A stretch of DNA of 64,000 bases from sequence record NC_015251.1. One strand, written 5' to 3'. Both the position numbers and the translations under genes were made by a program. The notes beneath the pieces are model-generated. The model was not told the origin of the DNA and did not search any database. It saw only the letters and a program-made list of their open reading frames with translations. Below, in pieces: positions 1-64,000 of the stretch (its first letter is position 1; every line of letters begins with the position of its first letter).

Positions 1-11
1 AGGAAATTATT

Positions 12-386
12 ATGAATTTTAAACTTGACGACTCTAATCTTGTTATCAATCACCTTTTTCTCAACCAATCTCAAGAAATCCTAGAGAAAATCCGAGAAAC
101 CCGTAGTAAAGATGTAATTGATGAACCATTTAAACTTACCATCATGATCAATGGTGTTGAGATTGAACATGTAGATTCATATGAAAACTTTATGAAATAT
201 CAATATGAAGTTATGGAAAACCGACTTAAACAGGAATATAACGTTGATGCGTTTGATATGCGGGTGAGGGATGCTGCGGAAAAGATCATCAAGGATAAGT
301 TTGGTGATTTGATGGACAAGATGTATGATTTTGAACGTTCTGTTGATTTTGGAAACTCTGTAATAGAAACCGAATGGGGTATGTAA
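12..386 (+). CDS. hypothetical protein
   Basis: AGGA RBS upstream; co-oriented packed ORF; no family recognised. Confidence 0.75.
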   Translation: MNFKLDDSNLVINHLFLNQSQEILEKIRETRSKDVIDEPFKLTIMINGVEIEHVDSYENFMKYQYEVMENRLKQEYNVDAFDMRVRDAAEKIIKDKFGDLMDKMYDFERSVDFGNSVIETEWGM

Positions 387-387
387 T

Positions 388-636
388 ATGAAACTTGATT
401 CTGGATTTTTCGAAAAAGTAAAGTACACAAACCGTTATGATGTTAAACATTTTCGTACATTTGATAATGAAGTGTTGTACGTTTGGGAAAAACATTCTAC
501 CAATGAAGATCCGGTAATTGAGTTGGTTATGGTTGATGATGAAGTCTTTATGACCGGTAGATATTTTGACCAATACGATTATGATGATTTTATCTATAAT
601 ATAGAAAAAGATTGCATTCCTGACCCATTCTGGTAA
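388..636 (+). CDS. hypothetical protein
   Basis: Starts 1 nt after upstream stop. Confidence 0.7.
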   Translation: MKLDSGFFEKVKYTNRYDVKHFRTFDNEVLYVWEKHSTNEDPVIELVMVDDEVFMTGRYFDQYDYDDFIYNIEKDCIPDPFW

Positions 637-639
637 TAT
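612..639 (+). promoter_or_regulatory. putative early promoter
   Basis: TTGCAT-16 bp-TAATAT with TGG before -10; same layout as 37509/37959 cassettes. Confidence 0.5.
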
Positions 640-673
640 CTATCACGTAGACAACAAAACAGAGGAAGTAATC

Positions 674-1237
674 ATGAAAGTAGGCTCAATGGTTCAGATC
701 AACGTAAATAACTTTACTGGTGAAAATGACCACGAAAATCCGTTTGGTATTGTCGGTGAGGTTATCGATCATAGTCCTGAAATCTGGACAAAAGTTGAAT
801 GGCCTAATGGTGTCATAAGTTATTACGATGAGGATGAACTGATTTGTCTTGACTATCAGGAAGAAACCAAAATTCCAACAGTTGTTCAACCAGAAACCGG
901 ATTTAATCCAGTGTTTGTTGCTCGCGTCATTGCAAAAATTGACGAATATCATAAAACCTATCTGGTAGAACATCCACATGATTGGGATTGTTGTGGATTT
1001 GCTTCTGTATCCATTGAGTTTGGTCGCAAACGTAAGATGAAGGAACAGGTTCAAGCTCTTGGTTTTAATATCGCTTATAAAAGTGGAACCGATTCAATTA
1101 TGGATCCCACGTTTCGAATTCCCTCTTGTGGTCATCAGTCGTTGACTTACAAGGAAGAAATCACCAAGATTATTTGTGAAGAAATTAACAATGTAGTTGG
1201 TGAAAAAATTGCCCGTGTATCATCTTATATGGATTAA
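674..1237 (+). CDS. hypothetical protein
   Basis: GAGG RBS; 187 aa. Confidence 0.75.
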   Translation: MKVGSMVQINVNNFTGENDHENPFGIVGEVIDHSPEIWTKVEWPNGVISYYDEDELICLDYQEETKIPTVVQPETGFNPVFVARVIAKIDEYHKTYLVEHPHDWDCCGFASVSIEFGRKRKMKEQVQALGFNIAYKSGTDSIMDPTFRIPSCGHQSLTYKEEITKIICEEINNVVGEKIARVSSYMD

Positions 1238-1252
1238 AATGAGGAAAAATAA

Positions 1253-1834
1253 ATGAAAGTAGGTGTTTTTGTTTTTAAGAGTCCGTATTTCGTGGATAAA
1301 TTTATTAAGTCTGCGGAAAACCGAGATTTTATTTTGAATGTGTATATGAACCATGAAGCTGACGGTTCAATCGAACTACACGCTTCAACTACCGCGCTAA
1401 GGTATGCAGATCGAGATGGATACCTTAGTCGATTTATTGTAAATGGTGTAGAGAAGATTGACGAAATCAATTCAATTGATGTTTCTGATTTTGGTGAATA
1501 TTTCGAATGGGTCCGTGATTATGACGTGGAAGACCCAGAAGAAGATACCCCGATTGATGAAGATGTATTGTATTCTGCCATCATGAAGGATCTTTACGTT
1601 CCAGAACCGCAAAAAGAACCAGAAGATGATTTTACAAAAGATCTGTATGGTATGAGTATGTCTGGGGAATTGAAACTGACTGGGCTTCCTAAACCCGTTG
1701 AGCATATCAAAATTGATAATATTGAGATTCTTGATTTGGTATCAAATGTAATGGAAGGTGTTTCCAAATACGAAATGACTATTTCCAAAGACTCGGAAGG
1801 TAAACAATGTTTTCAACTGAAAATCGAATGGTAG
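1253..1834 (+). CDS. hypothetical acidic protein
   Basis: GAGGA RBS; 193 aa. Confidence 0.75.
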   Translation: MKVGVFVFKSPYFVDKFIKSAENRDFILNVYMNHEADGSIELHASTTALRYADRDGYLSRFIVNGVEKIDEINSIDVSDFGEYFEWVRDYDVEDPEEDTPIDEDVLYSAIMKDLYVPEPQKEPEDDFTKDLYGMSMSGELKLTGLPKPVEHIKIDNIEILDLVSNVMEGVSKYEMTISKDSEGKQCFQLKIEW

Positions 1835-2082
1835 TAGAAGGGCGGTATCAATTCCGCTCATTAGAATCTCGTCATGCATATAGAAATAGTTGTGAAAGCA
1901 ACCGTTTCAATTATGAGCTGATGAAAGATGGATTTCGTGTATTTCATACTGACGAAGATGATAACGTTATTGCGATCTGTTCCATTGATGATGTTCTTGG
2001 TGAAAGACCATATTATCGCAATGATGGAACGGTTTATATTAATAATGTTGAGAGTGTCCATTTTTATAGGATCCACGAATGA
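1807..2082 (+). CDS. hypothetical protein (start possibly 1828)
   Basis: Overlaps neighbours in operon style. Confidence 0.6.
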   Translation: MFSTENRMVVEGRYQFRSLESRHAYRNSCESNRFNYELMKDGFRVFHTDEDDNVIAICSIDDVLGERPYYRNDGTVYINNVESVHFYRIHE

Positions 2083-2351
2083 CAGTAAAAGACATTAAAT
2101 ACCTTGCTAGATCTTTTGGTACATCTGGGGAATTGATCCTGAATAATGCCAAATATCTAGGGTTTAATGATTGGGCATATGACTTTGTGACACTTGATGA
2201 ATCTAAAATTGAATTGGATACAAATATAGTTAAATTTTATTTTATATCTGGTTCAACTACGTATATCCATCCTGTGAATCTAACAACCTTGAATTATTCT
2301 CCCGATTGGGTTATCGGTGAGTTTTATAAGGAAATTTATTGTGAAAATTAA
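2079..2351 (+). CDS. hypothetical protein
   Basis: ATGA overlap with upstream ORF. Confidence 0.65.
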   Translation: MTVKDIKYLARSFGTSGELILNNAKYLGFNDWAYDFVTLDESKIELDTNIVKFYFISGSTTYIHPVNLTTLNYSPDWVIGEFYKEIYCEN

Positions 2352-2832
2352 ATATATTTCTGGGGATATGATCGATATGATGAAAGACCCAGAACAGCTT
2401 AAAATCCCTACGATCTTTGTACATGGATGTAATTGTCATCTTGCTATGAAATCCGGTATTGCAGGCGGAATATCTATTCATTTTCCAGAAGCGGTACAGG
2501 CTGATGAATGGTATTACAAGTATTTCAAAGATAATATGGATATGTTGGGGAATTATAGTTATATAAACCTCTCTGAGGGTGTAAGTGTAAGTAAACTATG
2601 CAACCTATACACGCAATACTTTCCGGGGGCGGATCTTCGTCTCGATGCACTTGAAGACACATTTAGAAACATCGCCGAAGATTATGGATATGAAGGATAT
2701 CGATTGGTATTCCCTAAAATAGGCGCGGGTGTAGCCGGTGGAGATTGGGAAGTTATCTCACGTATAATTGAAAATACAATTGATGATGGTGATTTTACCG
2801 AAATTATTTGTGTAGAATGGAATAAAAAATAA
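2341..2832 (+). CDS. macro domain (ADP-ribose binding/hydrolase, T4 Tk.4-like) protein
   Basis: IKYISGD, VHGCNC..MKSGIAGGI and FPKIGAGVAGGDW macro motifs; likely GTG start at 2341. Confidence 0.85.
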   Translation: MKIKYISGDMIDMMKDPEQLKIPTIFVHGCNCHLAMKSGIAGGISIHFPEAVQADEWYYKYFKDNMDMLGNYSYINLSEGVSVSKLCNLYTQYFPGADLRLDALEDTFRNIAEDYGYEGYRLVFPKIGAGVAGGDWEVISRIIENTIDDGDFTEIICVEWNKK

Positions 2833-2838
2833 TCTCCT

Positions 2839-2870
2839 AAGCCTCTCCCTAAATATGGGTGAGGCTTTTT
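2839..2870 (+). terminator. intrinsic terminator with late-promoter-like CCTAAATA in its loop
   Basis: AAGCCTC-T-CCC/GGG-T-GAGGCTT stem then T-tract; loop TAAATAT. Confidence 0.75.
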
Positions 2871-2888
2871 CGTTATGGGAGAATATAA

Positions 2889-3266
2889 ATGATAAAACTC
2901 AAAATATTTGCAGTTCTGGCGCTAATTGTTGCTATCGGCGGATCTGCTTGGTATATGACAAACAAGATAGAGTCGCAAGGGATCGTCATTGGTGAACTAA
3001 CCCAGACATTGGAAACAACCACAACCCGTTTAAACGCCCTAGAAACGAGTATAAGCGATTTCAAATTACAGTCTGGTGAGTATAGCAAGATTGAACAGGA
3101 ATCCAACAGAGAGCTTTCCAAGCGCATTAACACCCTTGAAGTTAATGCACGTAGAGGGCAGGTAGCTATAGATAAAAAGCCTAAGCTTGTAGAGAAGTTG
3201 ATCCAGAAAGACTATACAGAATTCAGCAAAAGAATGGATTGTATTACCATGGGGGAATGTAAATGA
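2889..3266 (+). CDS. Rz: inner-membrane spanin (Rz/PseT.3-like)
   Basis: N-terminal TM helix plus coiled coil; 4-nt overlap with downstream lipoprotein gene. Confidence 0.8.
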   Translation: MIKLKIFAVLALIVAIGGSAWYMTNKIESQGIVIGELTQTLETTTTRLNALETSISDFKLQSGEYSKIEQESNRELSKRINTLEVNARRGQVAIDKKPKLVEKLIQKDYTEFSKRMDCITMGECK

Positions 3267-3559
3267 GAATTTTCCTTATTTGTTTGATGGTGTGTGTATT
3301 GGTGGCATGTTCTTCAAAGCCGATACCAGAAACTAAATTAACATTTCATCCAAATCGACCGGTGGCGGTTAAAACGTATGTTCCTAAATGGACTGTTGTC
3401 AAAGAGGGTGATACGACATTTGTTGGTATGACTTACGAAGAAAGTCTAAGATATAGAGCATGGTTGGAAAAGATTGGAGTTTACATAGACTCTCAAAATC
3501 GAATGTTATGTAGTTATAGAAAAGAATTAAAAGAACCGCAATGTATAAAGGCTCCTTAA
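3263..3559 (+). CDS. Rz1: outer-membrane spanin lipoprotein (Rz1/PseT.2-like)
   Basis: Lipobox LVAC; Pro-rich segment; follows i-spanin. Confidence 0.8.
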   Translation: MRIFLICLMVCVLVACSSKPIPETKLTFHPNRPVAVKTYVPKWTVVKEGDTTFVGMTYEESLRYRAWLEKIGVYIDSQNRMLCSYRKELKEPQCIKAP

Positions 3560-3572
3560 TGGAGCCTTTTTT
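3548..3572 (+). terminator. intrinsic terminator
   Basis: AAGGCTCC-TTAAT-GGAGCCTT then T-tract. Confidence 0.8.
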
Positions 3573-3576
3573 AATA

Positions 3577-3584
3577 CCTAAATA
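3577..3584 (+). promoter_or_regulatory. putative late promoter CCTAAATA
   Basis: T4 TATAAATA-like motif upstream of the tail fibre; same 8-mer at 2848 and 55298 (minus). Confidence 0.6.
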
Positions 3585-3622
3585 ATAAGGTAATAACAAA
3601 ACAATTTTTCGAGGAAACGAAG

Positions 3623-6600
3623 ATGGCAGAATTGAAGAGTTCATCTACTGCTGGGGGTAGTCTTGTTTGGACACAAACAAACTTACCGGTATCCCCTCAA
3701 GATGGGAAAATATTCTACAAGGATATGGAGTTGGTAGATAGCAAAAATAATCAGACTATCGCCGGAAAAAAAGATTTTACTACAGGGGCTACTGTTCCTA
3801 CTCCTGTATTAGCTAATGACGCTACAAATAAATCATATGTGGATGGTAAGGATTCCACATCAGTTAAATCCGTTCGCGGAACCGCCCCTATTAGAGTAAC
3901 TACAGGAGTTAACCCGACTGTATCTATTGATGCAGCAACCCCAACGGCTTCTGGTTCTATGAGCGCGGGTGATAAAGCTAAATTAGACAATCATCCATTT
4001 AACGTAGTTAATAAAGATGGAGATACAGTAAACGGTAATTTGGCTACTACCGGCAATTTCTCTGCACAAGGGAAGATTACCTCAACTGCTAACGCCGGTA
4101 TTGAAAATATGGACGATGTATATGCACAACGCATGGTATTATCTGGTTCACAAGGATATTTTCAAGCTGGTAAAAAAGATAGAGATGTTAACGACCAAAA
4201 GATGGTATTTTCTGGCTGGTTTGGTACACCACTATCACAATATAGAATCAGTATGGCTACTGGGATTCAACCCCAAGTTCTTCAGGGCGGTGTAAACTAT
4301 GATATTCTTCATCGTGGGAATATGCCAACTCCTGAAGATATTAAAGCAATGGCTATTTATGATCGCCCAACTGGTGATGATTGTAATAACGCAATATTAC
4401 CCGGTAACTATGGTATCTTTGCTAATACAGCAAACACTCCTTTCGGGATAGGACCTAGCGGTTCTACTCTGCTTGTAACTCGTTGGGGAAATGGCGCTAA
4501 CTCTCAGATATTCTTTCCATACGGATCGGATAGAGTGTTTGTTCGTCGTCAACATATTAGTGTTTGGCAGCCTTGGTTTGAGTTGTATTCAACTTCTAAC
4601 AAGCAACCTGTTGGTGGTATGGGTCTTGGTGTTGGTGATGCACCGAACGCTCTGACAATCACAGGTAACGTTCGTGATTTCAACTTGGCTAAGATTAACG
4701 GTACTTTTACTATTGAAGGTTCCTGGGCAAATGGAGTTAATAACACTGCTAACGCTGAGGGTCATGCAGGTATATTGCAAATATCTCAACGTTCTATTGA
4801 TAATCTAACAGTTCAAAAATATACGACTTGGTTAACAGGTCAAGGTGTAAATCACCATAGAGAGTTTACCCGTATATGGATTAATGATACTGAGGGTTGG
4901 AATAACTGGTTACCTTCCGGTACTTGGGAATCTGTGAACACATACAGAACTGGGATACTTCGTCTTAATAACCAAACTAATGATGACTCTGTATACCCTT
5001 ATGTGTCTTATACCAAAGAGAAGTATCGCGATACTATCGCTCCGGGGACTTATTATACCGTAGGTGAAATATCATTCCGTGCAGGATCTTCTAATAGATA
5101 CGATCCGCACTCAGGGGATCAATTATCCAGAATATTGGGAATGGTAACGAATACCGCCACGGCTGGGGAATATGATGGATCCTTGTTCTTAGCTTCCAGA
5201 CTTCGTAGAACTGATGGAACCGTTGCAGATAGTTCTACTCTTGCTATTAACCGAGACTTGGGTGTTGAATTTACTCATGCTGCCAAAAAAGTACAGATTA
5301 ATACTGGTAGAGTTACTGCTGATGAATTTTTCCAAAATACCGCACAAAGTAGTTTGGCAAACAGTTCAACCCGTAAAGATTATGTAGATGCAGAAGTAGC
5401 GACTAAGGTTTCTAAGGCTGGTGATACCATGACAGGATCCCTAACCTTACCTACTGCAAAACCCCTTTACTTTGGTGCTGGTAATAATACTTATCTAACC
5501 CGCTCAGGTGACGATCTGTTTGTTGCTGCAATTGCGGGTACAACCGGTAAAGTCGTTATAGAGGGTAAAGTTAATCCACAAGTTCGTATAGGTACTTCCA
5601 ATTATAATATATACCATGCTGGTAATAAACCAACTTCAACTGAATTGGGTGTAGTTAATATTGCTGGTGATGTTATGACTGGTAACCTTATTGTGGATGT
5701 AGGAACTACTGCTGAACCACAAGTGGGTGTTAGAAGATCTGGACGTAGATTATATATGGCTGATAACGGAGTTACCGTAGGCTTGTATAATATAATTGGC
5801 GGATCGTTCATAAATACCTTTATGATTTCCCGAAACATAAATGATGGTAATATTACTGTGGGTTCTGACAGTAATAACACAATTATTCGTGGTGCTGGTA
5901 ATCTTAAACATGGTACTGCGGATATATATACAACCTCTAATAAGCCATCTCCTGCTGATATTGGTACTCTAACAACCGCCCAAATAAATGCGGAATTAGC
6001 AAAGCAAGTTAGTAAAACTGGCGATACCATGAGTGGGGCATTAACTACTACTCAAGTAAATGCAACTAATAACTATGCGTTTGTATCAAGTATAGCACAA
6101 ACCCACGGTATGTATCTTGGTAATACTGCTTCCGATAAGAGATTGATTCTTGGTGGTGGTAATCCAACTATTGGTGCGGTTCATATTCGTCCACACGGTA
6201 TAGGTGTTGAAACTAGTCAAACCATATTCAATACTGACGGAACAATTACCAACGGTGCAACTCCAACAGAACCCGGTCATTTGACTAATAAGGTTTATGT
6301 GGATGGTCAAATATCGCAACAGGTATCTAAATCTGGCGATACCATGACTGGTCAACTGTTAATACAAACTGCAAATAATGCACCAATACAGTTGAAGAGT
6401 ACCACTGCTGGGGTTGTTACACCTCAATATATAGTAGCTAACGACTCTACTGGTGCGCAACGTTGGTATATAGGACAAGCTAGTGCGAATTCCCCTGATG
6501 TACTTTTGTATAGCACCGGAAACGGAACTTACCTTCGTCTTGAATCAAACCAAGTATCATTCAACAAAAACCCAATATCAACAGCGTTACAGGGTACTGC

Positions 6601-7483
6601 TGCCGGTTCTCTGGTTCGCCGAGATTTTCTTGAGAGTTCATTGTCGATTCAAACGCCGAATAATGCTATCAAAATTCCTGTTGCCAACTTAAATGACTAT
6701 CAAACACCCGGATATTACTATCAGGATTCCAACGCAAATGCGGTTTCTGGAAGTAACTACCCAACACCTCAAGCCGGTGCTTTGGTAGTTACTAAAGCGG
6801 CTGGTGTAATCCAAGAATATACTATTTACGGAACCGGTGCTCGTTATGTTCGAGCGTTTTATACCAACGTTTGGTCATCATGGGCACTCGTATATGATTC
6901 AACTCGTCCACCCGGAGCTACGGCGGTAGGAGCACTTCCGATAGCCGGTGGTACTCTAACTGGCGGTTATTTGCAAATACGGGGTAGTTCAAACCCTATG
7001 CTGGAATTACACCAGCCGGGTCAAGCTGCCGCTGTGATGTATTTGACACCAACCGGTCAATTTAGACTGGGTTCAGGAAACGGGGCGGGTGGTGAAACTA
7101 ATGTTCGTATGACTGTTGAGCCAAACGGTAATGTGTATTCCGCTGGGTCTATAACAAGTGCGGGATATATGTTAGAAGGTGGTGCTCGTGTTTATTCTCC
7201 GAATAACCCACAACCGAGTCTAACACCAACCCAAATCGGTAACGCTTTGGCGAGTATGTCTTATGACGCGGTTGGTCAATATGCAATGCTCTTGCTGTAT
7301 GTTGATAAAGGTAATTGGTTGGTTCCCGGTACTGTGGTTCCCGGTTCACAACTACGTTATTCAACTGCGGAAGGTAAAGATCCGGGCGGCGCACCTCCGG
7401 GAAACTGGAGACTGCATGGACGTACAAATCAGGGCGGTCAATGGGGTGGTCGGAACGTTTCTTTGTGGCAACGTGTTAGCTAA
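3623..7483 (+). CDS. long tail fibre, distal subunit (gp36/gp37-like)
   Basis: N-terminus MAELKSSSTAGGSLVW resembles T4 gp36 MADLKVGSTTGGSVIW; repeated VSKxGDTMTG motifs; knob-type modules (xNxxxxPGxY). Confidence 0.9.
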   Translation: MAELKSSSTAGGSLVWTQTNLPVSPQDGKIFYKDMELVDSKNNQTIAGKKDFTTGATVPTPVLANDATNKSYVDGKDSTSVKSVRGTAPIRVTTGVNPTVSIDAATPTASGSMSAGDKAKLDNHPFNVVNKDGDTVNGNLATTGNFSAQGKITSTANAGIENMDDVYAQRMVLSGSQGYFQAGKKDRDVNDQKMVFSGWFGTPLSQYRISMATGIQPQVLQGGVNYDILHRGNMPTPEDIKAMAIYDRPTGDDCNNAILPGNYGIFANTANTPFGIGPSGSTLLVTRWGNGANSQIFFPYGSDRVFVRRQHISVWQPWFELYSTSNKQPVGGMGLGVGDAPNALTITGNVRDFNLAKINGTFTIEGSWANGVNNTANAEGHAGILQISQRSIDNLTVQKYTTWLTGQGVNHHREFTRIWINDTEGWNNWLPSGTWESVNTYRTGILRLNNQTNDDSVYPYVSYTKEKYRDTIAPGTYYTVGEISFRAGSSNRYDPHSGDQLSRILGMVTNTATAGEYDGSLFLASRLRRTDGTVADSSTLAINRDLGVEFTHAAKKVQINTGRVTADEFFQNTAQSSLANSSTRKDYVDAEVATKVSKAGDTMTGSLTLPTAKPLYFGAGNNTYLTRSGDDLFVAAIAGTTGKVVIEGKVNPQVRIGTSNYNIYHAGNKPTSTELGVVNIAGDVMTGNLIVDVGTTAEPQVGVRRSGRRLYMADNGVTVGLYNIIGGSFINTFMISRNINDGNITVGSDSNNTIIRGAGNLKHGTADIYTTSNKPSPADIGTLTTAQINAELAKQVSKTGDTMSGALTTTQVNATNNYAFVSSIAQTHGMYLGNTASDKRLILGGGNPTIGAVHIRPHGIGVETSQTIFNTDGTITNGATPTEPGHLTNKVYVDGQISQQVSKSGDTMTGQLLIQTANNAPIQLKSTTAGVVTPQYIVANDSTGAQRWYIGQASANSPDVLLYSTGNGTYLRLESNQVSFNKNPISTALQGTAAGSLVRRDFLESSLSIQTPNNAIKIPVANLNDYQTPGYYYQDSNANAVSGSNYPTPQAGALVVTKAAGVIQEYTIYGTGARYVRAFYTNVWSSWALVYDSTRPPGATAVGALPIAGGTLTGGYLQIRGSSNPMLELHQPGQAAAVMYLTPTGQFRLGSGNGAGGETNVRMTVEPNGNVYSAGSITSAGYMLEGGARVYSPNNPQPSLTPTQIGNALASMSYDAVGQYAMLLLYVDKGNWLVPGTVVPGSQLRYSTAEGKDPGGAPPGNWRLHGRTNQGGQWGGRNVSLWQRVS

Positions 7484-7524
7484 TAAATGGGGCTTAATGC
7501 CCCATTATAATTATAGAGGTTTAT

Positions 7525-8025
7525 ATGTTAGAAAAAATGTTGAAATTCGATGAAGGATCTAAATTAACCGTATATTGGGATACTGAAGGGTATCCAACTA
7601 TAGGAATTGGGCATCTTATATTGAAATTAAAAACGAAAGATATGGGAACCATAAATCGGGAACTTAGTTCCCATGTTGGTAGAACTATAATGAACGGTAC
7701 TATAACCGATTCAGAGCAGAGTATGTTATTTGCTAAGGATTTGGATACGGTACGAGCTTCTATGAAGCGATACGAAGATCTGTGGGGTACTTATGTTGGT
7801 TTAGATGAGGTTCGTAAGACCGCACTCGAAAATATGGTATTCCAGATGGGAGCTAAAGGAGTAAATGGATTTCCTTCTATGTTGCGAGCCCTAAGAAATA
7901 AAGATTGGGCGGGTGCAAAGAAGCATGGTTTAGCTAGTGCTTGGGCAAAACAAACCCCAAATCGAGCTAAACGAGTTACTGATGTAATAGAGACAGGAAC
8001 CTATAAGGGTTATCCTTTCGCGTAA
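7525..8025 (+). CDS. T4-type lysozyme/endolysin (gp5-lysozyme-like)
   Basis: DEG..VYWDTEGYPTIGIGHLI with the Glu/Asp/Thr triad; ALENMVFQMG; WAKQTPNRAKRV. Confidence 0.92.
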   Translation: MLEKMLKFDEGSKLTVYWDTEGYPTIGIGHLILKLKTKDMGTINRELSSHVGRTIMNGTITDSEQSMLFAKDLDTVRASMKRYEDLWGTYVGLDEVRKTALENMVFQMGAKGVNGFPSMLRALRNKDWAGAKKHGLASAWAKQTPNRAKRVTDVIETGTYKGYPFA

Positions 8026-8028
8026 AAC

Positions 8029-8063
8029 AAAAAAGCCTACCCCGTTATGGAGTAGGCTTTTTT
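8029..8063. terminator. bidirectional intrinsic terminator
   Basis: AAAAAAGCCTAC...GTAGGCTTTTTT between convergent lysozyme and asiA. Confidence 0.85.
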
Positions 8064-8064
8064 G

Positions 8065-8358
8065 TTAACTTTCTAGTTCCAAATCTGGATGTTGGGATAT
8101 CATACAATCAATCATATCGTAAATTCGGCCAGCGTCAAATTCTTCGAATATCTCTTTAATTTGGGAAGGTTTAAGGCTTTTCACCATAACACGAAAGTTC
8201 TGAATAGTTAAAGGTTTTCCTGATGGGGTTGTAAATCCTGCCGTTGATAGGAAATCTATAAAACCTCGCTGAGTATCTAGAATGTCGTCTCTACCAAATT
8301 TGATTAGAATCGATGCAGTTGCCACAATATCTTTAAGGACTTCAATCTTATTGCTCAT
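8065..8358 (-). CDS. asiA: anti-sigma70 factor AsiA
   Basis: DIVATASILIKFGRDDILDTQRGFIDFL closely matches T4 AsiA EIITVASILIKFSREDIVENRANFIAFL. Confidence 0.9.
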   Translation of the reverse strand: MSNKIEVLKDIVATASILIKFGRDDILDTQRGFIDFLSTAGFTTPSGKPLTIQNFRVMVKSLKPSQIKEIFEEFDAGRIYDMIDCMISQHPDLELES

Positions 8359-8382
8359 AAAATTCTCTTATTATAATTTTTG

Positions 8383-8631
8383 TTATTCTTGAATTAGTTC
8401 TAAAACGTCATCCCATGTATTATCTTCATCTTTAGGAACTATCCCAAATCCCCATTCATCATGTTGTAATTTCATTCCATCCCAGAATAGATCTTTAGAC
8501 TGAAACTCACAAAGATCTCCTATAATTTCATAATTAGTACATTCTATAATATCACCAATTGAGTTTCCGCGATGGGATTTATCAAGTTCACCAATAATTT
8601 TATATTTACAGCCTATCATGGGATAGTTCAT
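8383..8631 (-). CDS. hypothetical protein
   Basis: Packed co-oriented ORF. Confidence 0.65.
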   Translation of the reverse strand: MNYPMIGCKYKIIGELDKSHRGNSIGDIIECTNYEIIGDLCEFQSKDLFWDGMKLQHDEWGFGIVPKDEDNTWDDVLELIQE

Positions 8632-8864
8632 AGTTTATATCCTTCATCACGTAGAGTGATTGTTGTTAGTTCACGGGCATCGCCCATAAATCGAATTGAT
8701 GTACCATCAGACAATTTCACCAGACTGATAATATTGTCGTTGAATTTATTATCTTGAAGAAAAGAGTCTACAGGGTGCATTGAGTAATCTTTAAGATTTA
8801 CCGTAACTTGACGACCATCACACACACCTTGAACGATACCGCCACCAAACAGAATCTGTTTCAT
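8628..8864 (-). CDS. hypothetical protein
   Basis: Start MKQIL abuts upstream small ORF stop. Confidence 0.65.
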   Translation of the reverse strand: MKQILFGGGIVQGVCDGRQVTVNLKDYSMHPVDSFLQDNKFNDNIISLVKLSDGTSIRFMGDARELTTITLRDEGYKL

Positions 8865-8865
8865 A

Positions 8866-8979
8866 TTAATAATCCTTTGGTTTGTTTTTGTGTTTATCAC
8901 CACGGATCCTCTTAGAGGATTCTTTCTTATCTTTCATCACACATGGGCGATTGAAATTATTCTTAGCTACCGGATTCAT
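8866..8979 (-). CDS. small basic protein MNPVAKNNFNRP (37 aa), not in ORF track
   Basis: AAGGAG RBS; NPVAK..FNR pattern recalled from phage small proteins; downstream of promoter 9032-9060. Confidence 0.7.
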   Translation of the reverse strand: MNPVAKNNFNRPCVMKDKKESSKRIRGDKHKNKPKDY

Positions 8980-9031
8980 GTTTATCTCCTTAGAAAATAA
9001 ATTGTGGGGATTTCTCCCCACCTACGAAACT

Positions 9032-9060
9032 ATTCTCTCATATTAACTTACATAATGCAA
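9032..9060 (-). promoter_or_regulatory. putative early promoter
   Basis: TTGCAT-17-GAGAAT with TG; GTGGGGA/TCCCCAC hairpin just downstream. Confidence 0.55.
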
Positions 9061-9065
9061 GTATC

Positions 9066-9515
9066 TTATGCTGGAAGGAGCCAGAAAATTCCTGAGAAAG
9101 TAGCAGTAATTACAGCAATAACCAATATTGCAGAAACTACAATCATGACATTGAGCTTCTTATTTTGAGCTTCCCTATCATCGGTCGTCATATCTTCCCA
9201 TTTGGTAATAGATTCATCTAGATCTTTCACACCATCGATACCAGTTTCCAGATATACAAGAACAAGGGGGTTTTCATACGCCTTACCCAAGATCCCTACC
9301 CGATCTGATGCTAGATTATGAAGCTGAACCCATTGGAACAGAACAACACTCAACGCGCCTAGTAGAATTGGACCATACATACTAGATGCAAACAACGAAC
9401 CAAGTGAAACCGCGACAAAGAATACACCCCAAGAAACTAGAGAGTTTTTACTAAGTTTCTCTTTCTCTTCTTTAATACGAAGCTTTACTTTTGTAATTCG
9501 AGCCGGACTAACCAT
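9066..9515 (-). CDS. membrane protein
   Basis: Three hydrophobic segments. Confidence 0.7.
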   Translation of the reverse strand: MVSPARITKVKLRIKEEKEKLSKNSLVSWGVFFVAVSLGSLFASSMYGPILLGALSVVLFQWVQLHNLASDRVGILGKAYENPLVLVYLETGIDGVKDLDESITKWEDMTTDDREAQNKKLNVMIVVSAILVIAVITATFSGIFWLLPA

Positions 9516-9525
9516 TTTATCTTCC

Positions 9526-9966
9526 TTAGAATAGAGTAATTACATAATGGATACAAGATGTAAACAAAAATACCAAAATAACGTCAACGCATGTCAAAAA
9601 GATCATTGAACGATTCGCCAGACGTTTTACTTCTGAATTATCCATATTATTGATAATATCTGAATCAAGTGATTTAAATTTCATCATCTTCAATAAATAT
9701 GGGTGACCGTATTTAGGGCCAAATTGGATCTCTCGCTCTTTCCCAAAACGTCTATACATAATCAAATCTACTAACGAGTATATCAATGCAGCGGCAATAA
9801 AGAATGAATATGGTGATACAATACCATTCACAATTAGAATAATCGCAAGAATAAAAACAATCGAAGATGATACAGCGAAATTTCTCCATCCATATATTTT
9901 ACTACATTCTTCTTTGTACAAATTTGAAAATTTTTCATTATTAAATATCATTTTTCTTAAGCCCAT
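9526..9966 (-). CDS. membrane protein
   Basis: Three hydrophobic segments, layout similar to neighbour. Confidence 0.7.
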   Translation of the reverse strand: MGLRKMIFNNEKFSNLYKEECSKIYGWRNFAVSSSIVFILAIILIVNGIVSPYSFFIAAALIYSLVDLIMYRRFGKEREIQFGPKYGHPYLLKMMKFKSLDSDIINNMDNSEVKRLANRSMIFLTCVDVILVFLFTSCIHYVITLF

Positions 9967-11293
9967 TTTTAAGTGTAGATAGATCTTTCAGATATTCTTT
10001 CTTAGAGTTTGTATTCTTCCAGTAATCGAGATCTGAAATTGCCTGTTCGTATTCTTTATTAAGACGCGCTATTTCGTCATCGGTCATGTTGAATATTGGC
10101 ATACCAACAACTTTGTCAGAAAATATAGCCAATTCCGGTTCCATCAATCCTTCAACCTGTTTTATCATAGCTTTCTTTGGTTGATTGAAATTAACTTTAC
10201 CATCGCGAGCTAGGCGGATGAATTCAACCCGAGCTTTAAGTTCCGGAATTTTTTTGGGAATCACATCAATCATATTTTGGATACGTTGATCCACAATAGG
10301 AAGTCGATAATTTATAAAATCTGCGATTAATTCGCGAGAGTGTTTATAAATTCTCAAATCCATTTCTTGAGTTACCATATTTGAATATGGACCAATTGTA
10401 ACTAGGGTAGGATTGATGTTCTCACGTAGATCAAATTTGGCCATGATATTTTCGTGAGATGTGTCAAAATCCCGTTTCAACGTTACTCGGAACGTGAAAT
10501 CACCCTCACCCTCAATCTCATCATAACCAACAATCTGGTCTGAGTCAATCAATTTATTCCGTATGGATACATACTTAATCCGGTCATAGCTAAATGGAAT
10601 ATCTTTAATTGTTAGCTTGGTTTTACCTTGCAACTCATAAACACCCTCGTTTGTCCATTGTTCATTGTCGGGAGTGTTTACCTTACCAATAAAAGACGGA
10701 TATTTAACTTTAGGATTATCACATTTACCAGTTTTTACATATTTTACACATTCATCAATAACACTGTGAATGTCATGGGGAGGAATGTTTGTAGCATATG
10801 CGGATGCAATACCTTTAACCCCATTCAACAAAACAAATGGAATAACGGGTAGGTAAAATTTAGGAATAGAGTATGAAACGATTTCGTTATCCAAAAGCAG
10901 ATCTTCATCTTTGAAAATATCATGGAAGTTGCTATTCAACTTACAAAAAATATATCGCGGTTCTGCTGCATCACGATTAGCACGGGAACCGAAGTTTCCT
11001 CTACCTTCCAACACCGGATAGTTGTTAGCGTATTCAGTTGCCATTTTGGAAGCAACATCAAAGGCTGAGGTTTCCCCGTGGGGATATCCATAATCTGACA
11101 ATACACCACACAAATAAGCATTTTTCTTGAATCCGCACTGGCATGTTTTAATCGCAGAATACAAAACGAATCGTTGAGACGGCTTTAGACCGTCAATCAA
11201 TGACGGGAGCGCCCGATTAACAATAACGTAGAAAGTAAATTCTTTCGCCTCGTTATCAATATAACTTGAAATAGAACGTTCAACTATTTTCAT
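9941..11293 (-). CDS. 52: DNA topoisomerase II medium subunit (gp52)
   Basis: RALPSLIDGLKPSQR, YPHGETS, GNFGS, AAEPRY (catalytic Tyr), GIASAYATNIPPH. Confidence 0.97.
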   Translation of the reverse strand: MKIVERSISSYIDNEAKEFTFYVIVNRALPSLIDGLKPSQRFVLYSAIKTCQCGFKKNAYLCGVLSDYGYPHGETSAFDVASKMATEYANNYPVLEGRGNFGSRANRDAAEPRYIFCKLNSNFHDIFKDEDLLLDNEIVSYSIPKFYLPVIPFVLLNGVKGIASAYATNIPPHDIHSVIDECVKYVKTGKCDNPKVKYPSFIGKVNTPDNEQWTNEGVYELQGKTKLTIKDIPFSYDRIKYVSIRNKLIDSDQIVGYDEIEGEGDFTFRVTLKRDFDTSHENIMAKFDLRENINPTLVTIGPYSNMVTQEMDLRIYKHSRELIADFINYRLPIVDQRIQNMIDVIPKKIPELKARVEFIRLARDGKVNFNQPKKAMIKQVEGLMEPELAIFSDKVVGMPIFNMTDDEIARLNKEYEQAISDLDYWKNTNSKKEYLKDLSTLKNGLKKNDI

Positions 11294-11304
11294 TAATACC
11301 TCTT

Positions 11305-11514
11305 TTAAATGAAACTCATAATCAACCAAAAAGCCGCGACATAGAAAATTGAGTCGCCAATTTTTCCAATAAAATGTTGATTCACAGATCGACCAACAAT
11401 CAAAAGGTGAATTTTTGTAAAAAAATTACCAAATCCATATGGGATACCCCAGATAATAAAATACAGACCGGCAACAATAACATCCCAACTTTGACTAAAG
11501 ATAAATTCTTTCAT
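11305..11514 (-). CDS. small membrane protein
   Basis: Two hydrophobic segments; sits between ndd and 52, where T4 has ac/stp. Confidence 0.6.
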   Translation of the reverse strand: MKEFIFSQSWDVIVAGLYFIIWGIPYGFGNFFTKIHLLIVGRSVNQHFIGKIGDSIFYVAAFWLIMSFI

Positions 11515-11528
11515 GATAGTTTCCTTAT

Positions 11529-11933
11529 TTACGAAGCCATACGACCGTGGATAATAAATTTGTTTCGAACCTTACCGATCAATTCATGACCGTTATTCAT
11601 TTGTCCATATTCTTCCAAATCAAGAAGATTCCGGACTTGATTAAACTTCAAGAAATACAGTTTAACACTCTTCCCACTCAAAAGATAGTCTTTTACTTCT
11701 CGGGCCTGACCTGTGCGTGGTTTACGTAGTCGGATCATAGTCTCCCCGAAACCACGGCGGCGTTGTTGGTTCCCTACGTGGGTAGCATACACAACCGAGC
11801 TGTTTGGTGCTGCAATAAAGTAGAAACCTTCTTTAAGAATATCACCAGTCTCTTGAAGATTGATACCAGTAAAGTTACCAACAACAACAGCCCCATGTTT
11901 AATAATCTCTTTAGTTGTCAAATTCTTTTTCAT
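11529..11933 (-). CDS. ndd: nucleoid disruption protein Ndd
   Basis: GAVVVG, GFYFI and VGNQQRRRGF match T4 Ndd (GATVIG, GFYFL, VGNQRSKQGF); syntenic with 52. Confidence 0.85.
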   Translation of the reverse strand: MKKNLTTKEIIKHGAVVVGNFTGINLQETGDILKEGFYFIAAPNSSVVYATHVGNQQRRRGFGETMIRLRKPRTGQAREVKDYLLSGKSVKLYFLKFNQVRNLLDLEEYGQMNNGHELIGKVRNKFIIHGRMAS

Positions 11934-11944
11934 AATTAATCCTA

Positions 11945-12193
11945 TTAGCTCCAAAGGTATAGTAAGAATAACCCAAAAAATATACCAAGTACAGTAAAAA
12001 TTGCCGCATGGGGTGTATTTAAAAGGTCTTCATGGTCAAAATCTTCTACCCATATGGTACGACCATAAAACTCACTATAAACCCGTTTCATCTTCACGCG
12101 ATTCCCATGAATAACGACTTCACCATTATTCACATCAATTTTGTCAATAACATTAGACATATAAACCTCATACGTTACGAATGAAAAATACAC
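11945..12193 (-). CDS. hypothetical protein with C-terminal TM
   Basis: Packed ORF; likely start 12160. Confidence 0.6.
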   Translation of the reverse strand: MYFSFVTYEVYMSNVIDKIDVNNGEVVIHGNRVKMKRVYSEFYGRTIWVEDFDHEDLLNTPHAAIFTVLGIFFGLFLLYLWS

Positions 12194-12413
12194 CGTTCTT
12201 TACCAGAACATGATTAAGATTGTATATATTCATAGCCTGAGTGTCAACATGTTTTTTAACTCGATACTCAACATTTTTTGTATCACGGTTTACATGGAAA
12301 GAGTAAACCCAATCCTTAACCTTCATAGACAACACAACACATCCATCTAGATCCGGTTGTTGTGTATAACCATCAGCCTTTTTAATATTAATGAACTGTT
12401 CGATAGGAACCAT
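12168..12413 (-). CDS. hypothetical protein
   Basis: GAGG RBS. Confidence 0.7.
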   Translation of the reverse strand: MVPIEQFINIKKADGYTQQPDLDGCVVLSMKVKDWVYSFHVNRDTKNVEYRVKKHVDTQAMNIYNLNHVLVKNGVFFIRNV

Positions 12414-12476
12414 AGCTAAAACCTCATAGGACTGCGTAGAATCGATTATTGGAATGAATATAAATAACGACTCAAG

Positions 12477-12544
12477 TTGATTTATAAATCAAATGGCGAG
12501 CGATAGAGAGTCCCTAACGGGTGTTCGTCTACGACTCACCATTT
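12477..12544. other. structured intergenic element (16-bp perfect palindrome plus multi-stem hairpin)
   Basis: TTGATTTATAAATCAA 12477-12492; AAATGGCGAG/CTCACCATTT stem enclosing TAGA/TCTA and CCC/GGG stems. Confidence 0.6.
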
Positions 12545-12608
12545 CTAATTATAAAGTCTCTATTAATATATTATAGAACTTTATACTTTGATTACACTTG
12601 AAACTAAC
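12542..12608. repeat. 67-bp AT-rich repeat, copy 1
   Basis: 65/67 identical to 50478-50544; internal inverted repeat ATAAAGTcTCTAT/ATAGAACTTTAT. Confidence 0.9.
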
Positions 12609-13071
12609 CAATCACCTTTTTGACTAGGGAACCATCAAACATCATACCTTTAGAGGTAGCGGCTTTCTTACAAGCCCCCATGATTTGACCGATATTTGCC
12701 CCCTGCATAGAGTCAACCACTTCTTTGATTTGGGTTTCATCAAATACTTGTGGCAGATAACTCATATACATCTGGCGCTCAATCAGCAACATGGTGATTT
12801 TAGAGCATTCTTTCAAAACATCAACAGCTTTCTCAAAGCTGCGTAATGGTTGTATCACCCCAAGCTGTTCCAGAGTCTCATCTAGATTCTTCACAACTTC
12901 CGAACAATTTTTCTGTACATCTTCATCAGACACGACTGAATTATGACCAGAAGGAGATGCTTCACCGATCAGAGTAGTCAAGGCGTTGATTTTCATTTTA
13001 CCAACGTGAGTTGTACGTTCTTCAGATTTACGAAGAGTGATTTGGTCTTTCTTAATTTTCTCAAGCAGCAT
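12604..13071 (-). CDS. GatB/YqeY-like protein
   Basis: LEKIKKDQITLRK..LTTLIGEA..VSDEDV..YLPQ..ANIGQIMG pattern. Confidence 0.75.
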   Translation of the reverse strand: MLLEKIKKDQITLRKSEERTTHVGKMKINALTTLIGEASPSGHNSVVSDEDVQKNCSEVVKNLDETLEQLGVIQPLRSFEKAVDVLKECSKITMLLIERQMYMSYLPQVFDETQIKEVVDSMQGANIGQIMGACKKAATSKGMMFDGSLVKKVIG

Positions 13072-13318
13072 TTATTACACCTTTAATATATTTTATAGTG
13101 GATTTGAGGACTTCTAGATCTTCTTTACATAATTGTTCTTCTACCCATGTAAAGAATATACGAACTTCATTTGCTTCCATTGCATTCAGCGGTTTCTGAT
13201 GCATAGCACGGTTATAAACCGCTTCCATTGCATACTGAGATGGATTGGTAACACAAACCCACTCTAGATAACGAGGGTAAAGTTCATAAAATTCATGCAT
13301 GTTCAGTCGAATAATCAT
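13061..13318 (-). CDS. hypothetical protein
   Basis: Packed ORF. Confidence 0.65.
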   Translation of the reverse strand: MIIRLNMHEFYELYPRYLEWVCVTNPSQYAMEAVYNRAMHQKPLNAMEANEVRIFFTWVEEQLCKEDLEVLKSTIKYIKGVINAA

Positions 13319-13345
13319 GGCAGATCCTTTTTTAAATGGAGATAC

Positions 13346-13375
13346 ATTTTACTATCAAAATAAATTATTTGTCAA
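13346..13375 (-). promoter_or_regulatory. putative early promoter
   Basis: TTGACA-18-TAAAAT. Confidence 0.5.
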
Positions 13376-13536
13376 TCAGTATCTTTCAGAAATTTTATAT
13401 CATCTTCCGCAATTGATTTCGCATTTTCCAAACGGTCATATTCACCCCGTAGAATGTTTTCTATTACCATTGCATCAATTCGGTCTTTCATATTCAGAAT
13501 TATATTTCTGATTTCAAACGCATGTTCTATGTTCAT
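13372..13536 (-). CDS. hypothetical protein (54 aa, MNIEHAFEIR), not in ORF track
   Basis: Fills the gap in the co-oriented array. Confidence 0.55.
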   Translation of the reverse strand: MNIEHAFEIRNIILNMKDRIDAMVIENILRGEYDRLENAKSIAEDDIKFLKDTD

Positions 13537-13548
13537 ATTAAATACCCA

Positions 13549-13926
13549 TTATTTGCAGGAAATGAACCCATAACCACCGGAAGAAGAACCAACCCACATA
13601 GCGGCCTTCCAGTTGGAAATGTGCCCACGAACATACTTAGAGGCACCTTTCCAGCCATTGGCCTTGTGGATGTTCCCATTTTCCAGATTAACAAACCAAA
13701 CCACGGATCCGGTAGTTTCCTCACGACCATAGTCATGCATCACGATGCGAACGAATTTCCGGCCTTTATCGTAGGAGTAGGAACGGCGGTTAAGGTTATG
13801 TTCGATGAAAGACGCTACGTGATCCTCGTCATAACGAGCCCGCATTTCAGGCAGAACACGATTAAACCAGTTATCTTCAGAGAAGGCATTCATTTCAGCA
13901 ACCATAACTTCGATTTGATTCATCAT
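13549..13926 (-). CDS. conserved phage hypothetical protein
   Basis: GRKFVRIV..FVNLENGNIHKANGWK motif recalled from a common phage family; GGAG RBS; promoter upstream. Confidence 0.75.
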   Translation of the reverse strand: MMNQIEVMVAEMNAFSEDNWFNRVLPEMRARYDEDHVASFIEHNLNRRSYSYDKGRKFVRIVMHDYGREETTGSVVWFVNLENGNIHKANGWKGASKYVRGHISNWKAAMWVGSSSGGYGFISCK

Positions 13927-13964
13927 ATTAATTCTCCTAATGGGTGTCTTGTCTCAACAGGGAT

Positions 13965-13993
13965 AGTATCTCATTTCTACTTAGGGATGTAAA
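13965..13993 (-). promoter_or_regulatory. early promoter cassette
   Basis: TTTACA-17-GATACT; 21 bp shared with 62779-62799. Confidence 0.7.
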
Positions 13994-14279
13994 CCCTTTT
14001 TACAAGATTTTTTGTCAATTTTAGTTCTGAAACTATAACGTCAAAATATGCCTGACGTATGTGATGATTGTTTAACTCGAATGCTTCTCCTATGAGAACT
14101 TCATATTTATCAAGAAGATCCCGAGCGCGATTTATTGCCTGAAAAGCAAATGTACTATATTCAAAGAAATATGAAACTAGTTCTGAAAAAATATCGTTAA
14201 GAAGCAAATGACCATTTCCTGTGTATTTGCATTCATTTTCGAAAACTTTTATTGCACTATCTATTTTACTGACGATCAT
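13977..14279 (-). CDS. hypothetical protein
   Basis: Packed ORF. Confidence 0.65.
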   Translation of the reverse strand: MIVSKIDSAIKVFENECKYTGNGHLLLNDIFSELVSYFFEYSTFAFQAINRARDLLDKYEVLIGEAFELNNHHIRQAYFDVIVSELKLTKNLVKRVYIPK

Positions 14280-14281
14280 AA

Positions 14282-14596
14282 TTATTTCCCCAAGTTGATG
14301 TAAGCAGCACGAAGATTACCAACACAAATGTCAATATAGATACTGAAATTTTCAGTAATCTCTCCGTCATTTGCAGCACATTCTTGGTAGGATTCGTTCA
14401 ACTCTTCTATGGCCTTTGCTACATAATCTGATGACTTACATGGACCCATCATACACATAAGGTCTTTCATATTGCTGGCCGTATTTACGAAAGTAAAAGG
14501 TGAACTAGTTCCGCTGACTACTTTAGCGTTAACCATTACCAGTTCTGATTGAATATCCATAATGGCTTCACGAATAGATTGCATAGTTACTGTCAT
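14282..14596 (-). CDS. hypothetical protein, paralog of 17530-17838
   Basis: C-terminal IDICVGNLRAAY vs LDMACVNIRAAL; AGGA RBS. Confidence 0.7.
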   Translation of the reverse strand: MTVTMQSIREAIMDIQSELVMVNAKVVSGTSSPFTFVNTASNMKDLMCMMGPCKSSDYVAKAIEELNESYQECAANDGEITENFSIYIDICVGNLRAAYINLGK

Positions 14597-14610
14597 AATA
14601 TATTCCTTTT

Positions 14611-14632
14611 AAAATGAGGGGCCATTCCCCTC
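14611..14632 (-). terminator. probable intrinsic terminator
   Basis: GAGGGG/CCCCTC stem then short T-tract on minus. Confidence 0.55.
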
Positions 14633-14668
14633 TCAACAAGATCCATATTATCAGAATGATTAGTGGTG

Positions 14669-14875
14669 TCAACGCTTCAATTCAACTTTTTTACAAATTT
14701 CGTCATATCGAGTCTTATATAGACTATGCCAATGCTTATAAACAGGATCTGGATGAGATTCCAGTTGAAATTCGATCATATCAAGCATCATCATAACATT
14801 ATCCAAAAGATATGCCTGATCTTCCAGATCCATAGGTGAAAATTCAATTCCTTGGTTTGTAGAGAAGTGTTTCAT
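14669..14875 (-). CDS. hypothetical protein
   Basis: Packed ORF. Confidence 0.65.
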   Translation of the reverse strand: MKHFSTNQGIEFSPMDLEDQAYLLDNVMMMLDMIEFQLESHPDPVYKHWHSLYKTRYDEICKKVELKR

Positions 14876-15423
14876 TTGAATACATCATCCATTGTGAAGT
14901 TGATAGAACCTAAAGCCTGTTTTATCATTTCGAGGGTTTTAAACACAGGAATAACCTCATGTTCATCAAGACCTCTGTGGCGGTACATATGATGACGGAT
15001 CATCATATCGATTGTACTACTGGTAATTGTCTTGATATCACTAGGATATTTTTCCCCAATATACCGTTTATATTCTTTAATGAACCATTCGAGGGAACGA
15101 TGTTTTGTGCGTTTCAAAAACTTGGTTGGGATTGAAATTGTCATTTCAGAAGTGATCCATACTTTTGTAAACAAAGTATAACCGACCATTTCCTCTTCTT
15201 CTCTAACAAATGCTTTATGTACAGAGTCCCCAATTGAAGAATTTGGTTCGAATTCCCAACAAGATATAATACCATCAATGTTTATCTCAATAGTACCTTT
15301 TTTGTGATCAACTACACAATATTCTGGGTTAACTATCTGAGAATCTTTATGTGATTCCGTCTCACCGATCCACACAACCCATTTACTAAGGAACGTACCA
15401 TAATGAAAATAACCTACTTTCAT
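14872..15423 (-). CDS. hypothetical protein
   Basis: GGAG RBS. Confidence 0.7.
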   Translation of the reverse strand: MKVGYFHYGTFLSKWVVWIGETESHKDSQIVNPEYCVVDHKKGTIEINIDGIISCWEFEPNSSIGDSVHKAFVREEEEMVGYTLFTKVWITSEMTISIPTKFLKRTKHRSLEWFIKEYKRYIGEKYPSDIKTITSSTIDMMIRHHMYRHRGLDEHEVIPVFKTLEMIKQALGSINFTMDDVFK

Positions 15424-15452
15424 AACTATTCTCCATCAAATAAGCTGGGGGT

Positions 15453-15827
15453 TTAAACCCCAGCGATAAACTTACGAACTGCATCTTGCTCTTGCTTACT
15501 GAGAGACTTAAACGCTTTAATTGCGTTGTGTTCTTCAGAAGTCATTACATTAGCCAGTTCAACAGTTTTTGTGATTTCATAGGATCCATTGTCGAATGTT
15601 TGATAAGCATCTTCACCGATTACGATAGCATCCCCAACTAGAGTACGTTCCGTGTTGTTAGCAAGAATCTTTGTGTTAATTTCTTTAATCTGAAAGTATT
15701 TTACGGTTGTTGGAACCAGATTTGCATCAATACAATATTGTATTGCATCGCTTGGGCGAGTGCATGTGAAATATCCCAATTCAACCGAATGACCATCAAC
15801 CATCGCACTTAGATAAACCATTTTCAT
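15453..15827 (-). CDS. hypothetical protein
   Basis: AAGGA RBS. Confidence 0.7.
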   Translation of the reverse strand: MKMVYLSAMVDGHSVELGYFTCTRPSDAIQYCIDANLVPTTVKYFQIKEINTKILANNTERTLVGDAIVIGEDAYQTFDNGSYEITKTVELANVMTSEEHNAIKAFKSLSKQEQDAVRKFIAGV

Positions 15828-15833
15828 AATTCC

Positions 15834-16208
15834 TTATAGGTTAATTTCGTTATAACCAATTAGAGACAACTTCTTAGCTTTCTTATGGTATACCAGTTGA
15901 CGAATAAGGTCAACTTCTTTTATATGATTTCGGATATATACATCAAGATCCATCATAGAACTGGCGGAGATTTTAACACCATTTACAACCCGCCCCAATG
16001 GCATACATACGGTATCAAACACGTTAGTACATAAGGTACGTGCTTCTTGCCAAGATATATTTTTCATTGCCTTTTGTTGGACACCATGAACATCATAATA
16101 ACCAGTCCACCCTTTCCCGTTATTTGGAGAATAACCAATCAGACACATCATATGATCCATATGACCCATTACAACACCGGCACTAGGCCAATTTTCGAAA
16201 GTTTTCAT
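15834..16208 (-). CDS. hypothetical protein
   Basis: Packed ORF. Confidence 0.7.
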   Translation of the reverse strand: MKTFENWPSAGVVMGHMDHMMCLIGYSPNNGKGWTGYYDVHGVQQKAMKNISWQEARTLCTNVFDTVCMPLGRVVNGVKISASSMMDLDVYIRNHIKEVDLIRQLVYHKKAKKLSLIGYNEINL

Positions 16209-16630
16209 TTAATTTCTACCCATTTATTATTTTCATGATACATCGAATCCGACTCTCGGAAGAACACCGGAAGATCTTTAAATTCTTCTACCAACTGACC
16301 AGCAATCATTTTCATGATATCGATACCCTCTGGATTATGACCGAGGGAGATATAAACTTTTTCACCTTCGTAAACAAAACCATCAACTTCCTCTTTTTGA
16401 GGAATTGAACACATAAACATACCACGTTTTCCGCTTTCCCCATTAAAAACGATATGAAAGCTTTTGAAATCGTATGAGTGAATTTTTGCAAACCCACCAA
16501 CACCTATCTCGGCTCGATTTTTTGCATGGATACGTTGTGTCAGTTGATGAACCACATGACCAATGTCAGTAATGTTCATGTTATGGTTACTAATGTCAAC
16601 AAAAATAGAAGAACTCACGCTCATAATCAT
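16205..16630 (-). CDS. hypothetical protein
   Basis: AAGGA RBS. Confidence 0.7.
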   Translation of the reverse strand: MIMSVSSSIFVDISNHNMNITDIGHVVHQLTQRIHAKNRAEIGVGGFAKIHSYDFKSFHIVFNGESGKRGMFMCSIPQKEEVDGFVYEGEKVYISLGHNPEGIDIMKMIAGQLVEEFKDLPVFFRESDSMYHENNKWVEIK

Positions 16631-16636
16631 TTCCTT

Positions 16637-16999
16637 TTATTTAATCAAAATTTCGTTTGCGTATGTCATACCACAACATTCACACTTCATTACCTCTACC
16701 AACTGATTATCTACTACTAAGATAGATGAAGTCAATGATTTTCCTGAGTGAGTACATACATTATAATCAATTGCATTGGAATCCTGAAACATCTGTTGAC
16801 TTAGTTCCAATCCAAGATCGGTTGTGTATCGGTCTGCTGATTTATGTGATATCGATACTTTATAAACCTGACCACTATCATAAGTGTTCCATTCTATGGA
16901 AAACCCTAATCCTTTCAACCTCTGACAATTTTCGTGTTCGTAAAACCGTTTACCATTCGCTTTAGAAACGATACCTTTGAACTTCAATGTTTTCATCAT
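16637..16999 (-). CDS. hypothetical protein
   Basis: Packed ORF. Confidence 0.7.
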   Translation of the reverse strand: MMKTLKFKGIVSKANGKRFYEHENCQRLKGLGFSIEWNTYDSGQVYKVSISHKSADRYTTDLGLELSQQMFQDSNAIDYNVCTHSGKSLTSSILVVDNQLVEVMKCECCGMTYANEILIK

Positions 17000-17017
17000 T
17001 AATTATTCCCTTAGATT

Positions 17018-17245
17018 TTAATGAACCAGAGTTTTGGATTTCTTGGTGATTACTGTAACATCTTTGTAACCATTTTTACGAACGCCTGAAGCGACCGACA
17101 GTGTTTTGTTACCGTTACTTGTGGCCGTTACGGTACGAGCCCAACGCTTTTCAGAAGTAGTACCGTTATCGGTCATCTTACCGAAAGAAGCTTGACGAGC
17201 GGCGGCGCGGGTAGAGAAGAAAACTTGTACGTTAGGCATGGTCAT
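17018..17245 (-). CDS. small basic protein, paralog of 39719-39937
   Basis: FFSTRAAAR..FGKMTDNG..KRWAR..GNKTLSV..GVRKNG..VITKKSKTLVH, nearly the same as its paralog. Confidence 0.8.
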   Translation of the reverse strand: MTMPNVQVFFSTRAAARQASFGKMTDNGTTSEKRWARTVTATSNGNKTLSVASGVRKNGYKDVTVITKKSKTLVH

Positions 17246-17308
17246 TTCCTTTTTCAATGGGTTTCGTTTCAACAAGGACAGTATCGCATTATCTGGTTTC
17301 GTAGTCAA

Positions 17309-17519
17309 CTAACTTTCACTAATAATTTCAAAGAAATCATATTCGTCAGGGGAAATATAAAATTCTTCGTTTTCCCAACCGTGACCTTTCACATCTACAT
17401 GAAAACGGGAGAGATTGATAGGTTTCTACCATTGCTTTGTTGTGGTTGTAGACGCCCGAGTCCATACCATGTGTCATAAAGTTTTTCATACAACATTCGG
17501 ATTTGAATTTGATTTTCAT
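17309..17519 (-). CDS. MKIKFKS-family protein (one-base frameshift)
   Basis: Removing one T near 17395 gives MKIKFKSE..FYISPDEYDFFEIISES. Confidence 0.6.
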
Positions 17520-17529
17520 AACAATTTCC

Positions 17530-17838
17530 TTATTTTTGGGAAAAGTAAAGTGCTGCACGTATATTCACACAAGCCATATCAAGATGGATACCACGAAGAT
17601 CGTTTTCGTAATAATCATCACGTTCGAAAACATTAAGAGAGTTTTCAATATCACCCAAGGCTATATCAATATACTTTCGGATTTCAGTATATCCACATCC
17701 AAGAGAGATATAGAGGTCTGACATACTAAGCATCAGCTCCCGATACGTATCCTTTGTGGCCTTATCTTTGTTCAATTTCACTTCCAACATCTTGATAGAG
17801 TCAAATATAGAACGGAGTGAAGTTGTGATATTGTTCAT
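17530..17838 (-). CDS. hypothetical protein, paralog of 14282-14596
   Basis: AGGAG RBS; promoter upstream. Confidence 0.75.
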   Translation of the reverse strand: MNNITTSLRSIFDSIKMLEVKLNKDKATKDTYRELMLSMSDLYISLGCGYTEIRKYIDIALGDIENSLNVFERDDYYENDLRGIHLDMACVNIRAALYFSQK

Positions 17839-17854
17839 AATTAAAATCTCCTAT

Positions 17855-17903
17855 GGGTTTCTGTCTACGGGATTAGTATCTCAAAAAATCTCACCCATAG
17901 CAA
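17855..17903 (-). promoter_or_regulatory. early promoter cassette with 30-bp repeated leader
   Basis: TTGCTA-17-GATACT; 17855-17884 identical to 39963-39992 and 40504-40533. Confidence 0.8.
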
Positions 17904-18210
17904 TAGGTTTCTTCAAGAATTTTTCATATTTTTCGAGTTCTTCATATACCATTTGTGTGATGTACCCGATACTACATTTTCGGTTACGATGAATCGCTCC
18001 AGTAACACGTACATAACGAGATGCAGAAAACTTGAATGCTAGGTCTGGGTTTGTTCCATAAACCAGTGATAAGATCTGATTATGCTTAGTAGCGCCCTTA
18101 ACGTGTTGATGTACGAGCACTGAAAGCTGTTTTTTAAGTTCTGGGGTAGACTCAACAACTGTCATCATCTGGCCGAACTCTTGATTATTCAGAATTTCAT
18201 TATTAGTCAT
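17881..18210 (-). CDS. hypothetical protein
   Basis: GGAG RBS. Confidence 0.7.
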   Translation of the reverse strand: MTNNEILNNQEFGQMMTVVESTPELKKQLSVLVHQHVKGATKHNQILSLVYGTNPDLAFKFSASRYVRVTGAIHRNRKCSIGYITQMVYEELEKYEKFLKKPIAMGEIF

Positions 18211-18420
18211 GGTAATTTCTCCAATTTCAATGATTAAACAAAACTATAACATAAATCCATAAAGATATAAACAATGTAAGAATGGAAATTCCAGTCAAAC
18301 CCCCAGAGGAATCCTTTTTTCCGGACCATTTAGATATAAAAACACCTATTAGTCCCAATACAATAACAACTAAGATCTTTATGATTTCAATCATAAGTAT
18401 TTCCTTCCTTTCAACAAAAA

Positions 18421-18450
18421 GAGTATCCCACGAATGGGATACTCAGTCAA
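18421..18450 (-). promoter_or_regulatory. promoter/stem-loop (PeSL-like) cassette
   Basis: TTGACT-17-GATACT; perfect 10-bp stem GAGTATCCCA/TGGGATACTC then T-tract on minus. Confidence 0.85.
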
Positions 18451-18455
18451 CTAGT

Positions 18456-18875
18456 TTAATCAACAAACTTCAATGTAGGACAGATTTTTTCTTTTCGAGC
18501 TTTAATGTAGGAAACTACCAAAGATGGAGTTTTCTTTTCGTTTGAACGGCTTGACTTTTTACTGATACTTCGGAGTTTAATTTTAACTTCTCCCCAAGAT
18601 ATTGCAATAAATACCAGAACGATAATTGCAATTGCAATTGCAAACACCCCGACAAATGGAGCTGAAATCATTGCTACCAAGCCAATATTGACAGCGAAGA
18701 ATTCCAAAATGGATACCCCGATACTAAAGCTTGCGCCCAACAGCAGAAGAACCATACCGGTTACGAGCATCAATCCCCAAACAACCTTCCAAAAATACGG
18801 ACACAGTGAGCGGGGAACCGTATCAAAGAAAGAATTAATGAAACGATAGTGCCAAGAGCTAGTTTTAATATTCAT
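18456..18875 (-). CDS. membrane protein, conserved phage family
   Basis: SSWHYR..SLCPYFW motif; two TM segments. Confidence 0.75.
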   Translation of the reverse strand: MNIKTSSWHYRFINSFFDTVPRSLCPYFWKVVWGLMLVTGMVLLLLGASFSIGVSILEFFAVNIGLVAMISAPFVGVFAIAIAIIVLVFIAISWGEVKIKLRSISKKSSRSNEKKTPSLVVSYIKARKEKICPTLKFVD

Positions 18876-19258
18876 TTTTCAATTTTCCAATTTGTGATTA
18901 GTTTATCTAATGTTTTCATAGTTTTGTCTTTATGATTATAACCTATATAATCATAAAAATCCCATACACTATCGAAACTTATTTCTTGATTCCGATAATA
19001 ATTTTCTTCACCAATAGATATATTCAGCCTTTCATTATCATGATATTCAGACCTGTCATATCTACCGAACACCCCAGTTTGTGTCTTTCCTTTCAGGTAG
19101 TGATGATCATACCATCTATTAAGCATTCGTCCAACAAGACTTTCAATTGATGTTAATTGAACATACCATCCACCTTTTGGGTGACCATCAGCTATACGTA
19201 TATGATAAAGCTGGGTTATAGGATGGTCGTAAAATTTATATGTATATACTTTATCCAA
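18872..19258 (-). CDS. hypothetical protein
   Basis: Packed ORF. Confidence 0.7.
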   Translation of the reverse strand: MDKVYTYKFYDHPITQLYHIRIADGHPKGGWYVQLTSIESLVGRMLNRWYDHHYLKGKTQTGVFGRYDRSEYHDNERLNISIGEENYYRNQEISFDSVWDFYDYIGYNHKDKTMKTLDKLITNWKIEK

Positions 19259-19610
19259 TACTAAGTTCCTTCAAAATACGAATGCTTTCATGTGTCATAT
19301 CAGCTCGTTGTTTGTGGAACCAATCTTCCCATAGGGTTTTACATTGAGCCGCCGCTTCGTTAGCTTTTTCCTCAGAATCAAAAACATATTGAATTTTCTT
19401 GAAACTTACATAAGAATCTTCTTCCAGTTCCCCAATCTTATCAGAATCCCTAGCAGTTGGTAGTCTGCGAGAAATATACACTCGGTCATTTGATACCTTA
19501 GTAACAAGCCGAGGTCTACCAGCAACAATCCCACCTACACATATTGACTCTGTAAGCACCCATTTATCAACTAGATGAGCATTCTTTTCTACTTTTACTT
19601 TATCAACCAT
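19251..19610 (-). CDS. hypothetical protein
   Basis: Packed ORF. Confidence 0.7.
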   Translation of the reverse strand: MVDKVKVEKNAHLVDKWVLTESICVGGIVAGRPRLVTKVSNDRVYISRRLPTARDSDKIGELEEDSYVSFKKIQYVFDSEEKANEAAAQCKTLWEDWFHKQRADMTHESIRILKELSIG

Positions 19611-19613
19611 TTT

Positions 19614-19919
19614 TTACACTACCTCAAAATTATCTGCGTCAGTTTCTTCAAGATGACCCCATTCACTGGTCCCAAGAGCAATCACCTTACCTTGTTCTGT
19701 TACTATGATATAATCCCGAGAGCAAATATCGATAGTTTCATCAACAACAGTAGGTGATGGATTTTCTAATTCATAGTTGTGAGTAAAAGCATATACCCAC
19801 TTAATATTTGGAAATAAGTCCTTTAGATTTTTAAGAGCATCTTTACATTTACGATAATGACCAATACCTTTTTGATATTCTTGGCTATAAAATTCATCTA
19901 CATTATCAAAATCCATCAT
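19614..19919 (-). CDS. hypothetical protein
   Basis: Packed ORF. Confidence 0.7.
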   Translation of the reverse strand: MMDFDNVDEFYSQEYQKGIGHYRKCKDALKNLKDLFPNIKWVYAFTHNYELENPSPTVVDETIDICSRDYIIVTEQGKVIALGTSEWGHLEETDADNFEVV

Positions 19920-19926
19920 AATTACC

Positions 19927-20184
19927 TTAAAATTGAATACTCGGTGAAACCATATAATGTTCTATTTCCATATGAGGGAAATATGTAATAACCAACGTAT
20001 CCACCCCGTTTACTGTTCGATCATGAATCGGAACCGTTTTGTTCATTTCTTTCCGGATCTCTTCCAAATCATCGTTTACTTGATGTGTCCGGCCTCGATT
20101 TTTTGGGGCTGAGATACTAATTGAGGGTTTTCCAAAGATACTTACTGTAATAGGACGTAATGAAAACCATTTATTATACCTCAA
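19927..20184 (-). CDS. hypothetical protein
   Basis: Packed ORF. Confidence 0.65.
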   Translation of the reverse strand: MRYNKWFSLRPITVSIFGKPSISISAPKNRGRTHQVNDDLEEIRKEMNKTVPIHDRTVNGVDTLVITYFPHMEIEHYMVSPSIQF

Positions 20185-20458
20185 ATGTCAAAATGTCATT
20201 AATATCAAAGGGTTCCAGACCACAATCGGTTTCAACATCAAAGTACATGAACAGATCCATTTCAAAATCTTCATCATATACCATTTCAAAACGCATCACC
20301 TTCCCACCATCAAGGTGAACAAGAAGACAATCATCATTTGATGCATCAATGAAATTAAAACCTTTTACATTATGAAGGAAAGCCAAATAGTTATCAACTT
20401 GCATGGGAAAAACCTCTTCTCTGTTTCGATAGGGATATAGGCTCATATCTAAAAACAT
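20174..20458 (-). CDS. hypothetical protein
   Basis: Packed ORF. Confidence 0.7.
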   Translation of the reverse strand: MFLDMSLYPYRNREEVFPMQVDNYLAFLHNVKGFNFIDASNDDCLLVHLDGGKVMRFEMVYDEDFEMDLFMYFDVETDCGLEPFDINDILTFEV

Positions 20459-20459
20459 A

Positions 20460-20748
20460 GGTCAATAACTTTTATAATTTTCTTCAATGACTGATGCAAT
20501 ATGTCGGATCAGAACCTGAGTTCGGTCATTTTCACGATTGAACTGGGTGATATCCCATAGAAAAACAGCTTTTTAGGTAGAGAGAATTTTCGAATCAAGA
20601 ATCCATCCCCCCTAGCAAACGTATCTTCCACAAAGAAATCGTATTCATCATTCCATATCTCGACTTGGCGAAGATATTTCTCTTACAAATTGGCAAAGCA
20701 GTTATTTCAACAGTCTTTTCACTAACCTACTTGATATGTATGTTTCAT
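20460..20748 (-). pseudogene. ORF with several frameshifts (or sequencing errors)
   Basis: Protein-like fragments in different frames (KYLRQVEIWNDEYDFF; FLWDITQFNRENDRTQVLIRH) fill a gene-sized gap. Confidence 0.45.
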
Positions 20749-20772
20749 TTGAATAACTCAATCATAAGTTTT

Positions 20773-21042
20773 CTATGTGCCTCTGCGATTTTCGGGAACA
20801 AGGTTATTCATACGATGTTCATATAGATCGTTGATCCTTGAAAGAAATTTCATACCAACCCTAGACACTTTCAAATCTACAATGCAATCTTGATAAAGTG
20901 CTTCAACACTGCGAATTGTAGATAGATTTTCAGCAAGGTCATTCTGTGTTTCTGTATATTTGGCACGAAGTACCATTTCGTTTGTCATAGGATTTTTACC
21001 CTTAACCCATACACCAGATATCTTGTGTTTCTGTGTCATCAC
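20773..21042 (-). CDS. hypothetical protein
   Basis: Packed ORF; start probably near 20990. Confidence 0.6.
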   Translation of the reverse strand: MMTQKHKISGVWVKGKNPMTNEMVLRAKYTETQNDLAENLSTIRSVEALYQDCIVDLKVSRVGMKFLSRINDLYEHRMNNLVPENRRGT

Positions 21043-21181
21043 GAACGATATTCAATTCGCTCCAATCTCCAAGATCTCGGGATTTCTCAATAGCTTCTTC
21101 CTCAGAATCTGCCAAAACCGTTTGGGTTTGATAGCCACGAATATAACCGGAAACTTCTTTAATAACTACATACTCTTTCAT
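21002..21181 (-). CDS. hypothetical protein (59 aa, MKEYVVIKEV), not in ORF track
   Basis: GGAG RBS; fills gap. Confidence 0.6.
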   Translation of the reverse strand: MKEYVVIKEVSGYIRGYQTQTVLADSEEEAIEKSRDLGDWSELNIVRDDTETQDIWCMG

Positions 21182-21183
21182 TT

Positions 21184-21900
21184 TTAATACTCCACGGTAA
21201 CAATTTCACACATGGGACTAACTCCATGCCATTCTTTTAAATATCTTGATGTATCTACTCCACATCCCGGAGTCATTTCGATACCAGTTTGGTCCACAAA
21301 CTTTTTACATTTTGTTTCCATCTTATCGGCATATTGTTGTACGCCACTCAGACGGAATGGGGCACTCGATTGTGGAATGATGAAAACTCCAAACTCTGCA
21401 ACTTTACTAGCAGCCTCAATAATCTTATACTCAAAATCCGAACCGGTGTAAAGCCCTTTATAGTCTGAGGTCTTGATATTTCCAAAAGGTGGATTACTGA
21501 GTGCGTTTACAAATCGATCTGTAGTGGTTTCGCAATACTCTAATGCGTCCATCTGGATCCATTTAGCATATGGATTAACACGCTTACCAACCTCAATATA
21601 ATTTGGGTTGAGTTCAACGCACGTAACCTCATTATCACGGTCTAACCAGAAAGATAGACCACCAATACCAGCACACAAATCCACTACAGACTGATTACTA
21701 TTGATTTCGATACAAGTGTCACGGGATAACATGAGGGGTGTAAAGAATGCACCAGCCAAACTATTAGCTTGGTTGAACCCCTCTTGAAAATTTTGAAGGA
21801 TGAACATCCGTTCATCCCATTTTAGAACTTTATCACTATGAACCAGATCCATTGCCTGATTATGAAGTTTCATTTGCTGTTTGGATAATTTAGCCATCAC
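21184..21900 (-). CDS. orphan N6-adenine/N4-cytosine DNA methyltransferase
   Basis: Motif X AFFTP, motif I DLCAGIG, motif IV NPPFG. Confidence 0.85.
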   Translation of the reverse strand: MMAKLSKQQMKLHNQAMDLVHSDKVLKWDERMFILQNFQEGFNQANSLAGAFFTPLMLSRDTCIEINSNQSVVDLCAGIGGLSFWLDRDNEVTCVELNPNYIEVGKRVNPYAKWIQMDALEYCETTTDRFVNALSNPPFGNIKTSDYKGLYTGSDFEYKIIEAASKVAEFGVFIIPQSSAPFRLSGVQQYADKMETKCKKFVDQTGIEMTPGCGVDTSRYLKEWHGVSPMCEIVTVEY

Positions 21901-22202
21901 TTACTCCAACGTTTAGAACTTGGGCAAATATCAGTAACCGGACACTCATCACAATAACCGGGCGTTAATTGAATTTCAACACCTTTAGCACCCTCATCTT
22001 CACCTAGATAATCTTCACGTTCAATTTGTTCATTGTGTATACAACCCCAAATAGAAGCCTCTTTATTTCCCCAATAGAAAACCGGCATAGTATTTGCGAT
22101 TTTAGTACAAAGTTTCTGTAGCTTGTTCTTTTGAATATCAAGTTGAAGAATATGTTTTTTCTTAAGATCTTGATACTCTTCTTCTGTCAAAATATATTGC
22201 AT
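21897..22202 (-). CDS. Cys-rich phage protein
   Basis: MQYILTEEEY..GCI..YCDECPV..CP..K.WSK. Confidence 0.75.
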   Translation of the reverse strand: MQYILTEEEYQDLKKKHILQLDIQKNKLQKLCTKIANTMPVFYWGNKEASIWGCIHNEQIEREDYLGEDEGAKGVEIQLTPGYCDECPVTDICPSSKRWSK

Positions 22203-22428
22203 TAAATAAACTCCAATTTAAGGAAAGACCTTTTAGATTGGCAACGTTTCGACCACCCAGCATAGGAACACCTAGATATGAATCCCAATGAATCCCATAT
22301 TCGTCTTTTGCAGGATATCGGTAAACGTGGATCATACTTACATCGGTATATGACTTCCTCCACAAATAATATCCCGGTTCTGATGGCGAATCATCAGTAA
22401 ACTCATTAAGATTAATATTCATTAGCAT
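22162..22428 (-). CDS. hypothetical protein
   Basis: PSEPGYYLW motif; packed ORF. Confidence 0.65.
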   Translation of the reverse strand: MLMNINLNEFTDDSPSEPGYYLWRKSYTDVSMIHVYRYPAKDEYGIHWDSYLGVPMLGGRNVANLKGLSLNWSLFNAIYFDRRRVSRS

Positions 22429-22844
22429 TGCACCTCTACATGGGAAACTGAATCTTTCAATGATTCGAATGTATCACATAAAACCACACCATTCCAAGGA
22501 ATTTGATGATACAAAAACACATTAACATATGTTGCTTCATCCCCAGTATAATATTGCTTGATTTCAAACTGGAATTGATCACCATCAATAACAAATTTAC
22601 CAGCACAATCATCTGTGTAAACGTGTTTCCAACGTTCGAAGTCGTCCGATACAATACCATATTGGATTGAAACTATATCGTCTCCAAATGCTTCTTGAAA
22701 CGATGTGCGGGTGTATTTAATACCGGTATCCAGATCTGTAATCTCACTAGATCGTTTTACATACTTAATAGATCCATCTTTCATACTAAGAGTGTAATGA
22801 CCGATTGTAATCTTTTTTACAAATTCATTAAGTTTGGTATTCAT
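22422..22844 (-). CDS. hypothetical protein
   Basis: Packed ORF. Confidence 0.7.
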   Translation of the reverse strand: MNTKLNEFVKKITIGHYTLSMKDGSIKYVKRSSEITDLDTGIKYTRTSFQEAFGDDIVSIQYGIVSDDFERWKHVYTDDCAGKFVIDGDQFQFEIKQYYTGDEATYVNVFLYHQIPWNGVVLCDTFESLKDSVSHVEVQC

Positions 22845-23092
22845 TGATATTTTCTCTTGAAATCATTCCATACAATGGATGATAGATTATCTGGATGGTT
22901 AGGATCGTGATTTACACCACCAAGGATATAATTTGGATTTTCTTTATAGTCTTTCCAGAGTTCTGCTTCATTACGCAAGACCCTCAAATTTGCCATATCA
23001 GTTTTGATTGCAAACATCATATGGTCTGGCTCTTGCTCCATCATAGTTTCCAACCAACCCATAGCACGGTCATAACGGTTTTTAATCGACAT
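22841..23092 (-). CDS. hypothetical protein
   Basis: GAGG RBS. Confidence 0.7.
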   Translation of the reverse strand: MSIKNRYDRAMGWLETMMEQEPDHMMFAIKTDMANLRVLRNEAELWKDYKENPNYILGGVNHDPNHPDNLSSIVWNDFKRKYQ

Positions 23093-23104
23093 ATTAAAAC
23101 CTCA

Positions 23105-23455
23105 TTACGAATTCATCATCAGGTAAACGATAATCAGTGCTTTGATAATGTTACCATCCGCACACACAAAATCATATCCGCACACATCACCATAAATTTC
23201 TGAGAGTTGTTCACCAAAGAAAGCGAAAGACTCACCATCTTCACGATTTACACTGATATTATGATTCATAATCAGTGTAATTGCAATAGAATCATCATCA
23301 CACCAATTCTTTACAGGGAAAGTAGTTCCATCATCATAAACCAATGCGTGACATTCTTCATTATAATCCCAATGCTGAAGACCATAATAAACTTGAGTGA
23401 ACAACACATTGATTTGATCGTTGGTCATAAACTTATAAGGATGAAGTGTATTCAT
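23105..23455 (-). CDS. hypothetical protein
   Basis: NWCDDDSIAITLIMNHNISV motif; packed ORF. Confidence 0.7.
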   Translation of the reverse strand: MNTLHPYKFMTNDQINVLFTQVYYGLQHWDYNEECHALVYDDGTTFPVKNWCDDDSIAITLIMNHNISVNREDGESFAFFGEQLSEIYGDVCGYDFVCADGNIIKALIIVYLMMNS

Positions 23456-23715
23456 TTAGATAGGCCCTCTTGTAGGGTCTTACGAATCGTTTCCTTGCAT
23501 TCTTCGGAGGTTTGGTTACTACCACACCAAACTGATTCGGCAACGCCTTTAAGGCCCTGCTCATGCACGTTCATGGCGGCATATCCAACCAACGCGATCT
23601 GGGAAATAATCCCCAAGAAAACAAAGATGAAAATACCTGTGATGATCTTGTTGATGTGGCGGAAGAACCAAGGATCACTATTAAAGCTTCCTGTACTGCG
23701 AATATTACGTTTCAT
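23452..23715 (-). CDS. membrane protein
   Basis: Single TM; GAGG RBS. Confidence 0.7.
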   Translation of the reverse strand: MKRNIRSTGSFNSDPWFFRHINKIITGIFIFVFLGIISQIALVGYAAMNVHEQGLKGVAESVWCGSNQTSEECKETIRKTLQEGLSK

Positions 23716-23717
23716 GT

Positions 23718-23942
23718 TTATGCCTCTAAAATATAATCTGGTTGTAATGTGGTGTCTGTTAAGTAGGCAGAATATTCTCCTGACTCTGTAATTAAATGGT
23801 ATAGCATGTCGTCATCAAAATCAATTGTTATTTTTACTTCTTTTACGATTTCACCACAAATTTTACTGTCTGGGTGAACCATATGAGAGTTAATTAAAGT
23901 ACCAACGAAATGATGACTCAGACGATTAATCAATATATCCAT
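23718..23942 (-). CDS. hypothetical protein
   Basis: Packed ORF. Confidence 0.65.
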   Translation of the reverse strand: MDILINRLSHHFVGTLINSHMVHPDSKICGEIVKEVKITIDFDDDMLYHLITESGEYSAYLTDTTLQPDYILEA

Positions 23943-23948
23943 GATTTT

Positions 23949-24185
23949 TTATCCTATATCTTGAAGAATACAAATGGTTCGGTCGGCTGGGTTAGCGTGA
24001 ACATCATAGAATCCTTTGAACTGACCTGACCTGACGATGAAAGAATTTCCCCAGCCGATAGAAACCTTTTCATACTCCATACCATGAAACTTAAAGAAAC
24101 GTTCTGCCATTTCTTCACTATGGCCTGAGATCCATTCGATTTCAACACGGAAAGCACCAGTAGGGAGAAGTTCAAAAGTTTTCAT
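23949..24185 (-). CDS. hypothetical protein
   Basis: Repeated RBS cassette TTTAACTGAGGAAATTATTATG. Confidence 0.7.
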   Translation of the reverse strand: MKTFELLPTGAFRVEIEWISGHSEEMAERFFKFHGMEYEKVSIGWGNSFIVRSGQFKGFYDVHANPADRTICILQDIG

Positions 24186-24195
24186 AATAATTTCC

Positions 24196-24396
24196 TCAGT
24201 TAAACCACGGGTCATTAAGCATCTCTTCGATTCGGTTTTGAGTATCTTTAATCTCTACTTCCGTATCAGCTAGAATACAAGTATATTCGTTTTTAGCCCA
24301 AGGGTCAAGATCTTTTGTCAGTTCGTGGCGACAATATGCGGCCTTTTTACCAAGGGTTTCCAACTTCTTCATGTTCAGTTCAACGTAATGGTTCAT
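24196..24396 (-). CDS. hypothetical protein
   Basis: GGGGAG RBS; promoter upstream. Confidence 0.65.
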   Translation of the reverse strand: MNHYVELNMKKLETLGKKAAYCRHELTKDLDPWAKNEYTCILADTEVEIKDTQNRIEEMLNDPWFN

Positions 24397-24418
24397 ATCA
24401 ATATCTCCCCTGAATCAA

Positions 24419-24454
24419 CTAAGCCCATTCTACACGAACGGGCTTAGGATGCAA
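24419..24454 (-). promoter_or_regulatory. promoter with -10 inside a hairpin
   Basis: TTGCAT-16-TAGAAT; CTAAGCCC/GGGCTTAG inverted repeat. Confidence 0.7.
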
Positions 24455-24457
24455 CAA

Positions 24458-24766
24458 CTATTTATATTTATTTTCTACATAACGAAGTTCAAACCATTGT
24501 GCAATTTCATTCAAGAATAAAATAATATGTTCTGTCGATTTCGGTAATTCAAATCCAAGTCTATCAATTAGTTTTGACACATCCACTACATCAATAGGGC
24601 CATCTGTATTTGAATAATATTGTTTTCCAGAAATTCGTCCAGTTGTCAAGTTTCTTTGCTCAACATCAATAAAATAAAGATTGTTGTTAGCATCCCTGAA
24701 AAACCATTCGTTAAGTTTAACCGGACTATTCCAAATATCAGTTAGTAGTTCATCATTAAATTTCAT
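24458..24766 (-). CDS. hypothetical protein
   Basis: Packed ORF. Confidence 0.7.
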   Translation of the reverse strand: MKFNDELLTDIWNSPVKLNEWFFRDANNNLYFIDVEQRNLTTGRISGKQYYSNTDGPIDVVDVSKLIDRLGFELPKSTEHIILFLNEIAQWFELRYVENKYK

Positions 24767-25293
24767 TTCAGACCATCTTTTAATGTTTTCATAATTGGAT
24801 ATGGGTTGGTATCTTCATTCTCAATCTCAATATCATTGGTATCAAAATCCGCCTGAAGAGTATACAGATCCGGTAAGCCCAACTCTTTCAATATGTGGTC
24901 TACTGTATAATCACAGTAAAAATTCTCATCCATCAAAGTATCGAGACTTACAATAAATTCCCAATCGTCATAAGAACGAGTAAAAACTTGACACCTATAA
25001 TTATCATTCAATAGCGCATTTATTACCATATCCTGTAATTTATCTTTACAAATATGAATATCCTCAAACTCTACTTCTTTCCCTATATGTAAATGTTTGA
25101 AATAATAGTATGTTTGGAAATAAGAATCATCATATGTACTATCCACACAATCGAAATAGTCTAGGAATTCTTCTGCGGTTACCAACACATAACCATCTTG
25201 TGTGTAGTCAGGATGGATCTTATTATAAGGGAAATATGCTCTATTTCCAGACTTATCGTGACAAGATACCCAATCGTCATCAAGTTCTATCAT
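24763..25293 (-). CDS. hypothetical acidic protein
   Basis: Packed ORF. Confidence 0.7.
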   Translation of the reverse strand: MIELDDDWVSCHDKSGNRAYFPYNKIHPDYTQDGYVLVTAEEFLDYFDCVDSTYDDSYFQTYYYFKHLHIGKEVEFEDIHICKDKLQDMVINALLNDNYRCQVFTRSYDDWEFIVSLDTLMDENFYCDYTVDHILKELGLPDLYTLQADFDTNDIEIENEDTNPYPIMKTLKDGLK

Positions 25294-25601
25294 TTTAACA
25301 TAGCCTGCTTAAGTTCTTCAGGACTAAAATATTCCTGTTCAAGATATACTTTTGGACCATAATGAGAATATTTCTCAATCCAAAGGAATTCACACACAGA
25401 ACCGTGAGAGTCTTTACCTAGCCAAAAATAACCTTCGTCTTGACCATCGTTAACTTTTTGAAACTCGGGTTTTTGTGTACATACAAACGGCCCATATCGA
25501 CCGTCCCAAAACTGCGTACCAACTTCAATCTTTTCAATAATGCTTTTCATAATCAGACCGCCATAAAAGAAGTAACAAAATAGTAAACGCCGTAGTACCA
25601 A
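25290..25601 (-). CDS. hypothetical protein
   Basis: Likely start MKSIIEK near 25550. Confidence 0.65.
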   Translation of the reverse strand: MVLRRLLFCYFFYGGLIMKSIIEKIEVGTQFWDGRYGPFVCTQKPEFQKVNDGQDEGYFWLGKDSHGSVCEFLWIEKYSHYGPKVYLEQEYFSPEELKQAMLK

Positions 25602-25795
25602 ACAAATTCAGCAATAAGACCGATTGGGTGTTGGATATAAGTAAGCGTACCATCACCAAATATTTTATTGTTAATTACCAGCAGTCGATAAATTGGGGCT
25701 TTCATGTAAAAATATGATCCGAGTACCACCAGTACCAGAGAGATACATTCCATAACAGACAAGGTAAAAAGCCAAGTATTGATATAATCAAACAT
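25553..25795 (-). CDS. membrane protein
   Basis: Repeated RBS cassette; two TM segments. Confidence 0.65.
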   Translation of the reverse strand: MFDYINTWLFTLSVMECISLVLVVLGSYFYMKAPIYRLLVINNKIFGDGTLTYIQHPIGLIAEFVWYYGVYYFVTSFMAV

Positions 25796-25805
25796 AATAA
25801 TTTCC

Positions 25806-26198
25806 TCAGTTAAATTTGGCGACAACGCCCATAAACATTTCGACATTCTCATTAAAGAACTTGATAACCGAATCACAGGCTTCAAGTTGGGTTTTCTTTT
25901 TACGGAGAACCGGTTTATTAACACTACTCAGAAGAACTTTAAACTTCTTTTCGTCTTCATGCAAGATGAATTGGATGATCCGACCGTTGAAATATTTTAC
26001 ACCAGATTCAACATCCTTACCAGTAGCCATAAACGTAACCGTCGTATCAGCTTTACCAATACACCAGTTAGGATATGCTTGGATGTAAGGAAGAAGAACA
26101 GGATCCAGCTTAGACAAAATATAATCCACGTTTGCTTGCATTGCTGCGATACGGGTTGCTTTGTCCAATTCGTATTTTTCAGCGGTCATCATATTCAA
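25806..26198 (-). CDS. hypothetical protein
   Basis: GAGGA RBS; promoter upstream. Confidence 0.75.
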   Translation of the reverse strand: MNMMTAEKYELDKATRIAAMQANVDYILSKLDPVLLPYIQAYPNWCIGKADTTVTFMATGKDVESGVKYFNGRIIQFILHEDEKKFKVLLSSVNKPVLRKKKTQLEACDSVIKFFNENVEMFMGVVAKFN

Positions 26199-26223
26199 TT
26201 CCTCAGTTCGTTTCGATATGGTT

Positions 26224-26252
26224 AATATAACCTATCTGGATTTAGAAAACAA
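26224..26252 (-). promoter_or_regulatory. putative early promoter
   Basis: TTGTTT-17-TATATT. Confidence 0.4.
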
Positions 26253-26628
26253 CCGTAATTTCTTCTGTATTGTGATACTCGTGTACTGTTCCGTAATCAG
26301 TTTCTACCTGAATAAGGGTCTTACAAATCATAACATCGGTAATCTTACCTCGATTTTCGCCAAAATAGAACAACTCTTTTCCTACCAACGATTCCCTTAA
26401 AATGCGGTCGAAATGTGATGTTTTATATTCAGGTACTACTTGACTAAACTCAGAATCCTCATAACACAAAAAGTTGGATTCTTTATTATCAGGATCTCGA
26501 ACATAAACTCTAACTCTGTCAGCTTCTTTACTCACAGATGAAACGGTAAACTTGATATCAGCCCATGGGACAATTTTCATACCACGTTCAAGATCTTTAG
26601 CCAAAACAATTTGAGTTTTCATAATCAA
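26242..26628 (-). CDS. hypothetical protein, paralog of 28653-29117
   Basis: MKTQIVLAKDLERGM vs MKTKIVLGKDLEIGM. Confidence 0.75.
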   Translation of the reverse strand: MIMKTQIVLAKDLERGMKIVPWADIKFTVSSVSKEADRVRVYVRDPDNKESNFLCYEDSEFSQVVPEYKTSHFDRILRESLVGKELFYFGENRGKITDVMICKTLIQVETDYGTVHEYHNTEEITVVF

Positions 26629-26899
26629 TCCTTTTATTTTTTGTTAAACCAAATCAACAAGCCAAATATTACCACAAAACCAATAACCGTTTCAAGAACA
26701 AAAGCATTTAAAAACGTCATTAAATTTCTCTCAATATTTTCTCTGCAAGATCGAAATCATAATCGTTTTTGAAATTGATTTCAACATATTCCTGACAGAA
26801 TGTGACGGAATGGGGACGGATATTGCTATCATCAAAAAGTTGATGTAGATAGCTAAATGAGAATTCAAAATCAGACTTAACGAAAATTATGCTTTTCAT

Positions 26900-27085
26900 T
26901 TACATATCCAAATAAATATCACTTGCGGTTTCTAAATCTTCATCAGAATAAAATGTGAAGATAACCCCATCACCATAAGTAACGTGTTCATCAATAACCC
27001 ATTCATAACGAATCCCTTTTGAATCCAATAGAGCTGTGTATTGATCGAAATAACAGTTCCAACAATCAAACCATAGTGTAAACAT
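26900..27085 (-). CDS. hypothetical protein
   Basis: Packed ORF. Confidence 0.6.
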   Translation of the reverse strand: MFTLWFDCWNCYFDQYTALLDSKGIRYEWVIDEHVTYGDGVIFTFYSDEDLETASDIYLDM

Positions 27086-27612
27086 TATATTACCCCACCT
27101 GAAGATCGTTCCCCTCGAATCCTAGAAACCAAACCGTTAAACCCAACCTCCAAGTTATAACATGTACATTCTGGGATGTTATCGTTATATAAAGAAATTA
27201 GGTTATTACCATATCCAACGGTAAGGATTACATCTTCCTGACCACACATATCAACAACAAATGAATCCGACTTAAGAAGATTTTTAACAATATATTCTCG
27301 ACGAAATTCTTGATCCTCTTCATGTCTGGTAATGGTAACAGCATCACCGTTCTGTAATTGTTTCCTTTCTCCGAAGTCATACAGCGCACCATCAATAAAC
27401 GCATATTGCCATTGCATTGAGTTTACATGACGGTTTCCAATAGTGTATTCATAACTATGCATAGAAACAAACTTCAGTTCTATTCCGTTACTTAAAAGGA
27501 TCTTTCCAAACAAGTGACATATATCAACAATCGGGAGATTTTGATTGTCAACTCCATCAAAGATATCACCGATTTTTAGTTTTTTCCACGTATTCGCTTT
27601 GATAAAAATCAT
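27085..27612 (-). CDS. hypothetical protein
   Basis: Packed ORF. Confidence 0.7.
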   Translation of the reverse strand: MIFIKANTWKKLKIGDIFDGVDNQNLPIVDICHLFGKILLSNGIELKFVSMHSYEYTIGNRHVNSMQWQYAFIDGALYDFGERKQLQNGDAVTITRHEEDQEFRREYIVKNLLKSDSFVVDMCGQEDVILTVGYGNNLISLYNDNIPECTCYNLEVGFNGLVSRIRGERSSGGVI

Positions 27613-27959
27613 TATTCTTCCCTCAATGATTTTGCGATTTGTTCCAGTTCGTCAATATTACCACGAAGAGATTCGCGTTGCCAGAAATAATCGTCACCAC
27701 GATCCGATTCGAGATTATAAGATTCTTGAATCTTTGTATCCAGTTCCTTGATATTGCTATAAACTAATATAATCTTTTCCAGATTTTTGTGACCTTCTTC
27801 AACAAATCTGTCCGTGTACATCTGATGACTATTACCTTGGATAAATAAAATCCGGTCGTTGATTTGGTCATCAACGACATAAGTTTTACCAACAATCAAA
27901 GTACGTTCCATATCAAGATTGTCTACGCATACTACATTTTGACCGCTTTTAAATTTCAT
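27612..27959 (-). CDS. hypothetical protein
   Basis: AGGAG RBS; promoter upstream. Confidence 0.75.
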   Translation of the reverse strand: MKFKSGQNVVCVDNLDMERTLIVGKTYVVDDQINDRILFIQGNSHQMYTDRFVEEGHKNLEKIILVYSNIKELDTKIQESYNLESDRGDDYFWQRESLRGNIDELEQIAKSLREE

Positions 27960-27985
27960 GATTATCTCCTTTCATTTAATAAAAA

Positions 27986-28016
27986 GAGTATCCCACAAAC
28001 GGGGATACTCTGTCAA
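27986..28016 (-). promoter_or_regulatory. promoter/stem-loop (PeSL-like) cassette
   Basis: TTGACA-18-GATACT; GAGTATCCC/GGGATACTC stem then T-tract. Confidence 0.85.
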
Positions 28017-28595
28017 TTATTTTTTCACATACCAAGGAACAAGAATATCCCTAACATCGATAGTTTTTTCTTCACCGGTACTGGTTCGGATTACGATATT
28101 ATGAAAATTAGTATAACACTCTGATGTATCTTTGATAACAGTCACAAGCTCACCATTATACAAAACTTCTTTTACCAACATCTGGCCGGTGTAACCAATT
28201 GGATACCCTTCACCCATTTCCTCTTCCAGATCCATCGAATTAAACTCTTGAATCTCTTCTGGGTCATCAATGGAACGAATGTAAGAAAGAACGTTCATTG
28301 CAGACGATTTATCTTTCCATTCGATGTGTTCATCACACTTTCGACCGGCTTGGGTTGACAATGCAACAAATTGATCATCAAGAAAATACAAACGAATACC
28401 AACATAAGTATCAGTACAATAATGATTTGCTGCCCAATAACATTTTAGGCGAATATTATCATCTGGTTGTTTGAGGCTCCAACTATTAGCAGAGTAATTC
28501 AATTCGTTACAAAATAATTCAAGATTCCAACGAATGGAAGTTTCTTCATTTTGCTCACTTTTATCTACATTGTTGATCAGATCAATTAGTTTCAT
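28017..28595 (-). CDS. conserved phage hypothetical protein
   Basis: LKCYW..HYCTDTYVGIRLYFLDDQFVALSTQAGRKCDE. Confidence 0.75.
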   Translation of the reverse strand: MKLIDLINNVDKSEQNEETSIRWNLELFCNELNYSANSWSLKQPDDNIRLKCYWAANHYCTDTYVGIRLYFLDDQFVALSTQAGRKCDEHIEWKDKSSAMNVLSYIRSIDDPEEIQEFNSMDLEEEMGEGYPIGYTGQMLVKEVLYNGELVTVIKDTSECYTNFHNIVIRTSTGEEKTIDVRDILVPWYVKK

Positions 28596-28623
28596 AATTA
28601 CTTTCCTCTATTGGTAGATACAC

Positions 28624-28652
28624 ATTATCTTATGGTTACAACTAACTGTCAA
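28624..28652 (-). promoter_or_regulatory. early promoter
   Basis: TTGACA-17-GATAAT. Confidence 0.7.
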
Positions 28653-29117
28653 CTAGATTTCCAAATTTATTTGTTCTGATTGATAATAATCTTCGTATCC
28701 AATTTCAGTATGTATCCGAATACATGGACCATCAGCCCCATTTTCCATAGTTACATCAGTCACAAAACAACCATCCCACATAGTTTTACCAATAAGATAA
28801 TCGCATAGAATACTTTTTGCGGTTATTGGTGTATCATCAACAATCCAATACCAGTCTGTTGGTGCGATATTTCTATCATACCCAGCAAGCGCAGGATCAT
28901 CATTTTTGTGAATGGGATCTAATGTAATGGTTTTATCATAATGTTCTTGATTAACACCCACATAATCTCTTATATGTGAAATTGTAGCGTACAAATCACC
29001 CCATGCACAAATTCTCATACCAATTTCTAAATCTTTACCTAGAACAATTTTAGTTTTCATTTCCATGCTCCTGTACATATTGGATAGTGTCCCATAAGGT
29101 AGCTTTAACGATATCAC
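28653..29117 (-). CDS. hypothetical protein, paralog of 26242-26628
   Basis: Likely start near 29060; shared N- and C-terminal motifs. Confidence 0.7.
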   Translation of the reverse strand: MISLKLPYGTLSNMYRSMEMKTKIVLGKDLEIGMRICAWGDLYATISHIRDYVGVNQEHYDKTITLDPIHKNDDPALAGYDRNIAPTDWYWIVDDTPITAKSILCDYLIGKTMWDGCFVTDVTMENGADGPCIRIHTEIGYEDYYQSEQINLEI

Positions 29118-29265
29118 ACTTGGTTATATATTTCAGAGAATTGATATTATTTACTTTCAATACTCGGGCATTTCCTGTCGGAGTATATTTCCATGCATTT
29201 AGAGATAAAAAGGAATCAACGAATTCCTCATTATCACCGCATTCGATTTTCATCAACCGTTCCAT
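29050..29265 (-). CDS. hypothetical protein
   Basis: Packed ORF. Confidence 0.55.
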   Translation of the reverse strand: MERLMKIECGDNEEFVDSFLSLNAWKYTPTGNARVLKVNNINSLKYITKCDIVKATLWDTIQYVQEHGNEN

Positions 29266-29565
29266 TTAAAAATCGAGTCCTTCTACTTTATTGTCTATAT
29301 TAAAAACATATACATCTCGGTATGGATGATCGTCACCAACAAAAAGAATGAATCCATCTTTCTCTTTATTATATGTTCCGTATATTTCGAAAGAATAAAC
29401 CCCATTATCATTTTCTGGGTCTTCCCATAAAATTGTGCGATCTCCATAAGAGGTACACCACTTAGCGTCAGGGAAAAATCGAATATTCCAATGGATATCA
29501 ACACCAAAAAACTTTTCAAATACGTTTATTTCATTGGTGATTTTATCAAAACTTTGCTTTAACAT
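29266..29565 (-). CDS. hypothetical protein
   Basis: GAGGA RBS. Confidence 0.7.
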   Translation of the reverse strand: MLKQSFDKITNEINVFEKFFGVDIHWNIRFFPDAKWCTSYGDRTILWEDPENDNGVYSFEIYGTYNKEKDGFILFVGDDHPYRDVYVFNIDNKVEGLDF

Positions 29566-29575
29566 TTGAATTTCC

Positions 29576-30034
29576 TCAACCGTTCCATTTAAGATATTTT
29601 CCTTCTTTCAGAAGATCTTTAGCGATACCGACAGTCTCGCTCATAACATCTTCCAAACATCCTTTTAAATATCCTTTCCAACCATCTTGTCCTACAGTAC
29701 CACAACAAATCTCAACATGCCATGAATTTGTTTCATTAAATTTGGAAATTGATATATTGTGGTTATCTGGATGATATGGTTTGAAAATACCGTTTATATA
29801 ATATAGATTTTTATCTCCATCACGAATCCATTCCGGATCATTACAAAGATATTCCATGGTTTCTATTGACGCGATATGACAAGATATCTCAAATGCTTCC
29901 TGATCGCCCCAACTGTCCATAGCAGCCTCTATATCAGATTCTATAATATGTTCTATCTTGTCTGCAAGAGCTGGCGAGATATCATTGATAAGACGGATCA
30001 GCTCATCACGTTTCATATTGTTATACAGATACAT
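29576..30034 (-). CDS. hypothetical protein
   Basis: Packed ORF. Confidence 0.7.
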   Translation of the reverse strand: MYLYNNMKRDELIRLINDISPALADKIEHIIESDIEAAMDSWGDQEAFEISCHIASIETMEYLCNDPEWIRDGDKNLYYINGIFKPYHPDNHNISISKFNETNSWHVEICCGTVGQDGWKGYLKGCLEDVMSETVGIAKDLLKEGKYLKWNG

Positions 30035-30491
30035 TATTCTATCCTATATTTGAAACCAAACATTGCTACAGTCGGGATCACATCAATAACGATATCAAAA
30101 TTTGGTATCGGTGTATGAAAAGAAACTCAGCAGCAACAATAGGAATTATACCAGAGTTTCCCAACTCAAAGCTAGTTCCACTGTAAACATTATTTTCTCC
30201 AAAATGGGTCCCCTTCTTATATCCAGAAGCAAGCCCAAATCTATAACCAAGATCTACATATTCAGACTCATATAAATTATCAGAATAAGAAAGTTGTATT
30301 GACTTCGATTCTATTGAATTGGATTGAACGTAGATAACTGACATATTATCTACTTGTATGCCAATTGATGGATGAGTTTCATTCTGATTACCAGACTTGA
30401 AATGTTTACTAAATCCACCACCAATTAGGTATACATCGTTTGCAAATATTGCAGTTGATATAAGAGCGGTTGCCAATATCATATATTTCAT
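30034..30491 (-). CDS. putative exported outer-membrane beta-barrel protein (one-base frameshift near 30122)
   Basis: Signal peptide MKYMILATALISTAIFA; amphipathic strands; SKHF..NETHPSIG motif; adding one T gives C-terminus VAMFGFKYRIE. Confidence 0.6.
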
Positions 30492-30529
30492 TTTATTTCC
30501 TTTTAAGTGTAACAACGCTCTTATTTAAA

Positions 30530-30829
30530 TTAACTCTCTTGAACAACGGCCTTCAAAACGAAAGTTGATGGAACTTGAGCATCTTCAGGGGCGTTAACAA
30601 AATCGAAATCAGTCCAATCGATTGTCTTTTCGATAACCATTTCAGAAAATCCACCGGCCTTACTAAGGTCTTTCCGGATCTCCATCAATGTATTAATATC
30701 TTGATTGAACACACATACCATGTTCCGGCCTTCACACTTACCATCTACGTTATAGATGACTTGTACACGGTCAATGATATGACCACGGGAAGCGAACAGG
30801 TTTTTGAACTTGATAGCGATATCTTTCAT
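30530..30829 (-). CDS. hypothetical protein
   Basis: AAGGAG RBS inside a repeated cassette. Confidence 0.75.
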   Translation of the reverse strand: MKDIAIKFKNLFASRGHIIDRVQVIYNVDGKCEGRNMVCVFNQDINTLMEIRKDLSKAGGFSEMVIEKTIDWTDFDFVNAPEDAQVPSTFVLKAVVQES

Positions 30830-30836
30830 GGGTAAC

Positions 30837-30887
30837 TCCTTTTGTTTCGACAAAGAGAGTATCCCACAAACTGGGATACTCTGTCAA
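30837..30887 (-). promoter_or_regulatory. promoter/stem-loop cassette with leader and RBS
   Basis: TTGACA-18-GATACT; about 50 bp nearly identical to 60168-60218. Confidence 0.85.
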
Positions 30888-30892
30888 ACTTT

Positions 30893-31168
30893 TTATTCGG
30901 AAACCACGAAATACTTCAGATCGAACCATTGGTAAAAATATGGTTCGTTTGTGCTTGAATTCAAAGTGTCATCACTCCAATCGTCAGTGTCTGGGTTAAA
31001 TTCCAGAATATCATCATCAACAAACTCATACATACCTGAGCATGGGATAAATCCACTGCTCGAAATTCCAGTAGCAACAAACTTACCCTTTGGCATTTCT
31101 TTTACTTCAACTAGTTTCATATTAAGCCCTTTCTGTTTCAAAACAACGATTATTTGGTTTATCTTCAC
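30893..31168 (-). CDS. hypothetical protein
   Basis: Packed ORF. Confidence 0.65.
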   Translation of the reverse strand: MKINQIIVVLKQKGLNMKLVEVKEMPKGKFVATGISSSGFIPCSGMYEFVDDDILEFNPDTDDWSDDTLNSSTNEPYFYQWFDLKYFVVSE

Positions 31169-31697
31169 TCAAAGATCCAAACTTAATGATCCACGCCACA
31201 CCTTTATATTTTACCGCGAAAGTGTGGAAATAATAATTAAATTCAGTTCCACTTTCAACCATTTCTCTTGAAGAAACTGAATGGTAGATTAGATCAATAA
31301 TCTCATACTTTATAGCGGATTCAAATTGCTCTGCATGTTGGAATGGAAACACATCTACATCTGTTCCTATTGCACTCATATATTCATGAGTGTACATCCA
31401 CTTCAATCCATCACAAACGTGGTTGTCATGATCCTCAATGTACATAAATTGTTTAATTGGTAGCCCATAATCATCAAACATTTCATCACAATCGTAATCA
31501 AAATATTTGGTTACTACCTTTGAAAGGTCTAGTTCTTCACCTTCTGGGATTCCTACACAAACAACGCCACTATACATCTCATCATCAACAAAATCAAAAG
31601 ATGAACTTCTTGCCCACCAATTAATTTCCAATCCCGGTAACGGTAGGGGATCAACCCCTACCTCATATACATTAATTGTTTTCAATATAATCACCAA
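31122..31697 (-). CDS. hypothetical protein
   Basis: 191-aa ORF; 3' end may be frameshifted. Confidence 0.65.
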   Translation of the reverse strand: MVIILKTINVYEVGVDPLPLPGLEINWWARSSSFDFVDDEMYSGVVCVGIPEGEELDLSKVVTKYFDYDCDEMFDDYGLPIKQFMYIEDHDNHVCDGLKWMYTHEYMSAIGTDVDVFPFQHAEQFESAIKYEIIDLIYHSVSSREMVESGTEFNYYFHTFAVKYKGVAWIIKFGSLSEDKPNNRCFETERA

Positions 31698-32358
31698 TGA
31701 TTGATTTTAGGTTTTTCTTTGCGGTCTTAAGTTTGTGTTCAATCCCATCTAATACCAGTTCAGCATCAAATCGTTCTTTGTCTAGCTGTTTAATCTTCTT
31801 CATCAGTTCAACAACCTGACCCTCATCAGTTCCCATATCCGAGGAAACGACTGGAACAACCGCACGGGTTTCTGGCTTTTTGGAACGTGGTTTTACTGGC
31901 TTAGGTTCAATATCTTGATTACGAAGGATTTCATAGTTAAGACCACTGACACTATAGACGATACCCAACTTACGAAGGAATGGATTTAATCCGGTTTTTG
32001 GACGAATTACAATGATAAACGGTCCATGATTTTTAATATCAGACCAAATGTTGGTATATAAAAATCCATTTTCTTTCATAAATCGATAGATACGAATACC
32101 AATACCGCTTCCATGTCTGTCTAGATATTTTATGTGTTCTGTATCATATGAAGTGTTAAAACAAGAAACAAACTCGCTGAAGTTATTTCCTTGCAGCAAC
32201 CAACGTTTAATAACACGGCGATCTTGAACTTTACGGCGAGAGTGTTTAGCAGTAGATCGAATTGTTGCTTTTCCTGAACTCATATTATTCCCCTTTTTTC
32301 CAGTCTTGAACAGCTTGATTGAATGCCAGATCGTTGTAACCGGTTTGGTTCCATTCAT
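31672..32358 (-). CDS. basic protein with C-terminal coiled coil
   Basis: Likely start MSSGK near 32283. Confidence 0.7.
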   Translation of the reverse strand: MNGTKPVTTIWHSIKLFKTGKKGNNMSSGKATIRSTAKHSRRKVQDRRVIKRWLLQGNNFSEFVSCFNTSYDTEHIKYLDRHGSGIGIRIYRFMKENGFLYTNIWSDIKNHGPFIIVIRPKTGLNPFLRKLGIVYSVSGLNYEILRNQDIEPKPVKPRSKKPETRAVVPVVSSDMGTDEGQVVELMKKIKQLDKERFDAELVLDGIEHKLKTAKKNLKSIIGDYIENN

Positions 32359-32722
32359 CTCTAATGTAATCGACAGTCAATTCAGTTTCAAGACATTTAA
32401 CTGAAGCAACTACAAAATCCCGTTCGGAATAGGTTTCTGGGCTCTCATACAGAACACCATTCAAAAGAACCACAATATCATATGGTTCTGGTACATTGAG
32501 ATTGGTAGCCCACAAACGAGGATGGAGTTTGAAACTATTTTCAAACTCCACGTTTCCGTAATAATCGATGGAAAGTGTACCGGATTCGTCTTTGAAAATA
32601 TCAGGATTACCACGTTCAAATTCGTAGTGTTCCAACTCACGAATCGGATTCAGAAGACCGGTAATGATCGAGATATTTTGTGTTTCCATGAATTCGTTAT
32701 AGATATATTTGATATTTTTCAT
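32285..32722 (-). CDS. hypothetical protein
   Basis: GAGGA RBS. Confidence 0.7.
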   Translation of the reverse strand: MKNIKYIYNEFMETQNISIITGLLNPIRELEHYEFERGNPDIFKDESGTLSIDYYGNVEFENSFKLHPRLWATNLNVPEPYDIVVLLNGVLYESPETYSERDFVVASVKCLETELTVDYIRDEWNQTGYNDLAFNQAVQDWKKGE

Positions 32723-32910
32723 AATTTCCTCTTACAAAATAAAGTAAAGAACAACACCAACAATAACAGCACAAATCCAATTCTCTTTGTACTTCTCGAT
32801 TTTGAACATAGTACGGCGAAGGGCGAAAGAAAAGTGAGTCATAATTATTTCCTTTTTGATGTGTCGTTTCAATATGGATATATTACCAGAACTACGGACC
32901 AACGCAAGTA

Positions 32911-33231
32911 TTATTTCTTGGAACGAAGGAACTCACGCATTTCTTTAGCAGAGAAAACATAAGTCACTTTACCATCCTCATAAGTTTTCTTGGTGATGGT
33001 AAAAGTACCGGTCTGGCCTTTCTTAGCATTGTAATACCAGTTATGTTTACCAACGTTGCGGTTGTTCAACTCGATACCAGATTCGGTTTTGATACTAATA
33101 CGCTGATCATCTTTAAAAGTTTTGACGAACTTGGTCACGGTGGCAGTTTCAACGAAAGATTCGGTGTTAACAACTTTGTTACAACCAACCAGAGCGAACA
33201 GAGCGAAGACAACAACCAGCAGCTTTTTCAT
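32911..33231 (-). CDS. lipoprotein, paralog of 34889-35209
   Basis: MKKLLVVVFALFALVGC lipobox. Confidence 0.8.
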   Translation of the reverse strand: MKKLLVVVFALFALVGCNKVVNTESFVETATVTKFVKTFKDDQRISIKTESGIELNNRNVGKHNWYYNAKKGQTGTFTITKKTYEDGKVTYVFSAKEMREFLRSKK

Positions 33232-33262
33232 TTCGTTTTCCGTGTTTCGTTTCGATGTAGGT

Positions 33263-33299
33263 ATAATAGCAAAGGGCTTATCCGAAGACAAGCCCTTTT
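33263..33299 (-). promoter_or_regulatory. promoter/terminator cassette with C(UUCG)G hairpin
   Basis: AAAGGGCTTGTC-TTCG-GATAAGCCCTTT holds the -35 TTGTCT; 17 bp; TATTAT; sister of 41685-41720. Confidence 0.8.
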
Positions 33300-33313
33300 A
33301 AAACTATTTTCAA

Positions 33314-34138
33314 TCAATCGTGAAGTTTCGGACGCTGGATTACAGTCTGGTTAGTACCTTTATACTCTTCATGAGCTTTGATACTGAATGACATTACACC
33401 AGTCTCTCCTTTATGGGGAATGGAGTTCAAAGAGCTACCCATATATTTGAAACTGCGACCTTCTGAGTCAACCATCACCGCGATGTAAACAGCGTAATCG
33501 TTATAGAACTGAGGAGCCTTCACACACATTACAAATGTGGTAGTCAATTCCATTTTCTTCACACGGTCACCAACAGCACCGAAGAATTCATTCTTTGCAT
33601 TCATCTTGAACTGGTGATCCGCAATTCCATTCTCAATAGCGGTCTTTTGAGCCTCAGACATAGAGCAGTAATGGCAGCAAGATTCTACAATCTCTTCAAT
33701 CCACTCATAACCAGTAGCCAGACCAGCATCAAACAATTCTTTGTGAGTGTCAAAGTAAGCTTCTCGCTTGGCATCCCATTCAATCTGTGCGGCCTTCTGA
33801 GCAACTTCTTTATCAGTCAACCCACCATTACGTTCCCGCTCTGCTTCGTTGCGCTTACGAGTTTCTAGGGCCTTCTGTGCGTTATTAAAAGCCTTACGTT
33901 CGGCCTTGACAGCATCAATCAATTTAGTGTCATTGGTATAGTTCACACACTCACAACCAACAACAAATTTCTGACCATTTGCATCATGGATCATGTAGTT
34001 GTAAATGATACCAGTACCACAAACATGACAAGAGCCAGCACCATAACCTTGAGGAAGCGCAGCATAATCTTGCATAGTAGCAGTATCCTTGTTTGGCATT
34101 TTGAACATACCAACACAACGGAAAGGAGCCTTTACCAT
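33314..34138 (-). CDS. phage protein with N-terminal CxxC motifs and C-terminal OB-fold-like domain
   Basis: GSCHVCGTGI..FVVGCECV; FFGAVGDRV..MVDSEGRSF..IKAHEEYKGTNQTVIQRPK. Confidence 0.75.
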   Translation of the reverse strand: MVKAPFRCVGMFKMPNKDTATMQDYAALPQGYGAGSCHVCGTGIIYNYMIHDANGQKFVVGCECVNYTNDTKLIDAVKAERKAFNNAQKALETRKRNEAERERNGGLTDKEVAQKAAQIEWDAKREAYFDTHKELFDAGLATGYEWIEEIVESCCHYCSMSEAQKTAIENGIADHQFKMNAKNEFFGAVGDRVKKMELTTTFVMCVKAPQFYNDYAVYIAVMVDSEGRSFKYMGSSLNSIPHKGETGVMSFSIKAHEEYKGTNQTVIQRPKLHD

Positions 34139-34208
34139 GACCTTGAGATTCCCACTTGTTCATTTCCATGATTCATTCCTCAAAAGTTATGTCCCAATCG
34201 ACAAAACA

Positions 34209-34238
34209 AGTATCCCACATATGAGATACCCCAGTCAA
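34209..34238 (-). promoter_or_regulatory. early promoter cassette
   Basis: TTGACT-18-GATACT; imperfect GTATC inverted repeat. Confidence 0.75.
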
Positions 34239-34241
34239 CAA

Positions 34242-34490
34242 TTATTTTTCAACTATATCGAAGAACTGACTTTCGGTTTCTACACATATATAGAAATAAA
34301 TTGTGCTTGGATCCCAACAAGCGTCAAGACCGATATCAATGTTCCACCAAGTTTTTCCATCATCACATGTGTCTATGTAATCAACGTCAAATGTTCCATC
34401 AAAGTTGATTACATCCATCAATTTTTTATTTGTTGGATCCATTGCCAAGAACTGATCTTTATGTTCATCCGATTTAAATTTAATTATCAT
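34242..34490 (-). CDS. MKIKFKS-family protein
   Basis: MIIKFKSDEHK..FFDIVEK. Confidence 0.75.
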   Translation of the reverse strand: MIIKFKSDEHKDQFLAMDPTNKKLMDVINFDGTFDVDYIDTCDDGKTWWNIDIGLDACWDPSTIYFYICVETESQFFDIVEK

Positions 34491-34513
34491 AAAACCTCTT
34501 AAGATATAAACAC

Positions 34514-34885
34514 CTAAATCCAAAAATCTTTCTTTTCTACCACTTCATGGGTTTCAACAACAAGATAAGTTTTCATCATAGCATTGATGAGTTTCACAGT
34601 AGCATCCCGAGACAAATCAGCCTTTCGGATATTGTAAAGCTTCCAGTAGATAAGATAACTATAAACTTTATTATACCGTTGATGACTACCAAGACGATAC
34701 ATAGTACAAGTATCAAAAGCAACCCAAGGTTTGAACTCAATACCAAACCCATGAGTCTTTAACCACTTCTTAATAGAATCCTGCTCTTTAAAGAATCGAT
34801 TTTCTGTATAGACAACAAACACGATCCAACAGATAAGACCAACAACAAACAGACAAATCAAAGTTGAAACTATAATCTGGGTCAT
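34514..34885 (-). CDS. membrane-anchored protein
   Basis: N-terminal TM. Confidence 0.7.
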   Translation of the reverse strand: MTQIIVSTLICLFVVGLICWIVFVVYTENRFFKEQDSIKKWLKTHGFGIEFKPWVAFDTCTMYRLGSHQRYNKVYSYLIYWKLYNIRKADLSRDATVKLINAMMKTYLVVETHEVVEKKDFWI

Positions 34886-34888
34886 AAT

Positions 34889-35209
34889 TTATTTCCTCAA
34901 GAAATCTTTAGTTTGACTACGGTCAATATTATAAGTCACATCACCATCATCCCAAACAGCTTTAGTAACATTCACATTAAACTTATCACCAACCTGAGCA
35001 GCACATCCACTACATCGTTTAGCTACATACTGGTCAATAACAATACCATCAGAAGTACGAACTACAATCCTTTGATGTTTATAACGCTTCTCAAAGGAAG
35101 TAACAACGACATTATCACTATAAGTATTTTCACTAATAACTTTAGGAAAATTAGGAAAACACCCAGACAACAATACCACACTAACAAGAGAAATACACCA
35201 TAGCTTCAT
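34889..35209 (-). CDS. lipoprotein, paralog of 32911-33231
   Basis: LLSGC lipobox; QRIVVRTSDG..DGDVTY vs QRISIKTESG..DGKVTY. Confidence 0.8.
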   Translation of the reverse strand: MKLWCISLVSVVLLSGCFPNFPKVISENTYSDNVVVTSFEKRYKHQRIVVRTSDGIVIDQYVAKRCSGCAAQVGDKFNVNVTKAVWDDGDVTYNIDRSQTKDFLRK

Positions 35210-35487
35210 ACAATATTCCTCGCTTGATAAGCGTCATAAGTATCTAGCCAATTGTAATGATCTAGACCATAACCATCAGCAACCAGAACAACACCCTCAA
35301 GAGGTTTCCAGTAATTGGCATCAGTAATAAGTTCCTCAACCATATTCCAATTCTCACTATGGATATAAGTCATCAGAGCTTGATGATAAAGCATATTAGT
35401 ATGGCTAGGAGTAGTTCGACTACGTTCTTCAGCAGCACCAATAAAAGCTTCCGGATTCTCTTTGATATATTGCAAAATAGTTTTCAT
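35206..35487 (-). CDS. hypothetical protein
   Basis: GGAG RBS. Confidence 0.7.
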   Translation of the reverse strand: MKTILQYIKENPEAFIGAAEERSRTTPSHTNMLYHQALMTYIHSENWNMVEELITDANYWKPLEGVVLVADGYGLDHYNWLDTYDAYQARNIV

Positions 35488-35490
35488 AAT

Positions 35491-35826
35491 TTAATCTCCG
35501 AATACATTATCAAAATCAGGATGACCCCAACCTTGTACATCTTCTTTATTGATATTAACCAACCCAATGATATCTGTACAGCACTTTTTGATATATTCTT
35601 TATCATTAGTCCAAAACTCAACCATCACCCAAGTTGAAGTAGAGGCCGGATCCCAACCTTGAAGAAACATCTTATCACTAACATAGTTACGAACTTTCCA
35701 CATATCATCATGAGAAAGACCCATAATCTGGATATTGATATTCTTATCGCTCATCTCAAACTTATCATATAGAGCAGCAACAGTAACACCATTCTTAGCA
35801 TCACGAAAGTTATAAAGCTTTCTCAT
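35491..35826 (-). CDS. hypothetical protein
   Basis: AAGGAG RBS; promoter upstream. Confidence 0.75.
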   Translation of the reverse strand: MRKLYNFRDAKNGVTVAALYDKFEMSDKNINIQIMGLSHDDMWKVRNYVSDKMFLQGWDPASTSTWVMVEFWTNDKEYIKKCCTDIIGLVNINKEDVQGWGHPDFDNVFGD

Positions 35827-35852
35827 ATCTATCTCCTTAAGTCAGTAAAGAT

Positions 35853-35881
35853 ATGGTACACCAACGATAAAAATGAATCAA
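35853..35881 (-). promoter_or_regulatory. early promoter
   Basis: TTGATT-17-TACCAT with TG. Confidence 0.6.
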
Positions 35882-36076
35882 ACATTTTCTTTCTAGAATC
35901 AAACATTCGGTTTATGAAATAAAACATTTTGATTTATACAAAATTAGTTGCCGTTTAAAAATATGTGGATAAATGTTAAAAGAAACCCAGTAATAGCGCG
36001 GGATAGAGGGATAAACACACATTGCACTATAATGGTGCAAAACTATGAAAAACCCCTCGTTACACCGAATGATGTT

Positions 36077-36280
36077 TTAACAATTTGGCATAAAGTCGAA
36101 ATCACCATGGAAACGGTCATGATAGACGTAAACCGCTCCCGAAATGTCTCTATAGATATCCATTCCAGTAGTAGACGAAATATCAACATTTTCCAATGAT
36201 AAGATTGGGTCGATAAGATTTGTCTTTGGATTCGCATAACCTTTATCAACGAAAGCGAAATAAATTGTTCTGATATCCAT
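36077..36280 (-). CDS. hypothetical protein
   Basis: GGAG RBS. Confidence 0.65.
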   Translation of the reverse strand: MDIRTIYFAFVDKGYANPKTNLIDPILSLENVDISSTTGMDIYRDISGAVYVYHDRFHGDFDFMPNC

Positions 36281-36282
36281 TC

Positions 36283-36519
36283 TTATTCTCCATCAATGAT
36301 AATGTATTGGCGCTCGTCCATCAAGAATACACCAGCATAAAGAAACCGAGGATTAAACTCTATACCATAACCATTCTCGTCTACTAGTTCTATCCATCCA
36401 TTGGAATGATTCACAGCTTCATGAACACCAAGGCCCATGTATTCAGCGATAGCCGCATTAGCTACTGATAGAGAAGCAAAAGCGATCCTATCATCTTCTG
36501 ATTTGAATTTAATCTTCAT
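36283..36519 (-). CDS. MKIKFKS-family protein
   Basis: MKIKFKSEDDRIAFAS..ANAAIAEYMGLG. Confidence 0.8.
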   Translation of the reverse strand: MKIKFKSEDDRIAFASLSVANAAIAEYMGLGVHEAVNHSNGWIELVDENGYGIEFNPRFLYAGVFLMDERQYIIIDGE

Positions 36520-36520
36520 A

Positions 36521-36916
36521 TCAATAATCCAGAATATCAAAAATGTCATTCTTTTTAGGAAGGGACTTTACATAGTCTGACCAGCGTTTGGCGGCCTTGT
36601 AGGTGTAGAAGGTTCGGTTATTTGAATTGCGATGACTACCACCAATCCCTGCATCGGTCAGGCTGAAATCATCAATGTAGCTATCTGAAGTAAACAATCC
36701 ACCAAATTTACTACTGAAGTATTTCCGACAGTTTACCCACATAGTACCATTGAGAACAGAAGCTTTTTTCTTGTATACGAATCGTTTGGCAGTGATTGCA
36801 AGTTTACTAATGATACCAGATGGACCACTCACACGATATACGGTCTGACCAGCACGAAGGGATTTAAGAGTTACAGTACCTTTAGCCATGATAATTCTCC
36901 TTTGGGTTTGTCTCAA
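36521..36916 (-). CDS. basic phage protein
   Basis: Likely start MAKG near 36889; GGAG RBS. Confidence 0.75.
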   Translation of the reverse strand: MRQTQRRIIMAKGTVTLKSLRAGQTVYRVSGPSGIISKLAITAKRFVYKKKASVLNGTMWVNCRKYFSSKFGGLFTSDSYIDDFSLTDAGIGGSHRNSNNRTFYTYKAAKRWSDYVKSLPKKNDIFDILDY

Positions 36917-36927
36917 TCAACAAAGCT

Positions 36928-36956
36928 ATTATTTCATAGCTGGTTCATTTGGTCAA
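36928..36956 (-). promoter_or_regulatory. early promoter
   Basis: TTGACC-17-AATAAT; AGCTAT/ATAGCT inverted repeat around -10. Confidence 0.65.
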
Positions 36957-36964
36957 TAGTTATT

Positions 36965-37189
36965 TTAAGGAATATTGATTTTCACAACATCATAATGGTC
37001 TGGGTCAATCTCAGTATAAAAATCAACATGAGTTCCATTCAATGAGTCTTGAACATCTAGTATAGCCTTTTCTGCATATACACAACCAAGATCATTCCCG
37101 TCATCATCAATCAGATAAACGTCTTCTCCACGAAATTCAATCACTGCCAAACGATTGGTATATTTATTTTTTAAAACATAGAGGTCCAT
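36965..37189 (-). CDS. hypothetical protein
   Basis: AAGGA RBS. Confidence 0.7.
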   Translation of the reverse strand: MDLYVLKNKYTNRLAVIEFRGEDVYLIDDDGNDLGCVYAEKAILDVQDSLNGTHVDFYTEIDPDHYDVVKINIP

Positions 37190-37210
37190 AATATTCCTTA
37201 GTAGTTGGTT

Positions 37211-37486
37211 CTACAACTTTTTCGCTTTCTTAAAATCGGCCTTGAATTCATCCACCATTTCCACGGGGATCATGTAACCACAACTGATACCCTCATCATA
37301 CACAGGACACAGGTCACAGTAGTCTTTCCATGTGATATTACGACCATCACCACGGACACCAATGACTATGGAATTCAGAGCGGTTTCAACAGCAACCAAA
37401 GCATCTTCACTATTATCGCGAATGGAAAAGCTCCACTGTCCACGATATTCACCGCCGAGGTTAATGCTTTCACGTTGAAGTTTCAT
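37211..37486 (-). CDS. hypothetical protein
   Basis: Promoter upstream. Confidence 0.75.
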   Translation of the reverse strand: MKLQRESINLGGEYRGQWSFSIRDNSEDALVAVETALNSIVIGVRGDGRNITWKDYCDLCPVYDEGISCGYMIPVEMVDEFKADFKKAKKL

Positions 37487-37508
37487 TCTGTTTTCCTTCT
37501 CAGTTGGT

Positions 37509-37544
37509 ATACATCCATATTACCAGACTGGATTATTGAGTCAA
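37509..37544 (-). repeat. 36-bp exact direct repeat / early promoter, copy 1
   Basis: TTGACT-16-TAATAT; identical to 37959-37994. Confidence 0.9.
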
Positions 37545-37780
37545 CTAAATTTTGATAATTCTACCCATCATCTCTACGGTTTCTACTTCGATGCGGTCGA
37601 AAACCAAAATAGTGTTTATATTGGATGACACATCAATTTCTTCTACCTGTTTCATCCAGCAAGGGAAATCTTCTGAGCCATAATAAAATATAGCTCTCTT
37701 GCCAGACACCAATCGACCCTTCGAATTCTTCCTTTGAGTTGAAAAGTTGATAACCCATCAATTTCATAATAGCAATGGTT
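37545..37780 (-). pseudogene. frameshifted ORF (YYGSEDFPCWMKQV)
   Basis: Fragments in two frames; motif resembles SDFPLYMKEV in 40225-40467. Confidence 0.5.
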
Positions 37781-37785
37781 TTCAT

Positions 37786-37938
37786 TTATACCTCTACAAT
37801 TTCAATAGTACATTCTTCACCATAAAAGGCTTCATTACAGATCCGCTTTGCAAAACTAGTTGCACCCTTAAGAGTCTTGCGAACTTCATACGAGATAGAA
37901 CCAGTCTGACCAGTAACAGTTATTTTGTAATCTTTCAT
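37786..37938 (-). CDS. small hypothetical protein
   Basis: GAGGG RBS; promoter upstream. Confidence 0.7.
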   Translation of the reverse strand: MKDYKITVTGQTGSISYEVRKTLKGATSFAKRICNEAFYGEECTIEIVEV

Positions 37939-37958
37939 GGTGTGTCCCTCTTGTTTCG

Positions 37959-37994
37959 ATACATCCATATTACCAGACTGGATTATTGAGTCAA
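37959..37994 (-). repeat. 36-bp exact direct repeat / early promoter, copy 2
   Basis: Identical to 37509-37544. Confidence 0.9.
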
Positions 37995-37995
37995 G

Positions 37996-38343
37996 TCAAA
38001 CAGACGGTATATTTTTACGATGAGTTTCCAGAGCTTCAATTAGTTCCCGCTCTTTCTTTTTCCATTCCATCATAAGATCTGTATTCATAGGATCTGTATG
38101 GAGAGGTTCAGCCGGATTCAAGTAGTCTTTAACCATCATATCGGTGTAGAAGCACCAACATTCCGGATGGTTATCGATATTATATTCAGTACCACTATCC
38201 ATCATAATGGAGACTATACCACCATAACAAACATTATCTCCATCAAGTTTGGTTACAGTGAAGGAAGCACCCACTACCATTTCTGGGAATACTTTCGGAA
38301 AATCTTCAAAATCTCTCTTGATGGTAAAACGTTGATTCAGCAT
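37996..38343 (-). CDS. hypothetical protein, paralog of the N-terminal domain of 38717-39196
   Basis: FPEMVVGASFTVTK..GTEYNID..ECWCFYT vs FPLMVVGNTFTVTK..GTIYNID..EFWCFYT. Confidence 0.75.
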   Translation of the reverse strand: MLNQRFTIKRDFEDFPKVFPEMVVGASFTVTKLDGDNVCYGGIVSIMMDSGTEYNIDNHPECWCFYTDMMVKDYLNPAEPLHTDPMNTDLMMEWKKKERELIEALETHRKNIPSV

Positions 38344-38404
38344 AAAAACTCCTTAACCGTTTCGATATAGGTATCTTACCAAAGGGCCGATCATATAGCA
38401 AGCT

Positions 38405-38713
38405 TTAGATAACAATAGAATCGAAAATTTTACTCTTTTCCTTATCCTTAATATCGCGTTTCCGCTTTGCAAAAGCTCGGCATATAGAATCAACTTCCTG
38501 TCGAGTAAACACACCTTCCTCATAATATCCAGAGTCCTCATAATATCCATCGTGTACCAATACAAGATAATCCTGTGGGTGATCCCGACCACCAAGCCGA
38601 TATTTAAGATGGAGAGTCCCAGCGATAGTAGTACACCCATGAGGGTCGCCAGTATAATTACCATCTTCAATATTGGTACAAATGCGTTTCAATTTCAGTT
38701 CACGTTCAGACAT
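38405..38713 (-). CDS. hypothetical protein
   Basis: Packed ORF. Confidence 0.65.
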   Translation of the reverse strand: MSERELKLKRICTNIEDGNYTGDPHGCTTIAGTLHLKYRLGGRDHPQDYLVLVHDGYYEDSGYYEEGVFTRQEVDSICRAFAKRKRDIKDKEKSKIFDSIVI

Positions 38714-38716
38714 ATA

Positions 38717-39196
38717 TTACTCCACGATTTCAAGATATTTGTGTTCGCGCTTAAAAAACACAATTCGATTACCCACAACAAAAAGATTATTAAGTGCAAT
38801 CAATCCGCTTGGATATTGAGTAGCTTCGTGAAACCTATCACCCATTAGATCCGAAACCCATTGGTTTGGAAGATAATCACTAATGTATTCTTCTCTATGT
38901 TTGGGACTTTTAAATCGTACTTTCATACTTGGTGCATTAATTTCCAACAGACGACATGTGATCATATTCTCAGTATAGAAGCACCAGAACTCTAATTGGA
39001 TATCGATATTATAAATTGTACCACACCCCATGGTGATTTCTGTCATACCAGCAGTCATACCCGAATATGTACCAGACCCATCTGTTAGATGGCTTATTTT
39101 GGTAACTGTGAAAGTATTCCCAACAACCATAAGCGGGAAATGTTTTACCAAGGCAGGAGCGCAAGACTCGATAATCTTATAACGTTTATTCAACAT
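38717..39196 (-). CDS. two-domain fusion: 37996-like domain plus MKIKFKS domain
   Basis: Internal MKVRFKSPKHR..KYLEIVE. Confidence 0.75.
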   Translation of the reverse strand: MLNKRYKIIESCAPALVKHFPLMVVGNTFTVTKISHLTDGSGTYSGMTAGMTEITMGCGTIYNIDIQLEFWCFYTENMITCRLLEINAPSMKVRFKSPKHREEYISDYLPNQWVSDLMGDRFHEATQYPSGLIALNNLFVVGNRIVFFKREHKYLEIVE

Positions 39197-39199
39197 ATA

Positions 39200-39457
39200 T
39201 TACTCCACGATTTCAAGATATTGGATTTCTTCATCAAAGAAGTATGCACGAATTCCCCATCCGAATTCCCCACAAGGTTTACCTTTATTATCCAGAGATA
39301 TTGAAGACGTATCATCATTTACCAGTTCTATCATATCGCTATGGTATTGGATAGCTGTATGAGCTTCCATACCCATATACTCAGCAATGGCCTGATTTGC
39401 ATTACTACCAGAGGCAAACACAAACTTATGTTCAGGGCTTTTAAATCTTACTTTCAT
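39200..39457 (-). CDS. MKIKFKS-family protein
   Basis: MKVRFKSPEHK..ANQAIAEYMGM..YLEIVE. Confidence 0.8.
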   Translation of the reverse strand: MKVRFKSPEHKFVFASGSNANQAIAEYMGMEAHTAIQYHSDMIELVNDDTSSISLDNKGKPCGEFGWGIRAYFFDEEIQYLEIVE

Positions 39458-39460
39458 AAG

Positions 39461-39709
39461 TTATTCTCCTTCAATAACAAAGTAACTACGCTCATGCATA
39501 TAAATGGCTGCATTCCAACCATCATAAAGATCCTGATATGGATAAGGGATAATGATACCTTTACCATCTTTGATCAGTTCGATGATACCATCATTATGGT
39601 TAATAGCCTCATGAGTTCCCATACCCATATACTCAGCAATGGCCTGATTTGCATAACACGTATCAGCGAATTCTTGGCGGGCCTTTTCTGACTTGAAACG
39701 AATCTTCAT
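39461..39709 (-). CDS. MKIKFKS-family protein
   Basis: MKIRFKSEKAR..ANQAIAEYMGM. Confidence 0.8.
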   Translation of the reverse strand: MKIRFKSEKARQEFADTCYANQAIAEYMGMGTHEAINHNDGIIELIKDGKGIIIPYPYQDLYDGWNAAIYMHERSYFVIEGE

Positions 39710-39718
39710 AATATCCCC

Positions 39719-39937
39719 TTAGTGGACCAGAGTTTTGGTTTTCTTGGTGATGATAGTAACGGCCTTATGACCATTGTTGCGAACACCACGGCCCACAGAC
39801 AGGGTTTTGTTGCCAGTGGAAACTACGTCAACACTGCGAGCCCAACGCTTAGGAGCAGTAGAGCCATTGTTGGTCATCTTACCGAAACCAGCAACGCGAG
39901 CAGCAGAACGAGTGGCGAAGAAGATTTGAGCAGTCAT
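39719..39937 (-). CDS. small basic protein, paralog of 17018-17245
   Basis: FFATRSAAR..FGKMTNNG..KRWAR. Confidence 0.8.
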   Translation of the reverse strand: MTAQIFFATRSAARVAGFGKMTNNGSTAPKRWARSVDVVSTGNKTLSVGRGVRNNGHKAVTIITKKTKTLVH

Positions 39938-39962
39938 AGTAATTTCCTTTTTCAATAAGAGG

Positions 39963-40011
39963 GGGTTTCTGTCTACGGGATTAGTATCTCAATTAGCGTC
40001 TTGTATGTCAA
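39963..40011 (-). promoter_or_regulatory. early promoter cassette with 30-bp repeated leader
   Basis: TTGACA-17-GATACT. Confidence 0.85.
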
Positions 40012-40224
40012 CCAATTATTTTTCTGAAATCAACAAAACTTTGAAACCCCAGATAACCCTTTTCCGACAATCCACACACTAGGATATGTAGAACATACAT
40101 AAAGAACTTTACTGATTTACTCGATTCACGGGTGTCGTGATATGTACCGACACCATTGAAGATGATCCCAGATAGAAACAGACCCGTGATTAGAGAAAAT
40201 CCAGTATGACTATTAACGATGATA

Positions 40225-40467
40225 TCAATCATGGTAATGCTCCTGAACAATTTTAGGGTCTACAGTTGAGAAGTTAAGAATTTCAACATCATTGTCACGG
40301 TCGTGTGTGATGACTTCTTTCATGTAAAGGGGAAAATCACTTTCTTCATAATCCCGAGCAAAAAACATATTATCCCCGTAGTACGTAAAGTAGCGGGTAC
40401 AAAAATTGTTATACTCTGATACATCATTGATGAGGGTATACCCAATCTTAACCATAAAATCGTGCAT
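40225..40467 (-). CDS. hypothetical protein
   Basis: AAGGAG RBS. Confidence 0.7.
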   Translation of the reverse strand: MHDFMVKIGYTLINDVSEYNNFCTRYFTYYGDNMFFARDYEESDFPLYMKEVITHDRDNDVEILNFSTVDPKIVQEHYHD

Positions 40468-40503
40468 AATAATCTCCTTAGCTTTCCAACAGCTTTTTGA
40501 TTT

Positions 40504-40552
40504 GGGTTTCTGTCTACGGGATTAGTATCTCAAAATGTGGCCTTTGTGTCAA
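40504..40552 (-). promoter_or_regulatory. early promoter cassette with 30-bp repeated leader
   Basis: TTGACA-17-GATACT. Confidence 0.85.
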
Positions 40553-40754
40553 CAACTATTTCTTCCACTACAACAAAATCCCCAAATCCAAAATCGTACT
40601 CACTGCGGATGTGGTCTGGAAACCTTGGGATAACTTTCCAATCAGAGCGATACACAGAGAGTATATCTTCTGGGTGTTGGTTGTATTCCTTTTTCATTGG
40701 ATACGGAATACGAACACAACCCAGATCATAAGATAAGTAATATGTTACTTTCAT
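40530..40754 (-). CDS. hypothetical protein
   Basis: Packed ORF. Confidence 0.65.
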   Translation of the reverse strand: MKVTYYLSYDLGCVRIPYPMKKEYNQHPEDILSVYRSDWKVIPRFPDHIRSEYDFGFGDFVVVEEIVVDTKATF

Positions 40755-40931
40755 CAGTTTACATCACTCCATATAGTGTATACGTCGTGAGAAACCTCAA
40801 AATCTACATATTGAAAACCAACACCTATCCAATATTTCTTTCTTAGGAAGAACTTACCAGAGTTCGCCTTCCACCCAAAAACAACATCAGTCATATTCAC
40901 CATTATTATATCCCTCAGAAACAACAATAGT

Positions 40932-40960
40932 AGTATCTCAAAACACGCTATCTAAGTCAA
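40932..40960 (-). promoter_or_regulatory. early promoter
   Basis: TTGACT-17-GATACT. Confidence 0.75.
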
Positions 40961-41221
40961 TCAATTTTCCAACAGCTTTTTGATGTCTTCCATATCATCT
41001 TTCAAAGAAGGCATCCAATACTTAGCAGGGAAACAGTTGAGGAATTCCATATAAGCTCGGATGGTATCTATACACTCTTGAATATCACCGTAATAGATAG
41101 ACTCACAAGCCCAATCATAATCTACCCCGACAACATTACTGGCCTGATCATAGATTTCATCAGTGATATCATTCTCTGCAACGTTAACCACTTTCTTAGC
41201 AAGGGATACTACGTAATTCAT
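40961..41221 (-). CDS. hypothetical protein
   Basis: AGGAG RBS. Confidence 0.7.
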   Translation of the reverse strand: MNYVVSLAKKVVNVAENDITDEIYDQASNVVGVDYDWACESIYYGDIQECIDTIRAYMEFLNCFPAKYWMPSLKDDMEDIKKLLEN

Positions 41222-41269
41222 GATATTCTCCTTAGATGATTTGGGAATGTCCCCAACAAAGCTAGTGTC

Positions 41270-41491
41270 TCATACCTGTTTGTATTCGTCAACCATCTTT
41301 TTAATTTCCATCAACAAAATCATTTCCAGCTTGGAGATCTGTTCTGGGGTCAGAAACTCGTCTGGGGTTTCTGATGAGTATTCACCTTTAGAACGAAGTC
41401 CAGCAACAAAGCCCAAGTGTGTACCCGAATCATATCTGGATTGTACACACAGTTTTTCAGTTTCGCTAATTGTAACAGTAAACATAAACAA
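41270..41491 (-). CDS. hypothetical protein
   Basis: GAGGG RBS. Confidence 0.65.
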   Translation of the reverse strand: MFMFTVTISETEKLCVQSRYDSGTHLGFVAGLRSKGEYSSETPDEFLTPEQISKLEMILLMEIKKMVDEYKQV

Positions 41492-41684
41492 CCCTCTTTT
41501 ACGCTTCTTTAACTTTTAGGTGGAATGCACCAACATATTTTTCTTTAATCAGTTTCTTAGCAGAATCTGAGGTTGTCGCCCAAACACTTTCAGACAGAAC
41601 CTTGTCTCCAAAGATAACGGAATCTTGAATACGGAAAGAAACAACAAATCGTTTTTGCATGATATCCCCTCGGTTTATACGGAT

Positions 41685-41720
41685 AGCATAGCAAAGGGCC
41701 TATCGTATGACAAGCCCTTT
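41685..41720 (-). promoter_or_regulatory. promoter/terminator cassette
   Basis: TTGTCA-17-TATGCT; AAAGGGCTTGTC/GATAGGCCCTTT hairpin. Confidence 0.8.
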
Positions 41721-41727
41721 TTTAAAT

Positions 41728-42453
41728 TTATTTTAAAATCAAATTTAGATGTTTCTCATTATCAACACTCATCGATCTAACCCTACGGCTTTGGTGTTTA
41801 GCCACATTAGATACGTATCCCATATCATCAAATATCATAATATTGATTAGCTTATCGTTATGAGTATCTGTCTCGAACTTAATCAGTTCTGGGGACGCAT
41901 AGATGAAATGGTCTAGTTCACAAAAGATAGGGTATCCACCGGAAGCCTTTATATGTGCAACCGTCCTATCAAATTTCTCTTTGACTAGAACATAGAATTG
42001 GTCATCAATAATATTAGTTAGATCCCGAATCGCAACAAAAAAGGAATTAACCATCATTTTGGATATCAAATTAAAACTATTACCCTTGAATCGGAAATGG
42101 TGTCTAACTTGATTCAGAACATCAATAATATCACGCAATGGATGACCCGCAACAATCACATCTCCATAATGGTCATGAAGGATCTGGTTATACATATGAC
42201 GATATCCAGAAGTCCATATAGAGTTTTCATCACCAGTTTCAATTAGTCGTTTACGTACATTGGTTACATGAAAGCATTCTAGGAAGTTCTGTCGTCTAAC
42301 TTGAGACTTGGTACGAACGTTTTTAATACACAACGGGGAAAATGGGTTTGTATAGAAATAATCCATGACCACTTTATACTCATCATTCCCCAGCTCATCT
42401 ATAAATCTTTCTTTTTCTAATTGAGTTACAAACTTTACAATATTATCAAACAT
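41728..42453 (-). CDS. putative catalytically inactive family-B polymerase palm/fingers-like protein
   Basis: GYRHMYNQIL (motif A-like), KMMVNSFF (motif B KxxxNS), GYPIFCELDH (motif C-like) in the correct order. Confidence 0.5.
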   Translation of the reverse strand: MFDNIVKFVTQLEKERFIDELGNDEYKVVMDYFYTNPFSPLCIKNVRTKSQVRRQNFLECFHVTNVRKRLIETGDENSIWTSGYRHMYNQILHDHYGDVIVAGHPLRDIIDVLNQVRHHFRFKGNSFNLISKMMVNSFFVAIRDLTNIIDDQFYVLVKEKFDRTVAHIKASGGYPIFCELDHFIYASPELIKFETDTHNDKLINIMIFDDMGYVSNVAKHQSRRVRSMSVDNEKHLNLILK

Positions 42454-42520
42454 CTTTTATTTCCTCACTTATAGTTTAGGTTTAAAGCTCAATTGGATTA
42501 CCCTATGAGCCCTTTTAAAA

Positions 42521-42781
42521 TCATTTTACAATAAATTTAGTATCAACATCTTTCATGATGGAAGACAATTCCCAGTAATCTTCAATCCATGATTCATAAA
42601 CATTACCATCGTCATCTTCACCTATAATACACCAGTTATGAAGAACCTCATCAATATACTTAAAGCTCTCACTGAATAGGTTGTCGGGGTCTCCCCAGAT
42701 CATAACAAATGAACCATTTTGGGGCATAGTATCAACTATTTTCATTTTGATTCCAATTATCCTTGCACCATTTTGGTGCAT
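42521..42781 (-). CDS. hypothetical protein
   Basis: MPQNGSFVMIW resembles MPESGIFTAVW at the end of 50921-51688. Confidence 0.65.
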   Translation of the reverse strand: MHQNGARIIGIKMKIVDTMPQNGSFVMIWGDPDNLFSESFKYIDEVLHNWCIIGEDDDGNVYESWIEDYWELSSIMKDVDTKFIVK

Positions 42782-43041
42782 TAGCTAACAACTACCCCAG
42801 AAACCAATGAACTAGGATCTACTTCCTTTCCGAACTTTAGATACTTACGAGCAGCCAGATCCTTAGATTCACCAACAGATGGCTTTCCATCATTTAGTTC
42901 CCGCAGCATACGGTCATACAGCTCACTGGTGAACTTCTGATGGAATCGCCACACATAAAGGGAACCATCCTTCTCTATCCACTGAAACGGGCCTATGGTC
43001 ATTCCATCTTCAACATGGGGTGCCTTAACAATCAGTTTCAT
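42781..43041 (-). CDS. hypothetical protein
   Basis: Packed ORF. Confidence 0.7.
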   Translation of the reverse strand: MKLIVKAPHVEDGMTIGPFQWIEKDGSLYVWRFHQKFTSELYDRMLRELNDGKPSVGESKDLAARKYLKFGKEVDPSSLVSGVVVS

Positions 43042-43313
43042 ACTATATAATCCTCGATTTTAATAAGAGTGTCACGCCATGGAATAGAAGTTTCTACAAC
43101 ACCAATTATATCGGTATTATATCCATCCTTATCATCCAACCAATAACCATAATTGTTATGGGGACGATTCATAAAACAAAATACAGATCCCCCGTCATTC
43201 ATAGCAATATATCCATCCTTATATGATTGTTTAACAATGAAATTGATACCATAGTAATTAACTATAATAAAATCCAAATTGTATTTCATATAGTTTAGTT
43301 TCATATCAATCAC
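43038..43313 (-). CDS. phage protein, paralog of 44435-44731
   Basis: NYYGINFIV..GYIAMNDGGSVFCF..P..YW. Confidence 0.7.
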   Translation of the reverse strand: MIDMKLNYMKYNLDFIIVNYYGINFIVKQSYKDGYIAMNDGGSVFCFMNRPHNNYGYWLDDKDGYNTDIIGVVETSIPWRDTLIKIEDYIV

Positions 43314-43545
43314 CCCTTACCAATCTTAAAGCTTCGTTCTGGAATACTTCTCTACCACCATCCCAGAAACGAACATGGATACCTTCATCATCTACTTTGT
43401 AGACAACACCATTTCGATCTGTATCTTTATGGTTCACGATATTACCAATATCTAGAATTTCTTTTTCTTTATATGTCCATACAGTTTCAAAATTATCATT
43501 ACGCCACATTTCAAATACACCATCACCAACATGGGGAAAGTGCAT
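43306..43545 (-). CDS. hypothetical protein
   Basis: Overlaps upstream ORF; junction probably frameshifted. Confidence 0.5.
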   Translation of the reverse strand: MHFPHVGDGVFEMWRNDNFETVWTYKEKEILDIGNIVNHKDTDRNGVVYKVDDEGIHVRFWDGGREVFQNEALRLVRGD

Positions 43546-43853
43546 TCCTCATTTGCTGAACAGTAATAAAACTGGGAATTAGTTTTAAATGAAAAAGGTG
43601 TAGGTTCTTTATTATGTTCTATCAGCTTAAAATACTTTTTGGGAAGTTTCCATTCCCCAAATGGATTTAATGGATGGTTTGCGGTATCTGTGGCGATGAT
43701 TAAATCAACCCCGTCATAACCATTAACTACTACTTTAGTACCCACATCAATTGCTATATAACCGTGGAATCTAACAGTTTCAACGCAAACCATTTCACAA
43801 CCAATATAGATACCGTCATTAGGGGCATATACTATTTCTTCATTCATTCCCAA
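43452..43853 (-). CDS. hypothetical protein
   Basis: Packed ORF; 3' end uncertain. Confidence 0.6.
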   Translation of the reverse strand: MGMNEEIVYAPNDGIYIGCEMVCVETVRFHGYIAIDVGTKVVVNGYDGVDLIIATDTANHPLNPFGEWKLPKKYFKLIEHNKEPTPFSFKTNSQFYYCSANEECTFPMLVMVYLKCGVMIILKLYGHIKKKKF

Positions 43854-44080
43854 TCTTCCTCACTGTGGTACAAGTCATTCCCCAGAAGTTGATACAGTTC
43901 AGCCAAGCTTTCCTGTGCTCTCAACAAGAGATGTGCATGGGGCTTCAACGCAACGTGTACATAACTAATGTCTTCACCATCAACCGACCCCAAAAGGTCA
44001 CCCATCATAATAGATAGAGTATGTACCCTATCCAGTCCAATCAGAATGTTTTCAGGAGATTCATACTTTTTATTTTCCAT
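43844..44080 (-). CDS. hypothetical protein
   Basis: GAGGG RBS. Confidence 0.7.
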   Translation of the reverse strand: MENKKYESPENILIGLDRVHTLSIMMGDLLGSVDGEDISYVHVALKPHAHLLLRAQESLAELYQLLGNDLYHSEEDWE

Positions 44081-44091
44081 ACAACCCTCGA

Positions 44092-44433
44092 TTAAAATAC
44101 TTCTTGAAGACGACCATCACAAAACATAAAAAACACATCAGATTTCATCTGTTCATACAATTCGGGAATGCTCATCAGCATCTTCCCAGTACCATACTTA
44201 CTTCCACAATTTACGAATTCTTTAATGGTTTCCAAAATCATTACTTCAGACCCATCTGTGAAAACTAATTTCAGATCTCCGTATTCATCATAACACCAAA
44301 TAACCAATCGTTGCTGACCATTTAGATCGGTATAGGTAAACCAATGAGTATATCCCATATACAGATCATATAAGTATGGTTTGATTGAATGGATTTGTCC
44401 GTATGTCAAACTAAAAACTAAAGTTGAAAACAT
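44092..44433 (-). CDS. hypothetical protein
   Basis: Packed ORF. Confidence 0.7.
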   Translation of the reverse strand: MFSTLVFSLTYGQIHSIKPYLYDLYMGYTHWFTYTDLNGQQRLVIWCYDEYGDLKLVFTDGSEVMILETIKEFVNCGSKYGTGKMLMSIPELYEQMKSDVFFMFCDGRLQEVF

Positions 44434-44434
44434 A

Positions 44435-44731
44435 TTATTTTCCTAAGTATTTTGTTACAGAATTGTTTTGGAGACTAACAAGAGTATCCTTCCAATCCAT
44501 ATCGGTTTCTACGGTAGCAATAGCACAAGAATCCCCACGTTCACTAGACCAATATTCTACCTTACAATCATAATAACGTACAATGGAAGGTTTACCCTGA
44601 AATGCATACACAACCAGATCCGGATCCATTACCAAGTAACCATGCAAATACTTCATGGGAACAATTAGACGAACTCCATGAAAGTCTACCCCAAAAGTAG
44701 GAGCTACATCATTCTGACTAACTAGCTTCAT
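44435..44731 (-). CDS. phage protein, paralog of 43038-43313
   Basis: DFHGVRLIV..GYLVMDPDLVVYAF..P..YW. Confidence 0.7.
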   Translation of the reverse strand: MKLVSQNDVAPTFGVDFHGVRLIVPMKYLHGYLVMDPDLVVYAFQGKPSIVRYYDCKVEYWSSERGDSCAIATVETDMDWKDTLVSLQNNSVTKYLGK

Positions 44732-44988
44732 TTTGTAATCCTCTTACGGAACATATTGTGCCATGCGGTTTGTGGTTCCATATTATATTTGTTAGCCAAT
44801 TCCGCAAGCTCTACATAGAACGGATCCGCTGGTGGGGTAATGATTACCTCGTCCATACCATCAAGGATATCGTATTCATACAAAAGGAATTCACCCGCAG
44901 ATTCACCAACAGAGAATCCGTCTATAGCAACACCGAACCCACGACTATCAACCTCAACCTGCATAACCCGATCTGGAAAATCATACAC
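44728..44988 (-). CDS. hypothetical protein
   Basis: Packed ORF. Confidence 0.65.
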   Translation of the reverse strand: MYDFPDRVMQVEVDSRGFGVAIDGFSVGESAGEFLLYEYDILDGMDEVIITPPADPFYVELAELANKYNMEPQTAWHNMFRKRITK

Positions 44989-45113
44989 CTTCTGGGTTAG
45001 TTCGCCAAAATTTATATCGGTCGGTTGTGTTTTTAAAATTGAACCCGAAATAGTTACTTCGAATTTCGTTTACCCACGAACGCGCAATAGCAGGGGTTTT
45101 GAATTTGAGCTTC

Positions 45114-45566
45114 TTAATCATTAGATTTATTCCACCAAAGTTTAGCCGCAGCCTTTTCTACTGCAATAGAAGTTGTTTTCTCCATGTGGTCGATAAACCA
45201 ACACATTTCCTCGTCTGCATATATAAAGCCCATTTCATCGTCTAGTCGTTCTTTTGAACGACATACATCACACATAGACCTATATTCATATGCTTTATTG
45301 ATGATCTTACTACTCTTAAGAGAAAGAGATTCCCTAAGTTTTTGCATCAATTCATATTCGATTATATGAGGTTGTGAGAATGGGTTATCCTGTCGGTTAT
45401 AGTTGACCTTATTGACCGTTCGTTTAAATATCCAGCCAACAACCTTTGTTTCTTCTAGACGTTCGGCTAGACGTTTCTTAACCAATTGCTTTGCAACTTC
45501 ATGGATCCGAAAATAATTATTGACCGCACGTTCCAACACATGTAATTCAATTTTAGTATGGCTCAT
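45114..45566 (-). CDS. hypothetical protein
   Basis: Packed ORF. Confidence 0.7.
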   Translation of the reverse strand: MSHTKIELHVLERAVNNYFRIHEVAKQLVKKRLAERLEETKVVGWIFKRTVNKVNYNRQDNPFSQPHIIEYELMQKLRESLSLKSSKIINKAYEYRSMCDVCRSKERLDDEMGFIYADEEMCWFIDHMEKTTSIAVEKAAAKLWWNKSND

Positions 45567-45569
45567 TAG

Positions 45570-45875
45570 TTAACCTTTCAGTTCGCGAATTTGTTTTTCA
45601 AGATCTCGGATTTTATCAGACCAATGATATTTTGAATTAGATTCCGTTCGCATTTTTTCATTGATTACTTGAACCTCAGATTGGAAATTTTTAATTCGTT
45701 CATCATGCAATCGAACCCTCGATTTACAAAGTTCAATATCTTTCATGATAACTTCAATCTTATCATCAAGGCTGGTATCAAAAACAACTTCACCGGATGG
45801 CTTACCAATTTTGATGACTACGTTGTATGGGTAATTGGGATCGTTAGTCAATCGAACAGAACTAACCTTAAACAA
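45570..45875 (-). CDS. coiled-coil protein
   Basis: C-terminal heptad pattern; 5' end may be frameshifted. Confidence 0.6.
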   Translation of the reverse strand: MFKVSSVRLTNDPNYPYNVVIKIGKPSGEVVFDTSLDDKIEVIMKDIELCKSRVRLHDERIKNFQSEVQVINEKMRTESNSKYHWSDKIRDLEKQIRELKG

Positions 45876-46201
45876 TTTGGTAAGAACTTCAGAATATATC
45901 GAGTGGTGTAATTGTTCTTAAACCACATACGAACCCCATAGGATTCAACCGTGATTTTGGTTTCATTGAAACGGTTTCGAATACAATATAGGTCTTTTCG
46001 GTTTTCGGTTCCAAACACAGGAGTGATTAGAGAAATAGGGGACCGACCCATTACCAAGTGTTTGGAATCTCGATTCATAATCGCATCCATGAAAACAACC
46101 AGTTTTTCTTTGGTGTTAACATGAGTGGTGATCCACTCGATACGAGAAGAGATAGCAACTGATTTATCTGTCTTGGTAGTTTTCTTAAACATTGCAAACA
46201 T
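45848..46201 (-). CDS. hypothetical protein
   Basis: AAGGA RBS. Confidence 0.65.
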   Translation of the reverse strand: MFAMFKKTTKTDKSVAISSRIEWITTHVNTKEKLVVFMDAIMNRDSKHLVMGRSPISLITPVFGTENRKDLYCIRNRFNETKITVESYGVRMWFKNNYTTRYILKFLPNCLRLVLFD

Positions 46202-46213
46202 TATGAGAGTTCC

Positions 46214-46426
46214 TTAATTAAATTTAGTTTTGATGGTCTTCATCTTACCACATTTCGAGCAACAAACAATGACTACCTGCTTTTTAGATGTGAGTTCTTT
46301 TACATCATACATATAGACCGGTTTGGGTATATTACCACCAATCCGTGCCAGTTGTTCCGCAATACTTTCGGATGTGTATTCGAAAATACTTTTCATATCA
46401 TGAGAACAAAACAGTCTCTTAAACAT
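46214..46426 (-). CDS. small Zn-binding phage protein
   Basis: LFCSH..CSKCGK. Confidence 0.7.
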   Translation of the reverse strand: MFKRLFCSHDMKSIFEYTSESIAEQLARIGGNIPKPVYMYDVKELTSKKQVVIVCCSKCGKMKTIKTKFN

Positions 46427-46941
46427 TATGACAGTTCCTTACCTGTAATAGAATCGATGAAATAGAACCGTGTGATTTCGTCATTTTCAACGATATCTTT
46501 CATCACATCGGTAAACAGATCGGATCCCATATCGAATGTATCAGTGGAATTTCCGGAACGATATTGAGGTGCGCCCCAAGAAAATGACTCCTTAGATGGA
46601 CGAACAATCATACCGGAAGTAGTCACACAATAGATATAGACATTATTATGTTTTTCTGCTTCTTCCATGAGTTCATCAATATGATCAAGAACCCATTGAG
46701 CATCTACCACCACGTTGTGTTTTACAATATGACAGATCTGGCGGTCTGATTCCAGAACAAACACACGATGGTCTTTTGGATCAAACGCCGTGCAGGTATA
46801 GAACAAAGGAACACCGTTGATTTCGATGAGTCGATGATTCATCCCAAACATTCCCATGGTGGAAAATCCATAATTGGTGATTTTGATATTCATAATGTAT
46901 TCCTCATTGTTTTGTCTACGTGGGTAATATCTCATACCCAC
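46426..46941 (-). CDS. hypothetical protein
   Basis: Likely start MNIKIT near 46893 with GAGGA RBS. Confidence 0.7.
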   Translation of the reverse strand: MGMRYYPRRQNNEEYIMNIKITNYGFSTMGMFGMNHRLIEINGVPLFYTCTAFDPKDHRVFVLESDRQICHIVKHNVVVDAQWVLDHIDELMEEAEKHNNVYIYCVTTSGMIVRPSKESFSWGAPQYRSGNSTDTFDMGSDLFTDVMKDIVENDEITRFYFIDSITGKELS

Positions 46942-46954
46942 GATTCTATGTCAA
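46919..46954 (-). promoter_or_regulatory. promoter with -10 in a hairpin loop
   Basis: TTGACA-17-GATATT; CGTGGGTA/TACCCACG arms. Confidence 0.8.
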
Positions 46955-46958
46955 TAAA

Positions 46959-47159
46959 TTATTTTGATTTTACTAATAGATTTTTCAAATCAATAATCTT
47001 AATCCATACCATCTCAATGAAAATCTCGATCAACGTTACTACAACCCAAAAAGCAACCAACGGCCAGAGTAGTGAGTATTTTTTATGACAACCCTTCAAA
47101 ATTAAGACACTATAAACAATAACGTAAATAGACGCCAGCATCAAGATAAAGCTAATCAT
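46959..47159 (-). CDS. small membrane protein
   Basis: Two hydrophobic segments. Confidence 0.6.
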   Translation of the reverse strand: MISFILMLASIYVIVYSVLILKGCHKKYSLLWPLVAFWVVVTLIEIFIEMVWIKIIDLKNLLVKSK

Positions 47160-47608
47160 TGGTGATTCTCCCCAGTCATACTAACTTTGATTTTTTCGAT
47201 TTGTTCACGTATCGACTTAATATCATCTTCCAGTTCCTCAATACGTCCAAGTTTCAATTTGTTTACTGGGGTATCCCAGTTAATAGGCCATCGCTCGGAA
47301 TCGTTGGAATGGAAACTGTGTTTGCTATTACACGCAGAATATTGATCTCCATCAATGAAGATACCAATATCATATTGATGCAATTCACGTTCAAGTTCAT
47401 AATCCCGAACTCGCTGTTCTGAGTCATAATCCAGAAGTTCTAAAGCATAGGAACGAGAGATCTTTTGAAGAGGAACTTTTACTTGGTGATAAACATTATC
47501 ATAACCGCATACATTCCAGATAACAAAGTTTTTACCAAAAGTGAATGCCTCTACTACAGCAACATTACCACCACACATTTCATCGAGTTGGGAAAATGAT
47601 AATTTCAT
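47156..47608 (-). CDS. hypothetical protein
   Basis: Packed ORF. Confidence 0.7.
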   Translation of the reverse strand: MKLSFSQLDEMCGGNVAVVEAFTFGKNFVIWNVCGYDNVYHQVKVPLQKISRSYALELLDYDSEQRVRDYELERELHQYDIGIFIDGDQYSACNSKHSFHSNDSERWPINWDTPVNKLKLGRIEELEDDIKSIREQIEKIKVSMTGENHQ

Positions 47609-47610
47609 GA

Positions 47611-47814
47611 TTAATCTACCTTAGTAATTGAAAAGGAAAAGTCATTACCGTATGTACTATTACAATACAACAATTCACCGTTAATGTAAACCCCAAATCG
47701 ACCACCATCATAAGTAATTTGGAGAGATTTGATTTCAGGTAATACATATTGGTCTGTAGAACCCCAACCACCGGAATCATAATCTTGAAAATGGATATCG
47801 CATTTGCTGGTCAT
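47611..47814 (-). CDS. hypothetical protein
   Basis: Packed ORF. Confidence 0.65.
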   Translation of the reverse strand: MTSKCDIHFQDYDSGGWGSTDQYVLPEIKSLQITYDGGRFGVYINGELLYCNSTYGNDFSFSITKVD

Positions 47815-48311
47815 TTCTTGAGTCCTTTGATTCGGTTGTATTCTGAAGTGATGATCGGATTTTGAATAGTAGCAATATCCTTTGGATCTAGATCATCAAT
47901 CTTGGCAACCACAATATTGAAAATTGTACTATTGATTTCGTCCTTAGTCAAGCCCCAATCGAAATATTGTTTCAGCAAGGGGTCTTTCTTCATCATAGCA
48001 TTTAGACACTCCATAGCATATTTCACATGTGCTTGAAGGATTGCGCACTTTTCGATAAAGACTGACGACTTGATGTTTTCGTGGAACTGCTCCAACACAA
48101 GAACATCATTCATGGCAGTTCGGAGATCCCGTAGTGTTCCAACTTCTAGCGCGTAAAGTTCTTCACAGATACCGGCGATCCTGACTTCGGCCTTTTTCTG
48201 TTGGCTTGAAGGATTGACAAGACCAAAGAAGATTTCAGAAGGTGGATACAAACTGGTCTTTTTACAGAATACATCCAAAACAGAAGAACGGAAATATGGA
48301 TAGTTTTTCAT
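47811..48311 (-). CDS. hypothetical protein
   Basis: Repeated RBS cassette TTGGAGAATAAAATGAAAAA. Confidence 0.75.
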   Translation of the reverse strand: MKNYPYFRSSVLDVFCKKTSLYPPSEIFFGLVNPSSQQKKAEVRIAGICEELYALEVGTLRDLRTAMNDVLVLEQFHENIKSSVFIEKCAILQAHVKYAMECLNAMMKKDPLLKQYFDWGLTKDEINSTIFNIVVAKIDDLDPKDIATIQNPIITSEYNRIKGLKK

Positions 48312-48312
48312 T

Positions 48313-48549
48313 TTATTCTCCAAACTTAATATTACGTGGAAACTTAAAACCGGTTACTTCTTCATACTTAATTCTAATTTCTTCTGCCCAGACTTCAGGA
48401 TCTTTATCCTTAACGTATTCAACGAATGCATGTTGATCACCAAACACAATATTGATGGTTTCCATAACACGCCGTTCGTGAGCAAACAACATATGTGATG
48501 GTAATTGACTACTGGGTGTTCCTACTGGGAAATCAAGAATATTTTTCAT
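48313..48549 (-). CDS. hypothetical protein
   Basis: Same repeated RBS cassette. Confidence 0.7.
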   Translation of the reverse strand: MKNILDFPVGTPSSQLPSHMLFAHERRVMETINIVFGDQHAFVEYVKDKDPEVWAEEIRIKYEEVTGFKFPRNIKFGE

Positions 48550-48550
48550 T

Positions 48551-48784
48551 TTATTCTCCAACGAATGATTTAATTTTAGTTTGGATCTCTTGGTAACTCA
48601 AGATAGGTTTCTTCAGGATCTCATCTGAATAACCCCAAATCCCATCGTCTGACACCAACAAAGATTCAGATAATCCCGTTTTCGGATCTCGGGTCATAGC
48701 CAATCCCAATGGATGGAGAACTTCATGGTTGATACGATGAATCAACCCTAACTGACTTGCTTGGTTCCAATCGATAGTTTTCAT
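48551..48784 (-). CDS. conserved phage protein
   Basis: IDWNQASQLGLIHRINHEVLHPLGLA..DDG.W.Y motif. Confidence 0.8.
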   Translation of the reverse strand: MKTIDWNQASQLGLIHRINHEVLHPLGLAMTRDPKTGLSESLLVSDDGIWGYSDEILKKPILSYQEIQTKIKSFVGE

Positions 48785-48982
48785 TGTTTACCCATTTTAA
48801 TATAATTCATGATTGTTTTATATTCGGGGTGTTCGATCACCAACGCCGGACAAATTTCTGGATCAATATCCATAATGATTCTGATGATGCGTGGGGTGAT
48901 AGCTCACAGACAGTTTAGAAATTTGGAGCTGTACGTTGTTAACATCAATAATCGCTTTCATATAAGATTTCCCTGTTAATTG

Positions 48983-49019
48983 ATGTGGGTAGTATCTCAT
49001 ACCCACATATGCGTGTCAA
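48983..49019 (-). promoter_or_regulatory. promoter with -10 in a hairpin loop
   Basis: TTGACA-17-GATACT; ATGTGGGTA/TACCCACAT arms. Confidence 0.8.
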
Positions 49020-49062
49020 TCGTAAACTTTGAAAAATTCTCTCAGTTCGTAATCATATACTG

Positions 49063-49305
49063 CTACTGGATGAGCTTTATAGATTTTTTACCATCTTGGT
49101 AATATTCACTATAGAAAATGTAACCTTGTGGGTTTGTTTGATATGGGTCCTCTTCTACGTATACATTGCAATATTCGTAAATATGAAACCAGTCAACCAG
49201 TGAATGATGGTTTTTGATCATATCTTCATCTGGGTATGCAGATATTATGAAATCTTTTTCTAGTTTATGAATTAGCTTTACGCGCTTCATCTTTAATAGC
49301 CTCAC
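49063..49305 (-). CDS. hypothetical protein
   Basis: Packed ORF; ends uncertain. Confidence 0.55.
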   Translation of the reverse strand: MRLLKMKRVKLIHKLEKDFIISAYPDEDMIKNHHSLVDWFHIYEYCNVYVEEDPYQTNPQGYIFYSEYYQDGKKSIKLIQ

Positions 49306-49588
49306 TTAAACACTCATCAAGATCGCCACCACCATTATACCAAAGAGATATAAATTTGATAGTACCATCCTTTGTTTTGGTAACTTCAACATAACCACAT
49401 GGGTCTAGTTTTGTATACTCAATAACCTTATGGACGATGCCACCAACCAAAATATATTCTTTTGATTTATGATACTTATCCAAAAATTCTTCTAGTGCAT
49501 CATAAGAATCTTCAATTTTCATAAATGTTTCTACAGATACACCAAGGGAAATGATTTCCCCTTTAACAAATTCCATACTACTCATCAT
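49265..49588 (-). CDS. hypothetical protein
   Basis: GAGG RBS. Confidence 0.7.
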   Translation of the reverse strand: MMSSMEFVKGEIISLGVSVETFMKIEDSYDALEEFLDKYHKSKEYILVGGIVHKVIEYTKLDPCGYVEVTKTKDGTIKFISLWYNGGGDLDECLSEAIKDEARKANS

Positions 49589-50045
49589 TCAACCTCATAA
49601 AATATGCATACATGGAGTGATTGGTATCATATGTTACTTCTTTACCAAACCACTCTGGATAGTCAGAAAAATCGAGAGCTTCTTTTTCGCTAGGAAACTC
49701 AACCTCTGCATAATATGTATTAGGGTAATCTAATATTTCGTCAAATTCAATGGTATATCCCATCCAAGGCATTTTGTATCGAATCTTACGCAAACCAAAC
49801 CCGCCACTAGCATAAACGATCTCATGAAACTCGTCCTCTTCTATTTCGAATTCGTCTTCATCCCGAGATAGACCGAAACCGGTTTTTACAGTGCGGATAT
49901 ATTGATAACTATAATCCCTAAAAAGTACCTTTCGATATCGAACTCCGTCAATATACCACTGAGTCATATATACAGTTTCAATATTTTCAAATTCAACATC
50001 TGGAAATTCGTCTACAACCCACTTACGTTCAATTTCTTTAGCCAT
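49578..50045 (-). CDS. CYTH (triphosphate tunnel metalloenzyme) domain protein
   Basis: N-terminal EIERKW; TVKTG..R.E.E..I; KIRY; AEVEF; PEWFGKEVT. Confidence 0.88.
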   Translation of the reverse strand: MAKEIERKWVVDEFPDVEFENIETVYMTQWYIDGVRYRKVLFRDYSYQYIRTVKTGFGLSRDEDEFEIEEDEFHEIVYASGGFGLRKIRYKMPWMGYTIEFDEILDYPNTYYAEVEFPSEKEALDFSDYPEWFGKEVTYDTNHSMYAYFMRLNDE

Positions 50046-50421
50046 TATTAATTACCATGTTTATTTTGTTCTGCAACTCGATACCCCATTTGGTTTCTGC
50101 ACCAAAGAAATTATATGCTTCATAATTCCAGAATTTACGATTAGGATTTACAAGATCTACCTTATCGCTAGAGAATTGAGCGAACCCCCTACGTGGAATA
50201 ATCAACTTATCATTCAGAGCTTTCTGGAAAACAATATTATTCTGAGCAAACCACTTAGCTTTGATATCAATAAGTTCACGAATCTTATCAAGGTCGCAAG
50301 TCTTATCAATGTCTAAGGACAAAATTGCAGAGTGGACAAAAACCTTACAACCCAATCCATCAATGTATGACAGATCGATATAAAATCTAAGTTTATCCTT
50401 TTTCTTGAACCATTCTAACAT
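50038..50421 (-). CDS. hypothetical protein
   Basis: GAGG RBS. Confidence 0.7.
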   Translation of the reverse strand: MLEWFKKKDKLRFYIDLSYIDGLGCKVFVHSAILSLDIDKTCDLDKIRELIDIKAKWFAQNNIVFQKALNDKLIIPRRGFAQFSSDKVDLVNPNRKFWNYEAYNFFGAETKWGIELQNKINMVINNG

Positions 50422-50433
50422 AAAAACCTCTTA

Positions 50434-50473
50434 CGAACGTAGTGAGTAACGGCTTTGCCGCCTCGCAAGTTCG
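50434..50473. other. structured intergenic element
   Basis: CGAAC/GTTCG, GTGAG/CTCGC and CGGC-TTT-GCCG nested stems. Confidence 0.6.
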
Positions 50474-50477
50474 GATT

Positions 50478-50544
50478 TTTCTAATTATAAAGTTTCTATT
50501 AATATATTATAGAACTTTATACTTTGATTACATTTGAAACTAAC
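50478..50544. repeat. 67-bp AT-rich repeat, copy 2
   Basis: 65/67 identical to 12542-12608. Confidence 0.9.
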
Positions 50545-50559
50545 TCATATAAAGCGTTT

Positions 50560-50616
50560 TAAGAGACTTTACACTTAACCTATACAAAGTTATAGGGTAG
50601 GTTATAAAGTCTCTTA
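50560..50616. repeat. long imperfect inverted repeat
   Basis: TAAGAGACTTTA/TAAAGTCTCTTA (12 bp) enclosing TAACCTA/TAGGTTA. Confidence 0.85.
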
Positions 50617-50635
50617 TACGAGCATACAGAGTGGT

Positions 50636-50905
50636 CTACTGGACGATTTCGAGATATTCGTTGATCTCATCTTCAAACATTATGAAGCTGTCATTATCAT
50701 CGAAAGGGAATTCGTCATTTACACCAATCAAATCACTACCCAGAAGTTCACCTTCGAACACATCGAGGCGAATATGAGAAAACAGATCGATAACTGTCTG
50801 TGTATTCTCTGTGTTTTGTGGATAATTAGAAAAGATTGCTTTTTCTTGTTCAAGAGTGGTAATAAATTGATTGAGAGATTCTTCTGATTTAAAGCGAAAT
50901 TTCAT
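50636..50905 (-). CDS. MKIKFKS-family protein
   Basis: MKFRFKSEES..EYLEIVQ. Confidence 0.75.
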   Translation of the reverse strand: MKFRFKSEESLNQFITTLEQEKAIFSNYPQNTENTQTVIDLFSHIRLDVFEGELLGSDLIGVNDEFPFDDNDSFIMFEDEINEYLEIVQ

Positions 50906-50920
50906 TTTTCATTCTCCGAA

Positions 50921-51688
50921 TTATTGAATAGTCATATAAACTGTATTTGATGGAAGACTTTTAACAAGCTCCTTCTTGGGGATTCGAATAATATCCAATC
51001 GTTGAAGCTTTACAAACTCTCCATCAGAAAAGAAATCTTCCGATTTTAGAAATCCGTCTTCGATCCATACAGCAGTAAAGATACCAGATTCTGGCATGGT
51101 GTCAACCTGTTTTACCTGTTGTTCAAATTGACTACCAACTTCAACTAGATGATCTTCTACCTCATGAGGTAGGAACAAAATTTGATTTTGGAAACCGATA
51201 CCATCTGCCTTGAAAATAGATTTATCATTTTTATAAGCCGCACCTATACCACCTTCACCGATAAAACTTACTTTTTTGCAAATTTGGTCGAGAATGATTT
51301 CCAATTCGGTTAGGTATCTTTGATCCCAATTACGTTGAAATGCACAGAATACTCGTTCTTTCCACAACACCGGACTGTCTGAATTTTTCCACTTATACCA
51401 AGTTTCAACTTTCTCATGGGTTTGTTCAGTACCAATTTCCACCAAATAATTATTAATATCGTCATCGGTGAATATTAGAAGACCATATACGGATTTATCA
51501 TTGACCATAGTTACATCGTTAACCCACTTTTCATGGAAAACGCAAACCATCTCTTTCTCTCCGATAATACTAGCAGCAAATTGAAATTCTTCGCTATTAT
51601 CACCAAAGATCTTAAATATCTTATTTAACCACTCGGATTTTGATTTTGAATCCTTCCATTTATATGTTTTTACTTTACTCATATACAA
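50921..51688 (-). CDS. multi-module protein with two YKWK repeats (distant MKIKFKS-family)
   Basis: KTYKWKDS..YLVEIG and TWYKWKNS..HLVEVG repeats. Confidence 0.75.
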   Translation of the reverse strand: MYMSKVKTYKWKDSKSKSEWLNKIFKIFGDNSEEFQFAASIIGEKEMVCVFHEKWVNDVTMVNDKSVYGLLIFTDDDINNYLVEIGTEQTHEKVETWYKWKNSDSPVLWKERVFCAFQRNWDQRYLTELEIILDQICKKVSFIGEGGIGAAYKNDKSIFKADGIGFQNQILFLPHEVEDHLVEVGSQFEQQVKQVDTMPESGIFTAVWIEDGFLKSEDFFSDGEFVKLQRLDIIRIPKKELVKSLPSNTVYMTIQ

Positions 51689-51811
51689 CCTCTGCTAGTT
51701 TTTTGTAAACAAGATTTAGCCCATCGACCGAATCTTTTAAGTCTTGTGTATGAAACACATCAGAGCATACTATAGCTAAAACTCCAAGTAAAGACCCAAT
51801 CAAAATATATT

Positions 51812-52387
51812 TCATACATACCCGAGTCGTTTAGCTTCTTTCTCGTTGATTGCAACAAATCCGTCATCCGTCCGGATCACATAGTCACTTTCCACAACAA
51901 GATTACCGTTGAGCAAACACATACCTACCGCATTTGGACTGCGATATTTCCGGAACCCGTCTACTGCGTCACCTGCAAAGGTTTTAAGTTCGTCAATACC
52001 TTCCTGACTATATACAAACTTTACGTATTTTTTCATATCATTTTCCTCTTTTATCTCAACCTTATCATAGGTTTTCCAAAAAATATCTGGCTTACATGCA
52101 TAGTATTCCCCATCAACCCCTTTAATAATAAAGTCTCCCGGAGTTACTACGTGTTTACCTTCACGAGTATCAATAACACCCATAACCTCCCAAGTCCACA
52201 TATTACTATCTGAACTACAACCGCTAGTACCAAGCAGATTAAAGATCTCCATGTAATCTGTAGGTCTTACCATTGGGTGATCTTTACAATCCCTCGCCCA
52301 TATAGGCATTCCGTTTGTGTCTGGTGCATTCCATTGAATAGCCTCTACAACCACCGGCTTTTTACGATATAGATTATTCAGATTCAC
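51812..52387 (-). CDS. conserved phage protein (KKPVVVEA..PGD family)
   Basis: YRKKPVVVEAIQW..I.TREG.H.V.PGDFIIKGVDGEYYACKPDIF.KTY. Confidence 0.85.
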   Translation of the reverse strand: MNLNNLYRKKPVVVEAIQWNAPDTNGMPIWARDCKDHPMVRPTDYMEIFNLLGTSGCSSDSNMWTWEVMGVIDTREGKHVVTPGDFIIKGVDGEYYACKPDIFWKTYDKVEIKEENDMKKYVKFVYSQEGIDELKTFAGDAVDGFRKYRSPNAVGMCLLNGNLVVESDYVIRTDDGFVAINEKEAKRLGYV

Positions 52388-52611
52388 AGTTGAATCTCCA
52401 TGATACTAATAAAATTCCAAGTCCATAACCCATCGATTTCATCTTTTCTACAACCAGACATATCAATAACGTATTTTTCTACGATTTCTGTTATAGCTTT
52501 CCGATCAACAATGTGTTCATCATGGTCAACAACTAACACTTGCTCATTGTTGTTCCCACCAAAAGGACCACAAATATCATACTCACACCAAATTTTTATG
52601 TAACTTTTCAT
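52384..52611 (-). CDS. hypothetical protein
   Basis: Packed ORF. Confidence 0.7.
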   Translation of the reverse strand: MKSYIKIWCEYDICGPFGGNNNEQVLVVDHDEHIVDRKAITEIVEKYVIDMSGCRKDEIDGLWTWNFISIMEIQL

Positions 52612-52982
52612 TTGTTTTTAAACCTCTGCTCTATTTGATTAATAACCATTTCATATCCAGAATATGGGGTAACATATGCTACTCCCCTTTCGGACCCATG
52701 TAAAGTCATTTTAACTGCGTCATTATGACCTACCATAAACTTATATTCCACACGAAGAACACCCTTTTCAAATACGGTTGATTCTACCTTAATAGGGCCA
52801 AGGTGCTCTTTTTGGAACTGCTTTAGGGTTTGTACCAAAGTAATTCGTTGTGAGTCTGTGATAGATTCAACGGCCTTATAGAACTGGTTTTCTTGAAACT
52901 GTCGGATCTCATGTTTTACCATATCTATAATTTTATCAACGCCGTCAGTTCTAACATAGTCAAAACGATAATTCATACACAC
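52608..52982 (-). CDS. hypothetical protein
   Basis: Packed ORF. Confidence 0.7.
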   Translation of the reverse strand: MCMNYRFDYVRTDGVDKIIDMVKHEIRQFQENQFYKAVESITDSQRITLVQTLKQFQKEHLGPIKVESTVFEKGVLRVEYKFMVGHNDAVKMTLHGSERGVAYVTPYSGYEMVINQIEQRFKNK

Positions 52983-53224
52983 CTCACATATTTAAAAGTT
53001 ACCATTGGGGTAAACATTCTATATTCGTTGGGGACCATACACCAACATACTACTTCATAACCCATACTTTGGGCAGCGAGATCTACCTCATAAATCCAAT
53101 CTTCTGCGAATGAAGTATCAATAACTCGATTATCATACTTACTCAAAATCGGAAATTGTATAGACAAATCGTTATGAGATTTAACAACGAATTTACCTTT
53201 CCACGAACTCATGATATCACCCAT
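52973..53224 (-). CDS. hypothetical protein
   Basis: Packed ORF. Confidence 0.65.
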   Translation of the reverse strand: MGDIMSSWKGKFVVKSHNDLSIQFPILSKYDNRVIDTSFAEDWIYEVDLAAQSMGYEVVCWCMVPNEYRMFTPMVTFKYVRCV

Positions 53225-53267
53225 ATTCCTGATTTGATGTTTTTATAAAGGCCCAAATTAGTAACCA

Positions 53268-53717
53268 TCATAGTTTTCCATTTACTACCCATGCAGTAGT
53301 TGATAACCAGACCGCGCGAGTTATGGACAATGTACCAACCCATTTATATTTTCCAGTATTACCAGATGATACACCGTTTATAATGCATTTTACAATAACA
53401 AATAAAACGGAAATATTCATTATACCCCTCTCCAACATTGGAACAATCATAACATGGAGCATATCCATGTAAGTTTGACGATAATCGTCTTGATGGATTT
53501 CTTTAATCACCTCATATATATCCCGACCATTGAGTGACCAGCTAATAACTTCCGCATTATCTATTTCACGAAACGGATTACCGTTCAGCTTAATGATAAT
53601 GAAGTTTGAACTTTTTGGAAGATCAATAAGCCATTCATTTCGGCCTGCTAGGGATTTACCATGGGTTGACAAAACTTTACGAACATCTTCATTGATAAAT
53701 TGGATTCTCATACACAT
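53268..53717 (-). CDS. hypothetical protein (3' part possibly frameshifted)
   Basis: AAGGAG RBS. Confidence 0.6.
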   Translation of the reverse strand: MCMRIQFINEDVRKVLSTHGKSLAGRNEWLIDLPKSSNFIIIKLNGNPFREIDNAEVISWSLNGRDIYEVIKEIHQDDYRQTYMDMLHVMIVPMLERGIMNISVLFVIVKCIINGVSSGNTGKYKWVGTLSITRAVWLSTTAWVVNGKL

Positions 53718-53749
53718 CTCCTTGATTCAGATTCCATAATACCAGAAAC

Positions 53750-53785
53750 AAAAATGGGATCAAGCATTATTTGCCCGATCCCATT
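53750..53785 (-). terminator. intrinsic terminator closing the late operon
   Basis: 14-bp stem AATGGGATCGGGCA/TGCTTGATCCCATT (two G-U pairs on minus) then T-tract. Confidence 0.8.
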
Positions 53786-53788
53786 AAA

Positions 53789-54121
53789 TTATTTCTTCAA
53801 CATACCATTCAGCTTATCAAAAGCCGCATTGAAGTTCTTTTGTGTGTCTTCTTTTGAACGACTAAACTTAACCTGACCGAATGTTTCGATAGGGCTAATG
53901 TTTGTCTTTGTCAAGTCAACATTTTCTTTAACCCAACGTTTCCATTCGTGTTGTTGAACCTCGTAATACTTTTTAGCATCACGGATCCCACCGGTTGTCA
54001 TACGACCTTGAACCGCACTCAACATAGAAATGTATTGGTTAACAATACGATTATAGTCTTTTGAGGTTTTCAAAACGTGTGCCTCATCAAGACGCTCGAA
54101 AAATTTACTGTTATCTAACAT
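53789..54121 (-). CDS. candidate internal head protein
   Basis: MLDNSKFFERLDEA has an LxE gp21-type site; in late operon. Confidence 0.65.
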   Translation of the reverse strand: MLDNSKFFERLDEAHVLKTSKDYNRIVNQYISMLSAVQGRMTTGGIRDAKKYYEVQQHEWKRWVKENVDLTKTNISPIETFGQVKFSRSKEDTQKNFNAAFDKLNGMLKK

Positions 54122-54122
54122 A

Positions 54123-54395
54123 TTACCCCCGAGCTTTCATAACTGCATCGACTACATCTTTGTTATTTGACATAGCAAACATAACAGCAGCTTTACCGAT
54201 TGCGGTCTTTTTGGTCAGTTGTTCACCTGACCATTTAGCCTTGGCATCAAAAGAACCAAATTTAAGTTCGTGTTTTTCGATCCAAGTATTGAAAAATTCT
54301 GCCAGTGAATCTTTAAATTGTTTGTTAATCAGATCTTTAGATTCACTCAGAAGAGATACATCCAGTTTTTCGTTCAACTCATTGAATTTTTTCAT
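54123..54395 (-). CDS. candidate internal head protein
   Basis: MKKFNELNE..LLSES resembles T4 IP leaders. Confidence 0.65.
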   Translation of the reverse strand: MKKFNELNEKLDVSLLSESKDLINKQFKDSLAEFFNTWIEKHELKFGSFDAKAKWSGEQLTKKTAIGKAAVMFAMSNNKDVVDAVMKARG

Positions 54396-54407
54396 TTTAT
54401 TTTTCCT

Positions 54408-54737
54408 TTAGTATCCGTAATTTTTGGCAGCAACTTCATCATAAACTTCAAACGTTTTGAACTTACCGGTTTCTTCATCGCCAAAAGAGTATACACCTTC
54501 TTTCAGGTTAATGGAAAGCTTTTTATACTCATCCCCGATTTTTATTTTAGCAAATTCACTATCACCAATCATAACTGGATACTCAACACCTTCCAATGTA
54601 AGCATAGTTCCCAACTGGGCAATAGATCCGGTTTGACGATCTGACGGACTTAGATTTTTAAAATTTACTTGTCCGGAAGTCGCTTTTGAACTAAACGCAT
54701 CCATAGCCTCGGTTAATTTCTGGTCATAGTCAAACAA
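54408..54737 (-). CDS. candidate internal head protein
   Basis: MFDYDQKLTEA has an LxE site. Confidence 0.65.
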   Translation of the reverse strand: MFDYDQKLTEAMDAFSSKATSGQVNFKNLSPSDRQTGSIAQLGTMLTLEGVEYPVMIGDSEFAKIKIGDEYKKLSINLKEGVYSFGDEETGKFKTFEVYDEVAAKNYGY

Positions 54738-54753
54738 TTGAACACCATCTACG

Positions 54754-55267
54754 TCATGACCTAAAATTGATTTTTGCTTCGTCCATCATTCCTTTAAAAT
54801 CCGGATGGATCATAAGAGATTCAAGCAAAGACTCCATCATGGCGCTTTTCTGACCAGCAGCCAGTTGTTTATGAGAGATCTTACCGCCAGTACCTTTAGG
54901 GAACACGGTTACTATGTTAATTTCTCGTCCTTTAACACTAGCAACTACCGAACGGTTTTCAGATTGGGAGTGGAACATGTAGGTTCCGCCTTTAATCTTA
55001 TTCGTTTCAGTATGCTTAACAATCTTACGGGCAAACTCTTTCCACTCTTCCGCCGACTTATCACCCGCTCGTTGATGTGCCCGAGCTTGTGCATGGATAG
55101 ACGCTTGAACTTTAAATGGCCCTACCCGCATAGTGACGGGTAATTTTGATTGTTTACTAAGATTAAATTCTTGGTCTTTGGTTAGTTCTACTTTTCGATT
55201 TCGACTTTCTGCCCGAACTTTCCTCGATTGATATGAGTCGAGAAAAGAAATGTTTGTTTTCTAACAT
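54754..55267 (-). CDS. candidate internal head protein with BECR/DUF4258-like domain (one-base frameshift near 55220)
   Basis: AAGGA RBS then MLENKHFFSRLISIEE; removing one A joins the ORF 54754-55131 (SIHAQARAHQR..INIVTVF). Confidence 0.55.
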
Positions 55268-55297
55268 ATTATTTTCCTTAAGGTGAGTCTTACCCTT

Positions 55298-55305
55298 TAT
55301 TTAGG
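55298..55305 (-). promoter_or_regulatory. putative late promoter CCTAAATA
   Basis: Same 8-mer as upstream of the spanins and tail fibre; about 30 nt before the ATG. Confidence 0.6.
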
Positions 55306-55616
55306 AAGATAAAAATAAGACAGTATGATAGATAAAATTAGAATTATGTAAATTCCCATTTTGGTTTTCATATCATGGACGGACTCCGCGAGGATCCCAA
55401 CGCCAAACCCATATAAAAATAATCCAATATTCATAAAATACCTCATTTACGAAATTGCAAAGCAGTAAAGGGAAGAAATACCGGCTATTACATAACCAGT
55501 GGTGAATCCTTTTGATATGCTGCGCGGGTACCTCGTACCGATTTAACGAAACAACCGCCAGCAACAAAAACAAGTGCGATTACCATTATTCTTCCCTCTC
55601 ATTAGTTGATATGAGT

Positions 55617-55644
55617 AGTATACACTAACGATTTATCATTTCAA
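55617..55644 (-). promoter_or_regulatory. early promoter
   Basis: TTGAAA-16-TATACT with TG. Confidence 0.6.
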
Positions 55645-55688
55645 CATAATTTTTGAAAAGTTATAGATGAAATGCTGTATGTCTCGGA

Positions 55689-56081
55689 TCACAATCCAAA
55701 CATTCTCATTACAATAAACATGATAATATTATAATGAACTAAGTGATGAGCCATTTGGTCTAGTCCAAGATGATACCAGAACTTAGCATCTTTTGGTGTA
55801 TGGTTTCTACTTAATTCTACTTTAATTTTATCGATAACGAAATGAGAAATAAAATCAAAAAGTGTTAGTGCAACAACAACCCAGAAGCTCATACCCATGA
55901 TGACCGCAACAAACATTGTCATCGCTGCATGAACCCCACAATGAGCAGCAAGAGGAAGTTCCCAACCATTCTCTTTGAATTTCCCGAGCATATACTTACC
56001 TTGCAGTAAGTAATCAGCTAAGTAGTGTTTGACCTGATAAAAAACTAGAAGTCCAAATATAGTTAGTAAAATTTCGGTCAT
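55689..56081 (-). CDS. DUF3307-like membrane protein
   Basis: KHYLADYLLQ..LAAHCGVH..SHFVIDKIK..LGLDQMAH. Confidence 0.85.
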   Translation of the reverse strand: MTEILLTIFGLLVFYQVKHYLADYLLQGKYMLGKFKENGWELPLAAHCGVHAAMTMFVAVIMGMSFWVVVALTLFDFISHFVIDKIKVELSRNHTPKDAKFWYHLGLDQMAHHLVHYNIIMFIVMRMFGL

Positions 56082-56385
56082 TTATTCTTCCTCTTCATAC
56101 TCATCATCTTCGTCATTATTTCGGATATATGACATGGGATTATAACCTGACAGTGAATATCCCATCAAACTAATCAGCCATTGAATTTTTTCTTGGTCAT
56201 CTGTGACGATCTCAAGATCTTCACGATCTAGGGGTTCCCTCTACTTCGGAATGTTTACCAAGGATTTCACCAAAATATACATCAGACCCAATATATTTTT
56301 CAACTACTTCCGAGTCTTCTACAAAAAGACCTTCTACACTTCCACCACGACCGGCGTCCCAATAAAAACGATACAATTTCAACAT
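56082..56385 (-). CDS. conserved phage protein (one-base frameshift), not in ORF track
   Basis: MLKLYRFYWDAGRGGSVEGLF..VYFGEILGKHSEV; removing one C restores 100 aa. Confidence 0.65.
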
Positions 56386-56428
56386 TTTATATTACCCCAT
56401 ATTTTTAGATTTAATTTTACCACAACAT

Positions 56429-57589
56429 TTATTTCAAAAAGTCCTTACATGTAATATGTTCGTCAAACACTTCCCGATATCCCAATAGGTTTGCTAGACG
56501 TTCCCGACATGCTACAACGTTAGATTCAACTATGTCAAATCCAAAAAGTTGATGTGCGATTGTTTCTTTATCGTGACCTAGCTCGATTCTTCGTTCGGCG
56601 ATTCGATATAGGATGTTTCCATCACCACACGCGGGATCCATAAAAGACCCTTCCCAATTTGTTACGCGATCAAGCAACATATCGGTTACCACTTCAGGAG
56701 TGAAAACTTCATGAGTTGTTTTCTGACGGACGATATCAAATTCAGAAGCCCGTCCGGTTCTTATCCTCATTGTGAGAGCCTGAGTGATAGCTACCACGAC
56801 TTTCTGAATCGTAGTAGGGTAAGACCCCCATATATTTTGAAATCCACTCACGCATCGTTGGAAGCTCTTGGTGAGGTCCGGATAAGGAACCGCTGCAAGG
56901 GTCCCGCTATCTAGGTGCTGGTTATTTTTATAAAGAGCCAAGAATACCCGAGCATAATCAGACTTCACATATTCAAGGAATTTTTCTGCAACTTCCTTAT
57001 ACTTAAACCCATAATGATGCCACTTCATGTTCGGAGCAGTTTCTACTTGATAATCTTTAGGAACCATTGTAAAGAAATCTGCATTAAACCGATCTCCTGC
57101 AACGGGTACGTGTCCACGAATCAATCCTATATTAACGAAATAATTACCTTCTGAATTTTGACTATTGAGAAGATTCTTTTCAACTGGAACCTTTTCATAT
57201 AGTGGGTTTATCATAGTACCGAAATAATTAAGTTCATCAACCTTCATCCGATTGCGACCATTAATCATAGGTCCATATACGTCAATATAAGCATCGAAAG
57301 GAACACCATTCAATGTGTGAGTAATTGACAATGGAACAAATAACCCAGCAGAGAAATAAAGATTACCATCGATTAGTTCCATGGAAGTCATATTGGTTCT
57401 AATAATGTTCTTGAACTCGGTAACCCGCTTCTGTTCCTTCACCTTACGCCGGTTGAAAGCTGGGGCTGATGGATGAATACAAATGATCTCTCTACACATA
57501 CCAAATGCTTTGTTAAAGAAATCAAGATGTAGATTCTTGTTATATGGTGGATTCATTATTACATAGTCAAATGAACGATCCTCTATCAT
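56429..57589 (-). CDS. N6-adenine DNA methyltransferase with permuted motif order (IV-TRD-X-I)
   Basis: NPPY at residues 13-16; EVFTP and DPACGDG in the C-terminal third. Confidence 0.8.
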   Translation of the reverse strand: MIEDRSFDYVIMNPPYNKNLHLDFFNKAFGMCREIICIHPSAPAFNRRKVKEQKRVTEFKNIIRTNMTSMELIDGNLYFSAGLFVPLSITHTLNGVPFDAYIDVYGPMINGRNRMKVDELNYFGTMINPLYEKVPVEKNLLNSQNSEGNYFVNIGLIRGHVPVAGDRFNADFFTMVPKDYQVETAPNMKWHHYGFKYKEVAEKFLEYVKSDYARVFLALYKNNQHLDSGTLAAVPYPDLTKSFQRCVSGFQNIWGSYPTTIQKVVVAITQALTMRIRTGRASEFDIVRQKTTHEVFTPEVVTDMLLDRVTNWEGSFMDPACGDGNILYRIAERRIELGHDKETIAHQLFGFDIVESNVVACRERLANLLGYREVFDEHITCKDFLK

Positions 57590-57604
57590 AAAATACCTTT
57601 TAAT

Positions 57605-57624
57605 AAAAGGGGCGGTTAGCCCCT
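57605..57624 (-). terminator. probable intrinsic terminator
   Basis: AGGGGC/GCCCCT stem then TTTT on minus. Confidence 0.6.
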
Positions 57625-57919
57625 ATTTGAACAAATCTTTAATATCATGAAAGAACAAACTATTTTGTTCGTCAATATATGAGCGCACTTCACCAACGGT
57701 TTTCTCATAAAACTTAATCAAGTCTAGTTTACTACCAAACACATCATAAATTTCTTTGGTAAAGAATACATCTCGTACCGCATCATAATAAACTGTATGT
57801 GCCACTTTTGCTAGGTATTGTTGCATTGTACCCATACCAACATTACGAACTTCCAGAAAGGTAATAGTTCCCACAAAAATATTTTCCAGCAAATTTACAC
57901 GATCAAACTTAATAGTCAT
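57623..57919 (-). CDS. hypothetical protein
   Basis: GGAG RBS. Confidence 0.7.
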   Translation of the reverse strand: MTIKFDRVNLLENIFVGTITFLEVRNVGMGTMQQYLAKVAHTVYYDAVRDVFFTKEIYDVFGSKLDLIKFYEKTVGEVRSYIDEQNSLFFHDIKDLFK

Positions 57920-58379
57920 ATTGATTCTCCGTTAGGATTGTGATTACCCGATCTTGATTACGAACTACTCGTACATCTTCGGGCGGATTTTTAACAAATT
58001 CTCGGATTCGGATTTTAGCATTAATATCCAAAATACAATTCTTTTCCATATACCAAACCGAATACATATCTCGATCTGAACGTTGATAGTTCGGATACAT
58101 CCGGATCAACTGGATCTCAGGGATATGGATATTCTCGATTCGTTGGAAATACCTTACAAGGAAATGGTCAGTTAGGTTTAGAACCCCGACAGTTCTCCAC
58201 GTTTCATAGTGGTAATTGTCTTCAATCCTACCACCAAGATAATCGCCGGGCGCTAACGTATAATCGACTTGTTCTAATACCCTATGACTATTCGCAATCT
58301 CATCGTTAATGAGTTGAATCTGATGATTCATTTTAGTTAGCTTACTGGGGTTAACACCCCTAATACGTCTGCCATTCAT
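57909..58379 (-). CDS. hypothetical protein with TDH..RY..R / VITIL motifs (DUF4258-like)
   Basis: LTDHFLVRYFQRI..VVRNQDRVITIL. Confidence 0.65.
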   Translation of the reverse strand: MNGRRIRGVNPSKLTKMNHQIQLINDEIANSHRVLEQVDYTLAPGDYLGGRIEDNYHYETWRTVGVLNLTDHFLVRYFQRIENIHIPEIQLIRMYPNYQRSDRDMYSVWYMEKNCILDINAKIRIREFVKNPPEDVRVVRNQDRVITILTENQYDY

Positions 58380-58397
58380 AGGTTATCCTTTTAATTT

Positions 58398-58769
58398 TTA
58401 TTGTATGATATCGATAGATAAAGTCACTACATACCCCATAGCATTGTGGGTAACTTCAAGGGGGAATACCCCGACTAAATTTTCAAATCCAAGACGTACA
58501 TCTTTTTTATAAATAGACCCGCATATGTAATTTTTTGAAATTTCTGAAACCCACGTCTCAAAATATTCTGCATCTGATAGATTAACAACACGAAAAGTAA
58601 ATGGGTTTACATAAGATATACCTTTAAATGGTTTGTCTTTATATATTCCTTTTCCATACCAATTTCTACCAACCAAAACCGGAATATTAACTATTTGCGT
58701 TTCTATTTTTGGTCCTTCTATATACTCGATTTCTATAGACTTGTCTACAAATTTCAAAATTCCTCGCAT
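58398..58769 (-). CDS. hypothetical protein, weak T4 gp19 tail-tube-like motifs
   Basis: FETWV..YKKDV..LVGVFPLEV. Confidence 0.55.
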   Translation of the reverse strand: MRGILKFVDKSIEIEYIEGPKIETQIVNIPVLVGRNWYGKGIYKDKPFKGISYVNPFTFRVVNLSDAEYFETWVSEISKNYICGSIYKKDVRLGFENLVGVFPLEVTHNAMGYVVTLSIDIIQ

Positions 58770-59458
58770 TTACCAACCCTCCATGGGGAATTCCATATAC
58801 ACTTGAGCGTTACGGCGGATCTCATTACTGATCTTCTTTACACGGTCTGTATTGCGACTTACCCGACCAAACCAGCGCCAACCGTTACCAATTGCTTTAG
58901 AGCCAGTATGCCACGTTTGCCAATCGAATTCAAGTAGGGTGCGGTCTGGGGCTGTATGAAGAACCAGCTCACCGCTATCAATCTTCTGCAAAACTTCTTT
59001 ATGCCACTGACGATAAATCAGCTCACCGTCTGGAATTTGGCTAAATTCAGATTCACCTACTGCAAAATGAGTAGGGCAGATATCACCATTAACCAAACCA
59101 AGGATATGGCTAGAATGATAACGAGGATTGTCATAATCAGGTTGTCCCGCAGTGATGAAATGTTTTTCCAGTAGGGATATCTGGACGAGGAACATCATCA
59201 TGATGGAACCCCGGAATTGCAGGATACCACCCCGGCATAAGCATATGTACCCCGAGAGTCAAATACTACATCAGAGCCTTCCCAATCATCTGGAAGTTGA
59301 GAGATAAAGCTTCGGGTAATTGGGCCGCCATTCTCATAAGCAAAGTTTAGATCGCTATTGAAGAACATCGTTTCGTTTTTGATTTCATCATTCGTTACGT
59401 ATGATGCAAAAGTACCGCGATTTTTGAACTGGGAGTTGAAAGTTTTTTTGCTATTCAT
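58770..59458 (-). CDS. 2OG-Fe(II) oxygenase-like protein (two single-base frameshifts)
   Basis: Repaired read DSRVHMLMPGWYPAIPGFHHDDVPR..WHTG..WRWFGRVSR: HxD, distal His and Arg. Confidence 0.65.
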
Positions 59459-59697
59459 TTGTATTTCTCCGGAACAAACCCAACCACAAGAAGTAGTATG
59501 AAAGTGAAAAATATGGATATAATTAGGAAATCTCCATTTCCAGTAACCAATGTACAACCAACTAATATTGTATGAAACACAACAAGAAAACACAAGAACA
59601 AAATTTGTTTTATTTGATTGGACTCCAAGAACCCAAGAACAATCGAATAAATTGTAAGAATAACAACAATAACAGTGAAAAATATAACCACAGTCAA
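59455..59697 (-). CDS. membrane protein
   Basis: Three TM segments. Confidence 0.6.
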   Translation of the reverse strand: MTVVIFFTVIVVILTIYSIVLGFLESNQIKQILFLCFLVVFHTILVGCTLVTGNGDFLIISIFFTFILLLVVGFVPEKYK

Positions 59698-59900
59698 TCC
59701 TTATTGAAATAATCATCGGAATAATCGGCTGTAAGTGGATCGTGTTCACTTGCATCATACAATGAAACTGAAACTTTAGTTGTGATACTACTACCACCAT
59801 CTCTATGATCTACACCAACACAAAGGCTAATATTTTCTTTGATGTAACGAATCAAAAAATCTTGATTTTGTTCTACCCAATCTTCATAAGTCATAATCAA
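59694..59900 (-). CDS. hypothetical protein
   Basis: GAGG RBS. Confidence 0.7.
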   Translation of the reverse strand: MIMTYEDWVEQNQDFLIRYIKENISLCVGVDHRDGGSSITTKVSVSLYDASEHDPLTADYSDDYFNKD

Positions 59901-60160
59901 ACCTCAACTTTAACAATATGATAACCATAACCAAGATATCCCAATTCCTTTTGCATAGAAACCATTCGACCTTGGGCGGCGAAATAAGATGCAAGATTGT
60001 GCTGGTTCATAGTCTCAACAAATACAGCAACCACATAATCGTTTGAGTCTGGACCGTTTTCAATAACCGCATGAGCTTGGCGGAATTTAATTCCCTTCTG
60101 GAAGCGGGCTTTGGCTTCTTGCAGTTTGGCCTTGATTGCTTCATTCATCATATTTTCCAT
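59897..60160 (-). CDS. hypothetical protein
   Basis: AAGGAG RBS inside a repeated cassette. Confidence 0.75.
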   Translation of the reverse strand: MENMMNEAIKAKLQEAKARFQKGIKFRQAHAVIENGPDSNDYVVAVFVETMNQHNLASYFAAQGRMVSMQKELGYLGYGYHIVKVEV

Positions 60161-60167
60161 AATTATC

Positions 60168-60218
60168 TCCTTTTGTTTCGACAAAGAGAGTATCCCACAA
60201 ACGGGGATACTGTGTCAA
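60168..60218 (-). promoter_or_regulatory. promoter/stem-loop cassette with leader and RBS
   Basis: TTGACA-18-GATACT; near-identical to 30837-30887. Confidence 0.85.
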
Positions 60219-60224
60219 CAACTT

Positions 60225-60824
60225 TTAGAAATTTTTATGAATAGCTACGGCTTCCCACACTTTGTTGAATGCTTCCTGATATGCATCATTTTCTGCAAAC
60301 TCACGGTCGTACTTATCCGGATCCATCCCACCACTATTAGTACCGTAGAATACCATACCGTTTTTAAGTGTAATCATACAGAACAAGAATCTATTATGTT
60401 TCTCAATTACGTCATTACTACCGTAGATTGGGACAGATGAATCAATACCCTGAGCGGCGGTAAAATAGTTAACGGTTGAGATATAACTTTCTACTTCGGT
60501 TTTATCGATTGATACACTTGTGGGGTTATCATCAAAAACCTCAAAGAAATTGTTCAATTCCAACGAATCAATCCACCAAGTATCGCATCGTTCTTTTGAA
60601 ATACCTTTCGTATTTTCTGAAAAAATAACTTGGTTCTTAATTATCAGATCGGAAGAATACCAATTTTTATGTTCGGGGTGTTTCTGGATGATCGTCTTCA
60701 TTCCACAAAGTTCCCGTTCTTTCATTGCTTCAACAACGATTTTAACATTTTTTAGAAATTCTTTAGATAAACCACTTGCATAACGAATATACCCCTCGGG
60801 GTTTTTCAATTTAATATATTTCAT
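60225..60824 (-). CDS. fusion protein with C-terminal Phage_gp49_66-like domain
   Basis: FLFCMITLKNGMVFYG..DPDKYD.EFAE..AYQEAFNKVW. Confidence 0.75.
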   Translation of the reverse strand: MKYIKLKNPEGYIRYASGLSKEFLKNVKIVVEAMKERELCGMKTIIQKHPEHKNWYSSDLIIKNQVIFSENTKGISKERCDTWWIDSLELNNFFEVFDDNPTSVSIDKTEVESYISTVNYFTAAQGIDSSVPIYGSNDVIEKHNRFLFCMITLKNGMVFYGTNSGGMDPDKYDREFAENDAYQEAFNKVWEAVAIHKNF

Positions 60825-61265
60825 TTATTATGTCCTAAAATTCGTAAATTTCTTTTTTATAATCGAAATCTTCATCCAAATCTATTAGTTTGCCGACATA
60901 CCAACGATCTACATTGATATCATCACAATCACTCAGGGTTCCAGTTCCCGTATTTTGCTTCTAATTTAAATTCATATGCCGATTGCCATATACAAATAAA
61001 ACCATTTTGGTCTATTGTAATTTTAAATCCAGTTTCGTCTGGAAACATTGGTATGATAATTTTAATTCCTTTTAACTCTATCTCTTTGGCGAATTGTACA
61101 AATTTCATTTGTTATCACCCGCAATCATTAGAACAATTCCAGCGATTACAGGGCTGAAAATTAAAGATCCCAATAGCCACAAAACCCAGTTGCGCCCCCA
61201 GATATGGGACCCCAACGCAACGAGACAACTTAAACCCATATACAACGGATCTAGAATTTCAATAT

Positions 61266-61529
61266 TCATACACGAACCCCAGTCAAAACAACAATTTCAT
61301 AATCATCCAGAGGGAAATCTACATCTGGATCTGAATAGTGTGTGTTTATTCCCCGAACAATTACCCCACGTTCCAGAATATGCTTTATGTCAAGCCAGTT
61401 TGGTTCACACCAAACATTATCAGCGAATTCAGATCTCACCAACGAGTAATCCTGTTCGCCATCAATGTAACTGGTGAAAACTTCCCAACCAATAAATTTT
61501 CCGGTGTCTTTATGTGCAAGTGCAAACAT
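61266..61529 (-). CDS. hypothetical protein
   Basis: GAGGA RBS. Confidence 0.7.
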   Translation of the reverse strand: MFALAHKDTGKFIGWEVFTSYIDGEQDYSLVRSEFADNVWCEPNWLDIKHILERGVIVRGINTHYSDPDVDFPLDDYEIVVLTGVRV

Positions 61530-61541
61530 GGTTATTTCCTC

Positions 61542-61775
61542 TTACATTACTTCGGGTTGAGTGTGGACCGCACGGTATTTCTGTTGGAAAGACCGAACAG
61601 AAACAATCATGGGATTTTCAGAATTTTCAATAAAATCTTTGGTCATTAGGGTTCCCAAAGACCCCTGAGACATAACAACACCTTTTCGGTAGTGTTCACC
61701 TACACACCAACCCTTGTTATTCAGTACATAGTCCATAGCATCTTGAAAAGACATATCAAATTTGTTCATTACCAT
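61542..61775 (-). CDS. hypothetical protein
   Basis: Packed ORF. Confidence 0.7.
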   Translation of the reverse strand: MVMNKFDMSFQDAMDYVLNNKGWCVGEHYRKGVVMSQGSLGTLMTKDFIENSENPMIVSVRSFQQKYRAVHTQPEVM

Positions 61776-62131
61776 TTCCTCGGTTTTTTGATTCCAAACG
61801 CAATACGATTCTCGATAGCATTGTAATACGTTTCTTTAGCTTTGTCTTTATAATAATCCAATCTAAGCCTAAGCTCGTATTGTTCATCTCGATTAAACAC
61901 GTCTGTGAATAATACATCATCCCCATCGAATTGGTCAAGTAAAACTGCACCATCTAAGATTTTAAGCTTTATGGTGTCGGGAATATACTCAAACGTTATA
62001 ACGAAAAACCAACCCGGAATTTTGATATTACGTCTAACGCTACGCGTTGCAGTACCAACATCGAGGGACCCGATAATTTTTTGAGTTAGTGGGCGAATAG
62101 CGGGCTTGTGCTTTTTAAAAAACATTTTCAC
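61769..62131 (-). CDS. hypothetical protein
   Basis: Packed ORF. Confidence 0.7.
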   Translation of the reverse strand: MKMFFKKHKPAIRPLTQKIIGSLDVGTATRSVRRNIKIPGWFFVITFEYIPDTIKLKILDGAVLLDQFDGDDVLFTDVFNRDEQYELRLRLDYYKDKAKETYYNAIENRIAFGIKKPRKW

Positions 62132-62400
62132 TCTCCGTAATTATTAGCGGCCCAAATTTTCCAATCAAAACCACAATTACATTTACCTTGTGAGTCTTGA
62201 TATTCTGCGTTTTCACCACACACCGGACAGCATGGGACCGACACTGTGAACTTAGCACCAATGGGCCACGAATCGGTATGGATTACCGCATATTCACTCT
62301 CATATGCTTCCTCTTGCCCAGCAGCAGTAGCCCACACATAAGGTTTGTTATTCTCTACGTTCAGGCGAATTTCACCATGTCCAACTTGTTCATATTTCAT
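62128..62400 (-). CDS. Zn-ribbon phage protein
   Basis: PCCPVCG..CNCGFDW. Confidence 0.75.
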   Translation of the reverse strand: MKYEQVGHGEIRLNVENNKPYVWATAAGQEEAYESEYAVIHTDSWPIGAKFTVSVPCCPVCGENAEYQDSQGKCNCGFDWKIWAANNYGE

Positions 62401-62582
62401 TTTTCAATCTCTTCAAAAATTGTTACATCGTGAGTTGTTTGGATCGTCTTGTTATCCATAATATAATCGGTGATCCCAGATTCCGCTTCTTCACGACTAC
62501 CAGCACGATATTCCTTGATCATGGTTCGAGTTTCGCCGGTTTTTGCGTCAGTAAAAACTACTTTAAACAAAAAATCTTTCAT
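62397..62582 (-). CDS. hypothetical protein
   Basis: AAGGA RBS. Confidence 0.7.
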   Translation of the reverse strand: MKDFLFKVVFTDAKTGETRTMIKEYRAGSREEAESGITDYIMDNKTIQTTHDVTIFEEIEK

Positions 62583-62760
62583 GGGTATTCCTTATTTGAG
62601 GGGAAACCATACATTCTAGGATATGAGATATCAAAATTACAGGCCATGCATAAAATCCACGGAAGGGGTTTTCTTCGTCTAAGTGTAGTGCGACTGCCCA
62701 GATACCAATAACAATGTAAAACACTACAAACGCACACACTTCAAAGATTACATGACTCAT
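62563..62760 (-). CDS. small membrane protein
   Basis: Promoter upstream; hydrophobic. Confidence 0.6.
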   Translation of the reverse strand: MSHVIFEVCAFVVFYIVIGIWAVALHLDEENPFRGFYAWPVILISHILECMVSPQIRNTHERFFV

Positions 62761-62789
62761 TTCGATATCTCTTTTGTTTCAACAGGGAT

Positions 62790-62818
62790 AGTATCTCATA
62801 CCCCCGATATTAGATCAA
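62790..62818 (-). promoter_or_regulatory. early promoter cassette
   Basis: TTGATC-17-GATACT. Confidence 0.75.
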
Positions 62819-62819
62819 C

Positions 62820-63026
62820 CTATTTCATAGGTCCTTGCCAAGTTTTTATGATGTTGTGCTTGGTAAGACCTAATGTGTATTTCACTTCATTATATGCTTG
62901 TTTGATTGCGTAATACGTTTCAATCAAAATCGACAAGAAGAGGATTACAAATACAATGATAGGAAATGCTAGTACCAGATAGGTACGCCTAGCAATATTT
63001 GAATCCCAACTAGCAGGGTGTTTCAT
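62820..63026 (-). CDS. small membrane protein
   Basis: One TM; GGAG RBS. Confidence 0.65.
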   Translation of the reverse strand: MKHPASWDSNIARRTYLVLAFPIIVFVILFLSILIETYYAIKQAYNEVKYTLGLTKHNIIKTWQGPMK

Positions 63027-63029
63027 TTT

Positions 63030-63611
63030 TCATTCTCCATATTTTGAGTTATCTATCATATCTGGGTTTGGAACACAACGCAACTTACCCAAAGTTTCTT
63101 TCTTACGGCGAGGCAAATACCTTTGTGAAATGTCAGGAAGGTTTTTCTCACAAGTACCGACTACTTCATCGCCTAACATAATCAACCATGCACGGCTCAT
63201 ACTCTTATGCTCTACTTTAGCCGTTGGATCTGCTCCCATTACTACAGCCGCCGCTTTCCAACAAGTACCGTGGATATCCCTTCGTTCTACCCAGTGAGCG
63301 AGTTCATGGTTTATAGTGTCTGCTATCCCTTCCCAAGTCATAAACCTCATATGATGTTCAGAAAGATATATCTTACGATCTGGACAAGCACACATACCAA
63401 CGTATGACTTGTGATTTGTAAATTCCAATTTGTAAGGAAATGCGACATTCCATTTGTTTATTTTGTGGGTGCGATAATAATCTTGTGCAAATTTAACACG
63501 GTCTTTGTAGTAAGAACTAATCTTGTCTTTCAGAACTTGAGAAATCATGTCACCATCCATAAAAATAAACCCTATACCGATAATGGTACAGGGTTTGGGA
63601 TCTACAGTCAA
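63030..63611 (-). CDS. SprT-like zinc metalloprotease
   Basis: VGMC..IYLS..TINHELAH..HGTCWK..G.DP. Confidence 0.85.
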   Translation of the reverse strand: MTVDPKPCTIIGIGFIFMDGDMISQVLKDKISSYYKDRVKFAQDYYRTHKINKWNVAFPYKLEFTNHKSYVGMCACPDRKIYLSEHHMRFMTWEGIADTINHELAHWVERRDIHGTCWKAAAVVMGADPTAKVEHKSMSRAWLIMLGDEVVGTCEKNLPDISQRYLPRRKKETLGKLRCVPNPDMIDNSKYGE

Positions 63612-63879
63612 TCAATTTTTGGATATTTTGAACTATTTTATCTACCCATTCGCACTGATACACCCGCTCCGTGGTTACATCATACTTATCTGGGATCACA
63701 TCGCGACCGTATGTGATCCAAAGGAAAACCCACCCAAAATATAGAGGTACATGCCACCACTTCAAATAGTTTCGGTTTTTCATATGCATAATATATAAAA
63801 CAAACAACGGTAGAATTAATGCTATGAAAACAATACCGAATGACCACCACATACGAACTTCTAGAATCGGATCCATCAT
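63550..63879 (-). CDS. membrane protein
   Basis: Two TM segments; 3' end uncertain. Confidence 0.55.
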   Translation of the reverse strand: MMDPILEVRMWWSFGIVFIALILPLFVLYIMHMKNRNYLKWWHVPLYFGWVFLWITYGRDVIPDKYDVTTERVYQCEWVDKIVQNIQKLIDCRSQTLYHYRYRVYFYGW

Positions 63880-64000
63880 TGTTTAGCTTCCTGTTCCGTG
63901 ATGATAGTCAATTCACGATCATGATAATTATAATTGTATCCATTAACACCGTAAATTTCCATGGTAGTCCCCGGTCGTGCGCAACCTTCGCCATGACCCC

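Follow-up and report, generated by a model that had tools for sequence, protein, structure and literature searches.

The stretch of DNA analysed here (the window, 64,000 nt) corresponds to record positions 124001-188000 of Aeromonas phage 65, a T4-like phage of the Straboviridae (Emmerichvirinae, Ishigurovirus). Genes around the locus lie throughout on the minus strand, and two of them, ST65p172 and ST65p171, border a non-coding gap of 190 nt whose features are collected in Table 1. A preliminary description had placed in this gap TATAAATA on the plus strand, a perfect 16-bp palindrome, a GC hairpin and a 67-nt AT-rich block recurring 38 kb away, together with two minus-strand TATAAT hexamers lacking a canonical -35. 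All of these are present: the palindrome was recovered as a self-match, the GC hairpin has a stable predicted fold on both strands, and the promoter scan agreed with the account of the hexamers. The same description called the element duplicated. The twin is real, but a two-copy repeat was an incomplete picture, as the genome holds seven copies at six sites; that description dealt with this window only, and five of the seven copies fall outside it.

Table 1. Positions of the features discussed in the text, numbered from the first nucleotide of the window
Feature	Position	Strand	Remarks
ST65p171	12168-12413	minus	borders the gap with copy 1
Non-coding gap, 190 nt	12414-12603		between ST65p172 and ST65p171; holds copy 1 (site v)
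TATAAATA	12459-12466	plus	TATGAATA in avDM6; missing at the CC2 site
Perfect 16-bp palindrome TTGATTTATAAATCAA	12477-12492		kept in avDM6; missing at the CC2 site and in the other copies
GC hairpin module, copy 1	12491-12544		includes the mini-hairpin GTC-GTA-GAC (12527-12535, minus-strand reading)
AT-rich block, copy 1	12542-12608		one of seven copies; 10th least stable 50-bp duplex window of the genome
Quasi-palindrome, ~50 bp	12544-12593		arms TCTAATTATAAAGT / ACTTTATACTTTGA; compensatory changes across lineages
-10-like TATAAT, left arm, outward-facing	12548-12553	minus	no -35 element
TATAAT hexamer	12570-12575	minus	no canonical -35
-10-like TATACT, right arm, outward-facing	12582-12587	plus	TATAAT or TATAGT in other copies
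Invariant box TTGATTNCANNTGAAACTA	12588-12606		after the palindrome
ST65p172	12604-13071	minus	borders the gap with copy 1
GC hairpin module, site vi	50434-50473		CGAAC..GTGAG..CGGC-TTT-GCCG..CTCGC..GTTCG, fully nested
AT-rich block, site vi (twin)	50478-50544		65/67 identical to copy 1; 3rd least stable window
Hairpin beside copy 2	50562-50614		12-nt arms TAAGAGACTTTA / TAAAGTCTCTTA; loop ~30 nt
AsiA homologue	8122-8349	minus	68 bits; record 132122-132349
Repeat families D1-D4	27948-28016, 30819-30887, 60150-60218, 39963-40024, 40504-40565, 46906-46967, others	minus	early-promoter cassettes
Repeat families D5-D7	17018-17227 vs 39719-39928; 39310-39405 vs 39562-39657		diverged coding duplicates

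We regard the element as a cis-acting DNA module of ~130 bp. In its general anatomy, the GC module consists of short complementary words (CGAAC/GTTCG and GTGAG/CTCAC) around a hairpin that is mostly CGGC-NNN-GCCG, and in the quasi-palindrome of the AT-rich block each outer arm reads as an outward-facing -10-like hexamer. The left-arm hexamer also occurs as TACAGT, TACACT or TATACT, with T-12, A-11 and T-7 always retained. Across phage 65, phage CC2 and the prophage described below, the TTGATTNCANNTGAAACTA box is the best-conserved part of the element, and a recognisable counterpart of it is found in Chrysonvirus. Judged by its distribution, the 16-bp palindrome is a local feature of copy 1, and TATAAATA at this copy probably lies outside the element proper.

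At the twin, the ribosome-binding site of ST65p283 comes directly after the GC module on the minus strand. The arms of the additional hairpin beside copy 2 reuse a word from the AT block; at the matching place in CC2 there is a hairpin of other sequence, with GGAAGCTCTACAATC arms, and the structure is conserved.

Copies, synteny and spacing of the element

BLAST searches and an nhmmer profile found exactly seven copies of the AT-rich block at six sites of the 235-kb genome, at record positions ~35.3, 59.3, 102.15, 102.29, 136.5 (copy 1), 174.5 (the twin) and 226.9 kb, the copies at 102.15 and 102.29 kb forming an inverted pair. The same seven copies occur in the close relative avDM6. In two metagenome-derived relatives, DNA-like contig depth was ~sevenfold higher over the block, as expected of a repeat, and a search of sequencing runs found none of RNA or of replication intermediates. 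Between phage 65 and avDM6 the element is 97.9% identical and the surrounding 2 kb 89.8%, and hence the similarity of the element exceeds what would be expected by chance.

In the sister genus Ceceduovirus (CC2 and Assk), the element is found at all six orthologous sites: after inh, near gp24; between alc and vs.1; after gp35, beside a Seg-like endonuclease gene and nrdA; in the gp54-gp26 gap; in the gap between the orthologues of p172 and p171, near ndd and gp52; and before the orthologue of p283 (p284/p283). Two of these Ceceduovirus sites were missed by BLAST and were recovered by alignment of orthologous gaps together with a degenerate pattern. Chrysonvirus (avDM12-TAAL), whose gp26 is only 45% identical, carries a rearranged homologous family at seven sites, with the 13-mer CGAACGTAGTGAG, a CGGC-TAC-GCCG hairpin, an AT palindrome and a TTGATTTCATTGAA box as common parts. 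Three of the seven sites lie beside the same genes as in phage 65 (vs.1, gp26 and ndd/gp52). Since the gp54-gp26 site of Vibrio phage nt-1 is without any gap, the element family seems to be confined to large Aeromonas phages. No earlier description of the element was found in the searchable literature.

Among 46 Aeromonas genomes the element occurred once, inside a prophage of Aeromonas rivipollensis that is also present as an IMG/VR contig, and this single, prophage-borne occurrence rules out a host repeat. The block of the prophage copy has the GC module on either side, as a perfect inverted repeat of 28 nt. Divergent genes border the ~1.4-kb non-coding stretch in which this copy sits, and replication genes are far away. 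The prophage itself is siphovirus-like and lies at ~2.60-2.61 Mb of the A. rivipollensis DSM 24593 chromosome; its lysozyme, of T4 e-type, has 50% identity to the phage 65 enzyme, and a split SegE-like GIY-YIG gene lies close to the element copy. These prophage genes are signs that temperate and T4-type phages of Aeromonas exchange DNA. Because the lysozyme and the Seg-like GIY-YIG gene are common to the prophage and phage 65, the prophage probably acquired its copy from a T4-type phage through such exchange. A search for trans-acting proteins shared by the two found only the lysozyme and the Seg-like endonuclease in common.

The direction from block to hairpin runs with the local genes at four sites and against them at two. 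At the gp54-gp26 site, phage 65 has an inverted pair, Chrysonvirus (avDM12-TAAL) a tandem pair and CC2 a single copy, and therefore this site has been duplicated independently. Strong terminators often precede the element (sites i and iii), and ordinary promoters often follow it, with an extended -10 (TGGTATAAT) at site i, GTTTACA..TATGAT at site iii, and an extended -10 together with CTAAATA before gp26. The element is thus placed in terminator-promoter gaps, and at most sites the gene that follows does not need it as a promoter.

At site ii (record 226.9 kb), a gene replacement and synteny breaks are located exactly at the edge of the element, where the small gene found after the block in relatives, including avDM6 and CC2, has been replaced in phage 65. 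At the vs.1 site of Chrysonvirus, one flank maps to a different region of phage 65. Such arrangements suggest that the elements may act as recombination junctions, and the element would then also mark places of gene-module exchange.

The six phage 65 sites are separated by gaps of 23.9-52.5 kb and are spaced more evenly than chance. The probability of a minimum gap at least as large was 0.009 for phage 65 (six sites), 0.0045 for CC2 (six sites) and 0.0007 for Chrysonvirus (seven sites), and that of a variance as small was 0.002, 0.001 and 0.0008, respectively; spacing and synteny of the two Emmerichvirinae genera are not independent, and the Chrysonvirus test is partly independent because four of its seven sites are not common to phage 65. 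Within uniformly oriented gene arrays, GC skew showed no switch at the sites beyond the effect of gene orientation, and recombination-dependent replication of the T4 type would blur any such signal. Three of the six sites lie near genes that flank T4 origins, a number within chance.

Duplex stability, palindrome and GC mini-hairpins

When the 50-bp windows of the 235-kb genome are ranked by nearest-neighbour energy, each of the seven blocks is among the 11 least stable, and the duplex stability of the block is ~3.5 sd below the genome mean. Extreme instability of this kind is a property expected of an unwinding element. Covariation in relatives, which the preliminary description had named as a check on its reading, was found both in the palindrome arms and in the GC stems. 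In a comparison of 22 distinct copies, 99% of the cells in the palindrome arms are paired, with changes on both sides at three pairs. The observed covariation score was reached by 0 of 500 shuffles, a control that is weakened by the relatedness of the copies. Boxes outside the helices are invariant, namely the TTGATT..TGAAACTA box and the 13-mer, which is kept in three genera.

Folded as RNA, the GC hairpin of copy 1 has an energy of -25.9 kcal/mol on the minus strand (z -5.0) and -21.0 kcal/mol on the plus strand (z -3.5). G-U pairs give conflicting indications of the strand, as had been noticed before: in copy 1 they speak for the minus strand, in copy 2 for the plus strand. The GC stems covary (CGGC/GCCG, CGCC/GGCG, CCC/GGG, CGGGC/GCCCG and CATGC/GCATG), and so do smaller two-pair hairpins (GC-GAA-GC, GT-GAA-AC, GTC-GTA-GAC and AC-GTA-GT). 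The three-base loops are GAA, GTA, GCA, GGA or AAA, with the variation falling at the N of GCGNAGC, and some loops are flipped to the opposite strand between close relatives.

In other copies the hairpin takes the form CGGC-GNA-GCCG, whose loop and closing pairs make up the GCGNAGC mini-hairpin motif. The strict motif is found 16 times in phage 65, on both strands; within 851 bp of elements it was observed twice where 0.06 were expected, an enrichment of ~33-fold. Element sequences contained the motif when it was sought as GCGNAGC or GCGNNAGC. Its variants are GCGCAGC and GCGGAGC in phage 65, GCGAAGC in avDM6, and GCGTAGC together with GCGAAGC in CC2, Chrysonvirus and the prophage. A review describes the GCGNAGC mini-hairpin as an extraordinarily stable DNA structure and places DNA mini-hairpins in regions where phage replication and transcription are initiated, with examples at the phage G4-type primase start site, RSF1010 ssiA and the N4 virion-polymerase promoters (PMC13037366). 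Because the orientation of the element relative to genes varies and the G-U evidence conflicts between copies, a role at the level of DNA is favoured. The spacing of the sites, the melting of the blocks and the structures kept as DNA indicate likewise that this role is genome-wide.

Searches for promoters, terminators and RNAs

Rfam gave no match to the element, either at the gathering threshold or at E up to 5, and ARAGORN found no tRNA or tmRNA in it. The promoter scan detected no canonical sigma-70 promoter in the element and the terminator scan no intrinsic terminator, the GC hairpin being without a U-tract. Inspection by eye led us to reject sites for sigma-54, sigma-32, sigma-E, CRP, FNR and IHF, as well as a DnaA box, a dif/Xer site and a CRISPR-repeat mimic, as the bases needed are missing or are unconserved between genera.

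The search for the C-terminal domain of MotA (MotCF) had no match anywhere in the phage 65 genome, and the MotA box (TGCTT) is absent from the element, in which only TAnnnT hexamers occur. AsiA is encoded (Table 1). A MotA-type middle promoter was rejected, MotA being missing though AsiA is present. AsiA without MotA is the same situation as noted for Aeh1 and KVP40. With neither MotA, nor a -35, nor a MotA box, we infer promoter activity of the element only from TAnnnT hexamers in very AT-rich DNA. A general promoter class consisting of a TCTATWA box and a -10 was also discarded, since the combination is carried only by the seven copies and two chance matches.

A late antisense small RNA, one of the two functions that had been proposed for the gap, is not upheld. 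TATAAATA, as the late promoter driving it, is unconserved (Table 1), Rfam has no match, copies lie in both orientations, and the late motif appears to be CTAAATA. In phage 65, CTAAATA has 53 occurrences, of which 45% immediately precede long reading frames, and TATAAATA has 24, with 21% in such positions. CTAAATA is the late-promoter motif reported for Aeh1 (PMC1524935), and phage 65 probably uses this Aeh1-type late promoter.

Possible functions of the element

The observations on the element concern its copy number, synteny, spacing, duplex instability, covariation and hairpin motifs. Our preferred reading, which we give somewhat less than an even chance, is a consensus replication-initiation module, composed of an unwinding element, hairpins formed on single strands and possibly -35-less outward promoters. 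It gains from the even syntenic sites, the extreme duplex instability and the mini-hairpins of DNA type. Points against it are the GC skew, which does not switch at the sites, and the prophage copy, which is remote from replication genes. Each step of unwinding, transcription, priming or replication in the scheme that follows is one that we infer. The AT-rich quasi-palindrome would be the place where the duplex opens under negative supercoiling, and at the two outward -10-like hexamers RNA polymerase could start without a -35, weakly and in both directions. On the separated strands, the GC module would fold into very stable DNA mini-hairpins of GCGNAGC type, which may hold the site open or stabilise an R-loop, and may mark the entry point for priming or helicase loading. 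Six sites with one consensus would then be spread evenly round the circularly permuted genome, and the logic of T4 oriF and oriG would be realised without MotA, with AsiA kept and with a single consensus for all sites.

T4 has about five dispersed origins, which share no common motif; oriF (uvsY) and oriG (34) are ~100 bp each and combine a promoter without -35 with an AT-rich unwinding element (PMC3016281). Like oriF and oriG, the phage 65 element is a ~100-bp module with an AT-rich unwinding element and a -35-less promoter, the latter only predicted here. In addition, several sites are dispersed round a circularly permuted genome, and no dedicated initiator would be needed, as in T4 (PMC3016281). 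However, the element has one consensus, whereas the T4 origins are motif-less and MotA-dependent, and MotA and the MotA box are absent in phage 65. Its -10-like hexamers are inside the AT-rich part, whereas in T4 the AT-rich part is downstream of the promoter, and GC mini-hairpins are added. Of the marks of a T4-type origin, a candidate AT-rich unwinding element is present and a MotA box at -30 with a -10 is not. As AsiA is kept without MotA, the origin-promoter scheme of T4 would be inapplicable to Aeh1, KVP40 and phage 65.

The GC mini-hairpins of the element are similar to those of the G4/St-1 complementary-strand origins, RSF1010 ssiA and the N4 early promoters in having GCGNAGC with N free and with G and A kept, and the motif lies beside a region expected to become single-stranded, as at mini-hairpin initiation sites (PMC13037366). 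Unlike the phage 65 element, the known cases belong to single-stranded phages, plasmids and a virion RNA polymerase system. To our knowledge, no initiation site with GCGNAGC mini-hairpins has been described for T4-type phages. Herpes simplex oriS, from an unrelated virus, has an AT-rich palindromic centre and GC-rich flanking boxes that refold into a hairpin once unwound, and it needs a dedicated origin-binding helicase; the likeness of the element to oriS is one of architecture only.

With more reserve than for the module itself, we consider it possible that three genera of Aeromonas T4-type phages use a consensus-sequence origin, in the form of 6-7 near-identical modules every 25-50 kb that bring together the genome's most meltable DNA, mini-hairpins and -35-less promoters. 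If this is true, the choice of origin in this phage branch would be defined by sequence, unlike in T4, and the hairpins would signal where a primase or helicase enters, in a way for which only single-stranded phages and plasmids have so far provided examples. Such a consensus origin would be unprecedented in the family, because T4 origins are without a common motif (PMC3016281). A short, conserved, multi-copy and evenly spaced module would offer a concrete and clonable origin candidate for this branch. Even if the element is other than an origin, it would be a conserved genome-wide punctuation mark of the large Aeromonas phages. Phages of this group are under development against fish pathogens.

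A specialised bidirectional promoter cassette with no role in replication is rather unlikely. In such a cassette, AsiA-modified or supercoiling-dependent RNA polymerase would make use of a pair of outward -10 hexamers, with a TCTATWA box near -32 of each, and the GC hairpin would be a 5' leader that stabilises the transcript. This would fit the retention of T-12, A-11 and T-7 in every -10-like variant, the strong terminators just upstream at sites i and iii, the block-to-hairpin direction, which runs into the next gene at four of six sites, and the gene that begins right after the other arm at site ii. In the prophage, GC modules on both sides would provide both outward transcripts with the same leader, and a class of -35-independent promoters is expected where AsiA occurs without MotA (PMC1524935). 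However, the box and the -10 do not form a general class beyond the copies themselves, the scan had no sigma-70 match, the corresponding hexamers of Chrysonvirus are TATAAG or TATTTT, and at sites i, iii and iv ordinary promoters separate the element from the gene that follows. A gene-specific promoter would also leave the even spacing and the extreme melting unexplained. The spacing is equally left unexplained by an RNA-level element of polycistronic transcripts, which we consider quite improbable; here a long AU-rich hairpin and a GC hairpin, like T7 RNase III sites or ERIC/REP sequences, would serve in either orientation as an RNase III-type processing site or as a determinant of mRNA stability. 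Hairpins conserved by covariation, folding z-scores of -3.5 to -5, positions between co-oriented genes in both orientations and the location of the site vi copy inside an apparent operon are consistent with it. Against it stand the invariance of boxes outside the helices, the absence of an Rfam match, and the terminators that precede the element at sites i and iii, so that little read-through RNA would contain it. In Hirao's work, two-base-pair hairpins with GNA triloops are reportedly stable as DNA and not as RNA. Mini-hairpins with GNA triloops are described as a DNA motif in the review (PMC13037366).

A protein that serves the whole genome in some way apart from origin firing could bind or be loaded at the element, and even spacing and fixed positions would suit this too. 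Examples are a topoisomerase or nucleoid-type organiser, the loading of sliding clamps for late transcription, or a structure-specific nuclease whose breaks seed recombination-dependent replication. Concerted evolution, by which the copies of one genus all carry genus-specific bases, the palindromic core with its invariant boxes, and the cruciform-prone AT palindrome point in the same direction. We hold a site of this sort to be unlikely, given that no candidate protein was found, the prophage sharing only the lysozyme and the Seg-like endonuclease with phage 65, and that the changes in the arms look structure-preserving, unlike an altered recognition sequence. Very improbable, finally, is the view that the element is a MITE/ERIC-type palindromic repeat, selfish or neutral, which moves between Aeromonas phages and survives only where it falls in a terminator-promoter gap. 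Its presence in an unrelated prophage beside a Seg-like GIY-YIG gene and a T4-like lysozyme, the 28-nt perfect inverted repeats flanking that copy, the local duplications at the gp54-gp26 site, and the synteny breaks and gene replacements that abut the element would be in line with mobility. However, two genera have kept all six sites and a third has kept three of them, the element is far better conserved than its flanks, and even spacing is unexpected for a mobile repeat. Terminal repeats, target duplications and variable sites, the marks of MITE or ERIC sequences, were not seen, except for the flanking repeats of the prophage copy; the T4-like copies have neither terminal inverted repeats nor target duplications.

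PeSL are conserved, repeated intergenic stem-loop cassettes at the borders of transcription units, where gene replacements occur (PMC2839356, PMC4122927). The element is like them in being a repeated and conserved intergenic cassette with a stem-loop and with gene replacement at its edge. PeSL are numerous, cluster in hyperplastic regions and combine a full sigma-70 promoter with a terminator hairpin, whereas the element has no -35, no U-tract and only 6-7 evenly spaced copies. We rejected a PeSL cassette as the identity of the element, which contains neither a sigma-70 promoter nor a terminator; the PeSL-like repeats of the window belong to separate families, D1-D4 (Table 1). These cassettes have TTGACA, ~14 nt and TG(A/G)GATACT, with an inverted repeat between -35 and -10, and resemble PeSL cassettes of other T4-type phages. 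Families D5-D7 have 74-77% identity, which suggests paralogous small genes in the early region.

Follow-up and report, generated by a model that had tools for sequence, protein, structure and literature searches.

The internal proteins of T4-type phages are, to our knowledge, the only phage weapons already inside the cell when phage transcription starts. Those of T4 (IPI–III, or Ip1–3) have all now been found to block type IV restriction enzymes, and we know of no internal protein other than T4 Ip1 that had a known target before 2025. T4 also provides a precedent for an enzyme that is packaged, trimmed by gp21 and injected before phage transcription: the ADP-ribosyltransferase Alt, whose leader (MELITELF...) differs from the IP leader. 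The IP leaders, read like that of Alt from NC_000866, include MKTYQEFIAE/A and MKTFKEF... (a slash marks a cleavage junction here and below). The T4 targeting sequence (CTS) consists of the first 10 residues, in which positions 4 and 7 serve targeting and positions 8 and 10 serve processing; gp21 cleaves after L/I-x-E, and Ip1–3 inhibit GmrSD variants (PMC9026906; PMC3012670; PMC12373910).

The window analysed here, a stretch of 64,000 nucleotides from record NC_015251.1, derives from Aeromonas phage 65, a T4-like phage of the Straboviridae. Its minus strand carries, from 55305 to 53743 (177.8–179.3 kb of the genome), a cassette of three genes, A, B and C, with early ORFs around it (Table 1). 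We consider it probable that A–B–C is a late unit encoding T4-type internal head proteins, and phage 65 probably pre-loads its capsid with these proteins, which are then injected into the next host. The first-pass annotation had described a late operon of four capsid-targeted, gp21-processed proteins amid early genes. The comparative evidence upholds the core of this idea but not the number of genes: the ORFs of 34, 125 and 109 aa are one gene A.

Table 1 Positions of the cassette features in the window
Feature	Position	Strand	Remark
Late (gp55-type) promoter motif CCTAAATA	55298..55305	-	Shared with known late genes
Gene A (ST65p295/294 plus an unannotated 34-aa ORF)	54408..55267	-	Single gene in relatives
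Gene A leader MLENKHFFSRLISIEE	55220..55267	-	[LI]xE then S kept in 7 of 10 close homologues
Gene A conserved core (full-length residues about 18–165)	54772..55215	-	phmmer family, AF2 model
Gene A variable acidic C-terminal domain	54408..54773	-	Mosaic among relatives
Gene B (ST65p293, 90 aa)	54123..54395	-	T4-type leader MKKFNELNE
Gene C (ST65p292, 110 aa)	53789..54121	-	Leader MLDNSKFFERLDE, then Ala
Intrinsic terminator, end of cassette	53743..53785	-	14-pair stem plus T-tract
Sigma-70-type (early) promoter overlapping the terminator	53736..53763	-	TTGATC-16-TATTAT with upstream TG
Early-type promoter for small membrane ORFs ST65p297/296	55617..55644	-	TTGAAA-16-TATACT

The cassette resembles the genes of T4 IPI–III and other T-even ip genes in its predicted late expression, in a leader of about 10 residues followed by L/I-x-Glu, in the presence of gp21 with conserved capsid cleavage sites, and in its cargos: unrelated to one another, small and for the most part basic, they come from hypervariable, dispensable loci. 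Phage 65 possesses a gp21 homologue (PF03420, E = 7e-71) together with gp22, gp67 and gp68, and the cleavage sites of T4 gp23 and gp24 are kept as LTE/A and ISE/S, respectively. The start of gene B closely resembles the T4 starts MKTFKEF and MKTYQEFIAE. On the other side, the mature parts of A, B and C have no sequence similarity to Ip1–3, the leader of A and C is longer than those of the T4 proteins and diverged, A is a two-domain protein of 285 aa with an enzyme- or toxin-like predicted fold, and the packaging of A, B and C is, unlike that of the T4 proteins, what we infer. The cassette also lies inside the early region, unlike the T4 ip loci, which are next to 57A/57B–gene 1 or next to e. 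An ip-locus location is typical of T4 internal proteins, not defining.

In the record, gene A appears as three ORFs: one of 34 aa (55267–55163), one of 125 aa (55131–54754) and one of 109 aa with a TTG start (54737–54408). Intact orthologues are 285 (65.2), 305 (avDM6), 291 (AS-zj) and 304 (CC2) residues long. The window was compared with 65.2, the resequenced phage. The window differs from it by an extra G in the G-run near 55214, an extra A in the A-run near 54775 and one substitution, and by nothing else. Judged from this comparison, gene A is split in the record by two single-base homopolymer insertions. Since the three ORFs are one gene in relatives, MFDYDQKLTEA, which had been taken for an N-terminus, is an internal stretch of gene A exposed by a frameshift artefact. 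If the frameshift in gene A were real and not a sequencing error, phage 65 itself would make no A. With this comparison, the reference record of phage 65 gains a corrected gene structure. Gene A belongs to PHROG 18967/17629, families without an assigned function.

The late-promoter-like motif pointed out in the first-pass annotation is present 30 nt 5′ of an ATG that has a Shine–Dalgarno sequence, and it overlaps the stop codon of ST65p296, the upstream small membrane-protein ORF. In avDM6, AS-zj, CC2 and a metagenomic relative, the corresponding position also carries the motif. CTAAATA has been published as the late promoter of Aeh1 (PMC1524935), and C(C)CTAAATA stands upstream of the phage 65 genes 24, 23, 22, 67, 20, 15 and 13; CTAAATA is the late-promoter motif of both phages. 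The phage 65 genome has 37 sites at which CTAAATA is followed by an ORF, nearly all in the structural region, and the stretch from 134 to 226 kb of the genome contains that of the cassette alone. By itself, the 8-mer CCTAAATA is no more frequent in the window than chance would give (4 copies against an expected 3.3). The late promoters of phage 65 also precede non-virion genes, for example those for the spanins and uvsW. This last observation would suit another reading, in which A, B and C are made late and are not packaged, act in the producing cell (in host or RNA control, assembly or lysis timing), and have a leader with no targeting role; as described below, the family-wide leaders make this reading unlikely.

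The strong terminator recognized at first pass was also confirmed. Its stem (53785–53753, followed by the T-tract) has a dG of −27.2 kcal/mol (z = −7.4 vs shuffles), none of 200 shuffles was equally stable, and the structure is kept in avDM6, AS-zj and CC2. The sigma-70-type promoter lying over it points into ST65p291 and, by its sequence, would restart early transcription into that gene; the same overlap of terminator and early promoter is present after Aeh1p081. On the upstream side, no convincing terminator was found between the ST65p297/296 early promoter and the cassette in phage 65; the relative L014 has a terminator directly 5′ of its late promoter. The cassette may lack clear insulation from the upstream early promoter, and early read-through is possible in phage 65. 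The idea that such a read-through RNA hides the ribosome site of gene A from translation, as in T4 gene e, found no support: in 65, avDM6 and AS-zj, neither the read-through nor the late 5′ region folds more stably than its shuffles (z = −0.02 to −0.43). For phage 65 and its relatives, the literature yielded neither proteomics of virions nor N-terminal sequences nor the timing of transcripts.

Each of the three leaders contains an [LI]xE tripeptide, as the first-pass annotation had noticed, and the sites ending the leaders (IEE/S in A, LNE/K in B and LDE/A in C) are kept in most orthologues. In gene A, gp21 is predicted to cut after IEE, which would leave Ser17 as the mature end. The leader ends with [LI]xE and then S in seven of 10 close homologues of A and has FDE in two, FDE being the Ceceduovirus form; the gene A junction aligns with the E/S.Q junction of distant T4-type leaders. 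In gene C, which belongs to PHROG 18704 (no assigned function), [LI]xE is followed by A, S or T in all 8 homologues read. Gene B has F4 and L7 at the T4-type hydrophobic/aromatic positions, and its [LI]xE moves between genera: LNE at residues 7–9 vs LDE at residues 11–13, the site being shifted in Ceceduovirus B. The mature forms of B and C are basic, with pI values of 9.3 and 9.8, respectively.

The similarity reported between two of the N-termini was verified: MLENKHFFSRL and MLDNSKFFERL are identical at 7 of 11 positions, and they are the sole two ORFs of the genome that fit M-L-[DE]-N-x-x-F-F-x-R-L. The leaders of A and C in phage 65 exceed those of T4 by 3–6 residues and are diverged (F7, F8, with position 4 not aromatic), so that they have the T4-leader feature by positional homology only. 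The distinct targeting signal proposed at first pass is better described as a lengthened, diverged T4 form in A and C, and gene B has the ordinary form. That ordinary form, written as M.?K[KTR][FYW].[ED][FLIM], occurs in three Shine–Dalgarno-bearing genes of phage 65 only; each lies behind a late promoter, and one is syntenic with T4 ipI. The leader-bearing gene ST65p124 is at the ipI-syntenic site.

Such motifs also arise by chance, which is a further point for unpackaged late proteins: [LI]xE is found within the first 13–20 residues of 9–17% of the phage 65 ORFs, and CTS-shaped N-termini occur on early ORFs with no late promoter. One of these, at position 35487 of the window, has no late motif and was set aside as a chance match. 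The significance of the leaders accordingly comes from their position, their conservation across relatives and their family-wide occurrence, not from the motifs alone.

The gene A core has 56 distant relatives (phmmer representatives, E < 1e-3), and the family is labelled hypothetical in every record checked. An [LI]xE lies in the first 25 residues of 43 of 63 family members. The more precise T4 shape, M..h..hh.E at residues 1–10, was found in 20 of 60 representatives vs 5 of 3303 phage 65 ORFs, roughly 200 times the background; these 10-residue leaders end in [LIV]xE, and in 11 of the 20 the residue after the Glu is Ser. Examples are Aeh1p081 (MKSLADFLAE/S), VmeM-32_00152 (MIEFDDFLQE/S) and EniLVp02_0244, all three of which stand behind TAAATA motifs inside early regions; beside them, no B or C partner and no other conserved neighbour was found. 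A precise leader of this kind, ending in Glu, in a third of a distant family argues against proteins that stay in the producing cell, and the gene A family is very probably a widespread capsid cargo of T4-like phages.

Two further features speak against a leader with no targeting role. One is that A and C, which are unrelated proteins, have a common leader, and their leaders co-vary within each genome. Another comes from the variable C-terminal domain of A (pI about 4.5; pLDDT < 50 in the full-length model). This domain is of one type in 65 and AS-zj and of another (PHROG 7322) in avDM6 and CC2; it is absent from ZPAH1-type proteins, and in P0013 it is replaced by a gene-B-like domain with 57% identity to gene B (E = 2e-34). 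In this fusion, the leader of A is N-terminal, and the B-like domain lacks a separate leader and retains only a diverged remnant of that of B, with IDE/S at the junction.

The cassette itself is similarly mosaic. Across Ishigurovirus, Ceceduovirus and the metagenomic relative, the motif, the gene set and the terminator are kept despite the reshuffled genes, and the order varies among A-B-C, A-C-B, A-C and AB-fusion-x-C; gene B is missing from CC2. In phage 65, the start codon of gene C is 1 nt past the stop of gene B. This variability bears on whether A, B and C might instead be accessory proteins of the prohead core, like T4 gp67 and gp68, which would be directed to the scaffold and degraded by gp21 during maturation, leaving little or nothing for injection. 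Prohead-core proteins would share the logic of targeting and cleavage with internal proteins, and A contains several internal [LI]xE tripeptides. However, the cassette is far from the head-gene cluster; it is dispensable, as seen from CC2 and from the swapped or absent C-terminal domain of A, and the core of A is predicted to be compact, confidently folded and enzyme-like. With its variability, remote location and enzyme-like core, accessory cargo fits better than a structural scaffold, and we rate the prohead-core origin as quite unlikely.

The AF2 model of the gene A core has a mean pLDDT of 92, and a first full-length model was poor outside this core. Among the 22 best chains of a VIA-align search, nearly all were RelE/HigB/YafQ/YoeB/ParE/PrpT toxins with Z values of 4.6–6.6, a range which VIA-align itself calls middling. 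The best match from Foldseek against the PDB was HigB2 (probability 0.91, E = 0.07), and its top matches were of the same toxin families and not significant. The toxins compared were HigB2 (5mje), PrpT (7ycs), RelE (2kc8/9g12), YafQ (4q2u), YoeB (2a6q) and ParE (6xrw). Their likeness to A lies in a predicted beta-alpha-alpha-beta-beta-beta core, in which 72–84 residues, most of each toxin, are superposed with an rmsd of about 3–4 Å, and in a basic surface (core pI 9.9) with a conserved His and Arg. Within the family, His58 is invariant, and Arg66, Trp75, the ITV(F/L)PKG strand, Ser100 and Thr120 are nearly so. On this modelling, the gene A core is confidently predicted to have a RelE/ParE-like fold. 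Such a fold suggests an enzyme or a toxin, not a small inhibitor.

Gene A departs from these toxins in several respects. Its core has an extra N-terminal helix and hairpin and additional C-terminal helices, its putative catalytic residues could not be matched to those of a particular RelE/ParE subfamily, and it is encoded by a putative late gene of a phage, behind a capsid-type leader and with no recognizable antitoxin. A profile-level sequence match is also absent: in 52 of 53 family members, no match at E ≤ 0.1 was found to the Pfam families RelE, ParE, HigB, YafQ, Gp49, BrnT and DUF4258, and the single exception was Gp49 at E = 0.035. Membership of DUF4258 was thus rejected for want of a supporting Pfam match. 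Gene A gave nothing in NCBIfam or in a profile search of PDB sequences, and scans of A, B and C against Pfam, NCBIfam, PADLOC and PHROGs returned sub-threshold noise or function-less families only.

Among phage proteins, T4 RegB, an endoribonuclease, is a weak fold match for the A core (Z = 4.4; a RegB-like BFVD entry, E = 0.03). RegB is a RelE-like-fold RNase that is early and non-packaged, and to that extent it favours an unpackaged A; the A core is closer to the bacterial toxins than to RegB. The fold and chemistry of the packaged enzyme Alt are unrelated to those of A.

The predicted fold, the small genes directly downstream of A, the translational coupling of B and C, and the functional link hinted at by the fusion of a B-like domain to the A core in one relative could together indicate a capsid-independent toxin–immunity or toxin–antitoxin-like module, in which A is the toxin and B, C or both neutralize it, and which would serve to kill the host or to compete with other phages. 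Against this, the distant homologues Aeh1p081, VmeM-32_00152 and EniLVp02_0244 have neither B nor C, and in the family scans B and C matched no antitoxin family. Moreover, all three proteins bear leaders, which a cytoplasmic pair does not need. We regard such a module as very improbable. In word-based searches, homologues of B and C came from a few Aeromonas phages only, and the ESM Atlas gave no usable neighbour for either protein.

For the preferred reading, a cassette of internal head proteins, the following course can be proposed. Late in infection, a gp55-type sigma factor would initiate at CCTAAATA, and the strong terminator would stop the transcript. The leaders of A, B and C, with their hydrophobic/aromatic positions followed by [LI]-x-Glu, would dock the proteins to the prohead scaffolding core in the manner of T4 IPI–III, and the gp21 prohead protease would trim them after the Glu, with mature ends predicted at Ser17 in A, about Lys10 in B and Ala14 in C. 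The basic mature proteins would then remain in the head with the DNA and reach the next cell with it. There, to judge from its modelled fold, gene A most likely supplies an endoribonuclease or a ribosome- or RNA-directed effector active on entry, and its swappable acidic C-terminal domain probably sets the target or the regulation. By analogy with T4 Ip1–3, B and C are candidate inhibitors of host defences; an anti-defence role of the cassette is a guess on the same analogy.

Our verdict is that A, B and C are new additions to the T4 internal-protein kind, with a toxin-fold cargo. The combination of late motif, leader and [LI]xE is a sequence rule that works outside the coliphages, and the locus gives a first hint that capsid cargo of the internal-protein type can be a RelE-fold enzyme. 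If confirmed, the three proteins would be candidates, open to testing, for an immediate-early shut-off of the host or for counter-defence in Aeromonas phages, a group under study for phage therapy in aquaculture, and their leaders would add to the natural means of loading foreign proteins into T4-type heads.

A wider possibility, which we put forward only tentatively and consider rather doubtful, is that T4-like phages of aquatic hosts (Aeromonas, Vibrio and others) pre-load enzymes with toxin or chaperone-cofactor folds that share one short leader as their address and are injected before phage expression. Examples might be the putative RelE-like RNase of the gene A family, the zeta-toxin-like kinase ST65p142, the J-domain protein of the ST65p124 family and a GNAT-like protein (a metagenomic neighbour). 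If this were true, host translation or defences would be crippled within seconds of infection, and internal proteins would, beyond passive restriction inhibitors, include injected catalytic effectors derived from the toxins of toxin–antitoxin systems.

The 1.7-kb stretch matches Aeromonas phage 65 at 100% identity (NC_015251/GU459069; Straboviridae, Ishigurovirus), and every feature of the cassette lies on the minus strand. The window spans positions 124001-188000 of that genome. The phage 65 record lists four hypothetical genes in the stretch, ST65p295 to ST65p292; a further ORF, of 34 aa, carries no annotation. Four ORFs were also counted in the first-pass annotation. However, the 34-, 125- and 109-aa (TTG-start) ORFs correspond to one gene of 285–305 aa in four independent genomes: 65.2 (phage 65 resequenced), avDM6, AS-zj and CC2. 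The cassette therefore consists of three genes, A, B and C, and the supposed N-terminus MFDYDQKLTEA is internal to gene A; the observation was real, but the genes had been miscounted.

Three differences separate the window from 65.2 across the 1.7 kb: one substitution and two single-base insertions. Each insertion lengthens a homopolymer, from GG to GGG near 55214 and from AAAA to AAAAA near 54775. The phage 65 record also divides the essential scaffold gene 22, into the 29-aa ORF ST65p082 (MSIKDQLLSESKK...) and a GTG-start remainder. Thus, sequencing error is the simplest reading of the gene A frameshifts, although a real defect of the phage 65 stock is possible; the reference record seems to have several errors of this type, with frameshifts in homopolymers. 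ST65p291, directly downstream of the cassette, has 149 aa in phage 65 versus 96 aa in 65.2.

Coordinates of the cassette and related features (window coordinates unless a genome or stretch is named; L007 and L008, phage 65; L011, Aeh1; L013, Vibrio phage VmeM-32; L014, metagenomic relative; L019, metagenomic T4-like contig)
Feature	Coordinates	Strand	Property
Early-type promoter upstream of cassette	55644-55617	-	
Late motif	55305-55298	-	30 nt before gene A ATG
Gene A	55267-54408	-	285 aa
Gene B	54395-54123	-	90 aa
Gene C	54121-53789	-	110 aa
Terminator at cassette end		-	14 pairs, dG -27.2 kcal/mol, z -7.4
ST65p300	56221-56385	-	54 aa
Early-region ORF	35209-35487	-	93 aa
ST65p065	L007:1687-2052 (genome 53686-54051)		121 aa
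Split gene 22	L007:11535-12373 (genome 63534-64372)		
ST65p124	L008:8890-9624 (genome 106889-107623)		244 aa; outside window
ST65p142	L008:20490-21338 (genome 118489-119337)		282 aa; outside window
VmeM-32_00154	L013:4349-5401		
ST65p300 homologue	L014:4824-5129		101 aa
Aeh1p082–Aeh1p081 cassette	L011:3152-3953 (58613-59414)		
GNAT-like gene	L019:4642-4992		116 aa

The late-promoter motif reported before the cassette was confirmed: the same C(C)CTAAATA is found upstream of the phage 65 head and tail genes (24, 23, 22, 67, 20, 15 and 13), and for the related phage Aeh1, CTAAATA has been published as the consensus of the late promoters (PMC1524935). CTAAATA with a downstream ORF occurs at 37 sites in phage 65, nearly all within the structural-gene region, and the cassette site, followed by gene A with a good ribosome-binding site, is the sole case in the genome interval 134–226 kb. 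It is conserved in avDM6, AS-zj, CC2 and the metagenomic relative. The weight of the motif lies in this position and conservation, not in the 8-mer count, which by itself shows no over-representation in the window (4 versus 3.3 expected). The strong terminator was also borne out, and the sigma-70-type promoter of the next early gene overlaps it. No convincing terminator was found in phage 65 between the upstream early promoter and the cassette; thus, early read-through is possible. In the metagenomic relative, a terminator directly precedes the late motif. Folding of read-through transcripts gave no sign of RNA structure that might hide the ribosome site.

Phage 65 encodes a homologue of the gp21 protease (PF03420, E 7e-71), together with gp22, gp67 and gp68. 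Its gp23 cleavage site, VLTE/ANIVGDHGY (the slash marks the predicted gp21 cut), aligns with the T4 cleavage site FLTE/AEIGGDHGY, and its gp24 site, LISE/S, with LLRE/S; the protease specificity needed by the leaders is thus conserved. In the T4 record, the head-targeting leader of ipII and ipIII reads MKTYQEFIAE and that of ipI MKTFKEF...ITE, each followed by Ala. In IPIII, residues 1–10 are enough for head targeting; positions 4 and 7 serve targeting and 8 and 10 processing, and gp21 cleaves after L/I-x-Glu (PMC9026906).

Close homologues of gene A are few and restricted to Aeromonas phages. An exhaustive phmmer search with its conserved core (residues about 18–165) yielded 56 representatives (E<1e-3), mostly of 130–180 aa. 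Once aligned, their N-termini are classic T4-type leaders: MKTFKQFLEE, MKTFKEYIIE, MISYKEFIAE, MKKYSDFIAE, MLTFNQFLAE and MKSLKEYLEE. [LI]xE lies inside the first 25 residues in 43 of the 63 family members, and M-x-x-h-x-x-h-h-x-E occurs exactly at residues 1–10 in 20 of 60, as compared with 5 of the 3303 ATG ORFs in phage 65. In 11 of the 20 fitting members, the residue after the leader Glu is Ser. We regard the gene A family as the decisive evidence. Three family members, Aeh1p081 (MKSLADFLAE/S), VmeM-32_00152 (MIEFDDFLQE/S) and EniLVp02_0244 (...LLAE/S), lie within early-gene regions with a TAAATA motif directly or one gene upstream; all are annotated as hypothetical, and no mention of them was found in the literature. 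In Aeh1, CTAAATA precedes Aeh1p082, which encodes an 85-aa membrane protein, and Aeh1p081. Downstream of the two genes lie a terminator and an early promoter, giving the insulated-cassette layout seen in phage 65; the CTAAATA site is missing from the 2006 list of 15 Aeh1 late promoters. On a metagenomic T4-like contig, between cd- and pseT-like early genes, a protein with the leader MKSFIDFIKE/S, which reads as GNAT-like from its Q..G.G motif, is encoded immediately upstream of an A-core homologue starting MKTFKQFLEE, forming a tandem leader-bearing pair.

In phage 65, the T4-shaped leader was found genome-wide in only three genes bearing a ribosome site, each behind a late promoter: B (MKKFNELNE), ST65p124, whose position just after gene 1 and a 57A-like chaperone gene is syntenic with T4 ipI, and ST65p142, which adjoins hoc (hoc-1). 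ST65p124, with the N-terminus MSKTFSELFG and a CCTAAATA of its own lying 21 nt upstream, contains a DnaJ J-domain (PF00226, E 1.7e-10); VmeM-32_00154 is similar (MKSTKQFLME leader, J-domain, TAAATA motif upstream), and the type looks like a packaged J-domain protein. ST65p142, with the start MKKFSEFIKLEE and its own late motif, scores above cut-off for the Zeta_toxin P-loop kinase family (PF06414, 28.7 bits) and is a second toxin-fold protein bearing a T4-type leader. The early-region 93-aa ORF also has a T4-leader-like start (MKTILQYIKEN), but the 120 nt before it contain no late motif. This match was put down to chance, and the ORF makes a useful negative control for searches by leader alone.

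A and C carry a longer leader of another type, MLENKHFFSRL... and MLDNSKFFERL... (7/11 identical, as first noted). It was found in no further ORF of the phage 65 genome; beyond it, A and C are unrelated. Within each genome read, the two leaders are alike; their last residues are [LI]-x-Glu, with FDE instead in Ceceduovirus A, and the next residue is Ser, Ala or Thr. The idea of a distinct targeting signal did not hold: B is already T4-shaped, and the phage 65-type leader ends where the Glu/Ser-x-Gln junction of the distant family falls in the alignment (LYE/SKQQSRN in a close relative versus LQE/SKQQSKN in VmeM-32). The phage 65-type leader is therefore a lengthened variant of the T4-type element and no separate invention. 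ST65p065 begins with MLINNKLFKDTL, resembling the A/C leader (M-L-x-N-x-K-x-F), with CTAAATA 47 nt upstream; its leader-like part continues directly into a transmembrane segment.

The cassette is modular. The gene order is A-B-C in 65 and avDM6, A-C-B in AS-zj, A-C in CC2, and A-B fusion, extra gene, C in the metagenomic relative. The acidic C-terminal domain of A exists in at least two unrelated versions, discordant with phage phylogeny, and is missing in some phages. In the fusion protein P0013, a domain with 57% identity to B (E 2e-34) takes its place, and the alignment extends into the leader region of B, with IDE/S at the junction. B has its own leader as a separate gene and a diverged remnant in the fusion, where the leader of A forms the N-terminus, as would be expected for head-addressed cargo. 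The extra gene of the metagenomic relative, between the fusion and C, encodes a protein without a leader; ST65p300 (MLKLYRFYWDAGRGG...) is its short homologue and may be truncated.

The AlphaFold2 model of the A core (53-sequence alignment) has a mean pLDDT of 92. Against 48,161 PDB representatives, the top 22 VIA-align matches are almost all RelE/ParE-superfamily toxins, with Z values that are modest on the program's own calibration: HigB2 (6.6; rmsd 3.0 Å over 83 residues), PrpT (6.4), RelE (5.9 and 5.8), YafQ, YoeB, ParE and the RelE-like domain of Cami1; T4 RegB (4.4) and BrnT (3.5) also matched. Foldseek placed the same families on top, not significantly (best E 0.07). Among Pfam clan families including DUF4258, 52 of the 53 core sequences had no match at E<=0.1 and one matched Gp49 (E 0.035), and no match was found in NCBIfam or by profile search of PDB sequences. 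Because the match list is consistent and small toxins were covered near-completely, a RelE/ParE-like fold is a reasonable assignment. His58 is invariant, and Arg66, Trp75 and the ITV(F/L)PKG strand nearly so; the pI is 9.9 for the core, 4.5 for the C-terminal domain of A, 9.3 for mature B and 9.8 for mature C. From the fold and conservation, the core probably acts on nucleic acid, probably as a ribonuclease.

Relatives of B and C were detected only in a few Aeromonas phages, and neither protein gave a family or Atlas match; the searchable literature holds no proteomic or transcriptomic data on these phages. T4 Ip1–3 inhibit distinct GmrSD enzymes (PMC3012670; PMC12373910), and the anti-defence role is proposed solely by this analogy. 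The first-pass reading of a late operon of packaged, gp21-cut internal proteins is substantially right, given the A-family leaders, the late motif and the conserved gp21 sites, with three genes and one N-terminus internal. A, B and C would join the known internal-protein system of T4 as new members, with late timing, packaging, cleavage and injection predicted; added interest comes from one cargo, A, with a toxin-like fold in a broad unannotated family.
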